From NCBI GenBank assembly GCA_038230835.1, contig JBBRMM010000017.1:1185-65184 (forward strand): a stretch of 64,000 bases of DNA, written 5' to 3'. Under the pieces are notes generated by a model. That model made no database searches. It worked only from the letters and a program-made list of their open reading frames with translations, and was not told where the DNA came from. The position numbers and the translations under genes are program-made. Origin of the DNA: Gaiellales bacterium. GTDB lineage: Bacteria > Actinomycetota > Thermoleophilia > Gaiellales > JAICJC01. This document shows positions 1 through 64,000 of the stretch, one piece after another; within the stretch, counting starts at the first letter, position 1; each line of letters starts with the position of its first letter.

Positions 1-340
1 CCAGCCGAGCCAACTCATCCACGGCGACCTCACCGGCAACGTCCTCTTTGCCGAGGGCGTCCCTCCGGCAGTCATCGACTTCTCGCCGTACTGGCGCCCG
101 GCGGCGTTCGCGGCGGCGATCGTAGTCGGCGACGCTCTGATCTGGGAAGGCGCGGACGCGCGCATACTCGACGCGGTCGGTCATATCGACCAGTTCGCTC
201 AGTTCCTCCTGCGCGCCCTGATCTACCGCGCTGTCACCGATCGACTCTGCTGCCGGGGGGCACCGGCTCGCCCCGACGACGCCGACCCGTATCTCCCAGC
301 CGTCGATCTGGCCTGTCGCTTCGCCCGCCTTGCAGGCTAG
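1..340 (+). CDS. 3' end of a TIGR02569-like aminoglycoside-phosphotransferase-fold protein (5' truncated by window)
   Basis: Frame from position 2 reads QPSQLIHGDLTGNVLF...AVIDFSPYWRPAAFAAAIVVGDAL...QFLLRALIYR to TAG at 338-340; HGD..N and DFSPYWRP motifs. Confidence 0.75.
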   Translation, partial: QPSQLIHGDLTGNVLFAEGVPPAVIDFSPYWRPAAFAAAIVVGDALIWEGADARILDAVGHIDQFAQFLLRALIYRAVTDRLCCRGAPARPDDADPYLPAVDLACRFARLAG

Positions 341-516
341 AGCGTCAGCCGCGGGGTTCCGCCGAACTGAGCAGTCGCGTGGCAGGCAACCTCGCCCGTC
401 CGTATCGCGGCGGGACGACCCTCCACCTGCTGGAGTCGAGGGGTAGCCCATTTTCTGCCAGCCGATACCGCCGTTATCCTGTGGATATCCGTCGGCGGTC
501 GCGTCGACAGCTTGTA

Positions 517-545
517 CCCCGCCGGGCGTCATGCGCCCGGCGGGG
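517..545. repeat. 12-bp perfect inverted repeat (hairpin)
   Basis: CCCCGCCGGGCG-tcatg-CGCCCGGCGGGG. Confidence 0.7.
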
Positions 546-600
546 CCCCTACGTCCGATCGCTGCCCTACGATGTGATCGAGGTGATGCCTCAGGGGTGA

Positions 601-1122
601 GTGCAAGTTGTGGAGGAGCGACTCGTGGACGTGCAACAGCGGTGGTACGCCGGTGTTGATCTGGCTGGATACGCCTGGGAGCACGCCGTGGTGCGCGTTC
701 CCACCCGCGATGGGGTAGCGCAGCGGACGGTGTGTGGTGCCGAGCGGGATCGGTATATCGAGGCTTGCAGGTTGCATCCGGATCGTTTCTGGTGGCAGTC
801 GCGTCCAGGTGAGGTGCCACAGATCGTGCCGCTGAATCACCCATTCCACATGACGGACGAGCGCATCGCGACCATCTCAGCGGCGGACTACAGGCGCTAC
901 CAGTCGAAGATGCGCGGAGCGTTCGAGCGCGCGCTCGGCACCTCGTCGCGAGCGGCGAGAACCTCCGCACCGCCACCGCACGCGTACGTGCGGTCCCACA
1001 GCCGGTCGCGCCGACCGCTGCGCCGACGCGGCCGCCAGCCAAGCGGGAGTCGCGGCGACCCCGACTTAGCGGACGACGACTTAGGCCCATCTTCGCGTGA
1101 AGCGGCGGCGTGGAGATGGTAG
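601..1122 (+). CDS. hypothetical protein of the integrative element
   Basis: 173-aa ORF whose stop overlaps the start of the Prim-Pol gene; no recognised domain. Confidence 0.5.
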   Translation: MQVVEERLVDVQQRWYAGVDLAGYAWEHAVVRVPTRDGVAQRTVCGAERDRYIEACRLHPDRFWWQSRPGEVPQIVPLNHPFHMTDERIATISAADYRRYQSKMRGAFERALGTSSRAARTSAPPPHAYVRSHSRSRRPLRRRGRQPSGSRGDPDLADDDLGPSSREAAAWRW

Positions 1123-2420
1123 GAGATCCCGGCCGCTCATTTGCGTTCGTCGCGCTCGAGACGCCAGGCGAGAAGATGTGCCGCTTCGCTGCGCGGTACC
1201 TGGAACTCGGGTTCGACGTGATCCCGCTCGCGCCGGGATCGAAGGTTGCGTACCCTGGTCTTTTGCCGGTCGTTGACGGCAAGCCTTCGTGGCGGCCACT
1301 TGTCGGAAATGCACACGCAAGTGCCGCGACCGTGAGCCGACTACCTGCGAATCCGGGCATCAACATCGGAATCTTCGTCGGCCAAGGACGGGTCGTCGCA
1401 GACATCGACCGTCATGTCCCTCTGCCTCTCCTGCGGGAGTTCTTGCGCCTCGGAGCGCCGGTTGTCGCTACCAAGCGAGGCGTCCACGTCTACCTGTCGG
1501 GATCATCCCCAACGCGCTCTACAGCATTCGGGCACATTAGGGGCGCAGGCAGCTACGTCGTCGCTCCACCGAGCATCCACGAAAGCGGTACCGAGTACAC
1601 GTGGCTGCAACGCCCGGCCACATGTCCTCCGCCGCCGGTAGACGACTTCCTGGCCGTGATGGAACGCCAAGGACACATCCTCGCACCGGAAGCCAGTCCG
1701 ACGGAAGGTCAGTCAGTAGTAAATGGCAGCGCAGCGGGTGGGTCAGTGGTGAATATGGGTTCACTACTGCCCCACTCTGTGCCGAGCAGTTGGCACGCAG
1801 GACTAGACGGCCTCGGTCTGGACGACCTCGCGGAGTGGGACAGCCGCAAGTTCTTCGTCGACGCATTCGTAACGCTGCTGGGCATCCCGTGCAGCGAAAT
1901 CGGGCGTTCGTTCTGCTGCGTCTTGCCGGGACACGAAGAACGGCATCCCTCGGCGTCGCTGTGGCCCGATGCCAAAGGCCGAGTCGTGTACCACGACTGG
2001 CACGCGCAAGGCACGATGCTCGAGTACCTCACGCTGGCCGAGGTGTACGCGGCAAGCGTCACGCGAGTCGTCCGCAAACTACCCGGGCCGACACTCGGAT
2101 GCTGGAAAGTGCGCCTGCTGATCGCGCTGGGGTTCATCCAGCCAACCGCTGTGCGCCTTCCGTCGCTGCCATCCAACCCGTCTCCCGCCGAGCGCAAGGT
2201 GCACGACGGGCTCAAGCTGCTCGTTCAGTGCCGCTGGCTGCGGAACCCCGGACAGCCGGTGCCGTTCGGGCACCACTTCGCCGCCGAATGGTGCGGCCTC
2301 TCCGAACGACACGCGGGCCTCGCCATCCAGCGCCTCATGGAGCACGGCGTCATCCAGCGCGTGCCCACCCCTCCAGGCGGAGGTCGAGTCAACTTCTACC
2401 TGCCGGGTGAACTCGCATGA
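1110..2420 (+). CDS. bifunctional DNA primase/polymerase (Prim-Pol) domain replication protein
   Basis: N-terminal YLELGFDVIPLAPGSK..P, NIGI...VVADID, T.RG.H.Y and RGAGSYVVAPPSIH.SG..Y.W motifs; central C..PGHEERHPS; C-terminal HTH-like segment. Confidence 0.85.
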   Translation: MEMVGDPGRSFAFVALETPGEKMCRFAARYLELGFDVIPLAPGSKVAYPGLLPVVDGKPSWRPLVGNAHASAATVSRLPANPGINIGIFVGQGRVVADIDRHVPLPLLREFLRLGAPVVATKRGVHVYLSGSSPTRSTAFGHIRGAGSYVVAPPSIHESGTEYTWLQRPATCPPPPVDDFLAVMERQGHILAPEASPTEGQSVVNGSAAGGSVVNMGSLLPHSVPSSWHAGLDGLGLDDLAEWDSRKFFVDAFVTLLGIPCSEIGRSFCCVLPGHEERHPSASLWPDAKGRVVYHDWHAQGTMLEYLTLAEVYAASVTRVVRKLPGPTLGCWKVRLLIALGFIQPTAVRLPSLPSNPSPAERKVHDGLKLLVQCRWLRNPGQPVPFGHHFAAEWCGLSERHAGLAIQRLMEHGVIQRVPTPPGGGRVNFYLPGELA

Positions 2421-2491
2421 CCCCAAACGACCAGCCCACCCGCACAGGGCCGCCCTCCACGGCCGAACTCGCCAGCAGGGGCGCCCGGTGA
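2417..2491 (+). CDS. 24-aa linker mini-ORF
   Basis: ATGA overlap with the Prim-Pol stop and GTGA overlap with the methylase start; MTPNDQPTRTGPPSTAELASRGAR. Confidence 0.35.
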   Translation: MTPNDQPTRTGPPSTAELASRGAR

Positions 2492-3072
2492 GCGCCATCG
2501 CGACCCGGAAACGTAACGCGCGGAGGGTTACAGGTAGCGGCCGCTGCGCCGCTTGCGGAGACTTGTTCGAACGGTCGCGGCGAGACAAAAGCTACTGCCT
2601 GGACGCGTGCCGGCAGCGCGCGTATCGACGGCGGCGCAAGGCTGACCGGATGGCCGTCCACTACTCCAGCGCAAACGTGGAATGGTCGACGCCGCAGGCG
2701 TTCTTCGACATGCTCGACGACGAGTTCCACTTCGACCTCGACGTGTGCGCGACCGCCGACAACGCGAAGTGTGCTCGGTACTACACCCGGGCGGACGACG
2801 GCCTCGCCCAGCCCTGGAGTGGCACGTGCTGGATGAACCCGCCGTATGGCCGCGAGATCGGTAAGTGGATGCGCAAGGCGTGGGAATCAAGTCGTGCTGG
2901 CGCGACCGTGGTGTGCCTTGTGCCGGCACGGCCGGGCTCGGCGTGGTGGCACGACTACGCCGCGCAGGGCGACGTTCGATTTCTCCGTGGTCGCCTTAAG
3001 TTCGGGAACTCCAAGGAGAGCGCGCCGTTTCCCTCAGCGGTCGTCATCTTCCGACCCGAGGCGTCGTCGTGA
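2488..3072 (+). CDS. phage-type DNA N6-adenine methyltransferase (Dam family) with N-terminal Cys4 zinc finger
   Basis: EWSTPQ..F..LD.EFHFDLDVCA, WMNPPY, VVCLVPAR, FLRGRLKF and APFPS motifs; N-terminal CAAC...CLDACRQRAYR. Confidence 0.9.
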   Translation: MSAIATRKRNARRVTGSGRCAACGDLFERSRRDKSYCLDACRQRAYRRRRKADRMAVHYSSANVEWSTPQAFFDMLDDEFHFDLDVCATADNAKCARYYTRADDGLAQPWSGTCWMNPPYGREIGKWMRKAWESSRAGATVVCLVPARPGSAWWHDYAAQGDVRFLRGRLKFGNSKESAPFPSAVVIFRPEASS

Positions 3073-3415
3073 GCGGCTATCTGACTGTGGCGGCCGTTGC
3101 GGAGGAACTCGACGTGCTCGGCGCGGGCTGTGCTGCGGTGGGTCGAGCGGCGACCTGGAGCTCGACCGTCTCGTGACTCCGATCTCGCTCACCCCCCATC
3201 GGATCGCCGAGATCGTACGGCTACTCCACGCCCGTCGCCGCAAACGGGACGCGCGGACGCTGATCGGCAGCACTGGGGTCTGTCGGGTGGTGGCCGCTGC
3301 GGAGAACGTCCGGTTCGACAGTGTCCCCCGCAGGTGGGCGAAGCCGAGGGTGTCGCGGAGACACGAGAGCTCGCCCCACGCAGATTGTGCGAGCCTGGTC
3401 ATGGAGGCGTGGTGA
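3069..3415 (+). pseudogene. frameshifted excisionase-like HTH gene
   Basis: GTG coupled to the Dam stop; MSGYLTVAAVAEELD / CSARAVLRWVE / GDLE split over three frames. Confidence 0.55.
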
Positions 3416-3720
3416 CCCGAGATCGACTGCTGACCGTCGCGGAGGTCGCTGCTCTGCTCGGCTACTCGCCGAAGACCGTCAAGCGGCGCATCCGCGCCGG
3501 GTTGCTGCCCGCATTCCGCGACGGTCGGCTCGTCCGGGTGCGTGAGGGCGACGTCGACCGCTACGTCGCAGCTCGGATCTCCACCCACTCGGGATCGCCC
3601 CCGGCTCGCCTTGGCGGGGTGGCTCTGCCGCCCAGCGCAAGGCTCTGGGATGACCCGCGTACACTCACCCCGCTCGGCCACGAGCGGAGTCCGCTCCCAA
3701 CCTCCAGGAGACGACGATGA
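3412..3720 (+). CDS. excisionase family HTH DNA-binding protein
   Basis: GGAGG SD; LLTVAEVAALLGYSPKTVKRRIRAGLLPAFRDGRLVRV; stop overlaps the integrase ATG. Confidence 0.85.
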   Translation: MTRDRLLTVAEVAALLGYSPKTVKRRIRAGLLPAFRDGRLVRVREGDVDRYVAARISTHSGSPPARLGGVALPPSARLWDDPRTLTPLGHERSPLPTSRRRR

Positions 3721-4922
3721 GCAGGAGCTACCCCGGCATCACCCGGCGCGTCGACCAGTACGGCCGCGCCAGGTATCGAGCTCGCGTCCGCCGCGGCGAT
3801 CAGCGACTCTCCGCGACGTTCCCGACGATCGAAGAAGCGCTTGCGTGGCAAGCACAGGCCATTTCTGCCGTCGAGCGATCGATCGCCCCGCCCCCCGCGA
3901 GGCCCGCGCCGGTCGCGCATCACGACCAGCCGGTGATCTTCGAAGCGGCGACCCGGCTCGTGCGTGGGATGCGCGACGGTTCGGCTGTCACCAACAGCGG
4001 CGAGGCGTACAAGCCGAGCGTGGTGCGGAAGTACGAGGCCGCACTGCGACTCGACGTCGTCCCGAGCGTCGGCGCGATCCCGGTCGACGAACTCACGCGC
4101 GGCGACGTCCAGCGCTTGGTCGACGAGATCGGTCGCAGCGCGAGCGTCGATCGAGCCGCGAAAGCACTCGTGGCGCTGCGCGTGGTGCTGCGGCAGTGTG
4201 AACGGTACGGCGAGATCGAAGCTAACCCATGCCGAGGCGTCAGCGTCCCCCGCCGCCGCGACGAGGAACGACCCGCCCGCGTCCTCACCGTCGCCGAAGT
4301 CGAGCGCCTACTCGCCGCCGCGCAGGCCGACGATGAACGGCTCAAACGCAGCCTCGCTCACCCGCTGGTCCTACTGGCCGCATTTACCGGCGCGCGCCTC
4401 GGTGAGCTCCTGGCACTCGCGTGGGGCCCGACCGGCCTCGATCTCGACCAGCATCGCATGACCATCTCGCGCTCGCTCGACCGCTACCGCGACGAGCAAA
4501 CCCGCCGCCACCAGTTCATCACGCCGAAAAGCCGCGCCAGCCGCCGAGGCGTTCCGCTCGACCAACGCGCAGTCGCTGGGCTGCGCGCGCATCGCCTCGC
4601 GTCCGGGCGACCCGCAGACGGCGAACTCGTGTTCAGCGACGTCCTCGGACGCCCGCTGATCCCCCAATCGATCCCGCGGCACCTGTGGCTGCGAACGCTC
4701 GACCGGGCGAAGCTCGCCGACCCGCAGCCCAGGTTCCACGACTTACGCCACGCTTGGGCGAGCCACGCACTCGCGAGCGGCCTGGGAGCGCACGCCGTCG
4801 CGAAGCTCCTCGGCCACTCAGACGCGGGCCTCGTCTGGCAGCGCTACGGCCACGCCCTCCCGGACGAGCTCGCCGGGGCAGCCGACCGGATCGCGTCGTG
4901 GCGCCACGCCGCGATGGCCTGA
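3717..4922 (+). CDS. int: tyrosine recombinase/integrase
   Basis: Catalytic residues in TGARLGE (R), TPKS (K), FHDLRH (HxxR), LLGH and RYGH (Y). Confidence 0.95.
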   Translation: MSRSYPGITRRVDQYGRARYRARVRRGDQRLSATFPTIEEALAWQAQAISAVERSIAPPPARPAPVAHHDQPVIFEAATRLVRGMRDGSAVTNSGEAYKPSVVRKYEAALRLDVVPSVGAIPVDELTRGDVQRLVDEIGRSASVDRAAKALVALRVVLRQCERYGEIEANPCRGVSVPRRRDEERPARVLTVAEVERLLAAAQADDERLKRSLAHPLVLLAAFTGARLGELLALAWGPTGLDLDQHRMTISRSLDRYRDEQTRRHQFITPKSRASRRGVPLDQRAVAGLRAHRLASGRPADGELVFSDVLGRPLIPQSIPRHLWLRTLDRAKLADPQPRFHDLRHAWASHALASGLGAHAVAKLLGHSDAGLVWQRYGHALPDELAGAADRIASWRHAAMA

Positions 4923-4985
4923 GATTGGCCCGCGAGACGAGCGCCGGGCCGCCAACCTCCTGCACGTTACGGGGTTCTGCCACGT

Positions 4986-5028
4986 CTCTCACGGCGGTAA
5001 CACCGGTTCGAATCCGGTATGCGGTACC
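4986..5028 (+). other. att site: duplicated 3' half of tRNA-Glu(CUC)
   Basis: CTCTCAC-GGCGG-TAAC-ACCGG-TTCGAAT-CCGGT-ATGCGGT-ACC = anticodon loop, T-arm and 3' acceptor strand; no D-arm or pairing 5' strand upstream. Confidence 0.85.
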
Positions 5029-5032
5029 TCCC

Positions 5033-5084
5033 CCGAGAACCCCCGTGGATCTGGCTCCAGGAGCCGGAGAGCGGGGGTTCTCGG
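5033..5084 (+). terminator. GC-rich hairpin after the tRNA fragment (probable original tRNA terminator)
   Basis: 13-bp inverted repeat CCGAGAACCCCCG / CGGGGGTTCTCGG with an inner GGCTC/GAGCC stem. Confidence 0.6.
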
Positions 5085-5166
5085 CGTTGCTGATGGGCAA
5101 CATCGCGGGCTAATGTCCCTTGGAGGCTAGGGATGCGACCTCCTCGCGACGGTAGCCTTGGCCAAG

Positions 5167-5652
5167 ATGATGCGATGGAAGATCGTGCTTGGGGTCGGCC
5201 TTCTCACGGCACTTGCGCTCTTGGTGTGGGGGCGAAGTGCGATGCCTCCATCGCCAGAAGGGGGGACGCCCGCGCGTCCGTGGTATCTCCTCTGGGCGGC
5301 GATTGCAACGGTGGGGATCGCGTCCGCCGCTGCATGGTTCACGCAAGCCGTCAGCACCCAGCCCCGTGTTCCGGGCGCGGTTGCGCGCGGTGCCGTCCTC
5401 GTCGTCGCCTCAGTAGCCGTGCTTGGACTTGGAGAGGCGGCGGTCTACGTCGCCAAGCATCCGTCGTTCGGATTGTGTCGCCAACGGGATGATCACGTGC
5501 AGTGTGGGCAACAGCCGGATCGACCGACCGCCGAGGACCATGCCGCACTCCTTTTCTTCGGCGGGGTAGGAGTCGTCGCGCTCCTCGGTGTGAGCGCCAT
5601 GATTGCGATCAACCGGTCACACCCCGCGCCATCCGTATCGACGCGAGGCTGA
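5167..5652 (+). CDS. hypothetical membrane protein
   Basis: About four hydrophobic segments. Confidence 0.55.
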   Translation: MMRWKIVLGVGLLTALALLVWGRSAMPPSPEGGTPARPWYLLWAAIATVGIASAAAWFTQAVSTQPRVPGAVARGAVLVVASVAVLGLGEAAVYVAKHPSFGLCRQRDDHVQCGQQPDRPTAEDHAALLFFGGVGVVALLGVSAMIAINRSHPAPSVSTRG

Positions 5653-5695
5653 CCGCCCGTCCGGGCTGACCGCCCATATCTCGCCGCTCGCGTCG

Positions 5696-5938
5696 ATGTA
5701 CCCTTCCGGCGTGGAATCCGAGAGACGGCCACCGAAGCGACCATCGCGCTGGCAGCGTCTCCGGGCGCGACTCCGCCTCCGTCCGGTCCCAGAGGACCCC
5801 GAACCACCGGCTGACCCCGACGACCACGCGCTCGTCGCCACCGGCGGGCCTCGCAGGCCACGTCCGTCGAGTTCGGAGGCGTTGCCGCTCCCGACCGGTG
5901 ACGAGCCACCCACCGACGGCATCGGCTCCGGCGCGTAA
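5696..5938 (+). CDS. small Pro-rich hypothetical protein
   Basis: 80-aa ORF from ATG; no domain recognised. Confidence 0.35.
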   Translation: MYPSGVESERRPPKRPSRWQRLRARLRLRPVPEDPEPPADPDDHALVATGGPRRPRPSSSEALPLPTGDEPPTDGIGSGA

Positions 5939-6088
5939 CCGCAAGCACACCAGCCGCCATCGTCGACGGGCTGACGGTCCCATCCCGGCATGAGCGGGAA
6001 GGTCGGCTCTCGACCGGTGATCGTGGGTGCTTCCAGACGCAGCTTCGTCACGTAGCATCTTGAGACCACAAACGGATCGGAGGCGCTG

Positions 6089-6547
6089 GTGCGGATCGAG
6101 GGAGACACGAACGCTCGGACTCAACCGGCGAGCGACCACCACCTGCGCTACCTGAACGCGTATCGCAAGGAGGCCGATGTGGTGGACAGCCGCTACGGCG
6201 CCGTTGCCGAGAAGATCGCCGCGGCGTCGGTGCGCATGCCGTTCATGGTCGGGTTCGTGGCTCTGTCCGCGTTGTGGATGATCACCGGCCTGTTCGGGAG
6301 CGACCCGAAGCCCTGGGCCGTGTACACGCTGGTGCTGAGCCTGATGGCCATCGTCTTTACCCTGCTCGTCCTGCTGGCGCAGGGTCGCGCTGCCATCCGC
6401 GACGCGGTCCACGCCAACGCGACGGCCGCACACGTTCAGGAGGAGATGGACACCCTCCGCACGATCCTCGCGAATCAAGACACCGAGCGGGCGGAGATTC
6501 TCGCCATCGTTCGCCGGCTCGAACCCGAGGAAAGCATCACGCCCTGA
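6089..6547 (+). CDS. DUF1003-like membrane protein
   Basis: AEKIAA....PF......LW......DP.PW....LVLS..AI....LVLLAQ.R followed by a coiled-coil tail. Confidence 0.7.
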   Translation: MRIEGDTNARTQPASDHHLRYLNAYRKEADVVDSRYGAVAEKIAAASVRMPFMVGFVALSALWMITGLFGSDPKPWAVYTLVLSLMAIVFTLLVLLAQGRAAIRDAVHANATAAHVQEEMDTLRTILANQDTERAEILAIVRRLEPEESITP

Positions 6548-6757
6548 GCGCCGACGAGTTCGCGAACTGCCCTCATAAGTGGTAACATCTGCTGCAAGCG
6601 CCCCAATACTTCGGCGTGGTCAGCTGACTCCAGCCCACTGGTCGGTGTGCAACATCCCGCCAGGGGGAACGGATGAGGGAGCGGCAGACAGTGGTGCCGG
6701 CGCAGGCGCCGTCGCGACCGCGTTGGGACACACAACAGACTCGAAGGAGCGTTACTC

Positions 6758-6832
6758 GTGCTGATCGAAATCCTTGTGGTCTTGGCCATCGTCGCGGTGG
6801 CCCTGTACATCGTGCGTCACGTGATCGCGTAG
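6758..6832 (+). CDS. 24-aa single-TM peptide
   Basis: GAAGGAG SD then GTG; MLIEILVVLAIVAVALYIVRHVIA. Confidence 0.6.
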   Translation: MLIEILVVLAIVAVALYIVRHVIA

Positions 6833-6971
6833 TGGTGGCCAAAGACGCGCCGGCAGAGAAGGGGGTGGGCCAGTCGTGTTTGCACGAATTTTCGATCCGT
6901 CAGACGGTTACGCGGCACCGCCGCATGAGCACACACCGACAAGCACTCGATCAAAGAAGGATGTGACTGAC

Positions 6972-7190
6972 ATGGGGATCGGTATCTCACTGATACTGGG
7001 AGCGGCCGGCGCCATCTTGCGCTTTGCGGTGGAGCCAGGTGCGCACCTCGCGGGGACGTTCGTGAACTGGGACATCGTCGGAGACATTCTGATGGGTGCT
7101 GGAATCGTGGGCATCCTCGCGGGCATTCTCTCGATGGCGGTGGCTGGCCGACGGACGACAACCGTCGTCGCCGCGCCACCAGAGGGCTGA
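6972..7190 (+). CDS. small two-TM protein (DUF6458-like)
   Basis: MGIGISLILGAAGAILRFAV...VN.DIVG.ILM.AG; AAGGA SD. Confidence 0.75.
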   Translation: MGIGISLILGAAGAILRFAVEPGAHLAGTFVNWDIVGDILMGAGIVGILAGILSMAVAGRRTTTVVAAPPEG

Positions 7191-7205
7191 ACAACCGGAG
7201 GCCCG

Positions 7206-7400
7206 ATGCTTCGCCTGGTGTTGCGGAAGATCATGTTCAGCAAGGTGGTGGTCGCCGGCTATCTCGTGGTGGGCCTGGTGGCGGCGAACTCGCGCCACTA
7301 CTTCGCCCACCTGAGCGGCGCCAAGCCGGTGCTGTCGGCGGCGGCGGCGGTCCTACTCTGGCCGCTGGGCCTGCTGGGAGTCAATCTGCACATCCGATAG
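7206..7400 (+). CDS. small membrane protein
   Basis: GGAGG SD; YLVVG..AA....YF...SAAAAVLLWPL.LLGVNLHI. Confidence 0.7.
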   Translation: MLRLVLRKIMFSKVVVAGYLVVGLVAANSRHYFAHLSGAKPVLSAAAAVLLWPLGLLGVNLHIR

Positions 7401-8228
7401 GCCCGGGAGCACGGCCGCCAGGCGGTCGACCAACCGGCACCCCAGCCGCTCCCGCCGTGCCTCGTCGTCATCCGAGTGAAACGCCGTGACCTCGACGCCC
7501 AGCACCGGCCCGCGGGCGGCCACCGCCCCCAGCAGCGACCCGAGCTGATCGAGCGACAGCCCGCCTGGGCGGGCATACGGCACCGGGTTCTCGGACGGGT
7601 CGAGCACGTCGGGATCGAGATGCACGTAGACCGGCGCCTCGCCGAGTGCCGCGATGACGCCGTCCTGCGCGTCGGGGCCGGCAGGAACCATCCGCACGGG
7701 ACTCGACTCGACAGCCGCCCGGCCGGCGCCGTCGAACTCCTCCAGCAAGCCGCGAACGCCGCACAGCACGACCCGCTCAGGCGGGAACGGTGGGCCGAAT
7801 CCCGCATCCCACGCCCCGGTCGCCCCGGCCAGGCTCATGCAGCCGAGAAACCCGATCGTGGACGTCTGCGGGGTGTCGTAGTCGCAGTGCGCATCGAGCC
7901 ACAGCACGCGTGCCTCGGGGTGCATGCGGCCGACCACGGGCAGGGTCGCAAGCCCCAGCGAGCAGTCGCTCGCCAGGAGCACGACGGGCTCGGCACCGGC
8001 GAGGGCCGTCTCGAGGACCGCTGCGGCCGCGGCCAGGGGTTCCCGCGAGGCGGCCAGGTCGTCCTGCCAGCGCGTCCGCCCGAACGGGGCGCGGCGGCCC
8101 TCGATCGCCCCGGTTGGACGCCCAAGCCGCTCGCCGACCATCCGGCTCAGCAGATCGACGCCGCGCAGGTCACGCGGCGTCTCCTCGGAGATCCGGGCGC
8201 GCACCGCGACAGCGGCCAGCCGGGTCAA
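7353..8228 (-). CDS. arginase/ureohydrolase family protein
   Basis: SDCS, WLDAHCDYDTP, HLDPDVLDP and PGGLS motifs. Confidence 0.85.
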   Translation of the reverse strand: MTRLAAVAVRARISEETPRDLRGVDLLSRMVGERLGRPTGAIEGRRAPFGRTRWQDDLAASREPLAAAAAVLETALAGAEPVVLLASDCSLGLATLPVVGRMHPEARVLWLDAHCDYDTPQTSTIGFLGCMSLAGATGAWDAGFGPPFPPERVVLCGVRGLLEEFDGAGRAAVESSPVRMVPAGPDAQDGVIAALGEAPVYVHLDPDVLDPSENPVPYARPGGLSLDQLGSLLGAVAARGPVLGVEVTAFHSDDDEARRERLGCRLVDRLAAVLPGLSDVQIDSQQAQRPE

Positions 8229-8232
8229 CGCC

Positions 8233-8478
8233 TCATGACCGGCGCTCGCGGTTCGATCCCGTCTTGGAGGCCCGGGAGCGGTTGGCGAGAATCGGCCGCA
8301 ACACGTGGATCGTCCAGCGCAGCGAGAGCAGGAACGCTCCCGCCACGACGATCACCCCCTGAGCGTCGATCCAGCGGATCGCACCGCGCTCCGCGGCCAC
8401 CGTGAAAGCGATCGCCACGACGCACCACGCGGGCGCGGCGAGCCGCCAGTACCGGTACGCCTCTCGTCGGGTGGACAC
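8233..8478 (-). CDS. small hypothetical membrane protein
   Basis: Two hydrophobic segments; directly upstream of the arginase-like gene. Confidence 0.5.
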   Translation of the reverse strand: MSTRREAYRYWRLAAPAWCVVAIAFTVAAERGAIRWIDAQGVIVVAGAFLLSLRWTIHVLRPILANRSRASKTGSNRERRS

Positions 8479-8512
8479 ACCGGGAGTATGCCCGCACCGC
8501 GCCCGGAGGCGA

Positions 8513-10321
8513 TCAGAGCGTGACCTGAGGCCACGCCGACGTGCTCTCGGTCGATGTGGTCGCGGTGATCGACACGGTGTAGGTGCCGGTCGGCGCCGTT
8601 GCGCCGGTGTCCAGGGTGCGGCCCCACTTCTTCACCCAATCGCCGGGGGTCATCGAGCCCGACGTCTGCAGGTGCTTGACGATCGCGCCGGAGCCGTTGC
8701 GGATCACGATCGTGACCGCGCACGCCTTGTTGAGCGAAAAGCTGATCGTGATCGCGGGTGAGACGGGCGAGGTGGTGGCGGAGGCGCCGGCGATGGTCAG
8801 CACGAATGCCGACACCACGCCCGTCACCGGCGTCGATGCAGACGCGCTGCCCGATGCGTTGACGGCGGTCACCTGCGCACGTACCGTCGAGCCCAGATCG
8901 GCAGAGGTCAGCCCGTACGTGCTCCCGGTGGCACCGGCGATCGGTATGCAGTTGCCGCCGGCCGAATCACAGCGCTGCCATTGGTAGGCGACCGTAGGCG
9001 CCGGCACACCAGACCACAGGCCCTGGTCAGCGGTCAGCGTCTGTGTGACCTGGGCAAAACCGGAGGCGGTCGGGGCCACGTCGTCGGCCGGCGCGAGTGC
9101 GGACGGCGCCGCCTGGGCCAGCGCCGCGCGGACGCCCAACCCCATGGCGTTGAACGTGTTGTCGGCGTTCAGCAGCGTGAACGGGTCGCCCTTGCCGATA
9201 TCCCAGCGCGACCACGAAAGGCCGTAGCGGCGGAGCAGGTCGAGCATCTGCGACTGGAACGCCGCCGCGCCGGAGTCGGCCGTCTGTACGCCCCATTCGC
9301 CGACGAAGAGCGGAATGCCGGCGGCCCGGGTGACGTTGATGGCCGACTGCAGGTTGAGCTCCTGGGCATACTCGGTGCCGTGGTAGTCGAGGAAGTTCTG
9401 GTTGTGGGTGGCGTCCCAGGAGGGCACCCAGCCCTCCTGATCGGGGGTGAAACCGGAGCCGTAGATCCCGTTGTAGTAGTCGTGGAGATCGAGCACCATG
9501 CGGCTCATGTTGCCGAACGGCGAGAAGTCGGCGTGCAGCAGACCGTTGTCCCCGCCGCCGCGCAGCATGAAGAAGACGGCTCGCGCCGGGTCGGCCTGGC
9601 GCATGGCGGCGGCGATCGGCGCCTCCCATGCGATCACCGCCTGCGTCGCCGCGTGGGCCGAGCCGAGCGTGCCCACCATCGGCTCGTTGAAGAGCTCATA
9701 CCCGACCACGTTCGGATAGGCGGCGTAATGGGCCATCATCATCTGCACGAACGCGGTGTAGTACTGGCTGCCGAGCGGATCCGTCCACCAGTCGGCCATC
9801 GCCTGCCCCATGCCGTTCGCATCCTTGGGGTACGTCCCGGCTCGGGAGACGGAGTAGAACCAGCCCGGAATCCCCTGCGCGCCGGCGATGCCGAAGTACG
9901 GGGACCACTTGAACTGATGGAAATCCAGCAGCACGTTCACGTTGTGCGCCTGGTACCAGGCCACCTGGACATCGACAGCGTGCAGTGCGGTGGCGGTGTA
10001 GGTGTGGACGCCACCGACTGGAGCGGTGGTCTCGATCTTGCTCCACGGCACCAGCAGCCGCACCACGTTCGATCCGAGGTTCGCGGCGAACTGGTCGGAC
10101 ATCGTACCGGTGCCCCCCTGCTGGTCGACGCCGCGCAGGATCACCGTCTGGCCGGCCTGGTTGGCGAAGCCCCCGTTCTGGACGTGGATCCACGGTGCCA
10201 CCGACGCCGCGCTGCCGGACTGGACGCCGATCAGCGACACCGCGAGCACGGTGACCATCACCCCGAACGAACGGCGAACCGCGCGGACGTGCGCGCCGCC
10301 GCCTGCAAAGCGTGTTTCCAT
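8513..10321 (-). CDS. secreted GH5 (cellulase/endoglycoceramidase-like) glycoside hydrolase with C-terminal Ig-like and FlgD-like domains
   Basis: Signal peptide, LLDFHQ, YELFNEP (acid/base), LFVGEWG (nucleophile); YQWQRCD...C..I.GAT..TY module; W......G..AP.GTY tail; start approximate. Confidence 0.85.
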   Translation of the reverse strand: METRFAGGGAHVRAVRRSFGVMVTVLAVSLIGVQSGSAASVAPWIHVQNGGFANQAGQTVILRGVDQQGGTGTMSDQFAANLGSNVVRLLVPWSKIETTAPVGGVHTYTATALHAVDVQVAWYQAHNVNVLLDFHQFKWSPYFGIAGAQGIPGWFYSVSRAGTYPKDANGMGQAMADWWTDPLGSQYYTAFVQMMMAHYAAYPNVVGYELFNEPMVGTLGSAHAATQAVIAWEAPIAAAMRQADPARAVFFMLRGGGDNGLLHADFSPFGNMSRMVLDLHDYYNGIYGSGFTPDQEGWVPSWDATHNQNFLDYHGTEYAQELNLQSAINVTRAAGIPLFVGEWGVQTADSGAAAFQSQMLDLLRRYGLSWSRWDIGKGDPFTLLNADNTFNAMGLGVRAALAQAAPSALAPADDVAPTASGFAQVTQTLTADQGLWSGVPAPTVAYQWQRCDSAGGNCIPIAGATGSTYGLTSADLGSTVRAQVTAVNASGSASASTPVTGVVSAFVLTIAGASATTSPVSPAITISFSLNKACAVTIVIRNGSGAIVKHLQTSGSMTPGDWVKKWGRTLDTGATAPTGTYTVSITATTSTESTSAWPQVTL

Positions 10322-10544
10322 GACCCCCCGGCCCTCGAAAACGTCAACCAATCACATGGATCGTGCTGATGTTTCATCGGAGTGATCGGGGCAGCGTGCA
10401 ATCCCCCATCAGGGTCGAGGCGTGCGGCGTTTTGCGGTAGTGGAGATGACCGCTGCGGCCCACCCGGCTCCCCCATCGTACGGATGCCGTCTCGCGCGGC
10501 ATGCCACATCATGTGCGTTGTTCCCCACCGTTCGTGAGGCTCCC

Positions 10545-11012
10545 ATGCGTGGCGCAAGACTGCTCCTGTCAACCACCATCATCCTGATGCTCGTCGCCCA
10601 GGCGCCCTCGTGGGCGGGGATGAAAGCGCCACCTCCGCCCTACCCGTCATGGCTGTCGAAGCCCGGCACCATTCGCGTGAACAAGTGGGGTAGCCTGTTT
10701 GCGACGCGAACCGACGGGACATGGTGCCGATTCGACGTCGTCACCGCCCGCACGCTGCCGTACACCTGCGGCGGACGCAAGGACTTCTCGATCCCGGCGA
10801 CCTCCAGCTACCGCGTCTTCGTCGGCCGAGCCACACGCGTCTACGTGACCGCGACCGGAAATGTCGGCTGGCTCGACTCCGCCGAGCCGTGGGTGCGACA
10901 CGGGCGCTACGTCACGATCACCGTGAAAGTACCGCAGTCTCGGCGCAGCGCGCTCGTCGGAGGCGCGTCGGGCGACATCGACGGTATCCACGTCTGGCTT
11001 CGTTGGGATTAG
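10545..11012 (+). CDS. secreted hypothetical protein
   Basis: GAGG SD; signal peptide MRGARLLLSTTIILMLVAQAPSWA. Confidence 0.6.
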   Translation: MRGARLLLSTTIILMLVAQAPSWAGMKAPPPPYPSWLSKPGTIRVNKWGSLFATRTDGTWCRFDVVTARTLPYTCGGRKDFSIPATSSYRVFVGRATRVYVTATGNVGWLDSAEPWVRHGRYVTITVKVPQSRRSALVGGASGDIDGIHVWLRWD

Positions 11013-11068
11013 TCGTACCGTGACGCGCTGCGTTCAGCGATCTGAGAGAGCGAGCCAGGAGCGCGGAG

Positions 11069-12023
11069 CTACGCCGCCAGCGACGGCGCCGCGCCCAGCC
11101 GCCCGGCATACCACTCGGTCAGCTCGTCCCACGCCCGCGACTCGTCGAAGCCCAGCGCCGCGGCGTCCGGCAGATGCGTGTTCACCCGCACCCGCGGCTC
11201 GGTGAACTCGAGCTGGTCGGCCAGGTCGAGCCGGCAGGCCCAGCCGGTGCGGGCTCGTAGCTCGTCGGCGAAGCGGCGGGCGAACGCTCCCTGGCTCTCG
11301 CGGTAGCCGCTCGGGCCCATCCGGGCGTCGCGCCGGTCTGCCGCCACCTGCTCGGCGAACCGCACGTATGCGCGGGCCAGCAGCTCGACGTGGATGTTGT
11401 CGCGCACGTACGCCGGTGTGGCCACGCGCGCGGTCTCGCCGGCTGCCCAGCAGCTCGCGAGATGGTGCGTGAAACGCTGATGCTCGTAGGGGCCGAACGG
11501 GTTGGGGATCACGAACTTGCCCAGCGCCAGACCGGCCGCCGAGCAGTGGTGCGCGAACGTCTGTCCCGTAAACGCCTTGGACAGGCCGTACGGGTTGAAT
11601 GCGCACAGCCCGGCGTCTCCCTGACCCTCGTTCGGCTCGAACACCGAGCCCGTCAGCAACACGGCACAGCAGCCACCCGCAGCCACACCCGCCAGCACCG
11701 CCGGCAGCTCGCGTGTGTTGGCGGCCAGTGCTGCGGCGACATCGAAATCGGCTCGCTGGTAGCCGGCCACCTGGGCCCCGTGGTGACACAGCACATCCCA
11801 CCGCTCACCCGCTGCCAGCTGCAGAAACGCCGGATCGCCGAAGCTGACCCCGAACACCCGCCGTACGCGGCCGTCGAGCCAGCCCACCCGCTCGGCCGCC
11901 AGCCCCGAGTACTCGGCCTCGCCGCGGGTGTGGATCGCCGTCACGGCGTGACCGGCGGCGGCCAGCTTGGAGGCAAACCACGCGACCCGTGAACGAGCTG
12001 GCGCCGGTGAGCAGGATCCTCAT
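11069..12023 (-). pseudogene. NAD-dependent epimerase/dehydratase, frameshifted near 11985
   Basis: MRILLTGASSFTG, then one extra base, then AWFASKLAAAGHAVTA...; YGLSK catalytic motif and NPFGP. Confidence 0.8.
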
Positions 12024-13033
12024 GCCGCGCGGGGCAAGTCGAGCATGCCCAGCCGCGGTCGCAGCGTGCGCAGGCGCACGAACTGCGAACCCTCGAACTG
12101 CGCCCGGCCGAAGCGGTGCTCCACCATCTTGCGGTGCAACTCCTCCATCCCCGACTCGAGCGAGTATGCGAGCCGGAAGTCGGGCAGCAGACCGCCCAGC
12201 AGGTCGAAGTTCACACGGTAGTCGCGCGGATCGGCGCCGACCTCCCCGGTGTAGGCGATCGAGGCTGCCGGCACCAGCCGTTTGACCTGGTCGGCCACGT
12301 CGCGCACCTGGTAGTTCTCCTGGTTGGCACCGATGTTGATGGCGCGCCCGCAGACGGCGTCCCGCGGCGCGTCGAGCATGGCGACGAAGGCACGAGCGAT
12401 GTCGCGGCAGTGCACCAGCGGCCGCCACGGCGACCCGTCGCTCATGATCCTGATCTCGCCGACCGCGTGCGCGCATCCGAGCAGGTTGTTCACGACCAGG
12501 TCGATGCGCAGCATCGGCGAGTGCCCGTCGGCGGTCGCGTTGCGCAGGAACACCGGGCAGAAGTCGTCGTCGGCCAGCGGCGCAATCGCGATCTCGGAGT
12601 CGATCTTGCTCTTGGCATAAGCCGACAGCGGGTTCAGCTCGGCCGACTCGTCCAGGTCGAGCGTCTCGCCCTTGCCGTACACCGAGCAGCTCCCCGAAAA
12701 CAGGAAGCGCGGCACGCCGGCCTGCTTGGCCAGTCGAGCCAGGCGCACCGATGCGTCCCTGTTGACCGACAGCGTGATCCCGGGGTCGACGTCACCCATC
12801 GGGTCGTTGGAGATCGCCGCCAGGTGGCAGACCGCGTCCAGGCCCTCGAGGTCGCCCAGCCCGAGCTCGCGCACGTCACGGAGCCACTCCACGTCGGGGC
12901 GCATGAACGGCTCCCATTCGCAGCCGCCATACAGGTCGAGGTCGCAGCCGACGACGCGGTGCCCAGCGTCCTTCAGCAACTCCACGAGGTGCACCCCGAT
13001 GTACCCGGTGTGGCCGGTGACGAGGACGTTCAT
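12020..13033 (-). CDS. NAD-dependent nucleotide-sugar epimerase/dehydratase
   Basis: TGHTGYIG, HLAAISNDP, SCSVYG, YAKSK and DGSPWRPLVH motifs. Confidence 0.9.
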   Translation of the reverse strand: MNVLVTGHTGYIGVHLVELLKDAGHRVVGCDLDLYGGCEWEPFMRPDVEWLRDVRELGLGDLEGLDAVCHLAAISNDPMGDVDPGITLSVNRDASVRLARLAKQAGVPRFLFSGSCSVYGKGETLDLDESAELNPLSAYAKSKIDSEIAIAPLADDDFCPVFLRNATADGHSPMLRIDLVVNNLLGCAHAVGEIRIMSDGSPWRPLVHCRDIARAFVAMLDAPRDAVCGRAINIGANQENYQVRDVADQVKRLVPAASIAYTGEVGADPRDYRVNFDLLGGLLPDFRLAYSLESGMEELHRKMVEHRFGRAQFEGSQFVRLRTLRPRLGMLDLPRAA

Positions 13034-14331
13034 GCGGACTCCTTGATCGGTGAGGGCTCGGTCGACCCGAGGTCGAACCGAGCGCCGGCCTGGTCGGCGA
13101 TATGCGCGGCGATGGCGAGCGCCGACGTGGCGGCGGGTGAGGGTGCGTTGCGTACGTGCAGTGCGTGCTCGGTGTGGGAGAAGACGAAGTCGTCGCAGAG
13201 GCTGCCGTCACGCCGCACGGCCTGCGCACGGACGCCCGCGGGCCCGGTGACCACGTCGTCGAGCCGCAGCTCTGGCACGTAGCGGGCGGCGTCGCGCACG
13301 AACGCGGCGCGGCTGGTGGCCAGGTGCAACTCGCGCAGCCCGGTGCGCCACCACCGCCGAGCCATCCGATGGGTGCCGGCCCAGCCCAGCGTCGACCGCA
13401 TGTCCACACCGCGCAGGGTGGTCAGGCGGTAGGCGTCGCGGGACGGCGCAAGCAGGGCAGACGGGCCGACCAGGACGTCGCCGGAGATGTGGCGGGTGAG
13501 GTGCACGCCGAGGAACGGCAGGCTGGGGTCAGGCACCGGGTAGATCAGCGAGCGCACGAGGTGCCGGCGGTCGTCGCGCAGCTTGAGGTAGGCGCCACGG
13601 AAAGGCACGATGCGCGGATCGGGGTCGCCGCCGGCGGCAACCGCCAGCCGGTCGGACCACGCCCCGGCGCAGAAGACCGCACTTCCGGCGTCGGTCGAGC
13701 CGTGGCTGTGGGCGATCTCCAGCCTGCGGCCGCGGACGCTGGTGGCCTCCACGCGGCAGCCGGTGACGACGACGCCGCCGGCCGCCCGGACGTCGTCGCG
13801 CAGCGCGAGTGCGACCGCCGAGAAGTCGACGATCGCGGTGCGCGGCGAGTGCAGCGCCGCCACGCCGGTCGCGTGCGGCTCGATCTCGCGCAGTTCGCCA
13901 GCCGACAGCCTCCGGATCCCCGGCACCCCGTTGGTGCGCGAGCGCCGCTCGAGCTCGTCCAGACGCACGGCCTCGGCGGGAGAGGTAGCGACGATCACTT
14001 TGCCGCAGTGCTCCAGAGCGATCGATCGCGACTCGCAGTAGCGCTCCATGGCGACCGCGCCCTCCACGCACAGCCTCGCCTTCAGCGATCCCGGCGCGTA
14101 GTACACCCCGCGGTGCAGCACGCCGGAGTTGTGCCCGGTCTGGTGCGCACCCACCCGCGGCTCCTTGTCGAACACACACACGTCCAGGCGCGGATGGCGA
14201 CGGAGCAACTCGCGGGCCACGGCCAGGCCGAGGATGCCCGCGCCGACGACCGCCAGATCGCAGCGGGCGGGGGCGCGCCAATTGGCCGTCTTGATGAGTG
14301 TCATTTGGGTTCTGTTACGGGTTTGCGACAT
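13030..14331 (-). CDS. lhgO: L-2-hydroxyglutarate oxidase family FAD oxidoreductase
   Basis: VVGAGILG, HQTGHNSGVLHRGVYYAPGSLKA, LIYPVPDP.LPFLGVH, GVRAQA and NAPSPAATS motifs. Confidence 0.9.
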   Translation of the reverse strand: MSQTRNRTQMTLIKTANWRAPARCDLAVVGAGILGLAVARELLRRHPRLDVCVFDKEPRVGAHQTGHNSGVLHRGVYYAPGSLKARLCVEGAVAMERYCESRSIALEHCGKVIVATSPAEAVRLDELERRSRTNGVPGIRRLSAGELREIEPHATGVAALHSPRTAIVDFSAVALALRDDVRAAGGVVVTGCRVEATSVRGRRLEIAHSHGSTDAGSAVFCAGAWSDRLAVAAGGDPDPRIVPFRGAYLKLRDDRRHLVRSLIYPVPDPSLPFLGVHLTRHISGDVLVGPSALLAPSRDAYRLTTLRGVDMRSTLGWAGTHRMARRWWRTGLRELHLATSRAAFVRDAARYVPELRLDDVVTGPAGVRAQAVRRDGSLCDDFVFSHTEHALHVRNAPSPAATSALAIAAHIADQAGARFDLGSTEPSPIKESA

Positions 14332-14351
14332 CTACAGCCTACGCCTCGGCG

Positions 14352-14800
14352 CTACCCGTGCCGCAGCGACCAGTCGTACGGGATCCGGTCGGAGAATGGG
14401 TCGAGGCGGTCGATCTCGTCGGGGCGGTGCGGGTGGCTGGCGCAGTTGGCGACCAGCGACGCGGCGGCACCGAGCCCCTTGACGCCGTTCCAGACCATCG
14501 GCGGGATCCGCACCAGCACGTAGTTGCCGGCGCCCACGAACAGCTCCACCAGCTCGCCGCGGGTGGGCGAGCCCTCGCGCTCGTCGAACAGCACCAGCTT
14601 CACCTGGCCGTGCGGGACCGCGTAGTTGAGCGTCATGTCGGAGTGGATGTGCCAGCCCTTGACGCCCCGGGGTTGACGGTCGAGAAGTAGATCTCGCCGA
14701 AGCCCTGGAAGTGCTCTGCATCGGCCCGCAGCATGTGCATGACGCTGCCGCGCTCGTCGATGATCTGGCGCAGAGGGAAGATCTGGACCCCGTCGATCAC
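14352..14800 (-). pseudogene. dTDP-4-dehydrorhamnose 3,5-epimerase family cupin, frameshifted near 14664
   Basis: VIDGV...DERGSVMHMLR...FGEIYFSTVNPG / VKGWHIH...LNYAVPHG split over two frames (1-nt loss). Confidence 0.85.
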
Positions 14801-15696
14801 GCGGCCTCCCGGCGGCGCAGCGCGGCCTCCGGCGAGAGCGCCCAGTCGGCTGATCGGTTCTGGTGAGCCGAGTCCGCGCCGACCGACCGAGCCTCCCACG
14901 TCCGCCAGGGGGCATCGCCGCCGTCCCACAGGCCGCGCAGCAACTCGACGTCGCGCAGCGTGTCGGCGCACTGCCAGTAGCCGTCGTGGTGGTACACGGC
15001 CAGCTCGTCGTCGGCGGCCAGCCGCTCCAGCGGGTCGTGCTCGACCACGCACGCCGGGTCGGCGGACAGGCGCTCGAAGACCGCCCGCTCGAAGACGAAG
15101 AAGCCGCCGTTGATCCAGCCGGTCTCGAGCGGCTTCTCGGCGAACTGACGCACCCAGCTGCCGTCGGCGACCAGCTGCCCGAAGCGGGCCGGGGCGTGCA
15201 CCCCGGTGACCGTGGCCAGCCTGCCGTGCGCCCGGTGGAAATCCACCAGCGCGCCCAGGTCGATGTCGGCCACTCCGTCCCCGTAGGTGACCAACACCAG
15301 TTCGGCGTCGCCCAGGTAGGGCTCGATCCGTTTCACCCGCGCACCGGTCATCGAGCTCGCGCCGGTGTCGGCGCACGTGACGCGCCAGCGGTCGCGATGA
15401 CTGCGGCCGTAGCTGACGTCGCCCGACGCGAGGTCGAAGGTGACGTCCGACCCGTGCAGGTGGTAGTCGGCGAAGTAGCGCTTGATCATCTCGCCGCGAT
15501 AGCCCAGGCAGAGCACGAAGTCCTCGAACCCGTGGCCGCCGTACATCTTCATGATGTGCCACAGGAGCGGACGCCCGCCGACCTCGACCATCGGCTTGGG
15601 GCGAAACTCCGTCTCCTCGCGCATGCGCGTGCCTTGGCCGCCGCACAGCAGCACGACCTTGGCAGGCGGGCGCGAAGTGGAGGGGTGACCGCTCAC
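14797..15696 (-). CDS. rfbF: glucose-1-phosphate cytidylyltransferase
   Basis: LCGGQGTRMREETEFRPKPMVEVGGRP.LWHIMK, MTGAR.KR, TYGDGVAD, WINGGFFV and WQCADTLRD motifs. Confidence 0.95.
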   Translation of the reverse strand: MSGHPSTSRPPAKVVLLCGGQGTRMREETEFRPKPMVEVGGRPLLWHIMKMYGGHGFEDFVLCLGYRGEMIKRYFADYHLHGSDVTFDLASGDVSYGRSHRDRWRVTCADTGASSMTGARVKRIEPYLGDAELVLVTYGDGVADIDLGALVDFHRAHGRLATVTGVHAPARFGQLVADGSWVRQFAEKPLETGWINGGFFVFERAVFERLSADPACVVEHDPLERLAADDELAVYHHDGYWQCADTLRDVELLRGLWDGGDAPWRTWEARSVGADSAHQNRSADWALSPEAALRRREAA

Positions 15697-15705
15697 GCCG
15701 GGTCA

Positions 15706-15731
15706 ATCGGCACCGCCTGGGTACGTCTTGC
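15706..15731 (-). promoter_or_regulatory. sigma-28-like promoter for the rfbF operon
   Basis: Minus strand CAAG-N15-GCCGAT just upstream of the rfbF start. Confidence 0.55.
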
Positions 15732-15756
15732 GGCGTACGGACATCGCTTTCAGGCC

Positions 15757-15781
15757 TCAAGCAGTGGCGCGCTGCGACGAT
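15757..15781 (+). promoter_or_regulatory. sigma-28-like promoter for the divergent glycosyltransferase
   Basis: TCAA-N15-GACGAT, 10 nt before the GTG at 15792. Confidence 0.55.
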
Positions 15782-15791
15782 CACGCGGGCC

Positions 15792-18068
15792 GTGACCGCC
15801 CCCACCGTGTCCGTCGTCATGGGTGCCTACGGCAAGCGATCGCTCTCCGAGTCCTGCCTGGCGAGCGTGCTCGAACATGCAGGCAGCGAGCTGGCCCGAG
15901 ACTGGGAGCTGGTGCTGGTCGACAACGGCTCACCGGACGACACCCGCGAGCTGTTTCGCGAATGGGAGGCCCGGGTCGGCGCCCGGGTGGTCGTGCTCGA
16001 TCAGAACCGCGACTTCGCCGGGGGCTTCAACGCGGGCGCCGAGGCGGCCCGCGGGCGGGTGCTGCTGCTGCTCTCGAACGACATCGTGGTCACCCCCGGT
16101 GCGCTGCAGACGCTCGCTGCGACCGCCGCCGAGCCGGACGTCGGCCTGGCCGCCGCGCGGCTCGTGTTCCCGCACGGCACTCTGCAGCACGCCGGGTTCG
16201 GCTACCGGCGGACGGCGACGGGCGGGCTCCAGAACATGCACTACTTCTACGGTGAGCCGGGCAACCTGCCGGCCGCCCGCGTCGTGCTCGACGTGGATGC
16301 CCTCAACGGCGCGTGCTTCGCCATTCGCAGCGAACTGTTCGCGGAGCTGGGCGGATTCGACCACCAGTTCCGCAACGGCGCGGAGGACATCGACCTCTGC
16401 AACCGGGTGCGCATGCGCGGCCTGCGCGCCGTCTACCGCGGCGACGTGTGCATGGTGCACCGCGAGGGCGCCACCGTCGGTGCCAGCCCACATGCGCTGG
16501 AGAACGACCGCCGCTACCGGGCGCGCTGGGACCGGTTCGTGGACGCCGACGACGAGTTCGTCGCCCGTACGTTCGGTGCCCGCATGAACCCGCTGGCCGA
16601 TGCCGAGCTGTGGCCGCCGGTGGCCGCCGAGGGCGCCGCGATCAGCCTCGAGGGTCACCTGGTCACGCTCTCGCCGCAGGCTGCGGAACTGCGCGGCCTG
16701 CTGGCCGCCTAGGAACAGATCAACGTGGCCGCCGCCGGACGCAACTACGGCCAGGGCTGGATCACGCCGGTCGTCACCGACGCCGAGCAGGCTCGGCTGG
16801 AGCGCGCCCAGCGCACGCCGAAGCACCCGCGTGCGGTGGTCGTGATCGCGCCCCAGGAAGGCGAGCGCGTGTACGAGACCGGCTGGCCGACCGTCGTTCG
16901 GCTGGCGCCGGCACCGGGTGGCCCGATTCCGGACTCGGTGTTTCGCGCCTGGGCGGCCAGCCCCGGTGTCGCCGCCGCGCTCGAAGCCGCCGGCTGGCCG
17001 GCCGAGGCGGTCGACGTGCTGCCGCCGGCGATCGACGCGGCGCCCACAGCGGGCGAGGGGAGTGTCGTCATGCTGCTGCCGTCCCACGAACCGGAGTTGG
17101 CGCGAGCGACGCTCCAGGCGGCGGCACGAGCCTGGAGCGGCGCTGACCTCGAGGTGCACTGGAGCGTGGCCAACGACCGTCTGGTGGAGCTGGCCCGGCA
17201 TGAACTGCCGGGCGCCTGGGTGTGCGAGCGAGCACCCTCACCGGTCACCCTGGCCGGGGCGTTGGCGGCCGCCGGGACGCTGATTGCCCTCGACCCCGAC
17301 GATACGTTCCAGCGTCGCCTGCTGACGGCTGCCGGACACGGCGCCGCGGTGGTCGGACGCAGCGGCGGACCGGCGGAGTGGGTGCTGGGCGACCGGCTTC
17401 ACGCCCCGGCGAGCCTCACCGTGGAGGCGATCGCCGACGCGATCGCCGCAGCGAGGGCAGGCGGCGACGCGCTTCGGGCCGAGCGCTCGGCGCTGGTGAC
17501 CCAGGTGTGCGGGCGCGAGGCGATCGCGGCCCGGCTGGCAGAGATGCTGCCTCGGCTGCCGGACACGCGCCGCCATCGCCGCCGGCCCGCGACCACGCCG
17601 GCGGCCCCAACCGCGCTGGTCGTCTGCCCGACCCCACCCCACCCCGGCACCGAGCGTCGCGCGGACGTGCTGGTGACCGATCTGCGTGCGAGCGGGGTGG
17701 ACGTCACCGTGCTGGCCGACCGCACCATCGGCTTCGAGGAGGCCCTCGACCGACTGGCGGCGATCCAGGTCGAGGTGTGTGGGCGCGACCGGCTGGGTGA
17801 TCCGGCAGTGCTCCTGCGACGCGGGTTCGACCGCGTGTGGCTGCTGTCGTTCGCGGCGTCAGCGGACATCGTCGCGTACACCCGGATCCATTCACCTGGA
17901 ACGGAGATCGTGCAGGACGCCGGTGGGCTGACGTCCCTCGCCGGCGAGGAACTGCTAGCGGCGATCGAGGTGTGCCGAGCAGCCGACCGGGTGTGCATGG
18001 GCGAGGCAGGAGAGATCGACGCCGTGCGTGCGTTGCTGGAGCCGGTCGTGGTCGAGCCGGCGGCCTGA
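15792..18068 (+). pseudogene. GT2 glycosyltransferase with C-terminal GT-B-like region, interrupted by an in-frame TAG at 16710-16712
   Basis: VSVV....., LVDNGSPD, LLLSND, GAEDIDLC and HREGAT motifs; the same frame continues 451 codons after the TAG. Confidence 0.75.
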
Positions 18069-18090
18069 GCGCCGTGCTCTGGCGGCCACT

Positions 18091-18108
18091 CTGTAATTGT
18101 TGTAATCT
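18091..18108 (+). promoter_or_regulatory. AT-rich promoter/operator of the TA pair
   Basis: CTGTAATTGTTGTAATCT: tandem TGTAAT with a TAATCT -10-like hexamer. Confidence 0.45.
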
Positions 18109-18543
18109 TTGTCAGTGCCACACACCCCGACCGACGCACCCCAGCCATTCAGCGTGCGCTTCCCGGCGGCCACGGACCGCGCGGTGACCGAGGAGGCGCG
18201 CCGCACCCGGCGGTCAAAAGGAGCCGTGGTGGCTGCGCTCACGGAGGAGGCGCTGCGCTGCCGGCGGTTCCCCGGCATCGCATTTCGCGGCGACGACGCC
18301 CGCCGGCGTCCGTGGGTGATCGGCTCCGGGCTCGACATCTGGGAGATCGCCCAGATGCTCGACGAATTCGGATCGGTGGAGGCGCTGGTGGCAGACACCC
18401 ATCTCACCGAGCACCAGATCCGGATCGCTCAGGCGTACCGCACGTCGAACCCCGAGGAGATCAGCGAAGCGATCGCGGAGAACACCCGATCCGCCGGCGC
18501 CTCGGCCGGGCTGTACCCGTTCGTTCAGGGCCCCCAGGCCTGA
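18109..18543 (+). CDS. DUF433-containing antitoxin (VapB45-like)
   Basis: N-terminal RHH-like FSVRF; FPGIAFR.....RR.WVIGSGLDIWEI; LT..QI..A.AY....PEEI. Confidence 0.85.
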   Translation: MSVPHTPTDAPQPFSVRFPAATDRAVTEEARRTRRSKGAVVAALTEEALRCRRFPGIAFRGDDARRRPWVIGSGLDIWEIAQMLDEFGSVEALVADTHLTEHQIRIAQAYRTSNPEEISEAIAENTRSAGASAGLYPFVQGPQA

Positions 18544-18550
18544 TCGACAC

Positions 18551-18901
18551 GTGCGACTGCTGCTCGACGCGCACCTGTCCGGGTCGAGGATCGGCGACCC
18601 GCTCCGCGCCGCCGGCCACGACGTGCTCGTGCTGGCCGAGCGTCCCGATCTGGAGGGCCTCGACGACACCGCGGTGCTCGTACTCGCTGCCGTCGAGAGC
18701 CGCGTCCTGATCACCCGAAACAGCCGGGACTTCGCGCCAATCCTGCGCGAATGGGCAGAACTCGGGCGCGTCCACGCCGGGTGCATCCTGATCTGGACGC
18801 TGAGCCACAACGAGTTTGGACGGATTGTCACCGGTGTCTCGCACGTCCTGGACTCGCACCCTGACCCAACCAGCTGGATCAGCCTCGCACAGGCGATCTG
18901 A
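18551..18901 (+). CDS. DUF5615 PIN-like toxin (VapC45-like)
   Basis: MRLLLDAHLS, LRAAGHDV, DD.AVL.LA..E.RVLIT.N.RDF and HAG motifs. Confidence 0.85.
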   Translation: MRLLLDAHLSGSRIGDPLRAAGHDVLVLAERPDLEGLDDTAVLVLAAVESRVLITRNSRDFAPILREWAELGRVHAGCILIWTLSHNEFGRIVTGVSHVLDSHPDPTSWISLAQAI

Positions 18902-18941
18902 CCGCGGCGGGATAGCCGCCCTACAGCCCTACACTGGAGCG

Positions 18942-19355
18942 GTGAGCGACACCCCCTCACCATCCGCCCGACCCCGCCGGGACTTCCGGATGGCCGTCGC
19001 GGGTGCGCTGGCGCTTATCGCCGTGGCGGTCGTGGTGTGGTTCGCGAGTCGAGCTGACACCGCCCGGGCGGAACTCCGCCAGACCAGCTGCACCTGGCAC
19101 CGGAAGTACATCGTCGTCGCCGGCGTGATCCGCAACACCGGCACACGGGCGCACGACTTCGAGATCACCCAGACATTCTGGCTGGCCGGTCTGGGCGAGC
19201 GAGGCCAGCATCACCTGGTGTTCGTGACGCTTGCACCGGGGGCCTCGAAGCGGTGGACGCAACCGGCGGGCAGGTGGTCGGACCCGACGGGCGCCCCGAT
19301 CGCGCGTTGCGCCCCAACCGTCCAGCCGGTGCCCGACCCGAACCCGAACGACTAG
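18942..19355 (+). CDS. membrane-anchored hypothetical protein
   Basis: N-terminal TM plus beta-rich domain with a Cys pair; TACACT -10 six nt before the GTG. Confidence 0.55.
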   Translation: MSDTPSPSARPRRDFRMAVAGALALIAVAVVVWFASRADTARAELRQTSCTWHRKYIVVAGVIRNTGTRAHDFEITQTFWLAGLGERGQHHLVFVTLAPGASKRWTQPAGRWSDPTGAPIARCAPTVQPVPDPNPND

Positions 19356-19377
19356 CGCACCGCTCCACGGCTCACTC

Positions 19378-19404
19378 TAAATCGCCCCTCCGCCCGGCCG
19401 ACTA
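19378..19404 (+). promoter_or_regulatory. sigma-28 (FliA/WhiG)-type promoter of the rfbH-GT operon
   Basis: TAAA-N15-GCCGACTA, close to the TAAA-N15-GCCGATAA consensus. Confidence 0.7.
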
Positions 19405-19443
19405 TGCGGCTGACGTTCCCGCCCCGCCCCCGGAGGCACATCC

Positions 19444-20768
19444 GTGTCAGAGCCCACCGCCAGCTACATCCTCGAACTCGTTCAGCGGCATGCCGCCGCG
19501 CGCCATCCCCGGCCCGCCTTCGACCCCGCAAGCCCACGGGTCGCCGCATCCGGGCGGGTGTTCGGCCCCGAGGAGGTGGTCGAACTGGTTCGCACCAGCC
19601 TGGACTTCTGGCTCACCGCAGGGCCTGAGGCCACGGTGTTCGAGCGCGGTCTGCGCGAGGTCACGGGGCATCGCCACGCATTGCTGGTGAACTCGGGGTC
19701 GTCCGCCAACCTGCTCGCGCTGTCGGCGCTCTGCTCGCCCAAGCTGGGCGACCGCCGGCTGCGGCCGGGGGACGAGGTGATCACCGTCGCGGCGGGCTTC
19801 CCGACCACCGTCAACCCGATCATCCAGAACAACCTGGTGCCGGTGTTCGTGGACGTCACGCTGCCCACCTACAACATCGACGTCGATGCGCTCGAAGCGG
19901 CGGTGTCCGACCGCACCCGCGCGGTGATGGTCGCCCACACGCTCGGAAACCCGTTCGACCTGGCGGCGGTCGGCGAGTTCTGCCGCCGGCACGACCTGTT
20001 CCTGGTGGAGGACTGCTGCGACGCCCTCGGGGCCACCTTCGGCGACGCTCACGTGGGCGGGGGGGGCGAGTTCGCCACGCTGTCGTTCTACCCGGCCCAC
20101 CAGATCACGCTGGGCGAGGGCGGCGCTGTGCTCACCAACCGGCCCAAGCTGAAGAAGATCGTGGAGTCGATCCGCGACTGGGGCCGCGACTGCTGGTGCG
20201 AGCCCGGCTGCCAGGACACGTGCGGCAAGCGCTTCAGCCAGCAGTTCGGGTCGCTGCCCTACGGGTACGACCACAAGTTCGTCTACTCGCACCTGGGGTA
20301 CAACCTCAAGGCCACCGACATGCAGGCGGCGATCGGCCAGGTGCAGCTGACCCGGCTGGCCGACTTCGTCGAGCGGCGGCGCGCCAACCATGCCTTCCTG
20401 CGCTCGGCGCTCAGTCCGTGGGCCGAGCACCTGATCCTGCCCGACGAGACGCCCGGGGCACGGGCGTCGTGGTTCGGGTTTGCGATCACCGTCCGCGCCG
20501 GGGCGCCGTACACCAAGCACGACCTGGTCACGTTCCTGCACGAGTCGGGGATCGACTCGCGCCAACTGATGGCCGGCAACCTGCTGCGCCAGCCGGCCTA
20601 CCAGGATATCCAGCACCGGGTCGTCGGTGACCTGGCGGTGACCGATTTCGTGGCCGATCGAGCTTCTGGATCGGCTGCTACCCCGGCCTCGACCGCGCCC
20701 ATCTGGAGTACGTGGCCGACCGGCTGGCGCTGTTTCACTCTTCGGTGCTTGCCCGGAGGGCCGCGTGA
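19444..20768 (+). pseudogene. rfbH: CDP-4-keto-6-deoxyglucose 3-dehydratase (RfbH/E1), frameshifted near 20660
   Basis: [54 protein letters not shown] and GYDHK motifs; C-terminal FWIGCYPGL lies in another frame ending at TGA 20768. Confidence 0.9.
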
Positions 20769-22072
20769 GCGTCCTTCCCGGCCTGCTCGCCTCCGCGCGG
20801 CGGCCGCGCATCGTGGCCATCCTGCCGGCGTACAACGAGGAGGACGTGATCGCCTCGGTGATCCGCGACTACCTCGAGGACGGGGTCGAGGTGTACCTGA
20901 TCGACAACTGCTCCACCGACGGCACGGTCGAGGTGGCCAGCGAGTTCCTGGGCCAGGGCCTGCTGCGGATCGAGCGTTTCCCCGACGACGCCGGCGGTAG
21001 CGAGCGGGCCAAGAAGGAGTACATGTGGGGTGAGATCCTGCGCCGCAACGAGTCGCTGGCCGCCGAGCTGGGCGCCGACTGGTACATCCGCGCCGACGCC
21101 GACGAGTTCCGTGAAGGGCCGTGGCCGGGTCTCTCCCACGACGACGCCATCACCCTCGTCGACGCGCTCGGCTACAACGCGGTGCAGTCGCGGGTACTCG
21201 AATTCCGCCCCACCGATGACTCGTTCCCGTCCGGGGGCGACCCGCGTGAGCACATCCCCTACTACGAGCGCTGCGACGTCTCCAACTCCCTCTGGGTCAA
21301 GGCCTGGAGGCAGCCGCCGGCCGGAGTGCACGTCGACATCGCCAAGACGGGCGGCCACGAGGCAGGGTTCCGCGGCCGGCGGGTGTTCCCGGTGCACTTC
21401 ATCTCCCGCCACTACCCCATGCGCACCTCCGAGCACGCTCGCCGCAAGATCTTCAAGGAGCGGCTCAACCGCTACCCGGCCGAGGAGCGCGCGATGGGCT
21501 GGCACGTGCACTGGGACGAACTGGCGGCGTCGGACTCGAGCTTTCTGTGGGATCCCGCCGAGCTGGTGCGCTGGGATCGCTCCGAGGTGTGCGCCCATGT
21601 GCTCAGCGAGGGTGCCGCCGACCTGCTCGTCACCACCAATCTCCACGGAGTCACGCTGGACGGCCCGGCGCTCTACAACGGCGGCTATGCCAACTGGATG
21701 GGCCACGCCTGCGGCGCCGGCGCCCCCTTCACGCAGCAGGGCGGCCAGGTGGCCGAGCAGTGGATGCGGCAGACGGTATCGCACGCGTTGCAAGGCAGGC
21801 CGTTCGAGCTCCCACCCGATCCGCTGCTGCTGCGGGCGATGATGATCATGTTCGACATCTCGGTCGCGCACCAGCGTGCGGTGGGCAACTTCCACAACTC
21901 GTTCCTGCTCGAGGACGTCCGGGCCACGGTCGCACCGCGGGTGGCCGACCTGCTGGCGACAACCGCCACCGCAACCGAGACACCCGCGCCCGAGGCACCG
22001 CGCAACGCTCCCTGCCCGTGCGGCAGCGGCCTCAAGTTCAAGAAGTGCCACGGCCTCGCTAAGGCCGCATGA
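20765..22072 (+). CDS. GT2 glycosyltransferase with C-terminal SEC-C motif
   Basis: [22 protein letters not shown] and GGH motifs; C-terminal [18 protein letters not shown]. Confidence 0.85.
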
Positions 22073-23376
22073 CTGCCCGCGTCTGCATCGCCGTCTCGGT
22101 GCGAAACGGTGAGCAGTTCCTGGCCGAGGCCATCGAGAGCGTGCTCGCCCAGAGCCACGACGAGCTCGAACTGCGTGTGTACGACAACCTGTCCACGGAT
22201 CGTTCGGCGGTGATCGCCCGCTCGTACCTGGGCGACGGCCGCGTGTCGTACGTCTCCAACCAGGTCGACCTGGGCTATTACGGAAGTCTGAACCGGGCCC
22301 TCGGCGACACCGACGCTCCGTATTTCGTGCCGTTCGCGGCCGACGACGTGATGCACCCCGACAACGTGTCCGCCAAGGTGGCGCTGCTGGAATCGACCGG
22401 TGCCGGCTTCGCACACAGCTCGGTGTGGATGATCGACCCCGCCGGGCAGACGATCGGCGACCTGGGCCGCCAGCCCGAGCCCCGTGAGCTGTACCCGGCG
22501 CCCGCGTTCTTCGAGCTGTGCGCGCCGATCAACAGCATCACCTGCCCCGCGGTGGTCGCTCGCACCCGCGGGCTCACGGCGCTCGGCGGGTTCGACGGCC
22601 GCGTCCCCTACTGCGCCGACTGGCTCGCCTGGATGCGGCTCTCGCTGCGTCACCCGGTGGCGATGGTGCACGAGCCGCTGGTCAGCTGGCGCCAGCACCC
22701 GCAGAGCGGCACCAGCGAGTCGCTGCGGTCCGCCCGGTACGCGGCCGAGGACCCGGCGGTGCTGTGGCATGCCCTCCACGACGATGCCTACCCCGTCGAA
22801 TGGCACGACCGCCGGGACCGCATGATGGCGGTGTGCGTCGCCCGCCTCGCCAACCACCTGCGGCGCGACGGCCATCGCCGCGCATCGTACGGGTACTCGT
22901 CCTACGGTCTGGCGCTGCGCGCATTGCTGCACCTTCCCGGGGACGTCGGGCTGTCCGGTCTGGTCGATCAGCTCGCCCGCGACGCCGGGGTGGCCCCGCC
23001 GCAGCTGCCCGCCCACCTGGTGGCCGTGCCCGGGGACGACCTCGAGCAGCTCGCCGAGACGGTGGCTGTCGCCCGCCGGCTGCGGGCCGCCGGCCTCTTG
23101 CGGAACCTTGCCGTGGCCGTCCGGCCGGCCGCCCTCACGGCCGCCACGGCCGTCCTGGAACGCGAGCTCGCCGCCGGGGCCGACGTCGACATCGACCTGG
23201 TGGCCGCCGACGATCCATCCGCGCTGCTCGAGCCGGGACGGCTCGCGGTGGCGCCGTTCGGCTCCGGACAGGCCGCGGCCGCCGAGCAGCGAGGCGTGGC
23301 CGTGCTCGCCACCTCCGTCCCCGACCCGTTCGCGCGCGCTGCCGATGCCGGGCGCTACGAGACGCTGGCCGCATGA
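22069..23376 (+). CDS. GT2 glycosyltransferase
   Basis: RNGEQFLAEAIESVLAQ, DN.STD, AADD, CADW..W and WRQH motifs. Confidence 0.85.
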   Translation: MTARVCIAVSVRNGEQFLAEAIESVLAQSHDELELRVYDNLSTDRSAVIARSYLGDGRVSYVSNQVDLGYYGSLNRALGDTDAPYFVPFAADDVMHPDNVSAKVALLESTGAGFAHSSVWMIDPAGQTIGDLGRQPEPRELYPAPAFFELCAPINSITCPAVVARTRGLTALGGFDGRVPYCADWLAWMRLSLRHPVAMVHEPLVSWRQHPQSGTSESLRSARYAAEDPAVLWHALHDDAYPVEWHDRRDRMMAVCVARLANHLRRDGHRRASYGYSSYGLALRALLHLPGDVGLSGLVDQLARDAGVAPPQLPAHLVAVPGDDLEQLAETVAVARRLRAAGLLRNLAVAVRPAALTAATAVLERELAAGADVDIDLVAADDPSALLEPGRLAVAPFGSGQAAAAEQRGVAVLATSVPDPFARAADAGRYETLAA

Positions 23377-26300
23377 GTGCTCGCCCAGGACTTCGCCGAC
23401 TTCGAGCTGCTGGTGGTCGACAACGCCTCCACCGATTCCACGGCCGAGGTCGTGGCCGGCTTCGCCGACGCTCGCATCCGGTACCTCCGCAACCCCCGCA
23501 ACCTGGGCATGGTGGCGTCCTGGGAACACGCTGGTGCGTGAGGCGCGCGGCGAACTGATCGCGAACCTGTGCGACGACGACGTCTGCCTGCCCGGACGAC
23601 TGTCCCGCCAGCTGGCCGTCTTCGACGCCCACCCCGACACCGGGGTGGTACACGGAGACGCGGACATGCTGGACGCGTCCGGACGGGTCACCGGCCGCTG
23701 GGCATCCCGGGAGTTCGCGCCCGACGAGCTGCTGCACGTGCTGGTGCGATCGCACAACTACCTGGTCTACCCCTCCACCGTGATCCGCCGGGGTGTGTTC
23801 GAGCGCCTGGGCGGGTACACCGAGGGGTACTCCATCGCCGCCGATCTCGACCTGTGGCTGCGCGCGGCCGCGGCGGGGATCCGGTTCCGGCACACGCCGG
23901 GCGGTGCGGTGGTGGGCTTCCGCCGCCACGAGGGGTCGGGCTCGCACGAATCGCGTCGCGAGCTCGAGGTGGCGGAGGTGTCGCGCGCGATCGAGGCGAC
24001 GCTCGAGCGCGAGGGGGCGCTCGGGCTCGTCCCCGAAGCCGTGGACGAGGCCGACGGCCTGCTGACGCTGGCCGACGCACTGGAGTCACGGGGGCTGCCG
24101 CTGCCACACACTGCGGCGCGCCTGCGGGAGCGGGCGCTGGCAGGGCGGCGGCGGATCATGCTCACCTCGTTCGGCTACAACGACTCCGGCGGCGGTACCA
24201 TCGTGCCCCGGTACGTGGCACAGGAATTGGCCCGCCGAGGATGGGACGTCACGGTATTCCACGCGGCGGTGGGGGCGCTGGACGAGGCGCCGCCGTACGC
24301 CGTGCGCGAGTGGCGCGAAGGCGGTGTGCGGTTGATCGGCGTCTTCAACCGGCCGCACGGGCTGCTCGATCTCGGACGGCCCGATCGCGAGGTGGACGAT
24401 CCGCCCATCACGGCGGCGTTTGCGCACGCGCTGGATCGGCACCGGCCCGACGTGGTGCACTTCCACAACCTGCACAACCTGGGTGCGGCGCTGCTCGACG
24501 AGGCGTCGGTGCGAGGCCTTCCGGCCTACTTCTCGACCCACAACTACTGGCTGGCCTGCCCGCGCAACTACCTGTACACCGGCCGGCTCGACCTCTGCCA
24601 CGGCCCCGGCGACGGCGCGGCCTGCGCCACCTGCGTGGGCAGCCACGACCAGAGCGGATACCGGCGCCGGCTGGAGGAGATCCGGGGCCGCTTCACCCGC
24701 TCGGTGAACGTGTGCCTGGCGGTCTCCGAGGCGATGCGGGGCACGCTCGCAGCGGCCGGCTACCCGATCGAGATGATCGATGTCGTGCACCAGGCGATGC
24801 CCGAGGAGACCGCGATCTGGCAGGCGCTCGGCCGCGACCGGGCACCCGGCAGGCTGGGCCGGGAACTGCGCGTCGGATTCTTCGGCTCGGCGCTGCCGCA
24901 CAAGGGCCCGAGCCTGCTGGTGGACGCCGCCCAGCTGACCGCCGCTCCACTGAGGGTCTCGATCTTTGGTGAGATCTCTGACAGCTTCGCGGCCGACCTG
25001 CGTCGCAGGGACGGCCGGAAGGTGCTCGACGTCCGCGGCGCGTTCTCGCACGCCGACCTGCCGGATCTGCTGGCCGAGGTGGACGTGGCCGTGATCCCGT
25101 CGCTGTGGTGGGACTGCGCACCGCTGACGGTGGCCGAGTGCCTGGCCGGCCGGGTGCCGGTGGTCGCAGCGCGGATGGGCGGCATCCCCGACTTCGTCCG
25201 CGACGGGGAGGACGGGATCCTGGTGGCCGGCCGCAACCCGGCCGCGCTCGCGGGCACCCTGGAACGGCTGGCCACCGAGCCCGATCTGCTGGAGCAGCTA
25301 CAGGCCGCGATCCGCCCGCCGCGAGCATTCACCGACTACGTCGACCAACTCGAGGGCTACTACCGCGGAGAGCGTCCGGCAGCCGGGGCCCGCGGGCGGG
25401 CGCCGATCACGGTCGCGTGGCAGGGCGACCACAGCTCCCGCCAGAGCCTGGCGGGTGTCAACCGGCGGGTCTGCGAGCGTCTGGAGCAGCTACCCGGGAT
25501 GGCGATCGAGCGCCGCGACCCGGGCGGGCGCACGCTCGGTACGGCTCCGCCGATGCCGGCCCAGGTCGAGGTCCGACACAGCTTCCCGCCCGACCTCTCA
25601 CCCGCCGCCTCGGGGCGGCTGGCACTGATCCAGCCCTGGGAGTTCGGCGCCGTGCCGCGCGACTGGGTGGAGCCGATCAAGCGCGACGTCGACGAGCTTT
25701 GGGTGCCGAGCGAGTACGTGCGGAGGATGTACCTGGACGCCGGGATTCCAGCGGAGCGCGTGGTCGTGATCCCAAACGGTGTCGACCCGCAGCTGTTCCG
25801 ACCGGCCGGACCCCGGCTTGACCTCCCCACTGGCGGCGGGACGACGTTCCTGTTCGTTGGCGGGCTGATCTCGCGGAAGGCGCCCGATGTCGCGGTGGCC
25901 GCCTACCAGCGCGCCTTCGCCGGGCGGGACGACGTGACGCTGGTCATGAAGGACTTCGGCGCCGACTCGATCTACGCCTCGGTCGACCGCTCACGGCTGC
26001 AGAAGTACGCCGAGACGGGGGAGCTGCCGCGGATCGTGTACCTCACCGACGAGCTGGACGACGCCGAGATGGCCGCCCTGAACCGATCGTGCGACGTGCT
26101 GCTGCTGCCGTACCGCGGCGAGGGGTTCGGCATGCCGGTGCTGGAGGCGATGGCGTGCGGACTGCCCGTGATCGTGACGGCCGGCGGCCCGACCGACGAG
26201 TTCGTGCCCGACGACGCGTGCTGGCGCGTGCGCGCCGAAGTGCGACGTGAGCAGGTGGAGCGGTACGAGAACGTCGAGACGCTGGGGTTCCCGTACCTGC

Positions 26301-26920
26301 TCGAGCCGGACGGCGGGCATCTGGTTGAGCTGCTGGGACGTGCCGACGCCGACCCCGCCGATCGCCGCCGGCGCGGAGACGTGGCCCGGCGTGCGTCGGA
26401 GGCGCTGACCTGGGATGCGGTTGCGGCCCGCTACCGCGACCGGATCGGCCGGCTGGCCTCGCGGGCACCGCGTGCCGGGCTCGATCGGCGGGCGCCGCTC
26501 GAGTTGGACGCCGCGTCGATCCGGTTGCTGGCGACGCCGGCCTGGCGCGGCGACGATCGCCTGGGCGAGCTGCTCGAGGCGTGGGTGGCGTCGGCGCCGG
26601 CAAGCAGCGGTGCGTGCCTCATTCTGCTGGCCGACCCGCGCAGCGGCGGTTCGGAGGGTGAGTGCACCCAGCGCGTGCTCGACACGGCCGCGACGCGCGG
26701 GATCGAGCTTGCCAACTGCGCCGACATCACGATCCTCTCGCACCCGCTGACGGGCGGCGACGAGGTCCGCCTGCACGCGGCGGTCGATGGCTACGTGCCA
26801 CTTCACGCCGCCTGCGTGGGTCACGCCCGGTACGCCGTGGCGGCCGGGAACGCGCTGCTCGAGCCGACCGCTTCGGCGCTCACCGCCTGGCTCGCCCGCG
26901 GGCTGGCGAGCGCCGCCTGA
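23373..26920 (+). pseudogene. large GT2-GT4-GT4 multidomain glycosyltransferase with damaged 5' end
   Basis: VLAQDFADFELLVVDNASTD in one frame, extra G near 23523, then a long frame with CDDD, PDVVHFHNLH, HKG, PSLWWD, QPWEFG, RKA.D and PYRGEGFGMPVLEAMACG; the first GT2 strand is missing after the ATG at 23373. Confidence 0.8.
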
Positions 26921-26926
26921 ACGCGA

Positions 26927-27262
26927 CTACGCGCGGGAACGGGCGCGGCGATCGATCAGCCGCACAGCCCCCAAAAAGCCCACGCCCGAGCAGATGACCA
27001 CCGGCTCGATCGTCAGCATGTCCAGCTGGGTGGCCTGCCCCGTCAGCCAGAAGAAGAGCGTCGCGGTGATACCGGCGACGACAGCGGCCACGCCGCCCAG
27101 GATCGCCATCGCCCGTGCGAGCTGGAACGCGGCCTCCGCGGGCTGGAAGGGCTGCTTGCTCATCGGCACGGCAAAGCCGGCGGCCACGATGCATCCCTCG
27201 GCGGCGAGGAACATCGTTATCACCGCCAGCTTGGCAACCTCACCAAGGAACCCGATCCCCAT
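26927..27262 (-). CDS. hypothetical membrane protein
   Basis: Three hydrophobic segments. Confidence 0.5.
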   Translation of the reverse strand: MGIGFLGEVAKLAVITMFLAAEGCIVAAGFAVPMSKQPFQPAEAAFQLARAMAILGGVAAVVAGITATLFFWLTGQATQLDMLTIEPVVICSGVGFLGAVRLIDRRARSRA

Positions 27263-27334
27263 CGCGGTGGATCATATGCCCCGGTTTGCAAGATTGCGGC
27301 GCGGACATTGAAGACCCCCCAAAGCCCACCCACA

Positions 27335-27356
27335 ACCCCACCCAAACGGGTGGGGT
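27335..27356 (-). terminator. hairpin directly after the gltX stop
   Basis: ACCCCACCC-aaac-GGGTGGGGT. Confidence 0.5.
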
Positions 27357-28789
27357 CATGCCGCGGTCGCGAGACGACCCGCGGCGGCCCGGATCCGGGC
27401 CAGTGATTCGTCGCGACCCAGCAACTCCAGGCTCTCGTACAGGCCCGGCGAGACGGTGCCGCCGGTGATCGCCACCCTCACCGGCGTGAACACCACCCGC
27501 GGTTTGAGCCCGGTTGCGTCGCAGGCCGCGCGCAGCGCGGCCTCGATCGCACCGGCCCGCCACTCGGCCACACCGGCGAGCTCGGCCAGCACCGCCGCCA
27601 GCGACTGGGCGGCCTCCGGTTCGGCGGCGACCTTGTCCCAGGCGATCGGGTCGATCTCGACGGGCCCGAACAGGAACCCGCACAGGCCCTCGAACTGGCT
27701 CAGCAGGCGCAGCTTCTCGTGGGCCAGCGGGGCCGCCTCGGCGACCCGCGCCGGCTGGTCGGCCAGCCGAGACCCGATCCTCTGGAGGTGCTCCAACAGC
27801 AGCGCCGTGAATGCGCCGGCGTCGAGCGCACGCAGGTGCTCGCCGTTCAGCCACTCGAGCTTGTCGGGATCGAACACCCCCGGGCTGCGGTTCACGCGCT
27901 CCAGAGTGAAGCGCTCGCGCAGCTCGCCCCGGGTCATGTAGGTCGTGTGGTCGTCGTAGCTCCATCCCACCAGCGCCACGTAGTTGACCAGTGCGTCTGC
28001 GATCACCCCGCGATCCCGAAACTCCTCCACCGAAACCGCGCCGTGGCGCTTGGAGAGTCGTTTCTTGTCGGTCCCGAGCACCATCGGCAGATGGCAGTAC
28101 GTCGGCGGCTCGGCGCCGAGCGCCTGGTAGAGCGCCAGCTGGCGGGGTGTCGAGGAGAGCAGGTCCTCGCCCCGGATGACGTGGGTGATGCCCATGTCGA
28201 TGTCGTCGAACGGGTTGGCGAACTGGTACGTGGGCGACCCGTCGGAGCGCATGATGACGTGGTCGCCGAGCAGCGCGTTGTCCCACTCCACCGACCCCCG
28301 GACGACATCAACGATCGAGGTGACGCCCTCCCGCGGCACCGCGAGCCGGACCGCGAAGCCGCGGCCCTCGGCCTCGAAGGCGGCCTGCTGGGCGGAGTCG
28401 AGCGATCTGCAGCGACCGCCGTAGATCAGCGGCAGCTCGGCCGCTCGCCGGCGCTCCCGCTCGGCCTCCAGCTCCTCCGCGGTGCAGTAGCAGCGGTATG
28501 CCGCTCCGCTCGTCACGAGCCGGGCGGCGGCGGCGGCGTACAGCGGGAAGCGCTCGGTCTGCCGGTAGGGGCCGTCGTCCCAGTCGATGCCCAGCCAGCC
28601 GAGCACCCGCAGCGCCTGCTCGATCGCGCCGGCGGTGGATCGTTCGGTGTCGGTGTCTTCGAAGCGCAGCACCACCCGCCCGCCGACGCCGCGGGCGAAC
28701 AGCCAGTTGTAGACGAACGTGCGCGCGCTTCCGACGTGCAACAGGCCGGTCGGGCTGGGAGGCAGGCGGACGCAGACGGGACGGTTCAT
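27356..28789 (-). CDS. gltX: glutamate--tRNA ligase
   Basis: PSPTG.LHVG (HIGH), LRFEDTD, AYRCYC, ITHVIRGED and RLSKRHG (KMSKS) motifs, plus anticodon-binding domain. Confidence 0.95.
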   Translation of the reverse strand: MNRPVCVRLPPSPTGLLHVGSARTFVYNWLFARGVGGRVVLRFEDTDTERSTAGAIEQALRVLGWLGIDWDDGPYRQTERFPLYAAAAARLVTSGAAYRCYCTAEELEAERERRRAAELPLIYGGRCRSLDSAQQAAFEAEGRGFAVRLAVPREGVTSIVDVVRGSVEWDNALLGDHVIMRSDGSPTYQFANPFDDIDMGITHVIRGEDLLSSTPRQLALYQALGAEPPTYCHLPMVLGTDKKRLSKRHGAVSVEEFRDRGVIADALVNYVALVGWSYDDHTTYMTRGELRERFTLERVNRSPGVFDPDKLEWLNGEHLRALDAGAFTALLLEHLQRIGSRLADQPARVAEAAPLAHEKLRLLSQFEGLCGFLFGPVEIDPIAWDKVAAEPEAAQSLAAVLAELAGVAEWRAGAIEAALRAACDATGLKPRVVFTPVRVAITGGTVSPGLYESLELLGRDESLARIRAAAGRLATAA

Positions 28790-28826
28790 GCCGGGGATGA
28801 TCCTATTGTCTGGATACCATCGGCTC

Positions 28827-29711
28827 ATGCACTTGGGCGCACACGTCGGCACGGCGGGCGGGATCGACACGGCGGTCGAGCGTGCGCGGCTGCTCGGCGC
28901 GTCCGCTCTGCAGGTGTTCACACAGAGCCCGCGCCAGTGGAGGCACCCCGAGCCTGACGCCGAGGCGTGCGCGCGCTTTCGCGACCGCCGGCGGGCGACG
29001 GGGATGGCGACCGTCGCCTGCCATGCCACCTATCTGATCAACCTGGGGGCGACCGACGACACCGTCTATCACCGCTCCGTCCAGGCACTGCGCGACACCG
29101 TTGCGGCGGCGGCGATGATCGAGGCCGACGGCGTGGTGTTCCACCTGGGCAGCCACCTCGGCCGCGGGCTCGACGCCGCGCTGCACCAGATCGCGCCGGC
29201 GCTCGAGATCGCGCTCGGCAGCTTCCCGTCCGGCTCGCGGACGGGTCTGTGGATCGAGAACTCCGCCGGTGCCGGCGGCACGATGGGCGTTGCACTGCAG
29301 GAGATCGCCCTGGTCATCGACGAGCTCGGCCGCCACTCGCGACTGGGAGTGTGCCTCGACACCTGCCACCTGTGGGCGTCCGGGGTCGACATCACCGATG
29401 CCGGCCGGATGGACGACCTGCTGGACGAGCTGGAGGGGCGGATCGGGCTCGACCGACTCGGGTGTCTGCACGTGAACGACTCGGCGACGCGACTGGGCTC
29501 CAACCGCGATCGGCACGCAAATGTCGGCCAGGGTCTGATCGGGCGGGGGCTGGCCGTGATGCTCGGGCATCCTCGGCTGCAGCACGTGGCCGCGATCATG
29601 GAGACACCCGGCGCCGCCGGGCACGGCGCCGATGCCGCCGAGATGGCCGCCATCCGCCGCCTGCACCGCAACGGGCTTCGCCGCTGGGCGCGGCGCGCGG
29701 ACCGTGTTTGA
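28827..29711 (+). CDS. nfo: deoxyribonuclease IV (endonuclease IV)
   Basis: GAHV..AGG, QVFTQSPRQW, HATYLINL, ENSAG, CLDTCH, HVND and DRHAN motifs; TACCAT -10 six nt before the ATG. Confidence 0.95.
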   Translation: MHLGAHVGTAGGIDTAVERARLLGASALQVFTQSPRQWRHPEPDAEACARFRDRRRATGMATVACHATYLINLGATDDTVYHRSVQALRDTVAAAAMIEADGVVFHLGSHLGRGLDAALHQIAPALEIALGSFPSGSRTGLWIENSAGAGGTMGVALQEIALVIDELGRHSRLGVCLDTCHLWASGVDITDAGRMDDLLDELEGRIGLDRLGCLHVNDSATRLGSNRDRHANVGQGLIGRGLAVMLGHPRLQHVAAIMETPGAAGHGADAAEMAAIRRLHRNGLRRWARRADRV

Positions 29712-30135
29712 CATCGGCGCGGCCCAACCGCTGCCCGCCGCCGAGCTCGAGTTTCGCTTCACCCGCAGCGGCGGGCCCGGCGGCCAGCACGTGAACACGT
29801 CGTCCACGCGGGTCGAGCTCGTCTTCGATGTCGCCCGCAGCCCGAGCCTGACCGACCTCGAGCGCGAGCGCGCCCGCCGCCGCCTGGGCGGGAAGCTGGA
29901 CAGCGAAGGCCGGCTGCGCGTCGTGGCCCAGGACGAGCGCAGTCAGGCCCGGAACCGCGCGCTTGCCATCGAGCGCTTCTGCGAGCTGATGCGCACGGCT
30001 CTCGCACCGCCCCCCCCGCCCCGCCGCCCGACCCGGCCCAGCCGCGCCGCGCAAAATCGGCGGATCGACGAGAAGAAGCAGGCCGGCGAGCGCAAGCGGC
30101 TGCGGCGCCCGCCGCCCTCCGACGAGGCGGGATGA
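29704..30135 (+). CDS. arfB: alternative ribosome rescue peptidyl-tRNA hydrolase
   Basis: RSGGPGGQHVN, RSQARNR and a basic tail RRPTRPS...R...KK...K.LR. Confidence 0.95.
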   Translation: MFDIGAAQPLPAAELEFRFTRSGGPGGQHVNTSSTRVELVFDVARSPSLTDLERERARRRLGGKLDSEGRLRVVAQDERSQARNRALAIERFCELMRTALAPPPPPRRPTRPSRAAQNRRIDEKKQAGERKRLRRPPPSDEAG

Positions 30136-30150
30136 GATAGGTTCGCCTGC

Positions 30151-30864
30151 ATGACGCGGACGCGAGCGCTGGTCACCGGTGGCGGCACCGGCATCGGAGC
30201 GGCGATCGCCCACCGGCTGGCGGCCGACGGCGCCCAGGTGTGGGCGATGGGTCGGAGGCGGGCGCCGCTCGAGGAGGTGGGCCTGGGTGTGATCGTCGGT
30301 GACGTGACCGCCGCGGCCGACCGCACGGCGGCGCTGGCGGCCACCGGCGACCTGGACGTGCTGGTGAATTGCGCGGGCGTCGGCGACGCCGGCTGGAGCG
30401 AGACGATCGACGTCAACCTGACGGCGGCGCACGAGCTGGCGGAACTGGCCGCGCCAGGTCTCACGCGCCGTCGCGGCTCGATCGTCAATATCTCGTCCGT
30501 GGCCGGCATCGTCGCCGGGCCGGGAGAGCCGGCCTACGCCGTGTCCAAGGCCGGCATGTTGATGCTGACCCGCGCGCTGGCGGTCAGACTTGGACCGCTG
30601 GGGGTGCGGGTGAACGCGATCTGCCCGGGGTGGGTGCGCACCCCGATGGCCGACGGTGAGGTGTGCGCTCTCGAAGGTGACGTCGAGGCCGGGTATGCGC
30701 GGGTGACAAAGCACGTGCCGCTGCGGCGGCCGGGCCTGCCGCAGGAGGTCGCCTTCGCGGCGGCGTTCCTGGCGTCACCCGACGCCAGCTACATCAACGG
30801 CGCGGTGCTGACCGTGGACGGCGGCATGACCGCGGTCGACGTGGGCATGATCGAGTTCGAGTAG
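30151..30864 (+). CDS. SDR family oxidoreductase
   Basis: TGGGTGIG, NCAG, YAVSK, VNAICPG and VDGG motifs. Confidence 0.9.
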   Translation: MTRTRALVTGGGTGIGAAIAHRLAADGAQVWAMGRRRAPLEEVGLGVIVGDVTAAADRTAALAATGDLDVLVNCAGVGDAGWSETIDVNLTAAHELAELAAPGLTRRRGSIVNISSVAGIVAGPGEPAYAVSKAGMLMLTRALAVRLGPLGVRVNAICPGWVRTPMADGEVCALEGDVEAGYARVTKHVPLRRPGLPQEVAFAAAFLASPDASYINGAVLTVDGGMTAVDVGMIEFE

Positions 30865-30879
30865 CGGGCTGCGCAACCC

Positions 30880-31308
30880 CTACGGCCGGTTGACCGTGAC
30901 CTTGAAGCTCGTCCCGTCGGCGGGCAACTCGTGAAACTCGGGGTTCAGGCAGCCGAGCGGGTCAGCGCGGTCCTCGTAGGCGCGCTCGACGCTCGACGCG
31001 CAGATCTCGAGCGGCTGACGCGCCACCAGCACCGCCCCGAAGCCGTGCCGGCGGCGGCTCGACTTGCGCAGGACCTCGAGGTCGAGCTCGGTCGAGAAGA
31101 TCCCGCGCGTGCACCCGACATAGGTGCGGCCGAACGCCTCGTGCGCATAGAGGAACGGACACGACCGGGTCAGGCATTCCGACGGGTAGACCACCTTCTG
31201 GCAGACGACCCCGCAGCCGCGGCACTCGACCGCGTCAGCGGCGGGTGCAGTCGGCGGCAGCTGTGGAAGTCCCTTCATCCCTCCCAGCTTAACCCCGCTC
31301 GCGGACAC
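30880..31308 (-). CDS. Cys-rich hypothetical protein
   Basis: Eight Cys including CRGCGVVC; overlaps the HAD gene end; start may be the ATG at 31278. Confidence 0.7.
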   Translation of the reverse strand: MSASGVKLGGMKGLPQLPPTAPAADAVECRGCGVVCQKVVYPSECLTRSCPFLYAHEAFGRTYVGCTRGIFSTELDLEVLRKSSRRRHGFGAVLVARQPLEICASSVERAYEDRADPLGCLNPEFHELPADGTSFKVTVNRP

Positions 31309-32065
31309 GGTCTACTGCCTGCAGCACCTGCATCGGTTCGCTGGCGACGACGTCGGCGAGCGCGTGGTCGCCCTCGTCAGACCGAAACCACGTCGCAAGA
31401 CAGGTGGCCATCCCCTCGCGGGCGGGCCCGACCACGTCCTCGAGCACTCGGTCGCCGACGAACAGCGTGCGCTCCGGCGGCACGCCGGCGGCGGTCAGCG
31501 CCGCCTGGTAGATGCGCGGGGAGGGCTTGCGCCAGCCCACCGCGGTGGACAGGATCACGGCGTCCGCACGCTGCGTCATCTGCTCGGCGGCCATCACCTC
31601 GAGCAGCAGATCGGGCGGGTCGAGCGTGTTGGACACATATCCCACCCGGATCCCGCGGCCGCGCAGCTCGTCGATCAGGCGCGGTGCGTCCGGGTGCAGG
31701 TGGCGCACCGCGTCCCAGGAGCGGATCTGCGCCCGCATCGCCGCGTGCAGATCGACTGCCCCGGGCTGGACGCCGAACCGTTCCAGCGCAGCTCGCAGGA
31801 CGCGGGCGTAGTCAACCTCGGCATAGTCCACGGCCGCCTCGGTGGCCTGCTCCAACAATTCGCCGGTGAGGGTGTGGAACGCCTGCAGGTCGACGCTCGA
31901 GGCGCCCAGAGCTGCCAGCAGCACCCCCTCGCCCTCGACCAGCGTCGACTCGTCCCAGCGGATGTCGACCAGGGTGTGCCCATAGTCGAACAACACCGCA
32001 CCGACGCCCGTCACGGTGCCTGGCACCTCAACAGTTGTCACGGCGCCCGTGACGGTGCCAGGCAC
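31289..32065 (-). CDS. HAD superfamily hydrolase
   Basis: FDYGHTL, VSN, KPSPRIY and FVGD...D..G motifs; N-terminus overlaps a palindromic repeat, start uncertain. Confidence 0.85.
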   Translation of the reverse strand: MPGTVTGAVTTVEVPGTVTGVGAVLFDYGHTLVDIRWDESTLVEGEGVLLAALGASSVDLQAFHTLTGELLEQATEAAVDYAEVDYARVLRAALERFGVQPGAVDLHAAMRAQIRSWDAVRHLHPDAPRLIDELRGRGIRVGYVSNTLDPPDLLLEVMAAEQMTQRADAVILSTAVGWRKPSPRIYQAALTAAGVPPERTLFVGDRVLEDVVGPAREGMATCLATWFRSDEGDHALADVVASEPMQVLQAVDRVRERG

Positions 32066-32071
32066 CGTGAC
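32010..32071. repeat. REP-like pair of GGTGCCWGGCACC palindromes forming an 18-bp inverted repeat
   Basis: GTCACGGTGCCTGGCACC (32010-32027) and GGTGCCAGGCACCGTGAC (32054-32071). Confidence 0.85.
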
Positions 32072-32099
32072 AGGTGTGTGCGGGAGTGTCGGGAGGGAG

Positions 32100-33554
32100 T
32101 CACACAGCAGCCCGGTGATCGTCGAAGCGGTGGCGCACGGTCAGCCGCTTGGCCGCCCCCGCCTCGTCCAACCGGGTGACCGGCCGGGTGTGCGGCGCCG
32201 TCTTCAGCATCTGGGGATCGTCCGCCGCCTCGCGGGCGATCGCCAGCATGGCGTCGCAGAAGGCGTCCAGGGTCTCCAGCGTCTCGGTCTCGGTCGGTTC
32301 GATCATCAGCGCCTCGGGCACGATCAGCGGGAAGTACACCGTGGGCGGGTGGAACCCGTGATCCATCAGCCGCTTGGCGACGTCCAGCGCGGTGATCCCG
32401 TGGTCGCGCTTGAGGCCGCGCGCCGAGAGCACGAACTCGTGCATGCACAGCCGGTCGACCGGCAGGTCGTAGGCATCCTTCAGCCGGGCGAGGATGTAGT
32501 TCGCGTTCAGCACCGCCACCTCGGACATCTCGCGCAAGCCCGGGCCCCACATGCGCATGAACGCATACGCGCGCACGAAGACTCCGAACGGCCCGCAGAA
32601 GCCGCGCACCTTGCCGATCGAGCGTGGCCGGTCGAACTCCCGCCGGAAGCGGTCGCCCTCGCGCACGATCACCGGCACCGGCAGGAACGGCTCGAGTGCG
32701 GTCCGCACCGCCACCGGCCCTCCCCCCGGCCCGCCGCCGCCGTGCGGCTGGCTGAAGGTCTTGTGCAGGTTGTAGTGGATGATGTCGAAGCCCATGTCCC
32801 CCGGCCGCGAGATGCCGCACACCGCGTTCAGGTTGGCGCCGTCGTAGTACAGGAGCGCGCCGGCGGAGTGGAAGATCTCCGCGATATCGACGATCCGCTC
32901 CTCGAACAGGCCGAGCGTCGAAGGGTTGGTCAGCATCAGACCGGCGGTGGAGGGGCCGACCTTGCCGCGCAGGTCGTCCACGTCGATGTTGCCGCGGGGG
33001 TCGGTCTTCACCGGCACCAGGGTGTACCCGGCCATCGCCACCGACGCCGGGTTGGTGCCGTGGGCGGTGTCGGGGATCACGATCTCGCGCCGCGCCTCAT
33101 CCTCGCCGCGGTCGGCGAAGTAGGCGCGCATCAGGGTGAGGCCGGTCAGCTCACCCTGCGACCCGGCTGCGGGTTGCAGCGACACCGCATCCAGCCCGGC
33201 CACCTCCGCCAGCATGCCCTGCAGCCGCCACATCAGCTCCAGGGCACCCTGGGCGCCGTCGTCGTCCTGGTGGGGATGCAGGTCCCGAAAACCGGGCAGG
33301 CCGACCACGCGCTCGTTGACGCGCGGGTTGTACTTCATCGTGCACGATCCGAGCGGGTAGAACCCGGTGTCGATGCCGAACGTCCGTGTGGACAGCTCCA
33401 CCACGTGGCGCACGAGCTCGGGCTCGGCCAGCTCGGGCAACCGCGGGGGCTCGCTGCGGGCGAACTCGTCGGGCAGCGCTGACTCGGGGACGTCGGGCGA
33501 AGGGATCCGGCCCGCTCGCCGTCCGGCCTGCGACTTCTCGTAGATCAGCTTCAT
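32100..33554 (-). CDS. gcvPB: glycine dehydrogenase subunit 2
   Basis: FYPLGSCTMKYNP, QPAAGSQGE, AHGTNPAS and NLHKTFSQPHGGGGPG motifs. Confidence 0.97.
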   Translation of the reverse strand: MKLIYEKSQAGRRAGRIPSPDVPESALPDEFARSEPPRLPELAEPELVRHVVELSTRTFGIDTGFYPLGSCTMKYNPRVNERVVGLPGFRDLHPHQDDDGAQGALELMWRLQGMLAEVAGLDAVSLQPAAGSQGELTGLTLMRAYFADRGEDEARREIVIPDTAHGTNPASVAMAGYTLVPVKTDPRGNIDVDDLRGKVGPSTAGLMLTNPSTLGLFEERIVDIAEIFHSAGALLYYDGANLNAVCGISRPGDMGFDIIHYNLHKTFSQPHGGGGPGGGPVAVRTALEPFLPVPVIVREGDRFRREFDRPRSIGKVRGFCGPFGVFVRAYAFMRMWGPGLREMSEVAVLNANYILARLKDAYDLPVDRLCMHEFVLSARGLKRDHGITALDVAKRLMDHGFHPPTVYFPLIVPEALMIEPTETETLETLDAFCDAMLAIAREAADDPQMLKTAPHTRPVTRLDEAGAAKRLTVRHRFDDHRAAV

Positions 33555-34879
33555 GCCCCCACCTCCTCCAGCACGCGGGCCAGCCGGTCGATGTCGGCCG
33601 CCGTCCGCCGCTCGGTGACCGCCACCAGCAACGCGTCGTCCATGCCCGGATAGTCACGGCCCAGCGCATACCCCGGGTGCACGCCCCGCTCACGGGCAGC
33701 CGACACCACCTCGGCCGCCGGCCGCCTGGTGCGCACCACGAACTCCTTCACGCTCGGCCGGTCGAACAGCAGCGGTAGTCCGAGCCGCTGCTTGGCATAC
33801 TCGGACAGCGAGAGGCAGGCCTGGCCCACCTCGCGCAGGCCATGCGGGCCGAGCCACGCCAGGTACACCAGCCCGGTCAGTGCAAGCAGGGTCTGGTTGG
33901 TGGTGATGTTGGAGGTCGCCTTCTCGCGCCGGATGTGCTGCTCGCGGGTCTGCAGCGTGAGCACGAACCCGCGCCGGCCCTCGGTGTCCACCGTCTCACC
34001 GACGATCCTGCCCGGCAGCCGCCGCACGTGCTCCATGCGGGCGGCCACGAAACCGTAGTGCGGACCGCCGTAGGACAGTGGGTTGCCGGCCGACTGGCCC
34101 TCCCCGATCGCAAGCTGGGCGCCGTACACGCCCGGAGCCTCGAGCAGCCCCAGCGTCATCAGGTCGACGTGCGCCACCGACACCGCCCCGGCGCTGTTCG
34201 CGACCTCGGCCAGGTCGGCGACAGGCTCCAGGCACCCGAAGAAGTTCGGCTGCGGGAAGATCACGCAGGCGGCGTCGGAGACCACCGCGCGCAGATCGTC
34301 GGGACTGGTCACGCCGTCGCGATGATCGACCTCCACCACCTGCATCCCGAACCCGGGGGCGAACGTGCGCACGACCGCCCGCACCTGCGGGTTGAGCGTG
34401 CTCGTGAGCACGATCTTGGAGCGGCCCGTGGCGCTGCGGGAGACCAGGCAGGCGTCGGCTGCGACAGTGGTGCCGTCGTAGCCGGAGGCGTTCGAGACTT
34501 CCATCCCCGTCAGCTCGCAGATCGCGGTCTGGTACTCGAAGATGGCCTGCAGCGTGCCCTGGCTCATCTCGGGCTGGTAGGGCGTGTAGGCGGTCAGCAG
34601 CTCGTTTCGCTGCGCGACCAGCTCGGCCACAGCAGGCACGTAGTGGTCGTAGATCCCGGCACCCAGGAAGCACAGCTCGCGCCCGGTGTGGGCGTTGCGA
34701 TCGGCGAGCTCGCCGAGGTGGGCGACCAACTCCTGCTCCGTGAGCGCCGGTTCCAGGTCGAGCGGGCGGCTCAGACGCACCCCGGCCGGGATCTCCGCGA
34801 ACAGCTCCTCCACGCTACCCACGCCGATCGTGCGCAGCATCCGCTCGCGATCGGCCGTGGTGACGGACGAGAAGCTCAC
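33551..34879 (-). CDS. gcvPA: glycine dehydrogenase subunit 1
   Basis: FLGAGIYDHYVP, TAYTPYQPE.SQG and LQTREQHIRREKATSNI motifs. Confidence 0.97.
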   Translation of the reverse strand: MSFSSVTTADRERMLRTIGVGSVEELFAEIPAGVRLSRPLDLEPALTEQELVAHLGELADRNAHTGRELCFLGAGIYDHYVPAVAELVAQRNELLTAYTPYQPEMSQGTLQAIFEYQTAICELTGMEVSNASGYDGTTVAADACLVSRSATGRSKIVLTSTLNPQVRAVVRTFAPGFGMQVVEVDHRDGVTSPDDLRAVVSDAACVIFPQPNFFGCLEPVADLAEVANSAGAVSVAHVDLMTLGLLEAPGVYGAQLAIGEGQSAGNPLSYGGPHYGFVAARMEHVRRLPGRIVGETVDTEGRRGFVLTLQTREQHIRREKATSNITTNQTLLALTGLVYLAWLGPHGLREVGQACLSLSEYAKQRLGLPLLFDRPSVKEFVVRTRRPAAEVVSAARERGVHPGYALGRDYPGMDDALLVAVTERRTAADIDRLARVLEEVGA

Positions 34880-35268
34880 AGTGCGTCCACGAGGGCGCGG
34901 TAGGCGTCCGCATCCATCAGCGTGTCGAGCTCCGTCGGGTCGGCCATCCGCACCTTGATCAGCCAGCCGTCGCCGTACGGTTCGTCGTTGATGGTCGACT
35001 CGCTGCCCTCCAGACCGGCGTTGACCTCGGTCACCTCCCCCGACAGCGGCGCGATCAGCGCCGACACGGCCTTGGTCGACTCGAGTTCGCCGTAGACGGA
35101 ATCCTTCTGCACGCTCGCGCCGACCTCCGGAGGGCTGTAGTACACCACCTCGCCGAGGCTGTCCTGTGCGTAGTGTGTGATGCCGAAGGTCGCGATCTCA
35201 CCGTCGACACGCACCCAATCGTGTTCCTCGTGGTAGTGCAGCTCCGGGGGGTACGTGGGCTCGCTCAC
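34876..35268 (-). CDS. gcvH: glycine cleavage system H protein
   Basis: Y.EEH.W, GIT.YAQ..LG, ESTKA (lipoyl Lys) and PYG.GW motifs. Confidence 0.97.
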   Translation of the reverse strand: MSEPTYPPELHYHEEHDWVRVDGEIATFGITHYAQDSLGEVVYYSPPEVGASVQKDSVYGELESTKAVSALIAPLSGEVTEVNAGLEGSESTINDEPYGDGWLIKVRMADPTELDTLMDADAYRALVDAL

Positions 35269-36329
35269 CGCGAGGCCTCCTTATGGTAGAGGGGCTTTGA
35301 TTCGACCCGGGCGGCGATCCATCGGCCGCGCACGTCGATGCTGATCTCGCTGCCGGGGTCGGCGCTGGCGGCCGGAACATAGGCCATGCCGATGCCGACG
35401 CCGAGCGACGGCGACATGGTGCCGCTGGTCACTTCTCCGGCCGGGTCGACAGCCATCCCCTGCCGGGGGATGCCGCGCTCGCCCATCCGGAAGGCGATCA
35501 GCCGGTCGAACCCGCCGGCGTCGCGCTGGGCCCGGAGCGCGTCGGCGCCGACGAAGTCCTTGCGGTCCAGGCCGCAGGCCCAACCCAGGCCGGCCTCGAG
35601 CGCGGTGCGCTGCTCCGACAGGTCGTTGCCGTACAGCGGATAGCACACCTCGAGCCGCAGCGTGTCTCGGGCCCCGAGGCCGCACGGAACCGCACCCGCG
35701 GCCACCAGGGCGTCCCACAGCTCCCCGGCCCGCTCGGCCGCAACCATCAACTCGACGCCGGGCTCGCCGGTATACCCGGTGCGTGCAACCACCGCCGGCA
35801 CGCCGCAGACCGGAGTCTCGGCGAAGCCGAACGGCGCAAGCTCGGGCAACTCGACCAACTCCAGAGCGCGCGGCCCCTGCAGGGCCAGCATCGCCATCTC
35901 ATCCGACCGATCGTCCAACCCCACACCGCCGGGGAGATCGCGTTCGAGCCACCCGCGGTCGTCGGCGACCCGCGAGGCGTTCACCACCAGCAGCACATGG
36001 TCGTCGCCGAACCGGTAGGCGATCAGGTCGTCGATCGGACAGCCGAGCTCGTTCAGCAGCAGTGTGTACTGCGCCTGCCCCGGCCCGATCCGGGACAGAT
36101 CGTTGGACAGCATGAGCTGGAGATAGTCCAGGGTCTGCGGGCCGCGCAGCTCGAACTGGCCCATGTGCGAGACGTCGAACACCCCGGCCGCCGTGCGCAC
36201 CGCCCGGTGCTCGGGAATGATCCCCTGGTACTGCACCGGCATTGCCCAGCCCGCGAACGGAACGATGCGCCCGCCGGCCGCGACGTGGCGGTCGTAAAGC
36301 GGCGTTCGGCGAAGGCCATCCGGCTGCAT
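35265..36329 (-). CDS. gcvT: glycine cleavage system aminomethyltransferase T
   Basis: RTPLY..H, FAGW.MPVQY, FDVSHMG, RTGYTGE and GLGARDTLRLE motifs. Confidence 0.97.
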   Translation of the reverse strand: MQPDGLRRTPLYDRHVAAGGRIVPFAGWAMPVQYQGIIPEHRAVRTAAGVFDVSHMGQFELRGPQTLDYLQLMLSNDLSRIGPGQAQYTLLLNELGCPIDDLIAYRFGDDHVLLVVNASRVADDRGWLERDLPGGVGLDDRSDEMAMLALQGPRALELVELPELAPFGFAETPVCGVPAVVARTGYTGEPGVELMVAAERAGELWDALVAAGAVPCGLGARDTLRLEVCYPLYGNDLSEQRTALEAGLGWACGLDRKDFVGADALRAQRDAGGFDRLIAFRMGERGIPRQGMAVDPAGEVTSGTMSPSLGVGIGMAYVPAASADPGSEISIDVRGRWIAARVESKPLYHKEASR

Positions 36330-36403
36330 CCGGTCGCGCAGTCTACTCGCTCACGCGGTCAACCCGCCGCTGTCCCCGGCCGCGCGAAGCGCGGCCGACA
36401 CTC

Positions 36404-37480
36404 CTACTCGTCGCGCAGGAAGGACGGGATCTCGAGCGGGTCGGTCGTGCTGGGCGCGGACGGCTCCTCCGAGGCCAGCGGCCGGCGCGTCTCGCGGCCG
36501 ACGGCGAACGCCGCCGCGGGACGGTCGATCGACTTGCGATCGAACCCGGTGGCGATCACGGTCACGCGCACCTGATCCCCGAGCGCCTCGTCGATCACCG
36601 CGCCGAAGATGATGTTGGCGTCGCCGTCGGAGGCGCTGCCGATGATCTCCGCCGCCTCGTTGACCTCGAACAGGCCGAGGTCGGCGCCGCCGGTGATGTT
36701 GAGCAGGATCCCGGTCGCGCCCTCCACCGATGCTTCCAGCAGCGGCGAGGAGATGGCCGCCTTGGCGGCCTCGGCGGCGCGGTTCTCGCCGCCCGCGACG
36801 CCGATCCCCATCAACGCCGAGCCCGCCTGGCGCATGATGGTGCGCACGTCGGCGAAGTCGAGGTTGATCAGACCGGGCACGGTGATCAGGTCGGTGATGC
36901 CCTGCACGCCCTGGCGGAGCACGTCGTCGGCGATGCGGAAGGCGTCCACGATCGACGTCCGCTTCTCGACCACCTGCAGCAGCCGGTCGTTGGGGATGAT
37001 GATCAGCGTGTCGACCTTGTCCCGCAGCTGGCGGATGCCCTGCTCGGCCTGGTCGGCCCGCTTGCGACCCTCGAAGCCGAACGGCCGCGTCACCACGCCG
37101 ACCGTCAGCGCTCCCAGCTCACGTGCGATCTCGGCGATCACCGGTGCCGCGCCCGTGCCCGTGCCACCGCCCTTGCCGGCAGTGACGAACACCATGTCCG
37201 CACCCTTGAGCGCCTCTTTCAACTCGTCGCGACTCTCCAGCGCGGCCTCCTGGCCGATGGCCGGGTCGGCCCCGGCGCCCAGACCGCGGGTGATCTTGGA
37301 GCCGATGTGGATCTTGACGTCGGCATCGCACATGAGCAACGCCTGCGCGTCCGTGTTGACCGCGATGAACTCCACGCCCCGCAGGCCGGCGTCGACCATC
37401 CGGTTTACGGCGTTGGTGCCGCCGCCGCCGACACCCACGACCTTGATCACCGCGAGGTAATTGCCGCTCTGGTCCCTCAT
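36404..37480 (-). CDS. ftsZ: cell division protein FtsZ
   Basis: [30 protein letters not shown] and C-terminal LEIPSFLR. Confidence 0.99.
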
Positions 37481-37527
37481 CGCTCGACCTCCATCGACCG
37501 CGCCGAATCCACCGACATTCTCAATCT

Positions 37528-37690
37528 AACCCTCAAGTTGAAGGTTTGGCTCATAAAACACGTCGAGCCCAGGCGACGGGCGCAACGAACGGACCCGGCG
37601 CAGGGGCTCCGGAGTGGAGCCTACCGGGCGCCGCTCTCGCTGTCAAGTCGAAGGTGAGAGCCATGAGACTCGACCTCTACTTGACGGTCA
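37528..37690. promoter_or_regulatory. three related imperfect palindromes upstream of ftsZ (FtsR-type operator candidates)
   Basis: AACCCTCAAGTTGAAGGTT (37528-46), CTCTCGCTGTCAAGTCGAAGGTGAGAG (37634-60), and on the minus strand TGACCGTCAAGTAGAGGTCGAG (37669-90). Confidence 0.65.
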
Positions 37691-38482
37691 TGATCGGAAG
37701 CCGATGCCCTGCGCCACCCGCAGCGGCGCGGACACGTCGACGTATGCCAGTCTCGACCGGTTCGCTCCCTGTGCGCTGAGCACCCTGGCAGCAACCCGGA
37801 GTTTGAGTGCGAGTTGCGTGGGCACGCCGAGCTTGATCTTGAGGTGGCGCCCGATCACCGCCGTCAAGCTTCCGCCGCCTGAGTAGATGCGTGTGATCGC
37901 GCCCAGTCGGCGACCGAACTGGGGAGGGGCAGCGGTCAGGACGGCGAGCGCCGCCTGCAGGTTGGGATCGCGAGCCGTCGTTCCGACCGTCAGCTTGGAG
38001 GCACCGGGCAGGACCACGGCCGCGAGATGCGGTGGCTGCTTGGCGGCGACGCTCAACACCCGCCCGTCGGATGCCACCAGGTAGGTCGAGCCGCCCACGG
38101 CAGCGGCCACGGCGGGGTGGTAGGGCACGAGCGTCACGGAGAGTGCGTTCGGGAATGCCCGGTCGACCGTCACCGACCGGACGTACGGCATCCCCTCGAC
38201 CGTCCGCTCGAGCGACGACGCATCCACGCTGAGCAGGTTGCGCCCGCCGCTGGAGCGCATCAGCAACTGCCGCACCTGCGCGTCCAGAGCCGGTGGGCCG
38301 CCGCGGACGTCCACGCTGCGGACGGCGAACACCGACGAGGCCTTGAGCACCTGGTACCCGCCGACGCACATCACCAGCCCGATCCCCGACAGCAGGACGA
38401 CCAGCCGCCGGCGTCCGCGCTCGCGAGCCACCGCCCGCCGACGGGCCAGCAGCCCGCCATCGATCTGCACGGCGTGGTCCAT
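37688..38482 (-). CDS. ftsQ: cell division protein FtsQ/DivIB
   Basis: Basic N-terminus, TM, POTRA (P.V.SV.VDRAFPN.L), C-terminal YVDVSAP.R; position before ftsZ. Confidence 0.9.
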   Translation of the reverse strand: MDHAVQIDGGLLARRRAVARERGRRRLVVLLSGIGLVMCVGGYQVLKASSVFAVRSVDVRGGPPALDAQVRQLLMRSSGGRNLLSVDASSLERTVEGMPYVRSVTVDRAFPNALSVTLVPYHPAVAAAVGGSTYLVASDGRVLSVAAKQPPHLAAVVLPGASKLTVGTTARDPNLQAALAVLTAAPPQFGRRLGAITRIYSGGGSLTAVIGRHLKIKLGVPTQLALKLRVAARVLSAQGANRSRLAYVDVSAPLRVAQGIGFRS

Positions 38483-38525
38483 ACGGCGACATTCGACCGG
38501 CGCAGCTGCGATCCTGCCCACCAAG

Positions 38526-39158
38526 ATGGTGACTGACGAGATCCACCGATGGCTCGAACGGACGCTGGGATCGGCGGTCGAGGTGCAGCCGGTGGCCGGC
38601 CGTGACGGGCACCGCATCCATCGCGTCGAGGTGGCCGACGGCCGGCTGGCGTTTCTCAAGGCTGCACCCGACGCGGACGGCGAGCGGGCACGGCTGGAAT
38701 GGCTCGACGGGCGGGCACCGGCGCCTCGGGTGCTCGGATTCAGGCAGGCTGCCGGGGCGGACGACCTGCTGCTCACCTCGGCCGTCGGGGGCCGCGACCT
38801 GACGACGCTGGTCGACCACCCGGACCGTGTGGTGGCGCTCCTGGCCACGGGGCTGCGGCAACTGCACTCCCTCGACGCCTCCGGGTGCCCGTTCGGCGCG
38901 CCGGGCCGGGGCTCCGTTCTGATCCACGGTGACGCGTGCCTGCCGAACGTGCTCTCCGACGGGACGCGGATCACCGGCTACGTCGATCTTGCCGAGTGCG
39001 GCCTCGGCGATCCGCAGGACGATCTCGCTGCCGCCGTGTGGAGCCTCGACTACAACCTCGGGCCGGGCCACGGGCTGCGGTTCCTGCGAGCCTACGGCGT
39101 GACGGACGCCGACGAGCCGATGGTTGACCGACTGCGCGCCGCCTACGACGGCGACTGA
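38526..39158 (+). CDS. APH(3')-like phosphotransferase, internally shortened
   Basis: FLK, E..RLEWL, P.VL, L..LH.L....CPF, HGDACLPN, G.VDL and D...DLA motifs. Confidence 0.85.
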   Translation: MVTDEIHRWLERTLGSAVEVQPVAGRDGHRIHRVEVADGRLAFLKAAPDADGERARLEWLDGRAPAPRVLGFRQAAGADDLLLTSAVGGRDLTTLVDHPDRVVALLATGLRQLHSLDASGCPFGAPGRGSVLIHGDACLPNVLSDGTRITGYVDLAECGLGDPQDDLAAAVWSLDYNLGPGHGLRFLRAYGVTDADEPMVDRLRAAYDGD

Positions 39159-40048
39159 TCGCTCGCCGGGAGCGCGATCTCGCCCAGCATCTGCACCTCG
39201 TGCTCGAGCTCCACCCCGTGCTGATCGAGCACCCGCCGGCGCGCTTCGACCATAAGGTCGAGCACATCGGACGAGCGGGCACCACCCGTATTCTCGATGA
39301 AGTTCGCATGCACGGAGGAGATGCGCGCTCCGCCGACGGCGAACCCCTTGAGGCCGCACTGCTCGAGCAGCCTTCCGGCGGTCACCCCATCGCCTGGGTT
39401 CTTCCAGACGCTGCCGAAGGTGCGCACCTTGGCCGGCTGGGCCTCCCGCCTGCGTTGCTGCATCTCGCGGATCGTCTCGCGGATCACGGCCGGGTCGGCC
39501 GGCCGCAGTCCCAGCACGACCTCGGCCACAACCTCGCCGGGGGCGACGTTGGAGTGCCGGTAGCGCATGCCCAGCTCGTCCGCACCTCCCCGCCGAGCTC
39601 CGCCGGCCGCGACGACCGTCGCCTCGGTGAGGATGTCGCACAGCTCCGAGCCGTAGGCGCCGGCGTTCATGCGCACCGCTCCGCCCACCGTGCCCGGGAT
39701 CGCGCAGCCGAACTCGACCCCGGAAAGGCCCCATGCCTGGCAGCGCTTGACCACCACCGCCAGCGGCGCCCCGCCGCCGCACCTCGCGGAGTCGCCGGAT
39801 CGATGCACGCCGGCCATGTCTCCGGCGAGCTTCAGCACGAGGCCGTCGAACCCGTCGTCGGACACCAGCAGGTTCGATCCCAGCCCCACCACCGCCACCG
39901 GCAGTCCCGCGTCGCTGGCCCAACGCAGCACCTGCTCGAGTTGTTCGCGACGCTCGGGCCGCGCGAACCAGCGAGCCGGCCCGCCCGTGCCGACCGTGGT
40001 CAGGCGCGACATCGGGAACTCGGCGGTGACTCCGGCGGGCGGGCTCAT
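39143..40048 (-). CDS. murB: UDP-N-acetylmuramate dehydrogenase
   Basis: GGPA, G.GSNLLVSD, IPGTVGGAVRMNAGAYG, YRHS, FGSVWKNP and HANF motifs. Confidence 0.95.
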   Translation of the reverse strand: MSPPAGVTAEFPMSRLTTVGTGGPARWFARPERREQLEQVLRWASDAGLPVAVVGLGSNLLVSDDGFDGLVLKLAGDMAGVHRSGDSARCGGGAPLAVVVKRCQAWGLSGVEFGCAIPGTVGGAVRMNAGAYGSELCDILTEATVVAAGGARRGGADELGMRYRHSNVAPGEVVAEVVLGLRPADPAVIRETIREMQQRRREAQPAKVRTFGSVWKNPGDGVTAGRLLEQCGLKGFAVGGARISSVHANFIENTGGARSSDVLDLMVEARRRVLDQHGVELEHEVQMLGEIALPASDQSPS

Positions 40049-41394
40049 GCCAGCAGGAGGTCGCCCACCCTGCGCACGTCCCCCGCCCCGACCGTGAGCA
40101 CGAGGTCGCCCGCGCGCACGTGCGCGCGGAGGTAGTCGGCGGCCTGTTCCAGTGTCGGCTCGTAGGCCAGTCGCATGCCCGGACGGTACTCGCTGGCCGC
40201 GTCGACGATGAGCTTCGAGGTCACGCCCTCCACGGGCGCCTCGCGCGCCGGATAGATCTCGGTCACCACAGCCTCGTCGGCCGCGGTCAGGGCGGCGCCG
40301 AAGCCCGCGGCCAGGGCGGCGGTGCGCGAGTACAGATGCGGCTGGAAGCACACCACCACACGCCGCGCGCCCTGCACTCGAGCGGCGGCGATGGCGGCCC
40401 GCAGCTCGGTCGGATGATGGGCGTAGTCGTCCACCACCTGCACGCCGCCGCGGTCGCCCCTGAGCTCGAAGCGGCGCCCGGCACCGGCGAACTCGCCCAG
40501 CGCGGCGGCGGCGTCGGCCGCGTGCACCCCGACCGCCTCCAGCGCCGCGACGGCCGCGGCGGCGTTGGCCGCATTGTGGGCACCGGGAACCAGCAGCGTC
40601 ACATGCACCGGCGTGCCGTCGGGTGTGGTCAGCCAGAACCCGCTGCCCGAGGCCGCCAGCTCGAGCCCAGTGATCAGGTAGTCAGCCCGCTCGTCGAACC
40701 CGAACCGGCGCTGCGGCGCCGGCCCCGCCGGGAGCTCGACGCCGTCGCCGACCAGCACCGCACCGCCGGCCGGCACGTGGCTCACCCATTCGGCGAACAG
40801 CTCGCGCAGCTCCCGGGTGGAGCCGAAGCGCGCGTGATGGTCGAGCTCGATGTTGGTCACCACCGCCACCCGCGGGCGCAGCAGCGCGCAGCTTCCGTCC
40901 GACTCGTCCGCCTCGGCCACCAGCAGCTCGCCTCCGCCCGGCCCCGCGTTGCCACCCAGCTGAGGCACATCCCCCCCGACCAGGAAGGTCGGATCGAGTC
41001 CCAGCCGCTGCGCCGCGTGCGCGACCATCGCGGTGGTGGTGGTCTTGCCGTGAGCGCCGGCGACGCACACCGAGCGCCGGGCGGCGACCATCTCGGCCAG
41101 CAACTCGGCACGGTGGAGCACCGGCAGGCCCATCTCGCGCGCCCCGGCCAGCTCGTCGCAGTCCGCCGGCACCGCCGAGGAGACCACCACCTGCATGCCC
41201 GCGCGCAGATGCGACCGGTCGTGGCCGTCGGCCACCTCGATACCGAACCGGCCCAGCCGCTCGCCGTACGCCGAGCGGGCCGGATCGCAGCCGCTCACGT
41301 CCGCGCCCCAGGCGTAGGCCACCGTGGCCAGACCGGACATGCCGGCGCCACCGATGCCGAGCATGTGCAGTCGCCGGCCGGTGAACCCGCTCAC
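40045..41394 (-). CDS. murC: UDP-N-acetylmuramate--L-alanine ligase
   Basis: GIGGAGMSG, GAHGKTTT, EADESD, DDYAHHPTE and FQPH.YSRT motifs. Confidence 0.97.
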   Translation of the reverse strand: MSGFTGRRLHMLGIGGAGMSGLATVAYAWGADVSGCDPARSAYGERLGRFGIEVADGHDRSHLRAGMQVVVSSAVPADCDELAGAREMGLPVLHRAELLAEMVAARRSVCVAGAHGKTTTTAMVAHAAQRLGLDPTFLVGGDVPQLGGNAGPGGGELLVAEADESDGSCALLRPRVAVVTNIELDHHARFGSTRELRELFAEWVSHVPAGGAVLVGDGVELPAGPAPQRRFGFDERADYLITGLELAASGSGFWLTTPDGTPVHVTLLVPGAHNAANAAAAVAALEAVGVHAADAAAALGEFAGAGRRFELRGDRGGVQVVDDYAHHPTELRAAIAAARVQGARRVVVCFQPHLYSRTAALAAGFGAALTAADEAVVTEIYPAREAPVEGVTSKLIVDAASEYRPGMRLAYEPTLEQAADYLRAHVRAGDLVLTVGAGDVRRVGDLLLA

Positions 41395-42506
41395 GGCACC
41401 ATCTCCAGTATCTGGGTGGCGATCACCGCGGCCGCGTCGGGCCTGGCCAGTCGGCGGGCTGCGGCCCCCATCCCCTCCAGGCGTGACGGCTGGGCGAGCA
41501 GCGACGCCACCTCGTCCCTCAGCCGGCCGGCGGACAGCTCGCGATCGGGGAGCAGGATCGCAGCCCCTCCGTCGGCCAGGTAGGCGGCGTTCGGCGTCTG
41601 GTGGTCGGAGGTCACGTTCGGGGACGGGACGAGGATGGACGGGCGCCCGGCGGCTGCGATCTCGAACACCGAACCACCCGCCCGCGAGACCACCAGATCG
41701 GCGGCGGCCAGCAGCGATCCGAAGGCGGTGGTGAACTCGAGCACCCGGTAGTGCGGCGCCGCGCGGCGGGCCAGCGATTCGAAGTCACGGCTGCCGGTGA
41801 CGTGCACCACGGTGAAGCCGGGGTCGACCGCCGCCCAGGCGTCGGCGGCGGCCATGTTGATCGAGCGGGCGCCCAGGCTGCCGCCCACAACCAACACGAC
41901 GGTCGCGTCGGCAGCCAGCCCGAACTCCGAACGGCCGCTCTCGCACCGCGCGTCGAGCACCTCGCGAGGCACCGGCCGGCCGGTGACCAGGTTGTGGGGC
42001 GGCCCCAGACCGACGATCGGAAAGGACAGGAACACCCGCCGCACGAGCGGGGACGCCAGCCGGTTGGCAAGGCCCATGTGGGCGTCCACCTCGAGCAGCG
42101 CGGCGGGGATACGCATGGTCGCCGCCGCGGCCAGCATCGGCCCGGACACGTAGCCGCCGGCGCCGAACACCGCCGCCGGGCGCACCCGGCGGAGGATGCG
42201 CAGGCATGCGGCGGGCGCCAACCCGGCGAGGCCGACAGCGCGCACCAGAGCGAGCGACGGGCGGCGCTCGAAGCCCTTCACGCGGTAGGTGTGAAAGGGG
42301 TAGCCGGCGGCCGGCACCATGCGCGCCTCCATCCGCTCCGGCGTACCCGCGAACACCACCTCAGCGCCTCTAGCCGTGAGCTCGGCGGCCACCGCCAGCG
42401 CCGGCACCACGTGCCCCGCCGTTCCCCCGGCTGCGATCAGCACCCGCGGCCGCACGCGTCCGGGGACGGGGCTTTGGGGCTGGCTTGGCTGGGGGTGCTG
42501 CGTCAT
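41391..42506 (-). CDS. murG: lipid II GlcNAc transferase
   Basis: GGTAGHV.PA, GGYVSGP, GGSLGA, SRAG and HQ..NA motifs; start approximate. Confidence 0.95.
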   Translation of the reverse strand: MTQHPQPSQPQSPVPGRVRPRVLIAAGGTAGHVVPALAVAAELTARGAEVVFAGTPERMEARMVPAAGYPFHTYRVKGFERRPSLALVRAVGLAGLAPAACLRILRRVRPAAVFGAGGYVSGPMLAAAATMRIPAALLEVDAHMGLANRLASPLVRRVFLSFPIVGLGPPHNLVTGRPVPREVLDARCESGRSEFGLAADATVVLVVGGSLGARSINMAAADAWAAVDPGFTVVHVTGSRDFESLARRAAPHYRVLEFTTAFGSLLAAADLVVSRAGGSVFEIAAAGRPSILVPSPNVTSDHQTPNAAYLADGGAAILLPDRELSAGRLRDEVASLLAQPSRLEGMGAAARRLARPDAAAVIATQILEMVP

Positions 42507-43689
42507 CGGCTGTGTCGCGCGCCCGGCCGGCGCGTGCGGAGGCACCGGCCCGGTCGCCTTCGGCGATGCTGAGCATGATGCCCGCCATCGTCAGGAACAC
42601 GACCAGGCTGGATCCGCCCGAGCTTATCAGCGGCAGCGGGACACCGGTGAGGGGGAGAAACCCCAGCACCGCTCCCAGGTTGACGATCGCCTGTCCGGTG
42701 ACCAGGCACGTGATGCCGGTCGCCAGGTACTTCCCGAACGGCTCCTTGCAACGCATGGCGATGCGGAAACCGAGCACCGCGAACGCCGCGAACGCGACGG
42801 CGGTGAAGACGATCCCGATCAGGCCCAACTCCTCGCCGATCACCGCGGCGATCATGTCGGAGGGCGCTTCGGGCAGGTAGTTGAGCTTGACCGTGCCCTG
42901 CCCGAGGCCCTTGCCCCAGATGCCGCCCGATCCCAGCGCGTAGAGGCCCTGAACACTCTGGTAGCCCGCTCCGCCGGCTGCGTGCCAGGGGTCGAGGAAG
43001 GTGGTCAGGCGGGCTCTCATGTACCCGTTGGACGAGATCCCGACCACGGCCACGCTGACCATCCCCACAGCCGTCGCCGCCAGCAGCCGCAGCCGGGTGC
43101 CGGCCACCACCAGTACGCCGGCCACCATCAGCGTGATCGCGATGGTCGTACCCAGGTCCGGCTCGGCGAGCACCAGCACGCACACCGTGGTCGCCACCAC
43201 CCCCACCGGGCTGACCAGCTGGGCGAATGTCTGCGGCGCCCGCCGGCGAGCGGCCAGCACCTGGCAGGCGAAGAGCAGCATGGCCAGCTTGGCAATCTCG
43301 GACGGCTGGATCGTCAGCCCTCCCACGCCGACCCAGCGCCGGGCGCCGTTCAGGCGCAGACCGATGCCCGGGATCAGCACCACGACCAGCAGCACAAGGC
43401 TGAGCAGCATCACCAGCGGCACCAGAGGGCGCCAGCGGCGATACGGGATGCGGGCGGCAAACGCCATCATCGCAATCCCGATCACGGCGTACTCGCCCTG
43501 CTTCTCGAGCAGCGAGATCGGATCCTGGCCGTTGACCACCGCCACACCGCTCGATGCGCTGTACACCATGATCAGGCCGAATGCGACCAGGCCCAGGGTG
43601 AGGAGGAGCAGTAGGTGGTACTCGACGGCGAGCGCCTGATGGCGTGCACGGGTGCGGCGGGCGCGGGTGTCCACCACGTCAGCCGCCAC
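42370..43689 (-). CDS. ftsW: peptidoglycan glycosyltransferase FtsW
   Basis: MVYSAS, NGARRW, QPSE.AK, EPDLGT, GEELG and G.PLPLIS.GGSS motifs. Confidence 0.95.
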   Translation of the reverse strand: MAADVVDTRARRTRARHQALAVEYHLLLLLTLGLVAFGLIMVYSASSGVAVVNGQDPISLLEKQGEYAVIGIAMMAFAARIPYRRWRPLVPLVMLLSLVLLVVVLIPGIGLRLNGARRWVGVGGLTIQPSEIAKLAMLLFACQVLAARRRAPQTFAQLVSPVGVVATTVCVLVLAEPDLGTTIAITLMVAGVLVVAGTRLRLLAATAVGMVSVAVVGISSNGYMRARLTTFLDPWHAAGGAGYQSVQGLYALGSGGIWGKGLGQGTVKLNYLPEAPSDMIAAVIGEELGLIGIVFTAVAFAAFAVLGFRIAMRCKEPFGKYLATGITCLVTGQAIVNLGAVLGFLPLTGVPLPLISSGGSSLVVFLTMAGIMLSIAEGDRAGASARAGRARDTADDAAPPAKPAPKPRPRTRAAAGADRSRGNGGARGAGAGGGRRAHG

Positions 43690-44959
43690 CGGCCACCCCC
43701 GCCACGATCTCGCAGAAGCGCTCACCGCGCTGCTCGAAGTCGCGAAACTGGTCGAAGCTGGCGCAGGCGGGGGACAGCAGCACCGTGTCGCCGGGCACGG
43801 CGTCCGACGCGGCGGCGGCCACCGCCGCGTCGAGCGTGCCGCAGGTCGTGAAGTCGGCGCCGGCCCGCTCCAGCGCGGCCGCAATCGTGCCAGCCGCCTG
43901 GCCGATCAGATAGCAGCGGGCGACCGGGCCGGCGGCGACGGAGCCTGCCAGGGCGGCGAATGAGCCGCCCTTGAGCGAGCCGCCGAGGATCAGCCGCACG
44001 CCGCCGTCGAAGGCGGTCAGCGCCTTGACCACCGCATCGGGGTTGGTGGCCTTGGAATCGTTCACGTAGGCCACGCCCGCGACGTCGGCGACGAACTGCA
44101 TGCGGTGGGCGGGCGCGTGGAACTCGCGCAGCGCCCGATCGACGGCCGCCGGGTCGACCCCGGCTGCGTGGGCGGCCGCGGCGGCGGCCAGCGCGTTCTC
44201 CAGGTTGTGGTCGCCGCGCAGGTGCGCGTGGTCCCAGTCGATCGAGCCGCGGTCGGCCTTGGACACCCACACACGATCCCCCGATCCAGGCAGTCCCGCG
44301 GCCCTGACCACCGGGTCGTCGGCGTTCAGCACGGCGGTGTCGCCCGCGGCCTGGTTCTCGAGGATGCGCAACTTGCAGCGCGCGTACTCCTCGAAGGTGC
44401 CGTGACGGTCGAGGTGATCCGGCGTGATGTTCAACACCACCCCCACCCGGCAGCGCAGGCGGTCGATGTCCTCGAGCTGGAAGCTCGACAGCTCACACGC
44501 CACCCAGGCGGCGGGCGAGATCAGGCCCGGGAGCTCGCTGAGCGCCCGACCGACGTTTCCGGCCACCTCCACGTCGAGCCCGCCCGAACGCAGCATGGCG
44601 GCCACCAGCGCGGTGGTGGTGGTCTTGCCGTTGGTGCCGGTGACACCGATGATCGGGTTCGCCAGCATCCGTCCGGCCAGCTCGACCTCGCTCCAGACCG
44701 GCACCCCGGCATCGCGCGCAGCCAGCACCGGCGGCGCGTCGGCAGGCACTCCTGGACTCTTGATCAACGCTGTCACCCCGGCAGTCGGCACGGCACCCCA
44801 GGGCACGTATTCGGCGCCCGTGACCAGAAGCCTGCCCAGATCGACATCGGAGTCGCGATCGGTCGCGGTGACGCTCGCGCCGGGCCACATCCGGGCGATC
44901 GCCTCGCAGGCCGCGAGCCCCGAACGGCGCAGACCGACCACGATGAAGCGGCCGGTCAC
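43679..44959 (-). CDS. murD: UDP-N-acetylmuramoyl-L-alanine--D-glutamate ligase
   Basis: KSPGVP, TGTNGKTTT, ELSSFQLE, DHLDRH, NDSKATN and LLSPACASFDQF motifs. Confidence 0.97.
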   Translation of the reverse strand: MTGRFIVVGLRRSGLAACEAIARMWPGASVTATDRDSDVDLGRLLVTGAEYVPWGAVPTAGVTALIKSPGVPADAPPVLAARDAGVPVWSEVELAGRMLANPIIGVTGTNGKTTTTALVAAMLRSGGLDVEVAGNVGRALSELPGLISPAAWVACELSSFQLEDIDRLRCRVGVVLNITPDHLDRHGTFEEYARCKLRILENQAAGDTAVLNADDPVVRAAGLPGSGDRVWVSKADRGSIDWDHAHLRGDHNLENALAAAAAAHAAGVDPAAVDRALREFHAPAHRMQFVADVAGVAYVNDSKATNPDAVVKALTAFDGGVRLILGGSLKGGSFAALAGSVAAGPVARCYLIGQAAGTIAAALERAGADFTTCGTLDAAVAAAASDAVPGDTVLLSPACASFDQFRDFEQRGERFCEIVAGVAGGG

Positions 44960-45981
44960 CGGTACTGGCTGAAGAACAGGTAGTAGAGGACGAAGCCGCT
45001 GGCGCCGAACATCGCGGCCGCGATCCAGAAGCGGACGATGATCTTGTTCTCCGTCCACTCCATCATCTCGAAGTGGTGGTGGATCGGCGCCATCAGGAAC
45101 ACGCGCTTGCCGGTGGTGCGGAACGAGATCACCTGGATCAGCACCGACAGCGCCTCGATCACGAAGATGCCGCCGATCACCACCAGCAGGAACTCGGTCT
45201 TGGTGAAGACCGCCATCGCCGCCAGCGCCCCGCCCAGCCCGAGCGACCCGGTGTCGCCCATGAACACGTCGGCCGGATAGGCGTTGTACCAGAGGAAGCC
45301 GATGGCGCCGCCGACCAGCGCGGCGGCGATGATCGCCAGGTCGAGGCTGCGCGGGTCCCCGGGGCCATAGAGACCCGGAAACTGGGCGGTCTGGTGGACG
45401 AGGTAGGCGACCACCATCATGGCCGAGTAGCTGAGGAGGGCGATGGTGGTGGTGCCGGCGGCCAGCCCGTCCAGCCCGTCGGTCAGGTTGACCGCGTTGG
45501 CGGCTCCGGCGACGACGAAGAACAGGAACAGGTAGTACACCGGGCCGAGCTTCAGGTGCTGGTTGATCAGGGGCACGAAGACGTCGGTGTTGAGATGCTG
45601 CGAGTGCGCAACCGCGCCTAGCCCGGCCACCACCAGCGCCAGCAGCACCAGCTTGACCCTGCCCGACAGGCCGAGCGACCGCTTGCGCGACAGCTTCAGC
45701 CAGTCGTCGAGAAAACCGATGAACCCGCAGGCCACGGTGACGCCGGCCACGGTGAGCGCAGGTGCGGTGCGGCGGGTGAAGAGCGCGAAGGCGACCAGCG
45801 CGCAACCCAGCAGCACCAGGCCGCCCATGGTCGGCGTGCCCTGCTTGCTGTGGTGCCCGGCCGGCCCTTCCTCGCGGATCTGCTGGCCGAACTCGTTGCG
45901 GCGCAGGAAGGCGATGAACGCCGGCCCGGCGACGATCCCCAGCAGCATCGCAACCACCGCGGCGCCGAGCACGAGCTTCAC
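44956..45981 (-). CDS. mraY: phospho-N-acetylmuramoyl-pentapeptide transferase
   Basis: KQGTPTMGG, GFLDD, NAVNLTDGLDGLA, FMGDTGS and MAPIHHHFE motifs. Confidence 0.97.
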   Translation of the reverse strand: MKLVLGAAVVAMLLGIVAGPAFIAFLRRNEFGQQIREEGPAGHHSKQGTPTMGGLVLLGCALVAFALFTRRTAPALTVAGVTVACGFIGFLDDWLKLSRKRSLGLSGRVKLVLLALVVAGLGAVAHSQHLNTDVFVPLINQHLKLGPVYYLFLFFVVAGAANAVNLTDGLDGLAAGTTTIALLSYSAMMVVAYLVHQTAQFPGLYGPGDPRSLDLAIIAAALVGGAIGFLWYNAYPADVFMGDTGSLGLGGALAAMAVFTKTEFLLVVIGGIFVIEALSVLIQVISFRTTGKRVFLMAPIHHHFEMMEWTENKIIVRFWIAAAMFGASGFVLYYLFFSQYR

Positions 45982-47309
45982 GGTGCGACCGCCTCCACCA
46001 CGGCCTCCAGGCCGACCGAACGGCTGGCCTTGACCAGCACGGCATCCCCGGGCTGCAGCAGACCGTCCAGATCGCCCAGCAGCGTGGCCACGTCCGGGTA
46101 GGCGATACCTCCGTAGTCGCGCGCCAGATCCCCGACGGACACGACCCGGTCGATGCCGAGCTCGCGGGCCAGTTCGCCGACCTGCCGGTGGTAGGCCGGC
46201 CCGCCCGGGCCCAACTCGGCCATGTCGCCCAGGACGGCCACAGAGCGCCGGGAACCGGCGACCGCCGCCAGGTGGCGCAGCGCGGCCGCCATCGAGGTCG
46301 GGTTGGCGTTGTAGCAGTCGGCGATCAGCAACCCGCCGCGCTCCAGCTCGATCAACTCGCCGCGCCAGCGCGAGAAGGTGACCTCGGCTGCGCCCGCGGC
46401 CACCTCCTCGAGGGGCAGCCCGAGCCCTTCGCAGGCGGCCAGCGCTGCCGCCAGGTTGAGCGCGTTGTGGTGCTGGGTGAACGTCACGGGCACCTGCAGG
46501 GTTCGACCGTGAACCTCGAAGTCCGCCCGCCCGCCCGTGAACGCCACAAGGCACACATCGGCGCCGGCGGTCTCGCCGAAGGTGATCACGCGGGCCCGGG
46601 TCTGCTCGACGTAGGGTGCGAGCAGCGGCTCCGCGTGCGGAACGACGGCCGTGCCGCGCGATGTCAGCGAATCAAGGATCTCGGCCTTGGCGGCGGCAAC
46701 CGCCTCCACAGTACCCAGCAGTTCGAGGTGGACCGGGCCGACGCCGGTGATCACCGCGACGTCAGGCCGGCACAGCTCGGCCAGGTAGCCGATCTGGCCC
46801 GGTCCGCGCATCCCCAGCTCACAGACCACCGCCCGCGTCTCGGGCTCGACCCGGTCGAAGGTCAGCGGTAGGCCGATCTCGGTGTTCTGATTGGCCAGGC
46901 TGGCGACCGTGGGCGCAACCCGGGAGAGCAGCGCCGCCAGCAGATCCTTGGTCGATGTCTTGCCGGTCGACCCGGTCACCGCCACCACCATCGCGCCCGA
47001 TCTCCGGCGCACCTCGGCCGCCACCTCGCCCAGCGCGATCAGCGGATCTGCAACGCCAATTGCAAAGCCTTCCGTGACGGTGCCTGGCACCGTCACGGAA
47101 CTGTCACGGGCGATCAGGGCCAGGGCGGCGCCGGCGGCCCTGGCTTCGGCCAGGAAGCGGGTGCCGTCGGTGCGCTCACCGTGCAGCGCGACGAACAGGT
47201 CGCCCGGCTCGACCAGCCGCGAGTCGACCACGAGGCCGGTGACGGTCGCCTCGATCGCCGTCTCCTCGGCACAGGCGGCGGCCACCTCGGCGGCCCGCAG
47301 CGGGATCAT
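45978..47309 (-). CDS. murF: UDP-N-acetylmuramoyl-tripeptide--D-Ala-D-Ala ligase
   Basis: DSR, TGSTGKTSTK, ELGM, DCYNANP.SM, LGDM.ELG and VKASR motifs. Confidence 0.95.
   Translation of the reverse strand: MIPLRAAEVAAACAEETAIEATVTGLVVDSRLVEPGDLFVALHGERTDGTRFLAEARAAGAALALIARDSSVTVPGTVTEGFAIGVADPLIALGEVAAEVRRRSGAMVVAVTGSTGKTSTKDLLAALLSRVAPTVASLANQNTEIGLPLTFDRVEPETRAVVCELGMRGPGQIGYLAELCRPDVAVITGVGPVHLELLGTVEAVAAAKAEILDSLTSRGTAVVPHAEPLLAPYVEQTRARVITFGETAGADVCLVAFTGGRADFEVHGRTLQVPVTFTQHHNALNLAAALAACEGLGLPLEEVAAGAAEVTFSRWRGELIELERGGLLIADCYNANPTSMAAALRHLAAVAGSRRSVAVLGDMAELGPGGPAYHRQVGELARELGIDRVVSVGDLARDYGGIAYPDVATLLGDLDGLLQPGDAVLVKASRSVGLEAVVEAVAP
47070..47100. repeat. 31-bp perfect palindrome (GGTGCCWGGCACC core) inside murF
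   Basis: TTCCGTGACGGTGCC-T-GGCACCGTCACGGAA; encodes SVTVPGTVTE. Confidence 0.9.
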
Positions 47310-48736
47310 CGCAGCGCCTCCAGGGCTTCCCGGGCGACGCTGCGATCGTCGAACGGCAGGACGATGTCGCCGAACTGCTGGCCCTGCTCGTGACCCTTGC
47401 CGGCGATCACCACCACGTCTCCCGGCCGTGCCGTCCCGATTGCGCGGGCGATCGCCGTCCGCCGGTCGGGCTCTGTGTCCATCGCGATGCCGGCGGTGAT
47501 CTCGGCGATAATCGCCTCGGGATCCTCGCTGCGCGGATTGTCGGAGGTGACGATGGCGACGTCCGCCAGCCGGCGGGCGATGGCACCCATCAGCGGCCGC
47601 TTGCCGCGGTCGCGGTCGCCGCCGCAGCCGAACACGCAGATCAGCCGTCCGGTCGTGATCTCGCGCGCCGAGCGCAGCACATTCTCGAGCCCGTCGGGTG
47701 TGTGGGCGTAGTCCACAAGCACCGTGAACGGCGCATCGCCGTCTACCGCCTCGAAGCGCCCGGGCACGCCCGCCACCGCCGCGATCCCCGCCCGCACCGA
47801 GTCGTGCGGCAGCTCGAGGATCTCCGCCACCGCGACCGCCGCCAACACGTTTTCGACGTTGAACCCGCCGCGCAGCCGCACGTCCAGCGGGAGAATGCCT
47901 CGGGGCGTGCGGGCGATCAGTGAGATCACCCCGCCGGGGCCGATCTCAACCGCATGCGGGCGCACGTCGGCCTCGTCACCGCCACTGGCATAGCTCACCA
48001 CGGGGCCGCCTGCCTCACCGGCCAGGCGCGCACCGTAGGGGTCGCCGATGTTGATCGCCGCAGGCGCGTGTTCGAAGAGCCGCGCCTTGGCGGCGTAATA
48101 GTGCTCCATGTCATGGTGGAAGTCGAGATGGTCCTGGGTCAGGTTGGTGAACGCGGCGGCGGCGAATCGCACATCCGCAACCCGCTCCAGCTCGAGCGCG
48201 TGCGACGAGACCTCGATCGCACAGGAACGGTCGCCGGCGTCCACCATCCGCCGCAGCAGGTGCTGCAGGTCGACGCTCTCGGGGGTCGTCCGCTCGACCG
48301 GTTCGACGACGCCGCCGATCCGCGACTCGACCGTGCCCAGCAGCCCCGGCCGGCGGCCGGCGGCATCGAGCACGGCGTGCACCAGGTAGGCGGTGGTGGT
48401 CTTGCCGTTGGTGCCGGTCACGCCGACCACGTCAAGTGTGCGGCTGGGATGGGCGTAGAACTCCGCGGCGGCTGCAGCCATCGCGCGGCGGGCATTCGTG
48501 ACCACAAGCTGGGGGACGTCCAGCCCGAGCTCTCGCTCGACGATCAGCGCCACCGCCCCCGCGGCCACCGCCGACACTGCGAAATCGTGCCCGTCGGCGC
48601 GGAGGCCGGGCACGCAGACGTGCAGCGCTCCGGGGATCACGGCATCGGAGCGATAGGTGACGGCAGTCACCTCGGGGTCGCCGGCCCCCCGCACGCGCAG
48701 CGGCCGCACCGCCTCGATCAGCGTGCGAAGCTCCAT
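47306..48736 (-). CDS. murE: UDP-N-acetylmuramoyl-dipeptide--meso-DAP ligase
   Basis: TGTNGKTT, TTPE, EVSSH, FTNLTQDHLDFH, DYAHTPD, DNPR (DAP-type) and AGKGHE motifs. Confidence 0.97.
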   Translation of the reverse strand: MELRTLIEAVRPLRVRGAGDPEVTAVTYRSDAVIPGALHVCVPGLRADGHDFAVSAVAAGAVALIVERELGLDVPQLVVTNARRAMAAAAAEFYAHPSRTLDVVGVTGTNGKTTTAYLVHAVLDAAGRRPGLLGTVESRIGGVVEPVERTTPESVDLQHLLRRMVDAGDRSCAIEVSSHALELERVADVRFAAAAFTNLTQDHLDFHHDMEHYYAAKARLFEHAPAAINIGDPYGARLAGEAGGPVVSYASGGDEADVRPHAVEIGPGGVISLIARTPRGILPLDVRLRGGFNVENVLAAVAVAEILELPHDSVRAGIAAVAGVPGRFEAVDGDAPFTVLVDYAHTPDGLENVLRSAREITTGRLICVFGCGGDRDRGKRPLMGAIARRLADVAIVTSDNPRSEDPEAIIAEITAGIAMDTEPDRRTAIARAIGTARPGDVVVIAGKGHEQGQQFGDIVLPFDDRSVAREALEALR

Positions 48737-48749
48737 CCGCCGGTGAAGA

Positions 48750-50552
48750 CTACTTACCGCCGGTGACGGGCTGGTCGGGCGTGATGCGAGCGTAGTGGGC
48801 GTACCACTTGCCGATCGCCGCGAAGGCCGGGGCGGCCACCCGACCGCCGAAGTAGCCCTTGGTCGGATGGTCGACGACAACCATGATCTCGACCTGGGGG
48901 TCGGATGCCGGGAAGAAGCCGATGAAGGACGATCGGTACCACCCGGGGACGTAGCGACCGTTGACCGGCACCTGCGCGGTGCCGGTCTTGCCGGCGATCG
49001 AGTATCCGGGAATCTGGGCCAGCACGCCGGTGCCGAACGGCTCATGGACGACGCGCTCGAGCATGCCGACCAGCTCGTGATCGATCCCCTGGGTGAGTAC
49101 GCGGCTGTGCGCCTGGGCGGGGAGTCTGACGCCCTGAACCGAGCTGACGAGGCGTGGTGAGATCTGCACGCCACCGTTGGCGACCGCCTGGTAGATGCTC
49201 GCCATCTGGATCGGGCTCACGCCGACGCCTTGACCGATCGGCACCGTGCCGATCGTCGAGCCGGACCAGGTGCCATGGGCGAGCGAGGGCACGATACCGT
49301 TCGTCTCGGCCGGAAAGTCGAGCGCCGTGTGATGGCCCAGCCCGAACCGGGCCATCCAGCGCTGCATGCCTTCGGACCCGACCATCCCTCCGATGACGGC
49401 CGCGCACACGTTGGAGGACTTGGCGAGGCAATCGCGGGCACTCATCGTGACCGGCCCGCGAGGCATGTCGTCCTTGATCCATCGATCCGCGACTCGGAAC
49501 TTGTAGGGCAGGTTGTGGAAGATCATCCCCGGATAGATCAGTCCCTCCGAGAGCGCCGCTCCGTAGGTGACGACCTTGAAGATCGACCCAGGCTCGTAGG
49601 TCATGGTGGCGGTGAGGTTCGCCGCGCGGTCGATGTGCTGGTGCGCGGTGTTGTTGTCGTACCCCGGCGCAGAGGCCATCGCCAGGATGTCGGCGCTGCG
49701 CGGATCCATCACGATCGCGGTCACCGCCTTCGCGCCCGAGGACGCGAGCGTCTGGCCGAGCACCGTCTGCACCTCGGCCTGCACGTTCGAATCGATGGTC
49801 AGCCGCATGTTGCGGCCCTGGCGCGGCGGCTTCGTGACCACGCTTCCGATGACCGTGTTGCCGGGCGCCTGCACGAGTTCTCGCAGACCGTCGTGCCCCG
49901 CCAGGTAGCGGTCGTACTGCTGTTCCAGGCCACCGCCGTTCTTCGCGCCGCTGAGGGTGAACGAGTCGACGTATCCCAGCACCTGGGAGGCGAGCGCGCC
50001 CTGGACATAGACGCGCGCAGGCTCCGGCTTGACCGAGATGCCCGGGAGGCGGCCGAGCGCCGCCATGTGCGCGATCCGCGCCCCCACGCTCGGATCGACC
50101 CCACGAGCGATGTAGTAGCTGTGCTTCAGGCTGGCGATGATGGAGTCGACAGCGGCGGTGAAGTGGCGGTGCAGGGCCAGCCGCCGGGCGACGAATGCCC
50201 GCTGCTTCTTGGTCGGCTTGGCGGACAGGTGCGGCACCACCACCGGCCGGTGGCCGAGCGCACGTGCGATGGCCACCGCGGTCAGCCTGCGATCCTTGAC
50301 CAGGCTCCGGTCGCTGACGACGATGCTCGAGGCCAACTGCTCGGCGGCGAGCGTGCGCCCGTCGGCACTGAAGATGCTCCCGCGCTGAGCCGGAATCGGG
50401 TTCGTCTGCTGCTGCTGGTTGACCACCTGGGCTGCCAGCGAGCTCGCGTCGAACGCCTGCACCTGGACGGCTCGGCCCACCACCGCCGCGAACCCGAGCA
50501 GGGTCACCGCCATGATCAGCCGCAGCCGGTGATCGCCGAGCCCGGCCCTCAC
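48750..50552 (-). CDS. ftsI: class B penicillin-binding protein (FtsI)
   Basis: RG.I, YEPGSIFK (SxxK), SSN and GKTGTAQ motifs. Confidence 0.93.
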   Translation of the reverse strand: MRAGLGDHRLRLIMAVTLLGFAAVVGRAVQVQAFDASSLAAQVVNQQQQTNPIPAQRGSIFSADGRTLAAEQLASSIVVSDRSLVKDRRLTAVAIARALGHRPVVVPHLSAKPTKKQRAFVARRLALHRHFTAAVDSIIASLKHSYYIARGVDPSVGARIAHMAALGRLPGISVKPEPARVYVQGALASQVLGYVDSFTLSGAKNGGGLEQQYDRYLAGHDGLRELVQAPGNTVIGSVVTKPPRQGRNMRLTIDSNVQAEVQTVLGQTLASSGAKAVTAIVMDPRSADILAMASAPGYDNNTAHQHIDRAANLTATMTYEPGSIFKVVTYGAALSEGLIYPGMIFHNLPYKFRVADRWIKDDMPRGPVTMSARDCLAKSSNVCAAVIGGMVGSEGMQRWMARFGLGHHTALDFPAETNGIVPSLAHGTWSGSTIGTVPIGQGVGVSPIQMASIYQAVANGGVQISPRLVSSVQGVRLPAQAHSRVLTQGIDHELVGMLERVVHEPFGTGVLAQIPGYSIAGKTGTAQVPVNGRYVPGWYRSSFIGFFPASDPQVEIMVVVDHPTKGYFGGRVAAPAFAAIGKWYAHYARITPDQPVTGGK

Positions 50553-50947
50553 TTGGAGAACACCCCGAGTCGGTGCGGCCTGGGCCGGAGCGGCAGGTAG
50601 CGCCACGGGCTGGTCTGGACCATCCCGTACGAGCGCGCCCGCTTGGCGATCACCCAGGGCGCCGTCAGCCTCTGGACCTCGTTTTCGAGCGTCCGGTTCT
50701 GGATGCCCAGCACGGTCGCCTGCTGGGACATGTGGTTGGCGTCGATGCCGGACCGAAGCGCCGCCACGTTGAGGGCGACGATCCCGCCCAGCATCGCTGC
50801 CAGCAGGACAACCCACGCCAGTCCGCCGGCCGAGATCCGGCGGGCCGGCGCCGGGCGGCGGCGGGCCGGGCGCGGTGCCTCGGCGGGTGCGGGTCGGGCC
50901 TTGGGGGCGCGGCGGGGCGCGGAGCGCGCCGGAGCGGCGATGCTCAC
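50549..50947 (-). CDS. ftsL: cell division protein FtsL-like
   Basis: TM plus coiled coil ending A...GMV; located between rsmH and ftsI. Confidence 0.8.
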   Translation of the reverse strand: MSIAAPARSAPRRAPKARPAPAEAPRPARRRPAPARRISAGGLAWVVLLAAMLGGIVALNVAALRSGIDANHMSQQATVLGIQNRTLENEVQRLTAPWVIAKRARSYGMVQTSPWRYLPLRPRPHRLGVFSK

Positions 50948-51879
50948 CGGCCGTTTGCCCTCTCGGCTGCCCGCAGCTTGGCCGACGCCGAACGCGGATT
51001 GCGCGAGCGCTCGTCAACCGAGGGCACCACCGCGCGCGTGGTCAATGTGCGAATCGCCGGCTTGTGCCCGCACACGCACACGGGAAAGTCCGGCGGGCAG
51101 GTGCACCCGCGCGCCTCCTCCCGGATGAACTGCTTGACGATCCGGTCCTCCAGCGAGTGGAAGCTGAGTACCGCCAACCGGCCACCCGGAGCGAGCAGGT
51201 CACGCGCCGCTACGAGCCCCTCGCGCAACGAGTCGAGCTCGCCGTTGGTGGCGATTCGCAGCGCCTGGAATACGCGTTTTGCCGGGTGGCCCTGGCCGAA
51301 CCGGCTGGGCGTCGGGATGGCCGCCTTGATCACTTCGACCAGGTCCCCCGACCGCGTGAACGGTCGCTGGGCGCGCCGGCGCACGATCGCCCGGGCGATC
51401 TGCCGCGAGAACCGCTCCTCGCCGAACTCCCGGAACACCGACGCCAGCTCCCGCTCGTCCCAGCCGTTGACGATCCCGGCCGCGGCCAGGTCGGCCGACG
51501 GATCCATGCGCATATCCAGCGGCGCGTCCGTCGCGTAGCTGAAGCCGCGCTCGGTGCGGTCGACCTGCATCGAGGACATGCCGAGATCCATCAGCACCGC
51601 CTGCACCCGTCCGCCGGTCGCCACCATGTTGCGCAGCACGAGCGCGAAGTCGCCGTGGACGAAGCGGGTGGACGAGCTCGCGCCGGCGGCGAAGCGGCGG
51701 TAGAACGACTCCACCTCCGGGTCGCGGTCGATAGCGACGTAGCTGCCGGTGCCGTGCAGGTAGGGCTCGAGCACGGCCGCGTGGCCGCCGCCCCCGAAGG
51801 TGCAGTCGACCACCGTGTCGCCCGGACGCAGGTCGAGCAGTTCGGCCACCTCCAGCTCCATCACCGGGATGTGGGCCAT
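50944..51879 (-). CDS. rsmH: 16S rRNA m4C1402 methyltransferase
   Basis: HIPV, DCTFGGGGH, DLG.SSMQ.D...RGFSY, FHSLEDR.VK and NPRS.SAKLR motifs. Confidence 0.97.
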   Translation of the reverse strand: MAHIPVMELEVAELLDLRPGDTVVDCTFGGGGHAAVLEPYLHGTGSYVAIDRDPEVESFYRRFAAGASSSTRFVHGDFALVLRNMVATGGRVQAVLMDLGMSSMQVDRTERGFSYATDAPLDMRMDPSADLAAAGIVNGWDERELASVFREFGEERFSRQIARAIVRRRAQRPFTRSGDLVEVIKAAIPTPSRFGQGHPAKRVFQALRIATNGELDSLREGLVAARDLLAPGGRLAVLSFHSLEDRIVKQFIREEARGCTCPPDFPVCVCGHKPAIRTLTTRAVVPSVDERSRNPRSASAKLRAAERANGR

Positions 51880-51889
51880 GACGTCCTCG

Positions 51890-52318
51890 CTAGTGCTGTG
51901 AGAGAGATTCGGCAACATCCTCCACGCTCCCTTGAGATTCGGCCTCCTGCGCGCGCCACGCCTCGAGGTTCCAGATTTCCAGCCGGTCGCGAAGCCCGGC
52001 GACCACGATGTCGCGATCGAGCCCCGCGTGCTCCAGATGCATGGGCGGTAGCATCACCCGGCCCTGACGGTCGACGTCGGTCTCCCAGGCCCCGCCGTAC
52101 AGGTAGCGGGCGAGCCGCCGGCCCTCGCGGCTGAACGGGTCGAGCCGGGAGATCTGAGACTCGGCGAAGGCCTCCCAGCCGGAGCGGTTGTAGACCGCCA
52201 GACATCCGTCGAGGCCCTTCGTGACCACCACGCCGTCGGCGAAATGCTCCCGGTAGCGAGCCGGCAGCGTGACCCGGTTCTTGGCATCCAACTTCTGAAC
52301 CGATTCACCGAGCAACAA
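51890..52318 (-). CDS. mraZ: division/cell wall cluster repressor MraZ
   Basis: LDAKNRVTLPA.YR, GLDGCL, DRQGRV.LP and EIW motifs. Confidence 0.95.
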   Translation of the reverse strand: MLLGESVQKLDAKNRVTLPARYREHFADGVVVTKGLDGCLAVYNRSGWEAFAESQISRLDPFSREGRRLARYLYGGAWETDVDRQGRVMLPPMHLEHAGLDRDIVVAGLRDRLEIWNLEAWRAQEAESQGSVEDVAESLSQH

Positions 52319-52328
52319 GGTGGCTTTC

Positions 52329-52367
52329 TCCCATTTTGCCCCACGATACCCCACTTTCCACCACTTT
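52329..52367 (-). promoter_or_regulatory. MraZ binding repeats
   Basis: Minus strand AAAGTGG.TGG.AAAGTGG.GGT.ATCGTGG.GGC.AAAATGGGA: four (G/A)TGG units at exact 10-bp spacing before mraZ. Confidence 0.85.
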
Positions 52368-52561
52368 GCAACGCCGACGTGGGCAAAGCGCTCCACCTGA
52401 CCGACTGGGCATCACGTCGAAGGGGTCAACCCGCCCCTGCGACCCTCCGACGGCGCCCAGTCGAACCCGTCAAGCCGCGATCATGCAAGGGCGAGAGCGG
52501 CGAAATTTCCTTACATGATTCCCTTGGTTGCAGGCAATCGCCGGTGGTAGAGTCCGGCGTC

Positions 52562-53725
52562 ATGCCGTCCTCACTCCGTCCACGGCGGTGGACGCGCTGG
52601 GCACTCACAGCTGCTTTGGCCACCGGTCTCGGAGCCGGGGCGGCGATTGCAGTGCCACCTGCGCACGCCGGGCAACTCGCGTCCAAACGCGCCGAGGCGC
52701 GCCGTGTCGAGGCCCAGCTGAACCTCCTTCAGGCGCGGGTGGACGCGGCTGTCCAGGCCTACGACCAGGCAGCGTCACAGCTGCACCAGGTGCGCGCCGC
52801 GATCGTGCGCAACACCGCCCAGCTCCGGATCGCGCAGGCCAACCTCCGCATCGCGCGGGCGCAGCTGGCCCAGTTGGTGGTGGCCGGGTACAAGGGCGGC
52901 GGCCCAGACGTCACGCTCTACGTGCTCTCCGCCTCGTCGTTCACCGAGCTGATCGACCGCATCGACCTGGTCGATCGCGCCGACACCAGCCAGTCACAGC
53001 TGCTGGCTCTGATCGCAACCTCGGAGCACCAGATCGCGGTCCATCAACGGGCGCTGGTCGTCGAGGCGCACGCCGCCAAGCGGCTGGTCGGCCAGGCCGC
53101 TGCGCGACGGCACGCCGTCCAGGCGCTGGTCGCCCACCAGCGGACCGTGCTGGCAAGCGTGAAGAGCGACATCGCCACACTGATCAAGCAGGCGCAGGAA
53201 CGCCGAGACCGGGCGGCCGCAGCGGCCGCCGCCCGTGCCGCCGCCGCCGCGGCCCAGCAGCAACAGCAGCAGCAGCAGAACAGCGGCGGCGGTACCGCGT
53301 CGGGTGGAGGCACGTCCGGCGGCGGCATCCCCGACCCGATCCCGAACCCGCCGCCGGCCGGCTCGCTGGGCCAGAAGGCCGTCCAGATCGCGATGGGCGA
53401 GCTGGGCGTTCCATATGTGTGGGGTGGCGCCAGCCCGGCCGGCTTCGACTGCTCGGGCCTGACGATGTGGGTGTACGCCCAGCTCGGGGTCTCGCTCGAC
53501 CACTACACCGGGTCGCAGTGGACGGCCGGCCCCCACGTCTCGCGGCCCGACCTGCAGCCCGGCGATCTGGTGTTCTTCGAGCCGACCATCGGCCACGTCG
53601 GCATCTACATCGGCAACGGGCTGTTCATCCACGCGCCTCACACGGGCGACGTCGTGCGCATCTCCAGCCTGTCCGACTCGTGGTACGCGGCGGAGTACCA
53701 GGGTGCCGTCCGCGTCACCGGTTAA
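52562..53725 (+). CDS. secreted coiled-coil NlpC/P60 peptidoglycan endopeptidase (CwlO/RipA-like)
   Basis: Signal peptide, coiled coil, poly-Ala/Gln8/Gly linker, PYVWGGASP.GFDCSGL, HVGIYIG and IHAP motifs. Confidence 0.93.
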   Translation: MPSSLRPRRWTRWALTAALATGLGAGAAIAVPPAHAGQLASKRAEARRVEAQLNLLQARVDAAVQAYDQAASQLHQVRAAIVRNTAQLRIAQANLRIARAQLAQLVVAGYKGGGPDVTLYVLSASSFTELIDRIDLVDRADTSQSQLLALIATSEHQIAVHQRALVVEAHAAKRLVGQAAARRHAVQALVAHQRTVLASVKSDIATLIKQAQERRDRAAAAAAARAAAAAAQQQQQQQQNSGGGTASGGGTSGGGIPDPIPNPPPAGSLGQKAVQIAMGELGVPYVWGGASPAGFDCSGLTMWVYAQLGVSLDHYTGSQWTAGPHVSRPDLQPGDLVFFEPTIGHVGIYIGNGLFIHAPHTGDVVRISSLSDSWYAAEYQGAVRVTG

Positions 53726-53998
53726 CCTGCCGCCCGGGGAATCCGGACGCACGGTGCCACCGGTGACCCCTAGGAAATACCGCGATGCGGGGATATACTT
53801 GGGCCACGACCACCACCTTGGGGTATGCAAGACTGCAGGTGGCGTCCGTAGACTGGGCGCGAACCTCGAGGGAATGGCCGGCATGGGGTCGCCGGTCTGG
53901 GCGGGCGCAAGCGCGCTCACATCGCAAACGGGAATATGAGCGCGACGGCGAACGTTTGAGGATCACGGAGCGGCGAGTGAACGAGGGAGTTGATAGGA

Positions 53999-55042
53999 AT
54001 GACTGACCAGCTCGTGATCGAGCCGGAGGCCCGGCTACTGGTCGAGCTCGGCCAGGAGCGCGGCGTCGTCTACGAAGACGAGCTGGCGGGACTGTCCCTG
54101 GAGCTCGACCTCGACCCTGAGGACATTCAGGCGCTGCGCGACGAGCTCGCCCACCTGGGCGTCGACATCGTCGAGCCACCCGCCGCCGAGGAGCGGATCG
54201 AGGTGGTGGACGTCGAGATCGCGACCACCAACAGCCTCGACCTGTTCCTGCGCCAGGCCGGCCGCTACCCGCTGCTGACCAAGGACGAGGAGGTCATGCT
54301 GGCCAAGCGCATCGAGGCCGGCGACCCCACCGCCAAGCGGCGCATGATCGAGTCGAACCTGCGGCTGGTGGTGTCGATCGCCAAGCAATACCGCGGTCAG
54401 GGCGTGCCCTTCCTCGACCTGATCCAGGAGGGCGTGCTGGGGCTCAACCGCGCTGTGGAGAAGTTCGACTGGCGGCGCGACCTCAAGTTTTCGACCTACG
54501 CCACGTGGTGGATCCGCCAGGCCGTGCAGCGCTCGATCGCCAATAGCGGGCGCACCATCCGGCTACCCGTCCACGTGTCCGACCGACTGCGCGCGATCGA
54601 GCGCGCCCGGCGGTCGCTCGAGGCCAGCCTCGGCCGCGAGCCGACCGAGGAGGAGATCGCCAAGGCGGCCGAGCTGACCTCCGACGCGGTGTCGGAAACT
54701 CTCGGGCTCGCCCGCAAGACCGTCTCGCTGCACGAGCCGGTCGGTGAGGACGGCGACTCGGAGTTGGGTGACATGATCGCCGACCCGGACGCCGGCAACC
54801 CCGAGGAGCTGGCCGAGACGCACCTGCGCCACGAGCGGCTGCGCGAGGGCCTGGCCCGGCTGGGTGAGCGCAAGCGCCTGATCCTCGAGCTGCGGTTCGG
54901 CCTCGACGGGCAGGATCCGCGCAACCTCGAGGAGATCGGCCGGATCGTCGGGCTGACTCGGGAGCGCGTGCGGCAACTCGAGGCGGAGGCACTGCGCGAG
55001 CTGGCCGCGTCGGCCGACATGCAGCCGCTGCGCGCCGCCTGA
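53999..55042 (+). CDS. RpoD/SigA-family sigma-70 factor (likely paralog)
   Basis: Region 1.1-like N-terminus; [37 protein letters not shown] and TRERVRQLE motifs. Confidence 0.92.
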
Positions 55043-55053
55043 CCCAGCTGTAG

Positions 55054-55707
55054 CTATCCCGGCGCGCCGAGCAGGCGTCGTGCGTGGCCGTCCACACCCT
55101 CGACCGTCACCGGCACCGTTGCCGAGCGCTCCCAGCCCGCGCGGGAGAGGGCGACGTCGGTGTGCGACACCTCCACCCCCCGCGGGGCGCAGGTCGACAT
55201 CCCCACCACCTCGTAGCCCAGTTTGAGCGAGACGCCGAGGGACGCCGCGTTGCCCTCGATGGCGCCTGACGTTGCGAGCGATGCCCCGAGCCCGTCGAAC
55301 GCCAGTTGCAGCACCGCCGCGCGCATCTCGGTGCCGTAGCCGAGACCCTGGTCGGCCTGACCCAGCCACGAGCCGGTGTGTACGCTTCGGGTGTCCGAGA
55401 ATCGCTTGGCGGCAACCTCCTGGACGCCGATCGCACGGCCGTCCACCCGCACGCAGAAGAGCAGCGACCAGCGCTCGGGCGAGACACCGGCGGCCGCTTC
55501 GCGGTAGTACTCGAGAAACGAGCGGTCACCCTCGGCGGTGCCGACCGTGTCGGTCCACGGGACTGCGAACGGCATCTGGCCGGCCGGGTGGACTCCGCGT
55601 CTGGCGACCGCCAGCAGCTCCCGCGCCTCGCTCCCGCCGGCCAGTCCGAGCACCAGCCGCGGGGTGCGCAACACGATGGCCAGCGGCAGCACCCACCGGT
55701 CGCTCAC
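55054..55707 (-). CDS. GNAT (RimJ/RimL-type) acyltransferase
   Basis: RTPRL.L, MPF..PWTD, TGSWLG...QG.GYGTEMRAAVL..AF and N.AS..VS.KLGY motifs. Confidence 0.88.
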   Translation of the reverse strand: MSDRWVLPLAIVLRTPRLVLGLAGGSEARELLAVARRGVHPAGQMPFAVPWTDTVGTAEGDRSFLEYYREAAAGVSPERWSLLFCVRVDGRAIGVQEVAAKRFSDTRSVHTGSWLGQADQGLGYGTEMRAAVLQLAFDGLGASLATSGAIEGNAASLGVSLKLGYEVVGMSTCAPRGVEVSHTDVALSRAGWERSATVPVTVEGVDGHARRLLGAPG

Positions 55708-56528
55708 AGTACGTGCGGCACGGCGTGCTTCCAGGCCACCGATGCGGCCCGGGCGAGCACCCGGTGCACCACCTCGGGATCGACGCCGGTGCGCTGTGCG
55801 ACTGCCTGCTCGTTCAGGCCCTGGTCGAAGTGGGCGGCCAGCACCAGGTCGGCGTCCCGGTAGCTGAAGCCCAGCTCCTGCTCGTCGGTCTGCCCGCCCC
55901 ACAGCCCGGCCGTGGGATGCTTGGCGATCACCGACTCGGGCTGGCCGAGGAGGCGCGCCAGGCGGCGCACCTCGGTCTTGTAGAACTCGGTGATCGGCTC
56001 GATGTCCGAGGCCGCATCTCCGAAGCGGGTGAAGTAGCCGAGCAGGTTCTCGCTGCGGTTCTCGGTGCCGAGCACGAGCGCATGAAGCTCCTGGGCGAGG
56101 TCGTAGATGACCAGCATCCGCGCGCGGGCGCTTGCATTGCCGAACCGGATGTCCGAGGCGGCGACGCTCGGGCGGCCGGCCGCCAGCCCATCCAGGATCG
56201 GCTCGATCGACACCGTCAGCAGGTTCCCGGCCGGCAGGCCGGCCGCGTCGGCCGACGCCTCCGCGTCGTCCAGGTGCACCTGCTCGGTGTGGCGCGACGG
56301 CAGCCGCACCGCGACGACATGCTCGGGCCCGATCGTGCGCGCACCGATGGCCATGGCGACGGCGGAGTCGATGCCGCCGGAGAGCCCGATCACCAGTTTG
56401 CCGCGGCCCGCATCGTGCATCGTCTCCCGCAGTCGCCGCGACTTGGTCTCGAGTGCCGCGGCCAGCTCGTCCTCGCCCCGCAGCAGGCCCACACCCGGAT
56501 CGGTGGATGGTGCGTCGGCGCGGTTCAT
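55704..56528 (-). CDS. nadE: NH3-dependent NAD+ synthetase
   Basis: GLSGGIDSA, GN..AR.RM, GT.NRSE..LGYFT..GD, K.PTAGLW.GQTDE.ELG and KH motifs. Confidence 0.95.
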   Translation of the reverse strand: MNRADAPSTDPGVGLLRGEDELAAALETKSRRLRETMHDAGRGKLVIGLSGGIDSAVAMAIGARTIGPEHVVAVRLPSRHTEQVHLDDAEASADAAGLPAGNLLTVSIEPILDGLAAGRPSVAASDIRFGNASARARMLVIYDLAQELHALVLGTENRSENLLGYFTRFGDAASDIEPITEFYKTEVRRLARLLGQPESVIAKHPTAGLWGGQTDEQELGFSYRDADLVLAAHFDQGLNEQAVAQRTGVDPEVVHRVLARAASVAWKHAVPHVL

Positions 56529-56584
56529 CGCCCCAAGCCTACCCAACCCGCCGTGCCCGGACCCACCCCACCCCACCCCCACCC

Positions 56585-56599
56585 CGGGGTCAGACCCCG
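56585..56599. repeat. REP-like odd-centred palindrome next to a C-run tract
   Basis: CGGGGTC-A-GACCCCG in the nrtR-nadE intergenic region. Confidence 0.7.
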
Positions 56600-56651
56600 T
56601 ACGGACCGCGACACAGAATCGGCACGGAACTGCGACGAGATGCCGGATGCG

Positions 56652-57362
56652 TCAGGTGGCGCGGCGGTAGCGGGCACTCTGGGCGAGAATCAACGGGCGC
56701 CGGTCGGCGAACCGGTACAGCGTGGCCGGGCGACCGCCGGTCGCGCGCTCGCCGTCCTGCACCAGCACTCCCCAGCCGAGCGCGATACGGCGGAAGTTGT
56801 TGGGCTCGAACGCGCGCCCGATGCCGGCCTCGTACACCCGCCGCAGTTCGGTCATCGTGAATGTCTCGGGCAGCAGGCTCCAGGCCACATTCTGGTACTC
56901 CAGTTTGTACGCGAGCCGAAGCCGGGCGTAGCCAAGGATGTGGTCATGGTCGAAGGCGAGCACCTCGTCCCCACGCTCGATCTGCACGACCAGCTGCTCG
57001 AGCGGTCGCCAGACGGCCTCCCGCGCCTCGGATCCGGGCTTCAGCCGCACCGACCCCGCGTCCACCAGCGCGAGGTAGCAGCAGGAGATCACCCGCCCGC
57101 GCGGATCGCGGTCGATCTCCGAGAAGGTCGCCAGTTGCTCGAGGAAGACATCCGCAACGCCGGTCTCCTCGGCCAGCTCGCGAACGGCCGCCTGCTCCAG
57201 CGACTCGCCGGGGCGCAGCAGGCCGCCCGGCAGTGCCCAGTAGCTCTCGAACGGCTCGTACCGGCGGCGCACCAGGAGCACCTGCACGGCATCGTCGAGG
57301 AACGCGAACACCGCCACGTCGGCAGCGACGCGAGGTTGTTCGCTTGGGGCCGGCGAACTCAT
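56652..57362 (-). CDS. nrtR: NrtR-type NUDIX/wHTH transcriptional regulator
   Basis: WALPGG....ESL..AA.REL.EETG, LEQL.TF...DRDPR.R, LAFDH and FT..EL..VYE.......NFRR motifs; adjacent to nadE. Confidence 0.88.
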   Translation of the reverse strand: MSSPAPSEQPRVAADVAVFAFLDDAVQVLLVRRRYEPFESYWALPGGLLRPGESLEQAAVRELAEETGVADVFLEQLATFSEIDRDPRGRVISCCYLALVDAGSVRLKPGSEAREAVWRPLEQLVVQIERGDEVLAFDHDHILGYARLRLAYKLEYQNVAWSLLPETFTMTELRRVYEAGIGRAFEPNNFRRIALGWGVLVQDGERATGGRPATLYRFADRRPLILAQSARYRRAT

Positions 57363-57365
57363 CGC

Positions 57366-58772
57366 TCAGCTCGACGGCGAGATCAAGAACGTGCGCACGC
57401 TGGTGTAGAACTCGCGGGCCTGCTTGCCCTGCTCGCGGGGCCCGCTGCTGGACGCCTTCTCACCGCCGAACGGGGTGTGAAAGTCGACGCCCGACGTCGG
57501 CTGGTTGACGCGCACGAGCCCGGTGTCGAGCCGCTCGGCGAGCGCCAGCACGCGATCGAGGTCGCGGGTAAAGACCGCCGTCGAGAGCCCATACCGGACA
57601 CCGTTTGCGAGCTCGACGGCGTGATCGGCATCGACAGCCTCGAGCAGCGCGCACACCGGCCCGAACACCTCTTCCTGCGCCAGTTCGGCCCCGGGGTCGT
57701 CGAGCTCGACCAGCGCCGGCTCGAGGTAGGCGCCCGGCCACGCGCCCGCCCCGCCGCCGGTCAGCACCCGTCCACCCGCGTCCCTGGCCCGCTCCACGGC
57801 TGCCAGCGCCCGATCGCGGGCCTGCTCGTTGATCAGCGGGCCCACCCGGCAGTCCTCGCGGGCCGGCCCCTCGACCACCAGCCCCTCGATGGCGGCGACC
57901 AGGGCGCTGCGCATCGGCACCGCCACCGACCGTTCGCAGATCACGCGTCCGGTGGCTGTGCACTTCTGACCGGCGAAGCCCATGGCCGCGCCGGCGATGG
58001 TCGCCGCGGCCGACTCGATGTCGGCGTCGGCCAGCACGATCGAGGCATTCTGTCCGCCCATCTCGCACTGCGCCCCGGCACCGCGGTCGGCGAGCGTGCG
58101 CATGATCGACCGTCCGGTCGCCACTGAGCCCGTGAACGACAGCGCCGCGACTCCGGGGTGCCCGGAGAGCGCGGCTCCGGCGTCGCCGAATCCGTGCACC
58201 GTCTGCAGCACGCCGGCGGGCAGCTCGGCCTCGAACAGCTCCGCCAGCGCCTGGGCGCTCGCAGGAGCATGCTCGGACGGCTTCCAGACGCAGGCATTGC
58301 CGTAGGTGAGTGCGGGCGCGAGTTTCCACGCCGGGATTGCGATGGGGAAGTTCCAGGGTGTGATCAGGCCCACCACGCCGCGCGGGCGGCGGCGTGACAT
58401 GAGCAGCGATCGCCCGTCCGGCGCGGGATAGGTGTCGCCGTCGGGATCGAGCGCAGCCGCCGCGTGGTAGCGCAGGATGGCCGACGTCCGCGCGACCTCG
58501 CCGCGAGCCTCCACGATCGGCTTTCCGACCTCCCGGCAGATCAGGTCAGCCAGCGCCGTCGACCGCAGGTCGACGGCGTCCGCAACCCGATGCAGCACGG
58601 CCGCGCGATCGAAGGCGGTCGCCCCGGCCCACCCACTCGAAGCGGCGCGAGCGGCCAGCACAGCTCGATCGACGTCGATGCCGCCGGCGGGGCGCATGGT
58701 CGCAACCACGTCCTGCGGATCCGCGGGGTTGGTGCTGCGAATCTCGGTCGCCGCGACTTCGCCGGAAATCAT
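57366..58772 (-). CDS. aldehyde dehydrogenase (ketoglutarate-semialdehyde dehydrogenase-like)
   Basis: ITPWNFPIAIP.WK, FTGS, EMGG, GQKCTA, EEVFGP and PFGG.K.S motifs. Confidence 0.92.
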   Translation of the reverse strand: MISGEVAATEIRSTNPADPQDVVATMRPAGGIDVDRAVLAARAASSGWAGATAFDRAAVLHRVADAVDLRSTALADLICREVGKPIVEARGEVARTSAILRYHAAAALDPDGDTYPAPDGRSLLMSRRRPRGVVGLITPWNFPIAIPAWKLAPALTYGNACVWKPSEHAPASAQALAELFEAELPAGVLQTVHGFGDAGAALSGHPGVAALSFTGSVATGRSIMRTLADRGAGAQCEMGGQNASIVLADADIESAAATIAGAAMGFAGQKCTATGRVICERSVAVPMRSALVAAIEGLVVEGPAREDCRVGPLINEQARDRALAAVERARDAGGRVLTGGGAGAWPGAYLEPALVELDDPGAELAQEEVFGPVCALLEAVDADHAVELANGVRYGLSTAVFTRDLDRVLALAERLDTGLVRVNQPTSGVDFHTPFGGEKASSSGPREQGKQAREFYTSVRTFLISPSS

Positions 58773-58868
58773 CTACTTGTTGACGACGATCACGAGCGTG
58801 AGCAGGAACGCAAGCGTGATCACGGTGACCAGAACCCACCAGCGCGACGTCGACGATCCATCAGCCAT
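58773..58868 (-). CDS. 31-aa single-TM peptide
   Basis: GGGAG SD; MADGSSTSRWWVLVTVITLAFLLTLVIVVNK; its TAG abuts the ALDH ATG. Confidence 0.55.
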   Translation of the reverse strand: MADGSSTSRWWVLVTVITLAFLLTLVIVVNK

Positions 58869-58924
58869 CAGCATCTCCCAACCTGGACTTTCGGTGGCGA
58901 GAGTGTATCCGCGGACGGGGGCGG

Positions 58925-61471
58925 CTATGCCGCGTCAGCGTGGGCGTCGGCGACCGTGTACGTGCCGCGGCCGTTGCGCTTGCTGGTGTACATGCCGGCG
59001 TCGGCGGCCTTCATCAACAAGGCCGGCTCGTCGCCGTGGTCGGGATACAGCCCGATCCCGATGCTCGTGGTGGTGCGAAAGTCCGTGCGACCGAGCGTGA
59101 ACGGCCGCGAAAATGCGGTCTGCACACGCCGGGCGACGGCTTCGGAGATCGCCCGCGAGCTGGCCTGGGGCAGGTCGCTGATCACGATCAGGAACTCGTC
59201 GCCGCCCAGGCGCACAACCAGGTCGTCGCCACGTGCCGCCTCCCGCAGCCGGCCGGCCACGCCGCGCAGCAGGTCGTCGCCGGCATCGTGACCGAGCGTG
59301 TCGTTGACCTGCTTGAACTTGTCCACGTCCAGATACAGCACGGCCACTGCCAGCTCGTGCCGGCGGGCGCGCTGGAGCGCGCGCTCGAGGTACTGCTCGA
59401 ACTGCAGCCGGTTGGGAAGCCCGGTCAGCGTGTCGTGGAACGCCATGTGCTTGACCTGCTCCTCGCGCCGCTTGCGTTCGCTGATGTCGCGCGCAAACAG
59501 GTTGAACGACGCGTCGTCCGCCTCACCGATCGCCCACAGCGTCATCTCGGCGACGAACTCCGAGCCGTCCCGACGGCGAGCCGTCACCTCGGCGTCGCGC
59601 AGCATCGCCGATGCGTCCCCGGTGGAACGGTAGAGCTCGATCGCCTGCTCGAACCGGGTCGCCTGACCTTCGGGCAGCAGCAAATCGACCATCGGGCAGC
59701 TGAGCACCGACTCACGATCCCAGCCGAAGAGCAGTTCGGCGGCGTGGTTCCACTCCATCACCGCGCCGGACGAGTCGGTCGCCACGAACGCGTCGCCGGT
59801 GGTCTCGACGATCGACCTCGCGCGTTCCTCGCTGGCCCGCAGGCGCTCCTCCGCGCGCTTGCGTGCGGTCACGTCGGCATCGCGGATCTGGACACCGACC
59901 TGGGTGCCGCTGTCGTCCAGCACCGGGCTGCCGGCGCTCCAGCACCACTTGACCTCACCCGCGCGGGTGATGATCCGAAACTCGGCGCCGCTGTAGCCCT
60001 CGCCATGCCACAGCCGTCTCCACAGCGTGAGCATTCGGGGCAGGTCTTCGGCGTGCACATCGCCGGAGAAGTTCTGCTCGTGCAACTGCTCGACCGTGTA
60101 CCCGGTGAGCGCCTCATAGGACGGAGTCACGTACTGCAGGCGCCGCTTCATGTCGTAGAAAAAGACGACGTCGGCGAGGTTGTCGGTGATCATTCGCAGC
60201 CGCTCCTCGGACTCGCGGACGGCCCGCCCGGAGCGCTTCTGCTCGGTGACGTCGGTGACCACCAGGCCGACGCCGACCAGCTTGCCGTCGCCGCCGCGGA
60301 CCGGATACACGCCGGCCGTGCACGCGGTGCCGTTCTCGAGCTCTGTCTGCAGGCCGACGACCGGCTCTCCGGTGTCGAGCACTGTCCGCATGGCCGGTTC
60401 GTAGTGGGCTCCGACCACCGGCTGAAGCTCCGTCAGCGTCCGTCCCGGGGTCCCCTCGCCGGAAACTCCGGACAGCCGACGCAGCGCGTCGTTGATCTTG
60501 ACGCAGCGCAGCTCGGTGTCCAGGAACGCGAGCCCGACGGGCGCGGCGGCAAACAGCGTGTCGATCAACACCCGCCCTTCCTCGCTGCGCTCGGCGACCT
60601 CCTGGACCTGAGCCAGCATCACCTCGCGCTCGTGCGTCGCACGCCGCTCGGCGGTGATGTCGAGCACTGTGCCTACGTGGCCGACGACGACCCCATCCTG
60701 ATCGCGCTCGGCCACGCAGTACGACCGCACCCAGGCGACGCCGCCGCCGGGCCGGCCGATCCGGTATTCGGAGATGAACTCCTCTCCGGTCGCGACGGTG
60801 CGCGCTCGCTGGGCGACCACCCGGTCGCGATCCACGGGCAGCACGGCGTCGAGCCACGACTGCCCGGTGACCCGGTCGGCGCTCAGCCCGATCAACTCGG
60901 CCAGCCGCCGGTTGACGAACCGCAACGTGCCGGCGTGGTCAGTCTCGAAGATCCCTACCGGGGCGTGCTCGGCGAGCACTCGGAACCGCTCCCGTTCCTC
61001 GCGCAGCGCGTGCTCGGCGGCCCTCCGCTGGGAGACGTTGTGCGCCACACCGCGGAGACCGATCACGACCCCGTGCGGTCCAACGACGGCCGTCACCCGC
61101 ACCCGCATCCACGGGGTCGAACCGTCGGCCAGCAGCACCCGACACTCGTACTCGACCTTCTCGCCGGTGGCTGCCGCCCGCGCGTGCTCGGCCGACACCA
61201 GCCCCCGTTCGTCGGGATGGACGATCCGTTCGGCGAAGCCGCCGACATCGCCGAGCAGCTCGGACAGCGGATATCCGGTCAGCCGCTCGACCCGGCGGCT
61301 GACGAACGTCATCCGCCGGCTGACCAGGTCTATCTCCCAGACGATCGCGTCCAGACCCTCGACCAGCTCCTCGAAGCGCGTGCTCGGGCGACCGCGGCCG
61401 CGTCGCCACCGCAGATGACGGCGTAACCCGAGGAAGCGCGACCGCGGGGGTTGGGGCACGCTGGTGCTCAT
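58925..61471 (-). CDS. multi-PAS diguanylate cyclase
   Basis: About five PAS/PAC repeats (DIT/DVT.R ends); HD.LTGLPNR, D.DKFKQVNDTLGH.AGD, R.DD...RLGGDEF and AD..MY..K motifs. Confidence 0.93.
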   Translation of the reverse strand: MSTSVPQPPRSRFLGLRRHLRWRRGRGRPSTRFEELVEGLDAIVWEIDLVSRRMTFVSRRVERLTGYPLSELLGDVGGFAERIVHPDERGLVSAEHARAAATGEKVEYECRVLLADGSTPWMRVRVTAVVGPHGVVIGLRGVAHNVSQRRAAEHALREERERFRVLAEHAPVGIFETDHAGTLRFVNRRLAELIGLSADRVTGQSWLDAVLPVDRDRVVAQRARTVATGEEFISEYRIGRPGGGVAWVRSYCVAERDQDGVVVGHVGTVLDITAERRATHEREVMLAQVQEVAERSEEGRVLIDTLFAAAPVGLAFLDTELRCVKINDALRRLSGVSGEGTPGRTLTELQPVVGAHYEPAMRTVLDTGEPVVGLQTELENGTACTAGVYPVRGGDGKLVGVGLVVTDVTEQKRSGRAVRESEERLRMITDNLADVVFFYDMKRRLQYVTPSYEALTGYTVEQLHEQNFSGDVHAEDLPRMLTLWRRLWHGEGYSGAEFRIITRAGEVKWCWSAGSPVLDDSGTQVGVQIRDADVTARKRAEERLRASEERARSIVETTGDAFVATDSSGAVMEWNHAAELLFGWDRESVLSCPMVDLLLPEGQATRFEQAIELYRSTGDASAMLRDAEVTARRRDGSEFVAEMTLWAIGEADDASFNLFARDISERKRREEQVKHMAFHDTLTGLPNRLQFEQYLERALQRARRHELAVAVLYLDVDKFKQVNDTLGHDAGDDLLRGVAGRLREAARGDDLVVRLGGDEFLIVISDLPQASSRAISEAVARRVQTAFSRPFTLGRTDFRTTTSIGIGLYPDHGDEPALLMKAADAGMYTSKRNGRGTYTVADAHADAA

Positions 61472-61733
61472 TTCCCTGCATGAATCGACCGCCGAGTGGC
61501 CGAATTGAGGCGGCCAGCGGGCATTCGCAGTGGTGCATCGGCGGGCGTCGAGGTCTCGCGAGCGCGTGCCGGCGCCCGTGGGTGGGAGCGCGCCGTGGGC
61601 GCGGCGCAAGCGCTTGCTCCACCGCGCGGGCGATCTCGACCACCGGAGAGCTGAAGCGCACCAGCAGGCATCCGCTGATCACGACCGCCAGGCAGAGCGC
61701 GAGATACTCGATGCTGGCCTGTCCACGTTGCAT
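60939..61733 (-). CDS. Tad pilin/pseudopilin-like protein (class III signal peptide); 3' end doubtful
   Basis: MQRGQASIEY plus hydrophobic helix directly after tadC; the frame stays open about 530 nt into the DGC gene. Confidence 0.55.
   Translation of the reverse strand: MQRGQASIEYLALCLAVVISGCLLVRFSSPVVEIARAVEQALAPRPRRAPTHGRRHALARPRRPPMHHCECPLAASIRPLGGRFMQGNEHQRAPTPAVALPRVTPSSAVATRPRSPEHALRGAGRGSGRDRLGDRPGQPADDVRQPPGRAADRISAVRAARRCRRLRRTDRPSRRTGAGVGRARAGGSHRREGRVRVSGAAGRRFDPVDAGAGDGRRWTARGRDRSPRCGAQRLPAEGRRARAARGTGAVPSARRARPGRDLRD
61482..61508 (-). promoter_or_regulatory. sigma-28-like promoter of the diguanylate cyclase
   Basis: Minus strand TCAA-N15-GTCGATTC shortly before the ATG at 61471. 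Confidence 0.55.
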
Positions 61734-61822
61734 GGTTCACCGTACGCGGAGACGGATCACGGTTGGGCGGCAACCCGTGAAGAGGGTGTCACAACATGTG
61801 GACGAGTCCCGACACGGCGACG

Positions 61823-62671
61823 TCACAGCCCGCGGCCGGCCGTCGCGGCCACCGATAACCCGACCGCGGCCAGAAGGGGAAGCAGGGCAGCCGGCACCAG
61901 CACGAACACCACCACAACGAGCAGTTTGGGTCCGGCCGCAGCTGCCCGCTCCTGGACCACACAGGCACGGTCGGCGCGTGCCCGCGCGGCCTGACGACGC
62001 AGGCCATCGGCCAGCGGAACCCCGAGGCGCTCCGACAGGGACACGGCCAGCGCGAGCCCGGCCAGCGCGCTCGACCCGGTGCGTTCCGCCGCATCGTGTA
62101 GCTCGGCTCCGCGGCCGCGGCCGAGCTCGATGTTGGCATGCGCCAGCGCGAGCTCGTCGGCCAGCGGCCCGCTGACCGCCGCAGCGGCTGCTCGAAGCGC
62201 TGCATCGATGCCGACACCGGCCGCGACCGAAGCAGCCACCAGTTCGAGCAGCCCGGGTGCGGCGCGCTGCACCAACTCGCGCCTGCGGGTATATGCAGCC
62301 CGCAGCCACAGATCAGCGTAGACGGCGCCGAACCCGGCCAGCGTGATCCCGGCGAGCACCCCGAGCGTGCCCCCCAGCACGAGCGCACCGGCCAGCCCGA
62401 GCCCGGACAGCACCACCCCGGCGCCGACCCGAAAGGCTGCCGCCTCCTCGTGCGACATCCCCGCCGGTAACGAACGGGCGGCCCAGGGCGGTGCTGTAGC
62501 CAGCACCGGCAGCATCCCCACCACGCGGCGCCCCACCGCTGTCAGGGGCACCCGCGCACCGCCCGACCCGCGCCGGTGGCGACCGTTCAGCCGCCGGTCG
62601 AGCCCATGCGAGCGCACCGCTGCGACGGCCGCGGCGAGGCCTGCTGCGATCACAAGTTGCGTGAGCGTCAC
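61823..62671 (-). CDS. tadC: Tad/type II secretion F-family protein TadC
   Basis: P..LEL.A..V.AG...DAAL, L..EL, SERLGVPLA..LR.QA and C-terminal TM ..F.LVPA. Confidence 0.85.
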   Translation of the reverse strand: MTLTQLVIAAGLAAAVAAVRSHGLDRRLNGRHRRGSGGARVPLTAVGRRVVGMLPVLATAPPWAARSLPAGMSHEEAAAFRVGAGVVLSGLGLAGALVLGGTLGVLAGITLAGFGAVYADLWLRAAYTRRRELVQRAAPGLLELVAASVAAGVGIDAALRAAAAAVSGPLADELALAHANIELGRGRGAELHDAAERTGSSALAGLALAVSLSERLGVPLADGLRRQAARARADRACVVQERAAAAGPKLLVVVVFVLVPAALLPLLAAVGLSVAATAGRGL

Positions 62672-63270
62672 GGCTCGACCGCCGCCAACCGCCGCATCAG
62701 GACGTGCCCGACGACCGTCAACACCGCCGAGGCCACCAACGTCGTCAAGCCGACCAGCGTCCCCACCAGCAGTTCGAACCCCGGGGGATCGACGACCCGC
62801 AGCGCCATGACACCGAAGGCCGGCATCAGCGACACCATGCGCCCGGTGGTGCGGGCCTGTGCGGTGGCGACGCGAGCGGCGCGGGCAAGCGCCTCACGGT
62901 CGTGCAGCGACTCGGCGATGGCGTCCAGCAACGCAGCGAGGTCTCCGCCGAACCGTGACTGGATCCCCACCGCCGCGGCGATCTGGCGCACCTCGTCGGT
63001 GTCGCCCAGCCCGCCGAGCGCGTCGGCCGCTGACGCTCCCAGCGCGCAGGCGGCGCTCACCCGGACGAGCTCGTCGCTGATCGGCCCCGGCAGGTCGCCG
63101 GGTGCGTCGGCGAGCGCCTGGTGGATCGAGCGACCGGCGCGTACGTGGGCAGCGAGAACCTGCGCGGCCAGCGGCAACTGCGCGCGCACTCGCCGCGCCC
63201 TCCGGCGCGCGATCACCGGTGCGGTGACGGTTCCCGGACGCAGGAGCCGGCTCAGCTTCGGTGCGCGCAC
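62668..63270 (-). CDS. tadB: Tad/type II secretion F-family protein TadB
   Basis: QLP.A...LA..VRAG.S..QAL, P...EL, GG.LA..LD.IA and TAQAR motifs. Confidence 0.85.
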   Translation of the reverse strand: MRAPKLSRLLRPGTVTAPVIARRRARRVRAQLPLAAQVLAAHVRAGRSIHQALADAPGDLPGPISDELVRVSAACALGASAADALGGLGDTDEVRQIAAAVGIQSRFGGDLAALLDAIAESLHDREALARAARVATAQARTTGRMVSLMPAFGVMALRVVDPPGFELLVGTLVGLTTLVASAVLTVVGHVLMRRLAAVEP

Positions 63271-64000
63271 CGCCGCTCCACCAGGGCGTCGAGGGATTCA
63301 CGGTCGAGTGCGACCAGTCCGCCGCCGGCAACCTCCTGCCCGGCCAGCGCCGCCACATGCCGGGTTCCGTCGACGTCCCGGGCGACGTGCACCACGATGT
63401 CGATCGCAAGCCGGACCTGCTCGCGCACAGCGGCATGCGGAATCTCCAGGCCCGCCATCAGGATCATGGTCTCGATCCGTCGCAGCGCCTCGGCCGGTGA
63501 GCCGGCGTGCACCGTCGTCAGCGAGCCGTCGTGCCCGGTGTTCATCGCCATCAGCATGTCCAGCGCCTCACCACCGCGCACTTCGCCGACGACGATCCGA
63601 TCGGGACGCATGCGCAGTGCGTTGCGCACCAGCGCCCGTACCGTCACTTCGCCCGCACCCTCCAGATTGGCCGGGCGGGCCTCGAGACGCGCCACGTGGG
63701 GCTGTGCGAGCCGCAACTCGGCGGCGTCCTCGACAGTGACGATTCGCTCGGCGGGATCGATGAATGCCGCCAGGGCGTTGAGAAGCGTGGTCTTGCCGGT
63801 GCCTGTGGCGCCGCTGACGGCGACGTTCAGGCGACCCTCAACAGCCAGGCGCAGGAGGCCGGCTCGCTCCCCAGTGAGCCCGCCCGCTGCGACCATCGCT
63901 TCGATCGTCAACGGTCGCTGCGCGAACTTGCGGATCGTGAGCAGCGCACCGTCGACGGCCAGCGGCGGGACGACGGCGTTCACCCGGCTGCCGTCCGGGA
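63252..64000 (-). CDS. cpaF: Tad pilus assembly ATPase CpaF/TadA (5' end outside window)
   Basis: DGSRVNA..PP, TIRKF, SGATGTGKTT, EDAAEL, ALRMRPDRIVVGEVRG.EA and MNTGHDG motifs. Confidence 0.95.
   Translation of the reverse strand, partial: PDGSRVNAVVPPLAVDGALLTIRKFAQRPLTIEAMVAAGGLTGERAGLLRLAVEGRLNVAVSGATGTGKTTLLNALAAFIDPAERIVTVEDAAELRLAQPHVARLEARPANLEGAGEVTVRALVRNALRMRPDRIVVGEVRGGEALDMLMAMNTGHDGSLTTVHAGSPAEALRRIETMILMAGLEIPHAAVREQVRLAIDIVVHVARDVDGTRHVAALAGQEVAGGGLVALDRESLDALVERRCAHRS

What the first reader, a model, noticed from the sequence alone, without database searches (positions are those of the whole stretch)
47070..47109. Perfect 31-bp mobile-looking palindrome read in frame inside essential murF
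Seen: TTCCGTGACGGTGCC-T-GGCACCGTCACGGAA has the same GTSACGGTGCCWGGCACC core as the copies at 32010-32071 and contributes SVTVPGTVTE to a variable loop of the MurF N-terminal domain. The palindrome encodes VTVPGTVT on both strands and has no stop in that frame. A second odd-centred palindrome family (CGGGGTCAGACCCCG) occurs at 56585. Established: REPs are normally extragenic and spread by RAYT transposases; in-frame coding insertions are known mainly from Rickettsia palindromic elements. Inference: a family of ultra-short, orientation-independent palindromes that colonise protein loops and termini. This is my best candidate for an undescribed system in the window.
Basis: partly seen in the sequence, partly recalled or inferred. 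Interest (0 to 1): 0.72.

Follow-up and report, generated by a model that had tools for sequence, protein, structure and literature searches.

The report
Mobile DNA hairpin translated inside murF
A short mobile DNA palindrome of a kind that normally lies between genes sits in frame inside the essential cell-wall gene murF of a soil actinobacterium and is read as a floppy protein loop; such insertions are known in other bacteria, but here related genomes carry their own version of the repeat in the same loop.

Summary
Window 47070-47100 is a perfect 31-bp palindrome inside murF (minus strand, 45978-47309), read as SVTVPGTV.

It belongs to a REP-type repeat family with core GGTGCCWGGCACC:
- The genome, a Gaiellales MAG, has 33 exact copies; a base-composition estimate expects about 0.6.
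- 29 of the 33 are intergenic by my own rough gene calls.
- Two copies lie just upstream of a RAYT-like Y1 transposase gene.

The other three genic copies are also in frame and also read as VPGT. They lie in trpF, fpg and a 2-oxoacid dehydrogenase E2 linker.

MurF orthologues show an empty site in most relatives and decayed copies in two congeners. In another genus, the same loop holds that genome's own REP variant.

AlphaFold places the insert in the only low-confidence loop of MurF.

"Undescribed system" is not: in-frame intragenic REPs were reported in 2013 (PMC3733652), and the Rickettsia elements earlier. VPGT is not enriched in the proteome.

This is a new member of a known kind. The odd part is that the same MurF loop has been re-occupied or overwritten repeatedly.

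The parts
47070..47100 (.). Perfect 31-bp odd-centred palindrome (REP1 copy); core GGTGCCTGGCACC at 47079-47091
   Evidence: hairpin -19.1 kcal/mol, z = -5.5
47101..47109 (+). Asymmetric tail CTGTCACGG, which continues the match to the family consensus GTCRCGGAAGYGTCACG found beside other REP1 copies
   Evidence: alignment of 11 copies
45978..47309 (-). murF (UDP-MurNAc-tripeptide--D-Ala-D-Ala ligase), 443 aa. The REP is translated as residues about 68-81 (RDSSVTVPGTVTEG), in the loop between strands 63-67 and 83-86
   Evidence: Pfam Mur_ligase, Mur_ligase_M and Mur_ligase_C; PDB 1GG4 E = 1.5e-59, with a 7-residue gap at the insert; AlphaFold model
32015..32027 (.). REP1 core copy between the HAD-hydrolase gene and gcvPB. 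The predicted GTG start of the hydrolase lies in its arm
32054..32066 (.). REP1 core copy with GTGAC arms, 39 nt from the previous one (a doublet)
56586..56598 (.). REP2 core GGGGTCAGACCCC, part of an asymmetric element of about 80 nt with a GTAC foot and a G-run tail

Best explanation
The palindrome is a copy of a REP-type repeat. I call the family REP1; its consensus is about CCGTGAC-GGTGCC-W-GGCACC-GTCACGG. The genome is from the order Gaiellales.

Like classical REPs, the family lives mainly in intergenic spacers and is tied to a RAYT-like HUH/Y1 transposase. That enzyme presumably recognises the hairpin formed in single-stranded DNA and copies it to new sites.

Most insertions into genes would be lost. 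A copy survives when three conditions hold:
- the net length change keeps the reading frame;
- the copy is read in a frame without stops;
- it lands in a surface loop or linker.

Of the three frames, one gives VTVPGTVT, one has TGA in the arm, and one gives RDGARHRH.

In MurF the copy is translated as a disordered loop of about 8 residues in the N-terminal domain and is probably neutral.

What is shown: family membership, distribution, adjacency to RAYT genes, in-frame reading, the empty site, and the loop position. What is inferred: RAYT-driven mobility, translation and tolerance of the insert, and the age of the copy.
For: Family.
- 33 exact cores in 3.42 Mb, against about 0.6 expected from base composition (my estimate), and 0 for the arm-swapped control.
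- Copy number among 40 relatives runs from 0 to 335, with the backwards control at 0-1.
- 29 of 33 copies are intergenic although my gene calls cover 88% of the genome. Of these, 22 lie between co-directional genes, 5 between convergent genes, 1 between divergent genes and 1 at a contig end.
- 16 of the 33 sit in 8 pairs at most 121 nt apart.
- The core occurs 33 times exactly, 11 times with one mismatch and 80 times with two. The two-mismatch class is 65 of 80 genic, which looks like background.

MurF copy. It matches the consensus of the composite elements over 13 + 17 nt.

RAYT link.
- A 208-aa ORF at G000:C14:27936-28562 scores 35.4 bits on Pfam Y1_Tnp (cut-off 23). Its best NCBIfam match is REP_Tyr_transpos (E = 1.5e-18).
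- Two REP1 copies lie 20-130 bp upstream of it.
- A second, split RAYT is bracketed by inverted REP2 copies.
- In 5 of 16 RAYT loci from relatives, the same 13-nt odd palindrome lies on both sides. Two of these carry GGTGCCSGGCACC.

Other in-frame copies. All read VPGT, and all hosts were checked against Pfam: trpF, fpg and the E2 linker here; murF, aroE and mfd in G014.

Empty site.
- The own MurF loop is 8 aa longer than in genus g7 and 6 codons longer than in congener G002.
- 43 of 56 MurF loops aligned have no such insert. The 13 with one are the own copy, L054, nine of the g2-like clade, and L060 and L092.

Structure. Residues 71-78 (SVTVPGTV) are the only stretch with pLDDT below 50 in a model whose mean is 91.5.
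Against: - RAYT1 has REP1 copies on one side only.
- RAYT1 scores 67.1 bits on the NCBIfam REP_Tyr_transpos equivalog, below the cut-off of 80. Its match to E. coli TnpA-REP (4ER8) is marginal, E = 0.046.
- The hairpin foot is not the GTAG or CGTC tag of described REPs. REP2 has GTAC in 60 of 83 copies and GTTC in 17 of 83; REP1 has GTGAC or GTTGC.
- RAYT homologues occur in 34 of 41 genomes, including genomes with no REP1 core. Their presence does not track REP1 copy number.
- The REP-like tract is 40 nt, but the loop is only 18-24 nt longer than empty orthologues. A simple insertion into the present-day empty sequence does not account for this.
- None of 15 sampled copies in the three congeners was flagged as genic.
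- The genic/intergenic calls rest on my own rough codon-bias gene caller.
- No evidence of movement, and no proteomic or RNA evidence, was obtained.
Confidence: 0.8

Rival explanations
1. The palindrome is kept because it works as a cis element, and the coding reading is secondary. Candidates are an RNA or DNA hairpin in the dcw operon that pauses or protects the transcript, or a protein-binding site.
For: - Exact cores outnumber one-mismatch cores 33 to 11.
- The hairpin is stable as DNA and as RNA.
- The same MurF loop carries near-consensus palindromes in G000, G014 and G022.
- A 31-bp perfect palindrome is unlikely to be an untouched relic, given 73% nucleotide identity between the murF genes of G000 and G003 (inference).
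Against: - The same element lies in frame in unrelated genes and linkers and at 29 intergenic sites.
- 43 of 56 MurF loops aligned carry no such insert.
- Copies in G003, G001 and several g2 genomes have decayed.
Confidence: 0.1
2. The palindrome arose on the spot, by template switching on a short inverted repeat, and only resembles the dispersed family.
For: The arms extend beyond the family consensus: 2 nt in G000, and 6 nt in G014 (arm 21 against at most 15 elsewhere in that genome).
Against: - The G000 copy matches the family consensus over about 30 nt, including the asymmetric tail.
- G014's and G022's murF copies match their own genomes' REP variants: 12 of 14 sites and 10 of 13 sites share the respective arms.
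Confidence: 0.04
3. Selection on the protein favours a VPGT loop in MurF, and the DNA symmetry is incidental.
For: A VPG(T/A) motif recurs in the loop across two genera.
Against: - Wherever VPGT is intact, its codons are the palindromic ones. CCA for Pro appears in only 4 of 19 VPGT in the proteome, and all 4 are REP1 copies.
- VPGT is not enriched.
- The loop has low model confidence, and 43 of 56 aligned MurF loops carry no such insert.
Confidence: 0.02
4. It is an assembly artefact of a metagenome bin.
For: The genome is a 43-contig bin, and repeats can mis-join contigs.
Against: - The reading frame is intact on both sides.
- A contig from another study is identical across the palindrome.
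- Homologous inserts occur in independently assembled relatives.
Confidence: 0.01

Closest known systems
REP / REPIN elements with their RAYT (TnpA-REP) transposases, as in E. coli and Pseudomonas; structure 4ER8
   Same: Short GC-rich palindromes in tens to hundreds of copies. Mostly extragenic, between co-directional and convergent genes. Often in doublets. Y1/HUH transposase genes have the cognate palindrome at their flanks. Copy number is patchy and lineage-specific.
   Different: The host is an actinobacterial order; I found no paper holding both 'Gaiellales' and 'palindromic'. The palindromes have an odd centre on CCWGG or TCWGA. The foot is GTAC or GTGAC, not GTAG. The transposase scores below the NCBIfam equivalog cut-off. 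REP1 and REP2 are often fused into one composite with a G-run tail.
Intragenic, in-frame REPs described by Di Nocera et al. 2013 (PMC3733652; abstract and passages read; its Additional file 3, which lists the genes, could not be seen)
   Same: Members of REP families lie inside genes of known function, read in frame, single or as dimers, in loops or linkers. DNA repair genes are among the hosts: fpg here and mfd in G014.
   Different: The families (GTAG and CGTC tagged) and the hosts (Opitutus, Rickettsia, Thauera and others) differ. The passages I read do not report repeated occupation of one loop by each genome's own variant.
Rickettsia palindromic elements (RPE). Ogata 2000 is cited within PMC3733652 and PMC3184786 and was not read itself
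   Same: Palindromic repeats inserted in frame in genes that presumably stay functional.
   Different: RPEs are about 105-146 bp, per a table in PMC3184786, against 31-45 bp here. The lineages are unrelated. I know of no RAYT link for RPEs (recalled).
   Same: The same bacterial order. A cell-wall gene with a translated pair of short palindromes from a dispersed family.
   Different: A different gene and genome. I did not see its sequence. The own ddl carries only a 13-nt CCTGG-centred palindrome, which I did not show to be a REP.

Membership tests
REP/REPIN-RAYT system | Short palindromic repeat present in many copies, far above chance | tested here: met
   33 and 83 exact cores; the arm-swapped control gives 0; the backwards control gives 0-1 in each of 41 genomes
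REP/REPIN-RAYT system | Predominantly extragenic, mostly between co-directional or convergent genes | tested here: met
   29 of 33 and 80 of 83 copies are intergenic at 88% coding density. Spacers: 22 co-directional, 5 convergent, 1 divergent, 1 contig end (my own gene caller)
REP/REPIN-RAYT system | RAYT gene flanked by its cognate REPs | tested here: inconclusive
   RAYT2 is bracketed by inverted REP2 copies. RAYT1 has two REP1 copies upstream only. 5 of 16 RAYT loci of relatives have the same palindrome on both sides. A G022 RAYT fragment lies between two GGTACCWGGTAC sites
REP/REPIN-RAYT system | The transposase belongs to the Y1/HUH (IS200-like) superfamily, RAYT branch | tested here: inconclusive
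   Pfam Y1_Tnp 35.4 bits, above the cut-off of 23. The best NCBIfam model is REP_Tyr_transpos, but at 67.1 bits it is below the cut-off of 80. 4ER8 E = 0.046. The sequence shows NHFHLVV and YVALNPV; their catalytic role is recalled, not tested
REP/REPIN-RAYT system | Conserved GTAG (or CGTC) tetranucleotide at the foot of the hairpin | tested here: not met
   REP2: GTAC in 60 of 83 and GTTC in 17 of 83. REP1 half-sites: GTGAC 17, GTTGC 9, GCGAC 5, GTCAC 5 of 66. A conserved foot exists, but it is a different one
REP/REPIN-RAYT system | Mobilised in trans by the RAYT | not testable with these tools
   No biochemical or strain-level polymorphism data. The Logan contigs showed no alternative form at the site, which proves nothing
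Intragenic REPs (Di Nocera 2013) | A member of a dispersed REP family lies inside an ORF of known function and keeps its frame | tested here: met
   murF, trpF, fpg and E2 in G000; murF, aroE and mfd in G014
Rickettsia palindromic elements | Element of about 105-146 bp belonging to the Rickettsia RPE families | tested here: not met
   31-45 bp, in a Gaiellales genome. RPE size is from PMC3184786

The most novel reading that the evidence does not exclude
The MurF loop is a long-lived landing pad. The resident REP copy is repeatedly overwritten, or joined in tandem and then replaced, by whichever REP variant is currently active in that genome. An essential gene would then shelter a copy that evolves in concert with the intergenic REP population.

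Evidence so far:
- G000, G014 and G022 each carry a near-consensus copy of their own variant in this loop.
- All nine g2-like MurFs hold the insert in the same phase.
- G014's copy differs over a 42-nt tract from that of a sister whose N-terminal region, outside the loop, is 92% identical, and that tract equals G014's REP consensus.
- G022 holds two tandem copies, a possible intermediate.

Against: G003's copy is decayed and does not match G003's own arms. Independent insertions filtered by selection would give the same picture.
Probability: 0.35. Interest if true: 0.65.

Novelty: new member of a known kind. Interest (0 to 1): 0.42.

Why it matters
It extends REP/RAYT systems, including in-frame copies in essential and repair genes, to an abundant but uncultured soil actinobacterial order. 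I found no description of them there.

It also gives annotators a practical warning. In these genomes, odd loops such as SVTVPGTV or EKSVPGTDFS in housekeeping proteins are repeat-derived, and gene starts next to REPs are easily called too long.

If the in-place renewal reading holds, these loci would allow study of how REP populations replace their own members. How REPs are copied is still not well understood (recalled).

Tried and rejected
- Beta-hairpin idea. I expected VTV-PG-TVT to fold as a hairpin. The AlphaFold model shows no strand there, only a coil with pLDDT below 50, so I dropped it.
- VPGT enrichment in the proteome: none.
- RAYT presence against REP1 copy number across 41 genomes: no simple relation.
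- Genic copies in congeners: 0 of 15 sampled sites (5 each from G001-G003) were flagged, and the G001 arrays added none. The criterion was strict and the sample small.
- E2 linker: an empty site cannot be shown. The linkers of relatives have similar length and are unalignable.
- G001 murF has several frameshifts in that assembly, so its loop can only be read roughly.
- Runs: no RNA holder was listed for the stretch. The contigs laid showed no alternative form at the palindrome. Neither says anything about expression or polymorphism.
- Earlier notes: a look-up by sequence found nothing.
- Papers: 0 hold both 'Gaiellales' and 'palindromic'. In the 12 listed of 310 papers for RAYT/REPIN/Actinobacteria, no paper with RAYT or REPIN in its title mentions Actinobacteria.
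- Supplement: the list of intragenic REPs in PMC3733652 (Additional file 3) could not be read. I therefore cannot say whether murF, trpF or fpg were already listed for other species.

Full report
**Observation.** Window 47070-47100 reads TTCCGTGACGGTGCCTGGCACCGTCACGGAA, a perfect palindrome with 15-nt arms around one central T.
- It lies inside a 443-aa ORF on the minus strand (45978-47309). That ORF is MurF by Pfam (Mur_ligase, Mur_ligase_M, Mur_ligase_C) and by its match to E. coli MurF 1GG4 (E = 1.5e-59).
- It is read as SVTVPGTV. The + strand gives the same peptide.
- The 13-nt core GGTGCCWGGCACC occurs three times in the window against 0.24 expected.
- The hairpin is far more stable than shuffled sequence: -19.1 kcal/mol, z = -5.5.
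- A contig from a run of another study covers 47057-47278 without a difference, so it is not an assembly accident.

**The family.** The window is part of a 3.42-Mb, 69% G+C genome in 43 contigs. Record titles of its nearest MurF relatives place it in Gaiellales, class Thermoleophilia.
- The core occurs 33 times, and the arm-swapped control 0 times.
- The flanks show modules. Many REP1 copies have GTGAC/GTCAC arms.
- One subfamily continues as GTCRCGGAAGYGTCACG, a spacer, and then REP2 with a run of G.
- REP2 is an oriented element of about 80 nt. Its foot is GTAC in 60 of 83 copies or GTTC in 17 of 83.
- The murF copy matches the composite consensus through core plus 17 nt and then returns to murF sequence.
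- With a codon-bias gene caller of my own (3314 genes, 88% coding), 29 of 33 REP1 and 80 of 83 REP2 cores are intergenic, mostly between co-directional (22) or convergent (5) genes.
- The core occurs 33 times exactly, 11 times with one mismatch and 80 times with two. The two-mismatch class is largely genic and looks like background.
- Among 40 relatives the core count runs from 0 to 335, with the backwards control at 0-1.

**Transposase link.** The genome has two Y1_Tnp matches.
- One is an intact 208-aa ORF: Pfam 35.4 bits (cut-off 23). Its best NCBIfam model is REP_Tyr_transpos at 67.1 bits, below the cut-off of 80. Two REP1 copies lie just upstream and none downstream.
- The other is split into two overlapping ORFs and is bracketed by inverted REP2 copies.
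- Homologues occur in 34 of 41 genomes.
- In 5 of 16 such loci the same 13-nt odd palindrome lies on both sides of the gene, twice as GGTGCCSGGCACC.
- This is the REPtron layout, although the foot motif is not GTAG.

**In-frame copies.** All four genic REP1 cores are read as V-P-G-T, inside genes checked against Pfam:
- murF;
- a PRAI/trpF gene (ATAPVTVPGTVSRPG);
- fpg (a 47-bp near-perfect palindrome, TVTAPVTVPGTVTGAVT);
- the linker of a 2-oxoacid dehydrogenase E2, between its lipoyl and E3-binding domains, which holds a whole REP1-REP2 composite (VAVPGTVTEPSPKGDAVRTGSDP).

One of the other two frames has TGA in the arm. The remaining one would give RDGARHRH.

In G014, 3 of 14 copies are in frame in murF, aroE and mfd.

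Orthologue alignments show that the fpg and trpF inserts are confined to the own genus, with decayed or different versions in the congeners.

VPGT as a peptide is not enriched: 19 occurrences, 23rd of 24 permutations. Only the four REP copies use the codons GTGCCAGGCACC.

**MurF orthologues.**
- The own loop is 8 aa longer than in genus g7 and 6 codons longer than in congener G002, which has no palindrome.
- Congener G003 has a homologous but decayed tract (SLTEPGPI), and G001 probably has one too.
- murF of G000 and G003 is 73% identical in nucleotides and 61% at third positions. An untouched 31-bp palindrome is therefore unlikely to be a simple relic; this is an inference.
- In a second genus (g2), all nine MurFs examined hold an insert in the same phase.
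- G014's copy is a perfect palindrome with 21-nt arms. Those arms (TGAAAAATC) are the arms of 12 of that genome's 14 REP1 copies.
- G014's copy differs over 42 nt from that of a sister whose N-terminal region, outside the loop, is 92% identical.
- G022 has its own variant (TGAAACATTG, GTACCWGGTAC, AGGTGTTTCA) at 10 of 13 sites. The variant lies beside a RAYT fragment and occurs twice in tandem in murF.
- The loop has therefore been occupied more than once, or overwritten in place.

**Protein context.** In an AlphaFold model (mean pLDDT 91.5), residues 71-78 are the only stretch below 50. They form a coil between strands 63-67 and 83-86 of the N-terminal domain. E. coli MurF has a 7-residue gap there.

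**Comparison with what is known.** Passages of PMC3733652 report REPs within genes of several species, often repair genes, encoded as 20-30 residues in loops or linkers, and relate them to the Rickettsia RPEs. PMC3184786 lists other in-frame repeats. The kind is therefore known.

What I found new:
- the host lineage;
- the odd-centred CCWGG/TCWGA cores with a GTAC or GTGAC foot;
- the REP1-REP2 composite;
- the repeated use of one MurF loop by genome-specific variants.

**Open points.** Mobility and translation are inferred. The gene calls are rough. The choice between re-insertion and in-place conversion is not settled.

Noticed in passing
window 56586-56598 and 82 other sites of G000: REP2 is an oriented element of about 80 nt: GTCAC boxes, a GTAC foot, GGGGTCTGACCCC, then a run such as GGGGTGGGGTGGGGG that could form a G-quadruplex (consensus).
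   Followed up: partly
G000: C2 227076/227196, C3 234340/234461, C7 102454/102565, C14 27804/27903 and others: About ten REP1 cores are preceded by a conserved module, GTGACAACTGTTGAG, five variable bases, then GTTGC. They often come in direct pairs 100-121 nt apart. Two of them lie upstream of RAYT1. The role of this module is unknown.
   Followed up: no
L032:1465-2078 (G000:C4:78252-78865): The second RAYT gene is split into two overlapping ORFs, one with the HUH half and one with the Tyr half. This is a frameshift, either real or an assembly error.
   Followed up: partly
L141 (G002 fpg loop): The same Fpg loop in congener G002 holds three tandem units built on another odd palindrome, GGGGCCAGGCCCC (read GPGPSQA), followed by a REP1-like GTACCCGGTACCGTCACG tract.
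   Followed up: partly
L198, L199, L200, L201 (G001): Congener G001 has tandem arrays of the REP1 core with periods of about 40, 50, 60 and 95 nt.
   Followed up: no
window 31289-32065: The longest ORF of the HAD-hydrolase gene starts inside the REP1 doublet (MPGTVTGAVTTVEVPGTVTG...). My gene call starts at the GTG at 32014, inside a REP arm, eight residues before the HAD motif. Annotators may call this gene too long.
   Followed up: partly
several loci: L204, L085, L088, L141 and the window: All REP1-like cores seen in this bacterial family keep a CCWGG centre (GGTGCCWGGCACC, GGTACCWGGTACC, GTTACCWGGTAAC, GGCGCCTGGCGCC, GGGGCCAGGCCCC). The arms change on both sides together. CCWGG is the Dcm/Vsr site in enterobacteria (recalled). 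A link was not examined.
   Followed up: no
L252 (G000:C23, ddl): The genome's ddl has a 13-nt CCTGG-centred palindrome, AGCGCCTGGCGCT, in its variable region. I did not show it to be a REP remnant.
   Followed up: partly
G000:C8:111895-112446 and C7:119748-121082: A REP2 core lies inside a BioY-like membrane protein gene, read WGLTP. Another forms the last 15 nt of a polysaccharide-deacetylase-like ORF. These family names are my reading of the sequences and were not checked against Pfam.
   Followed up: no
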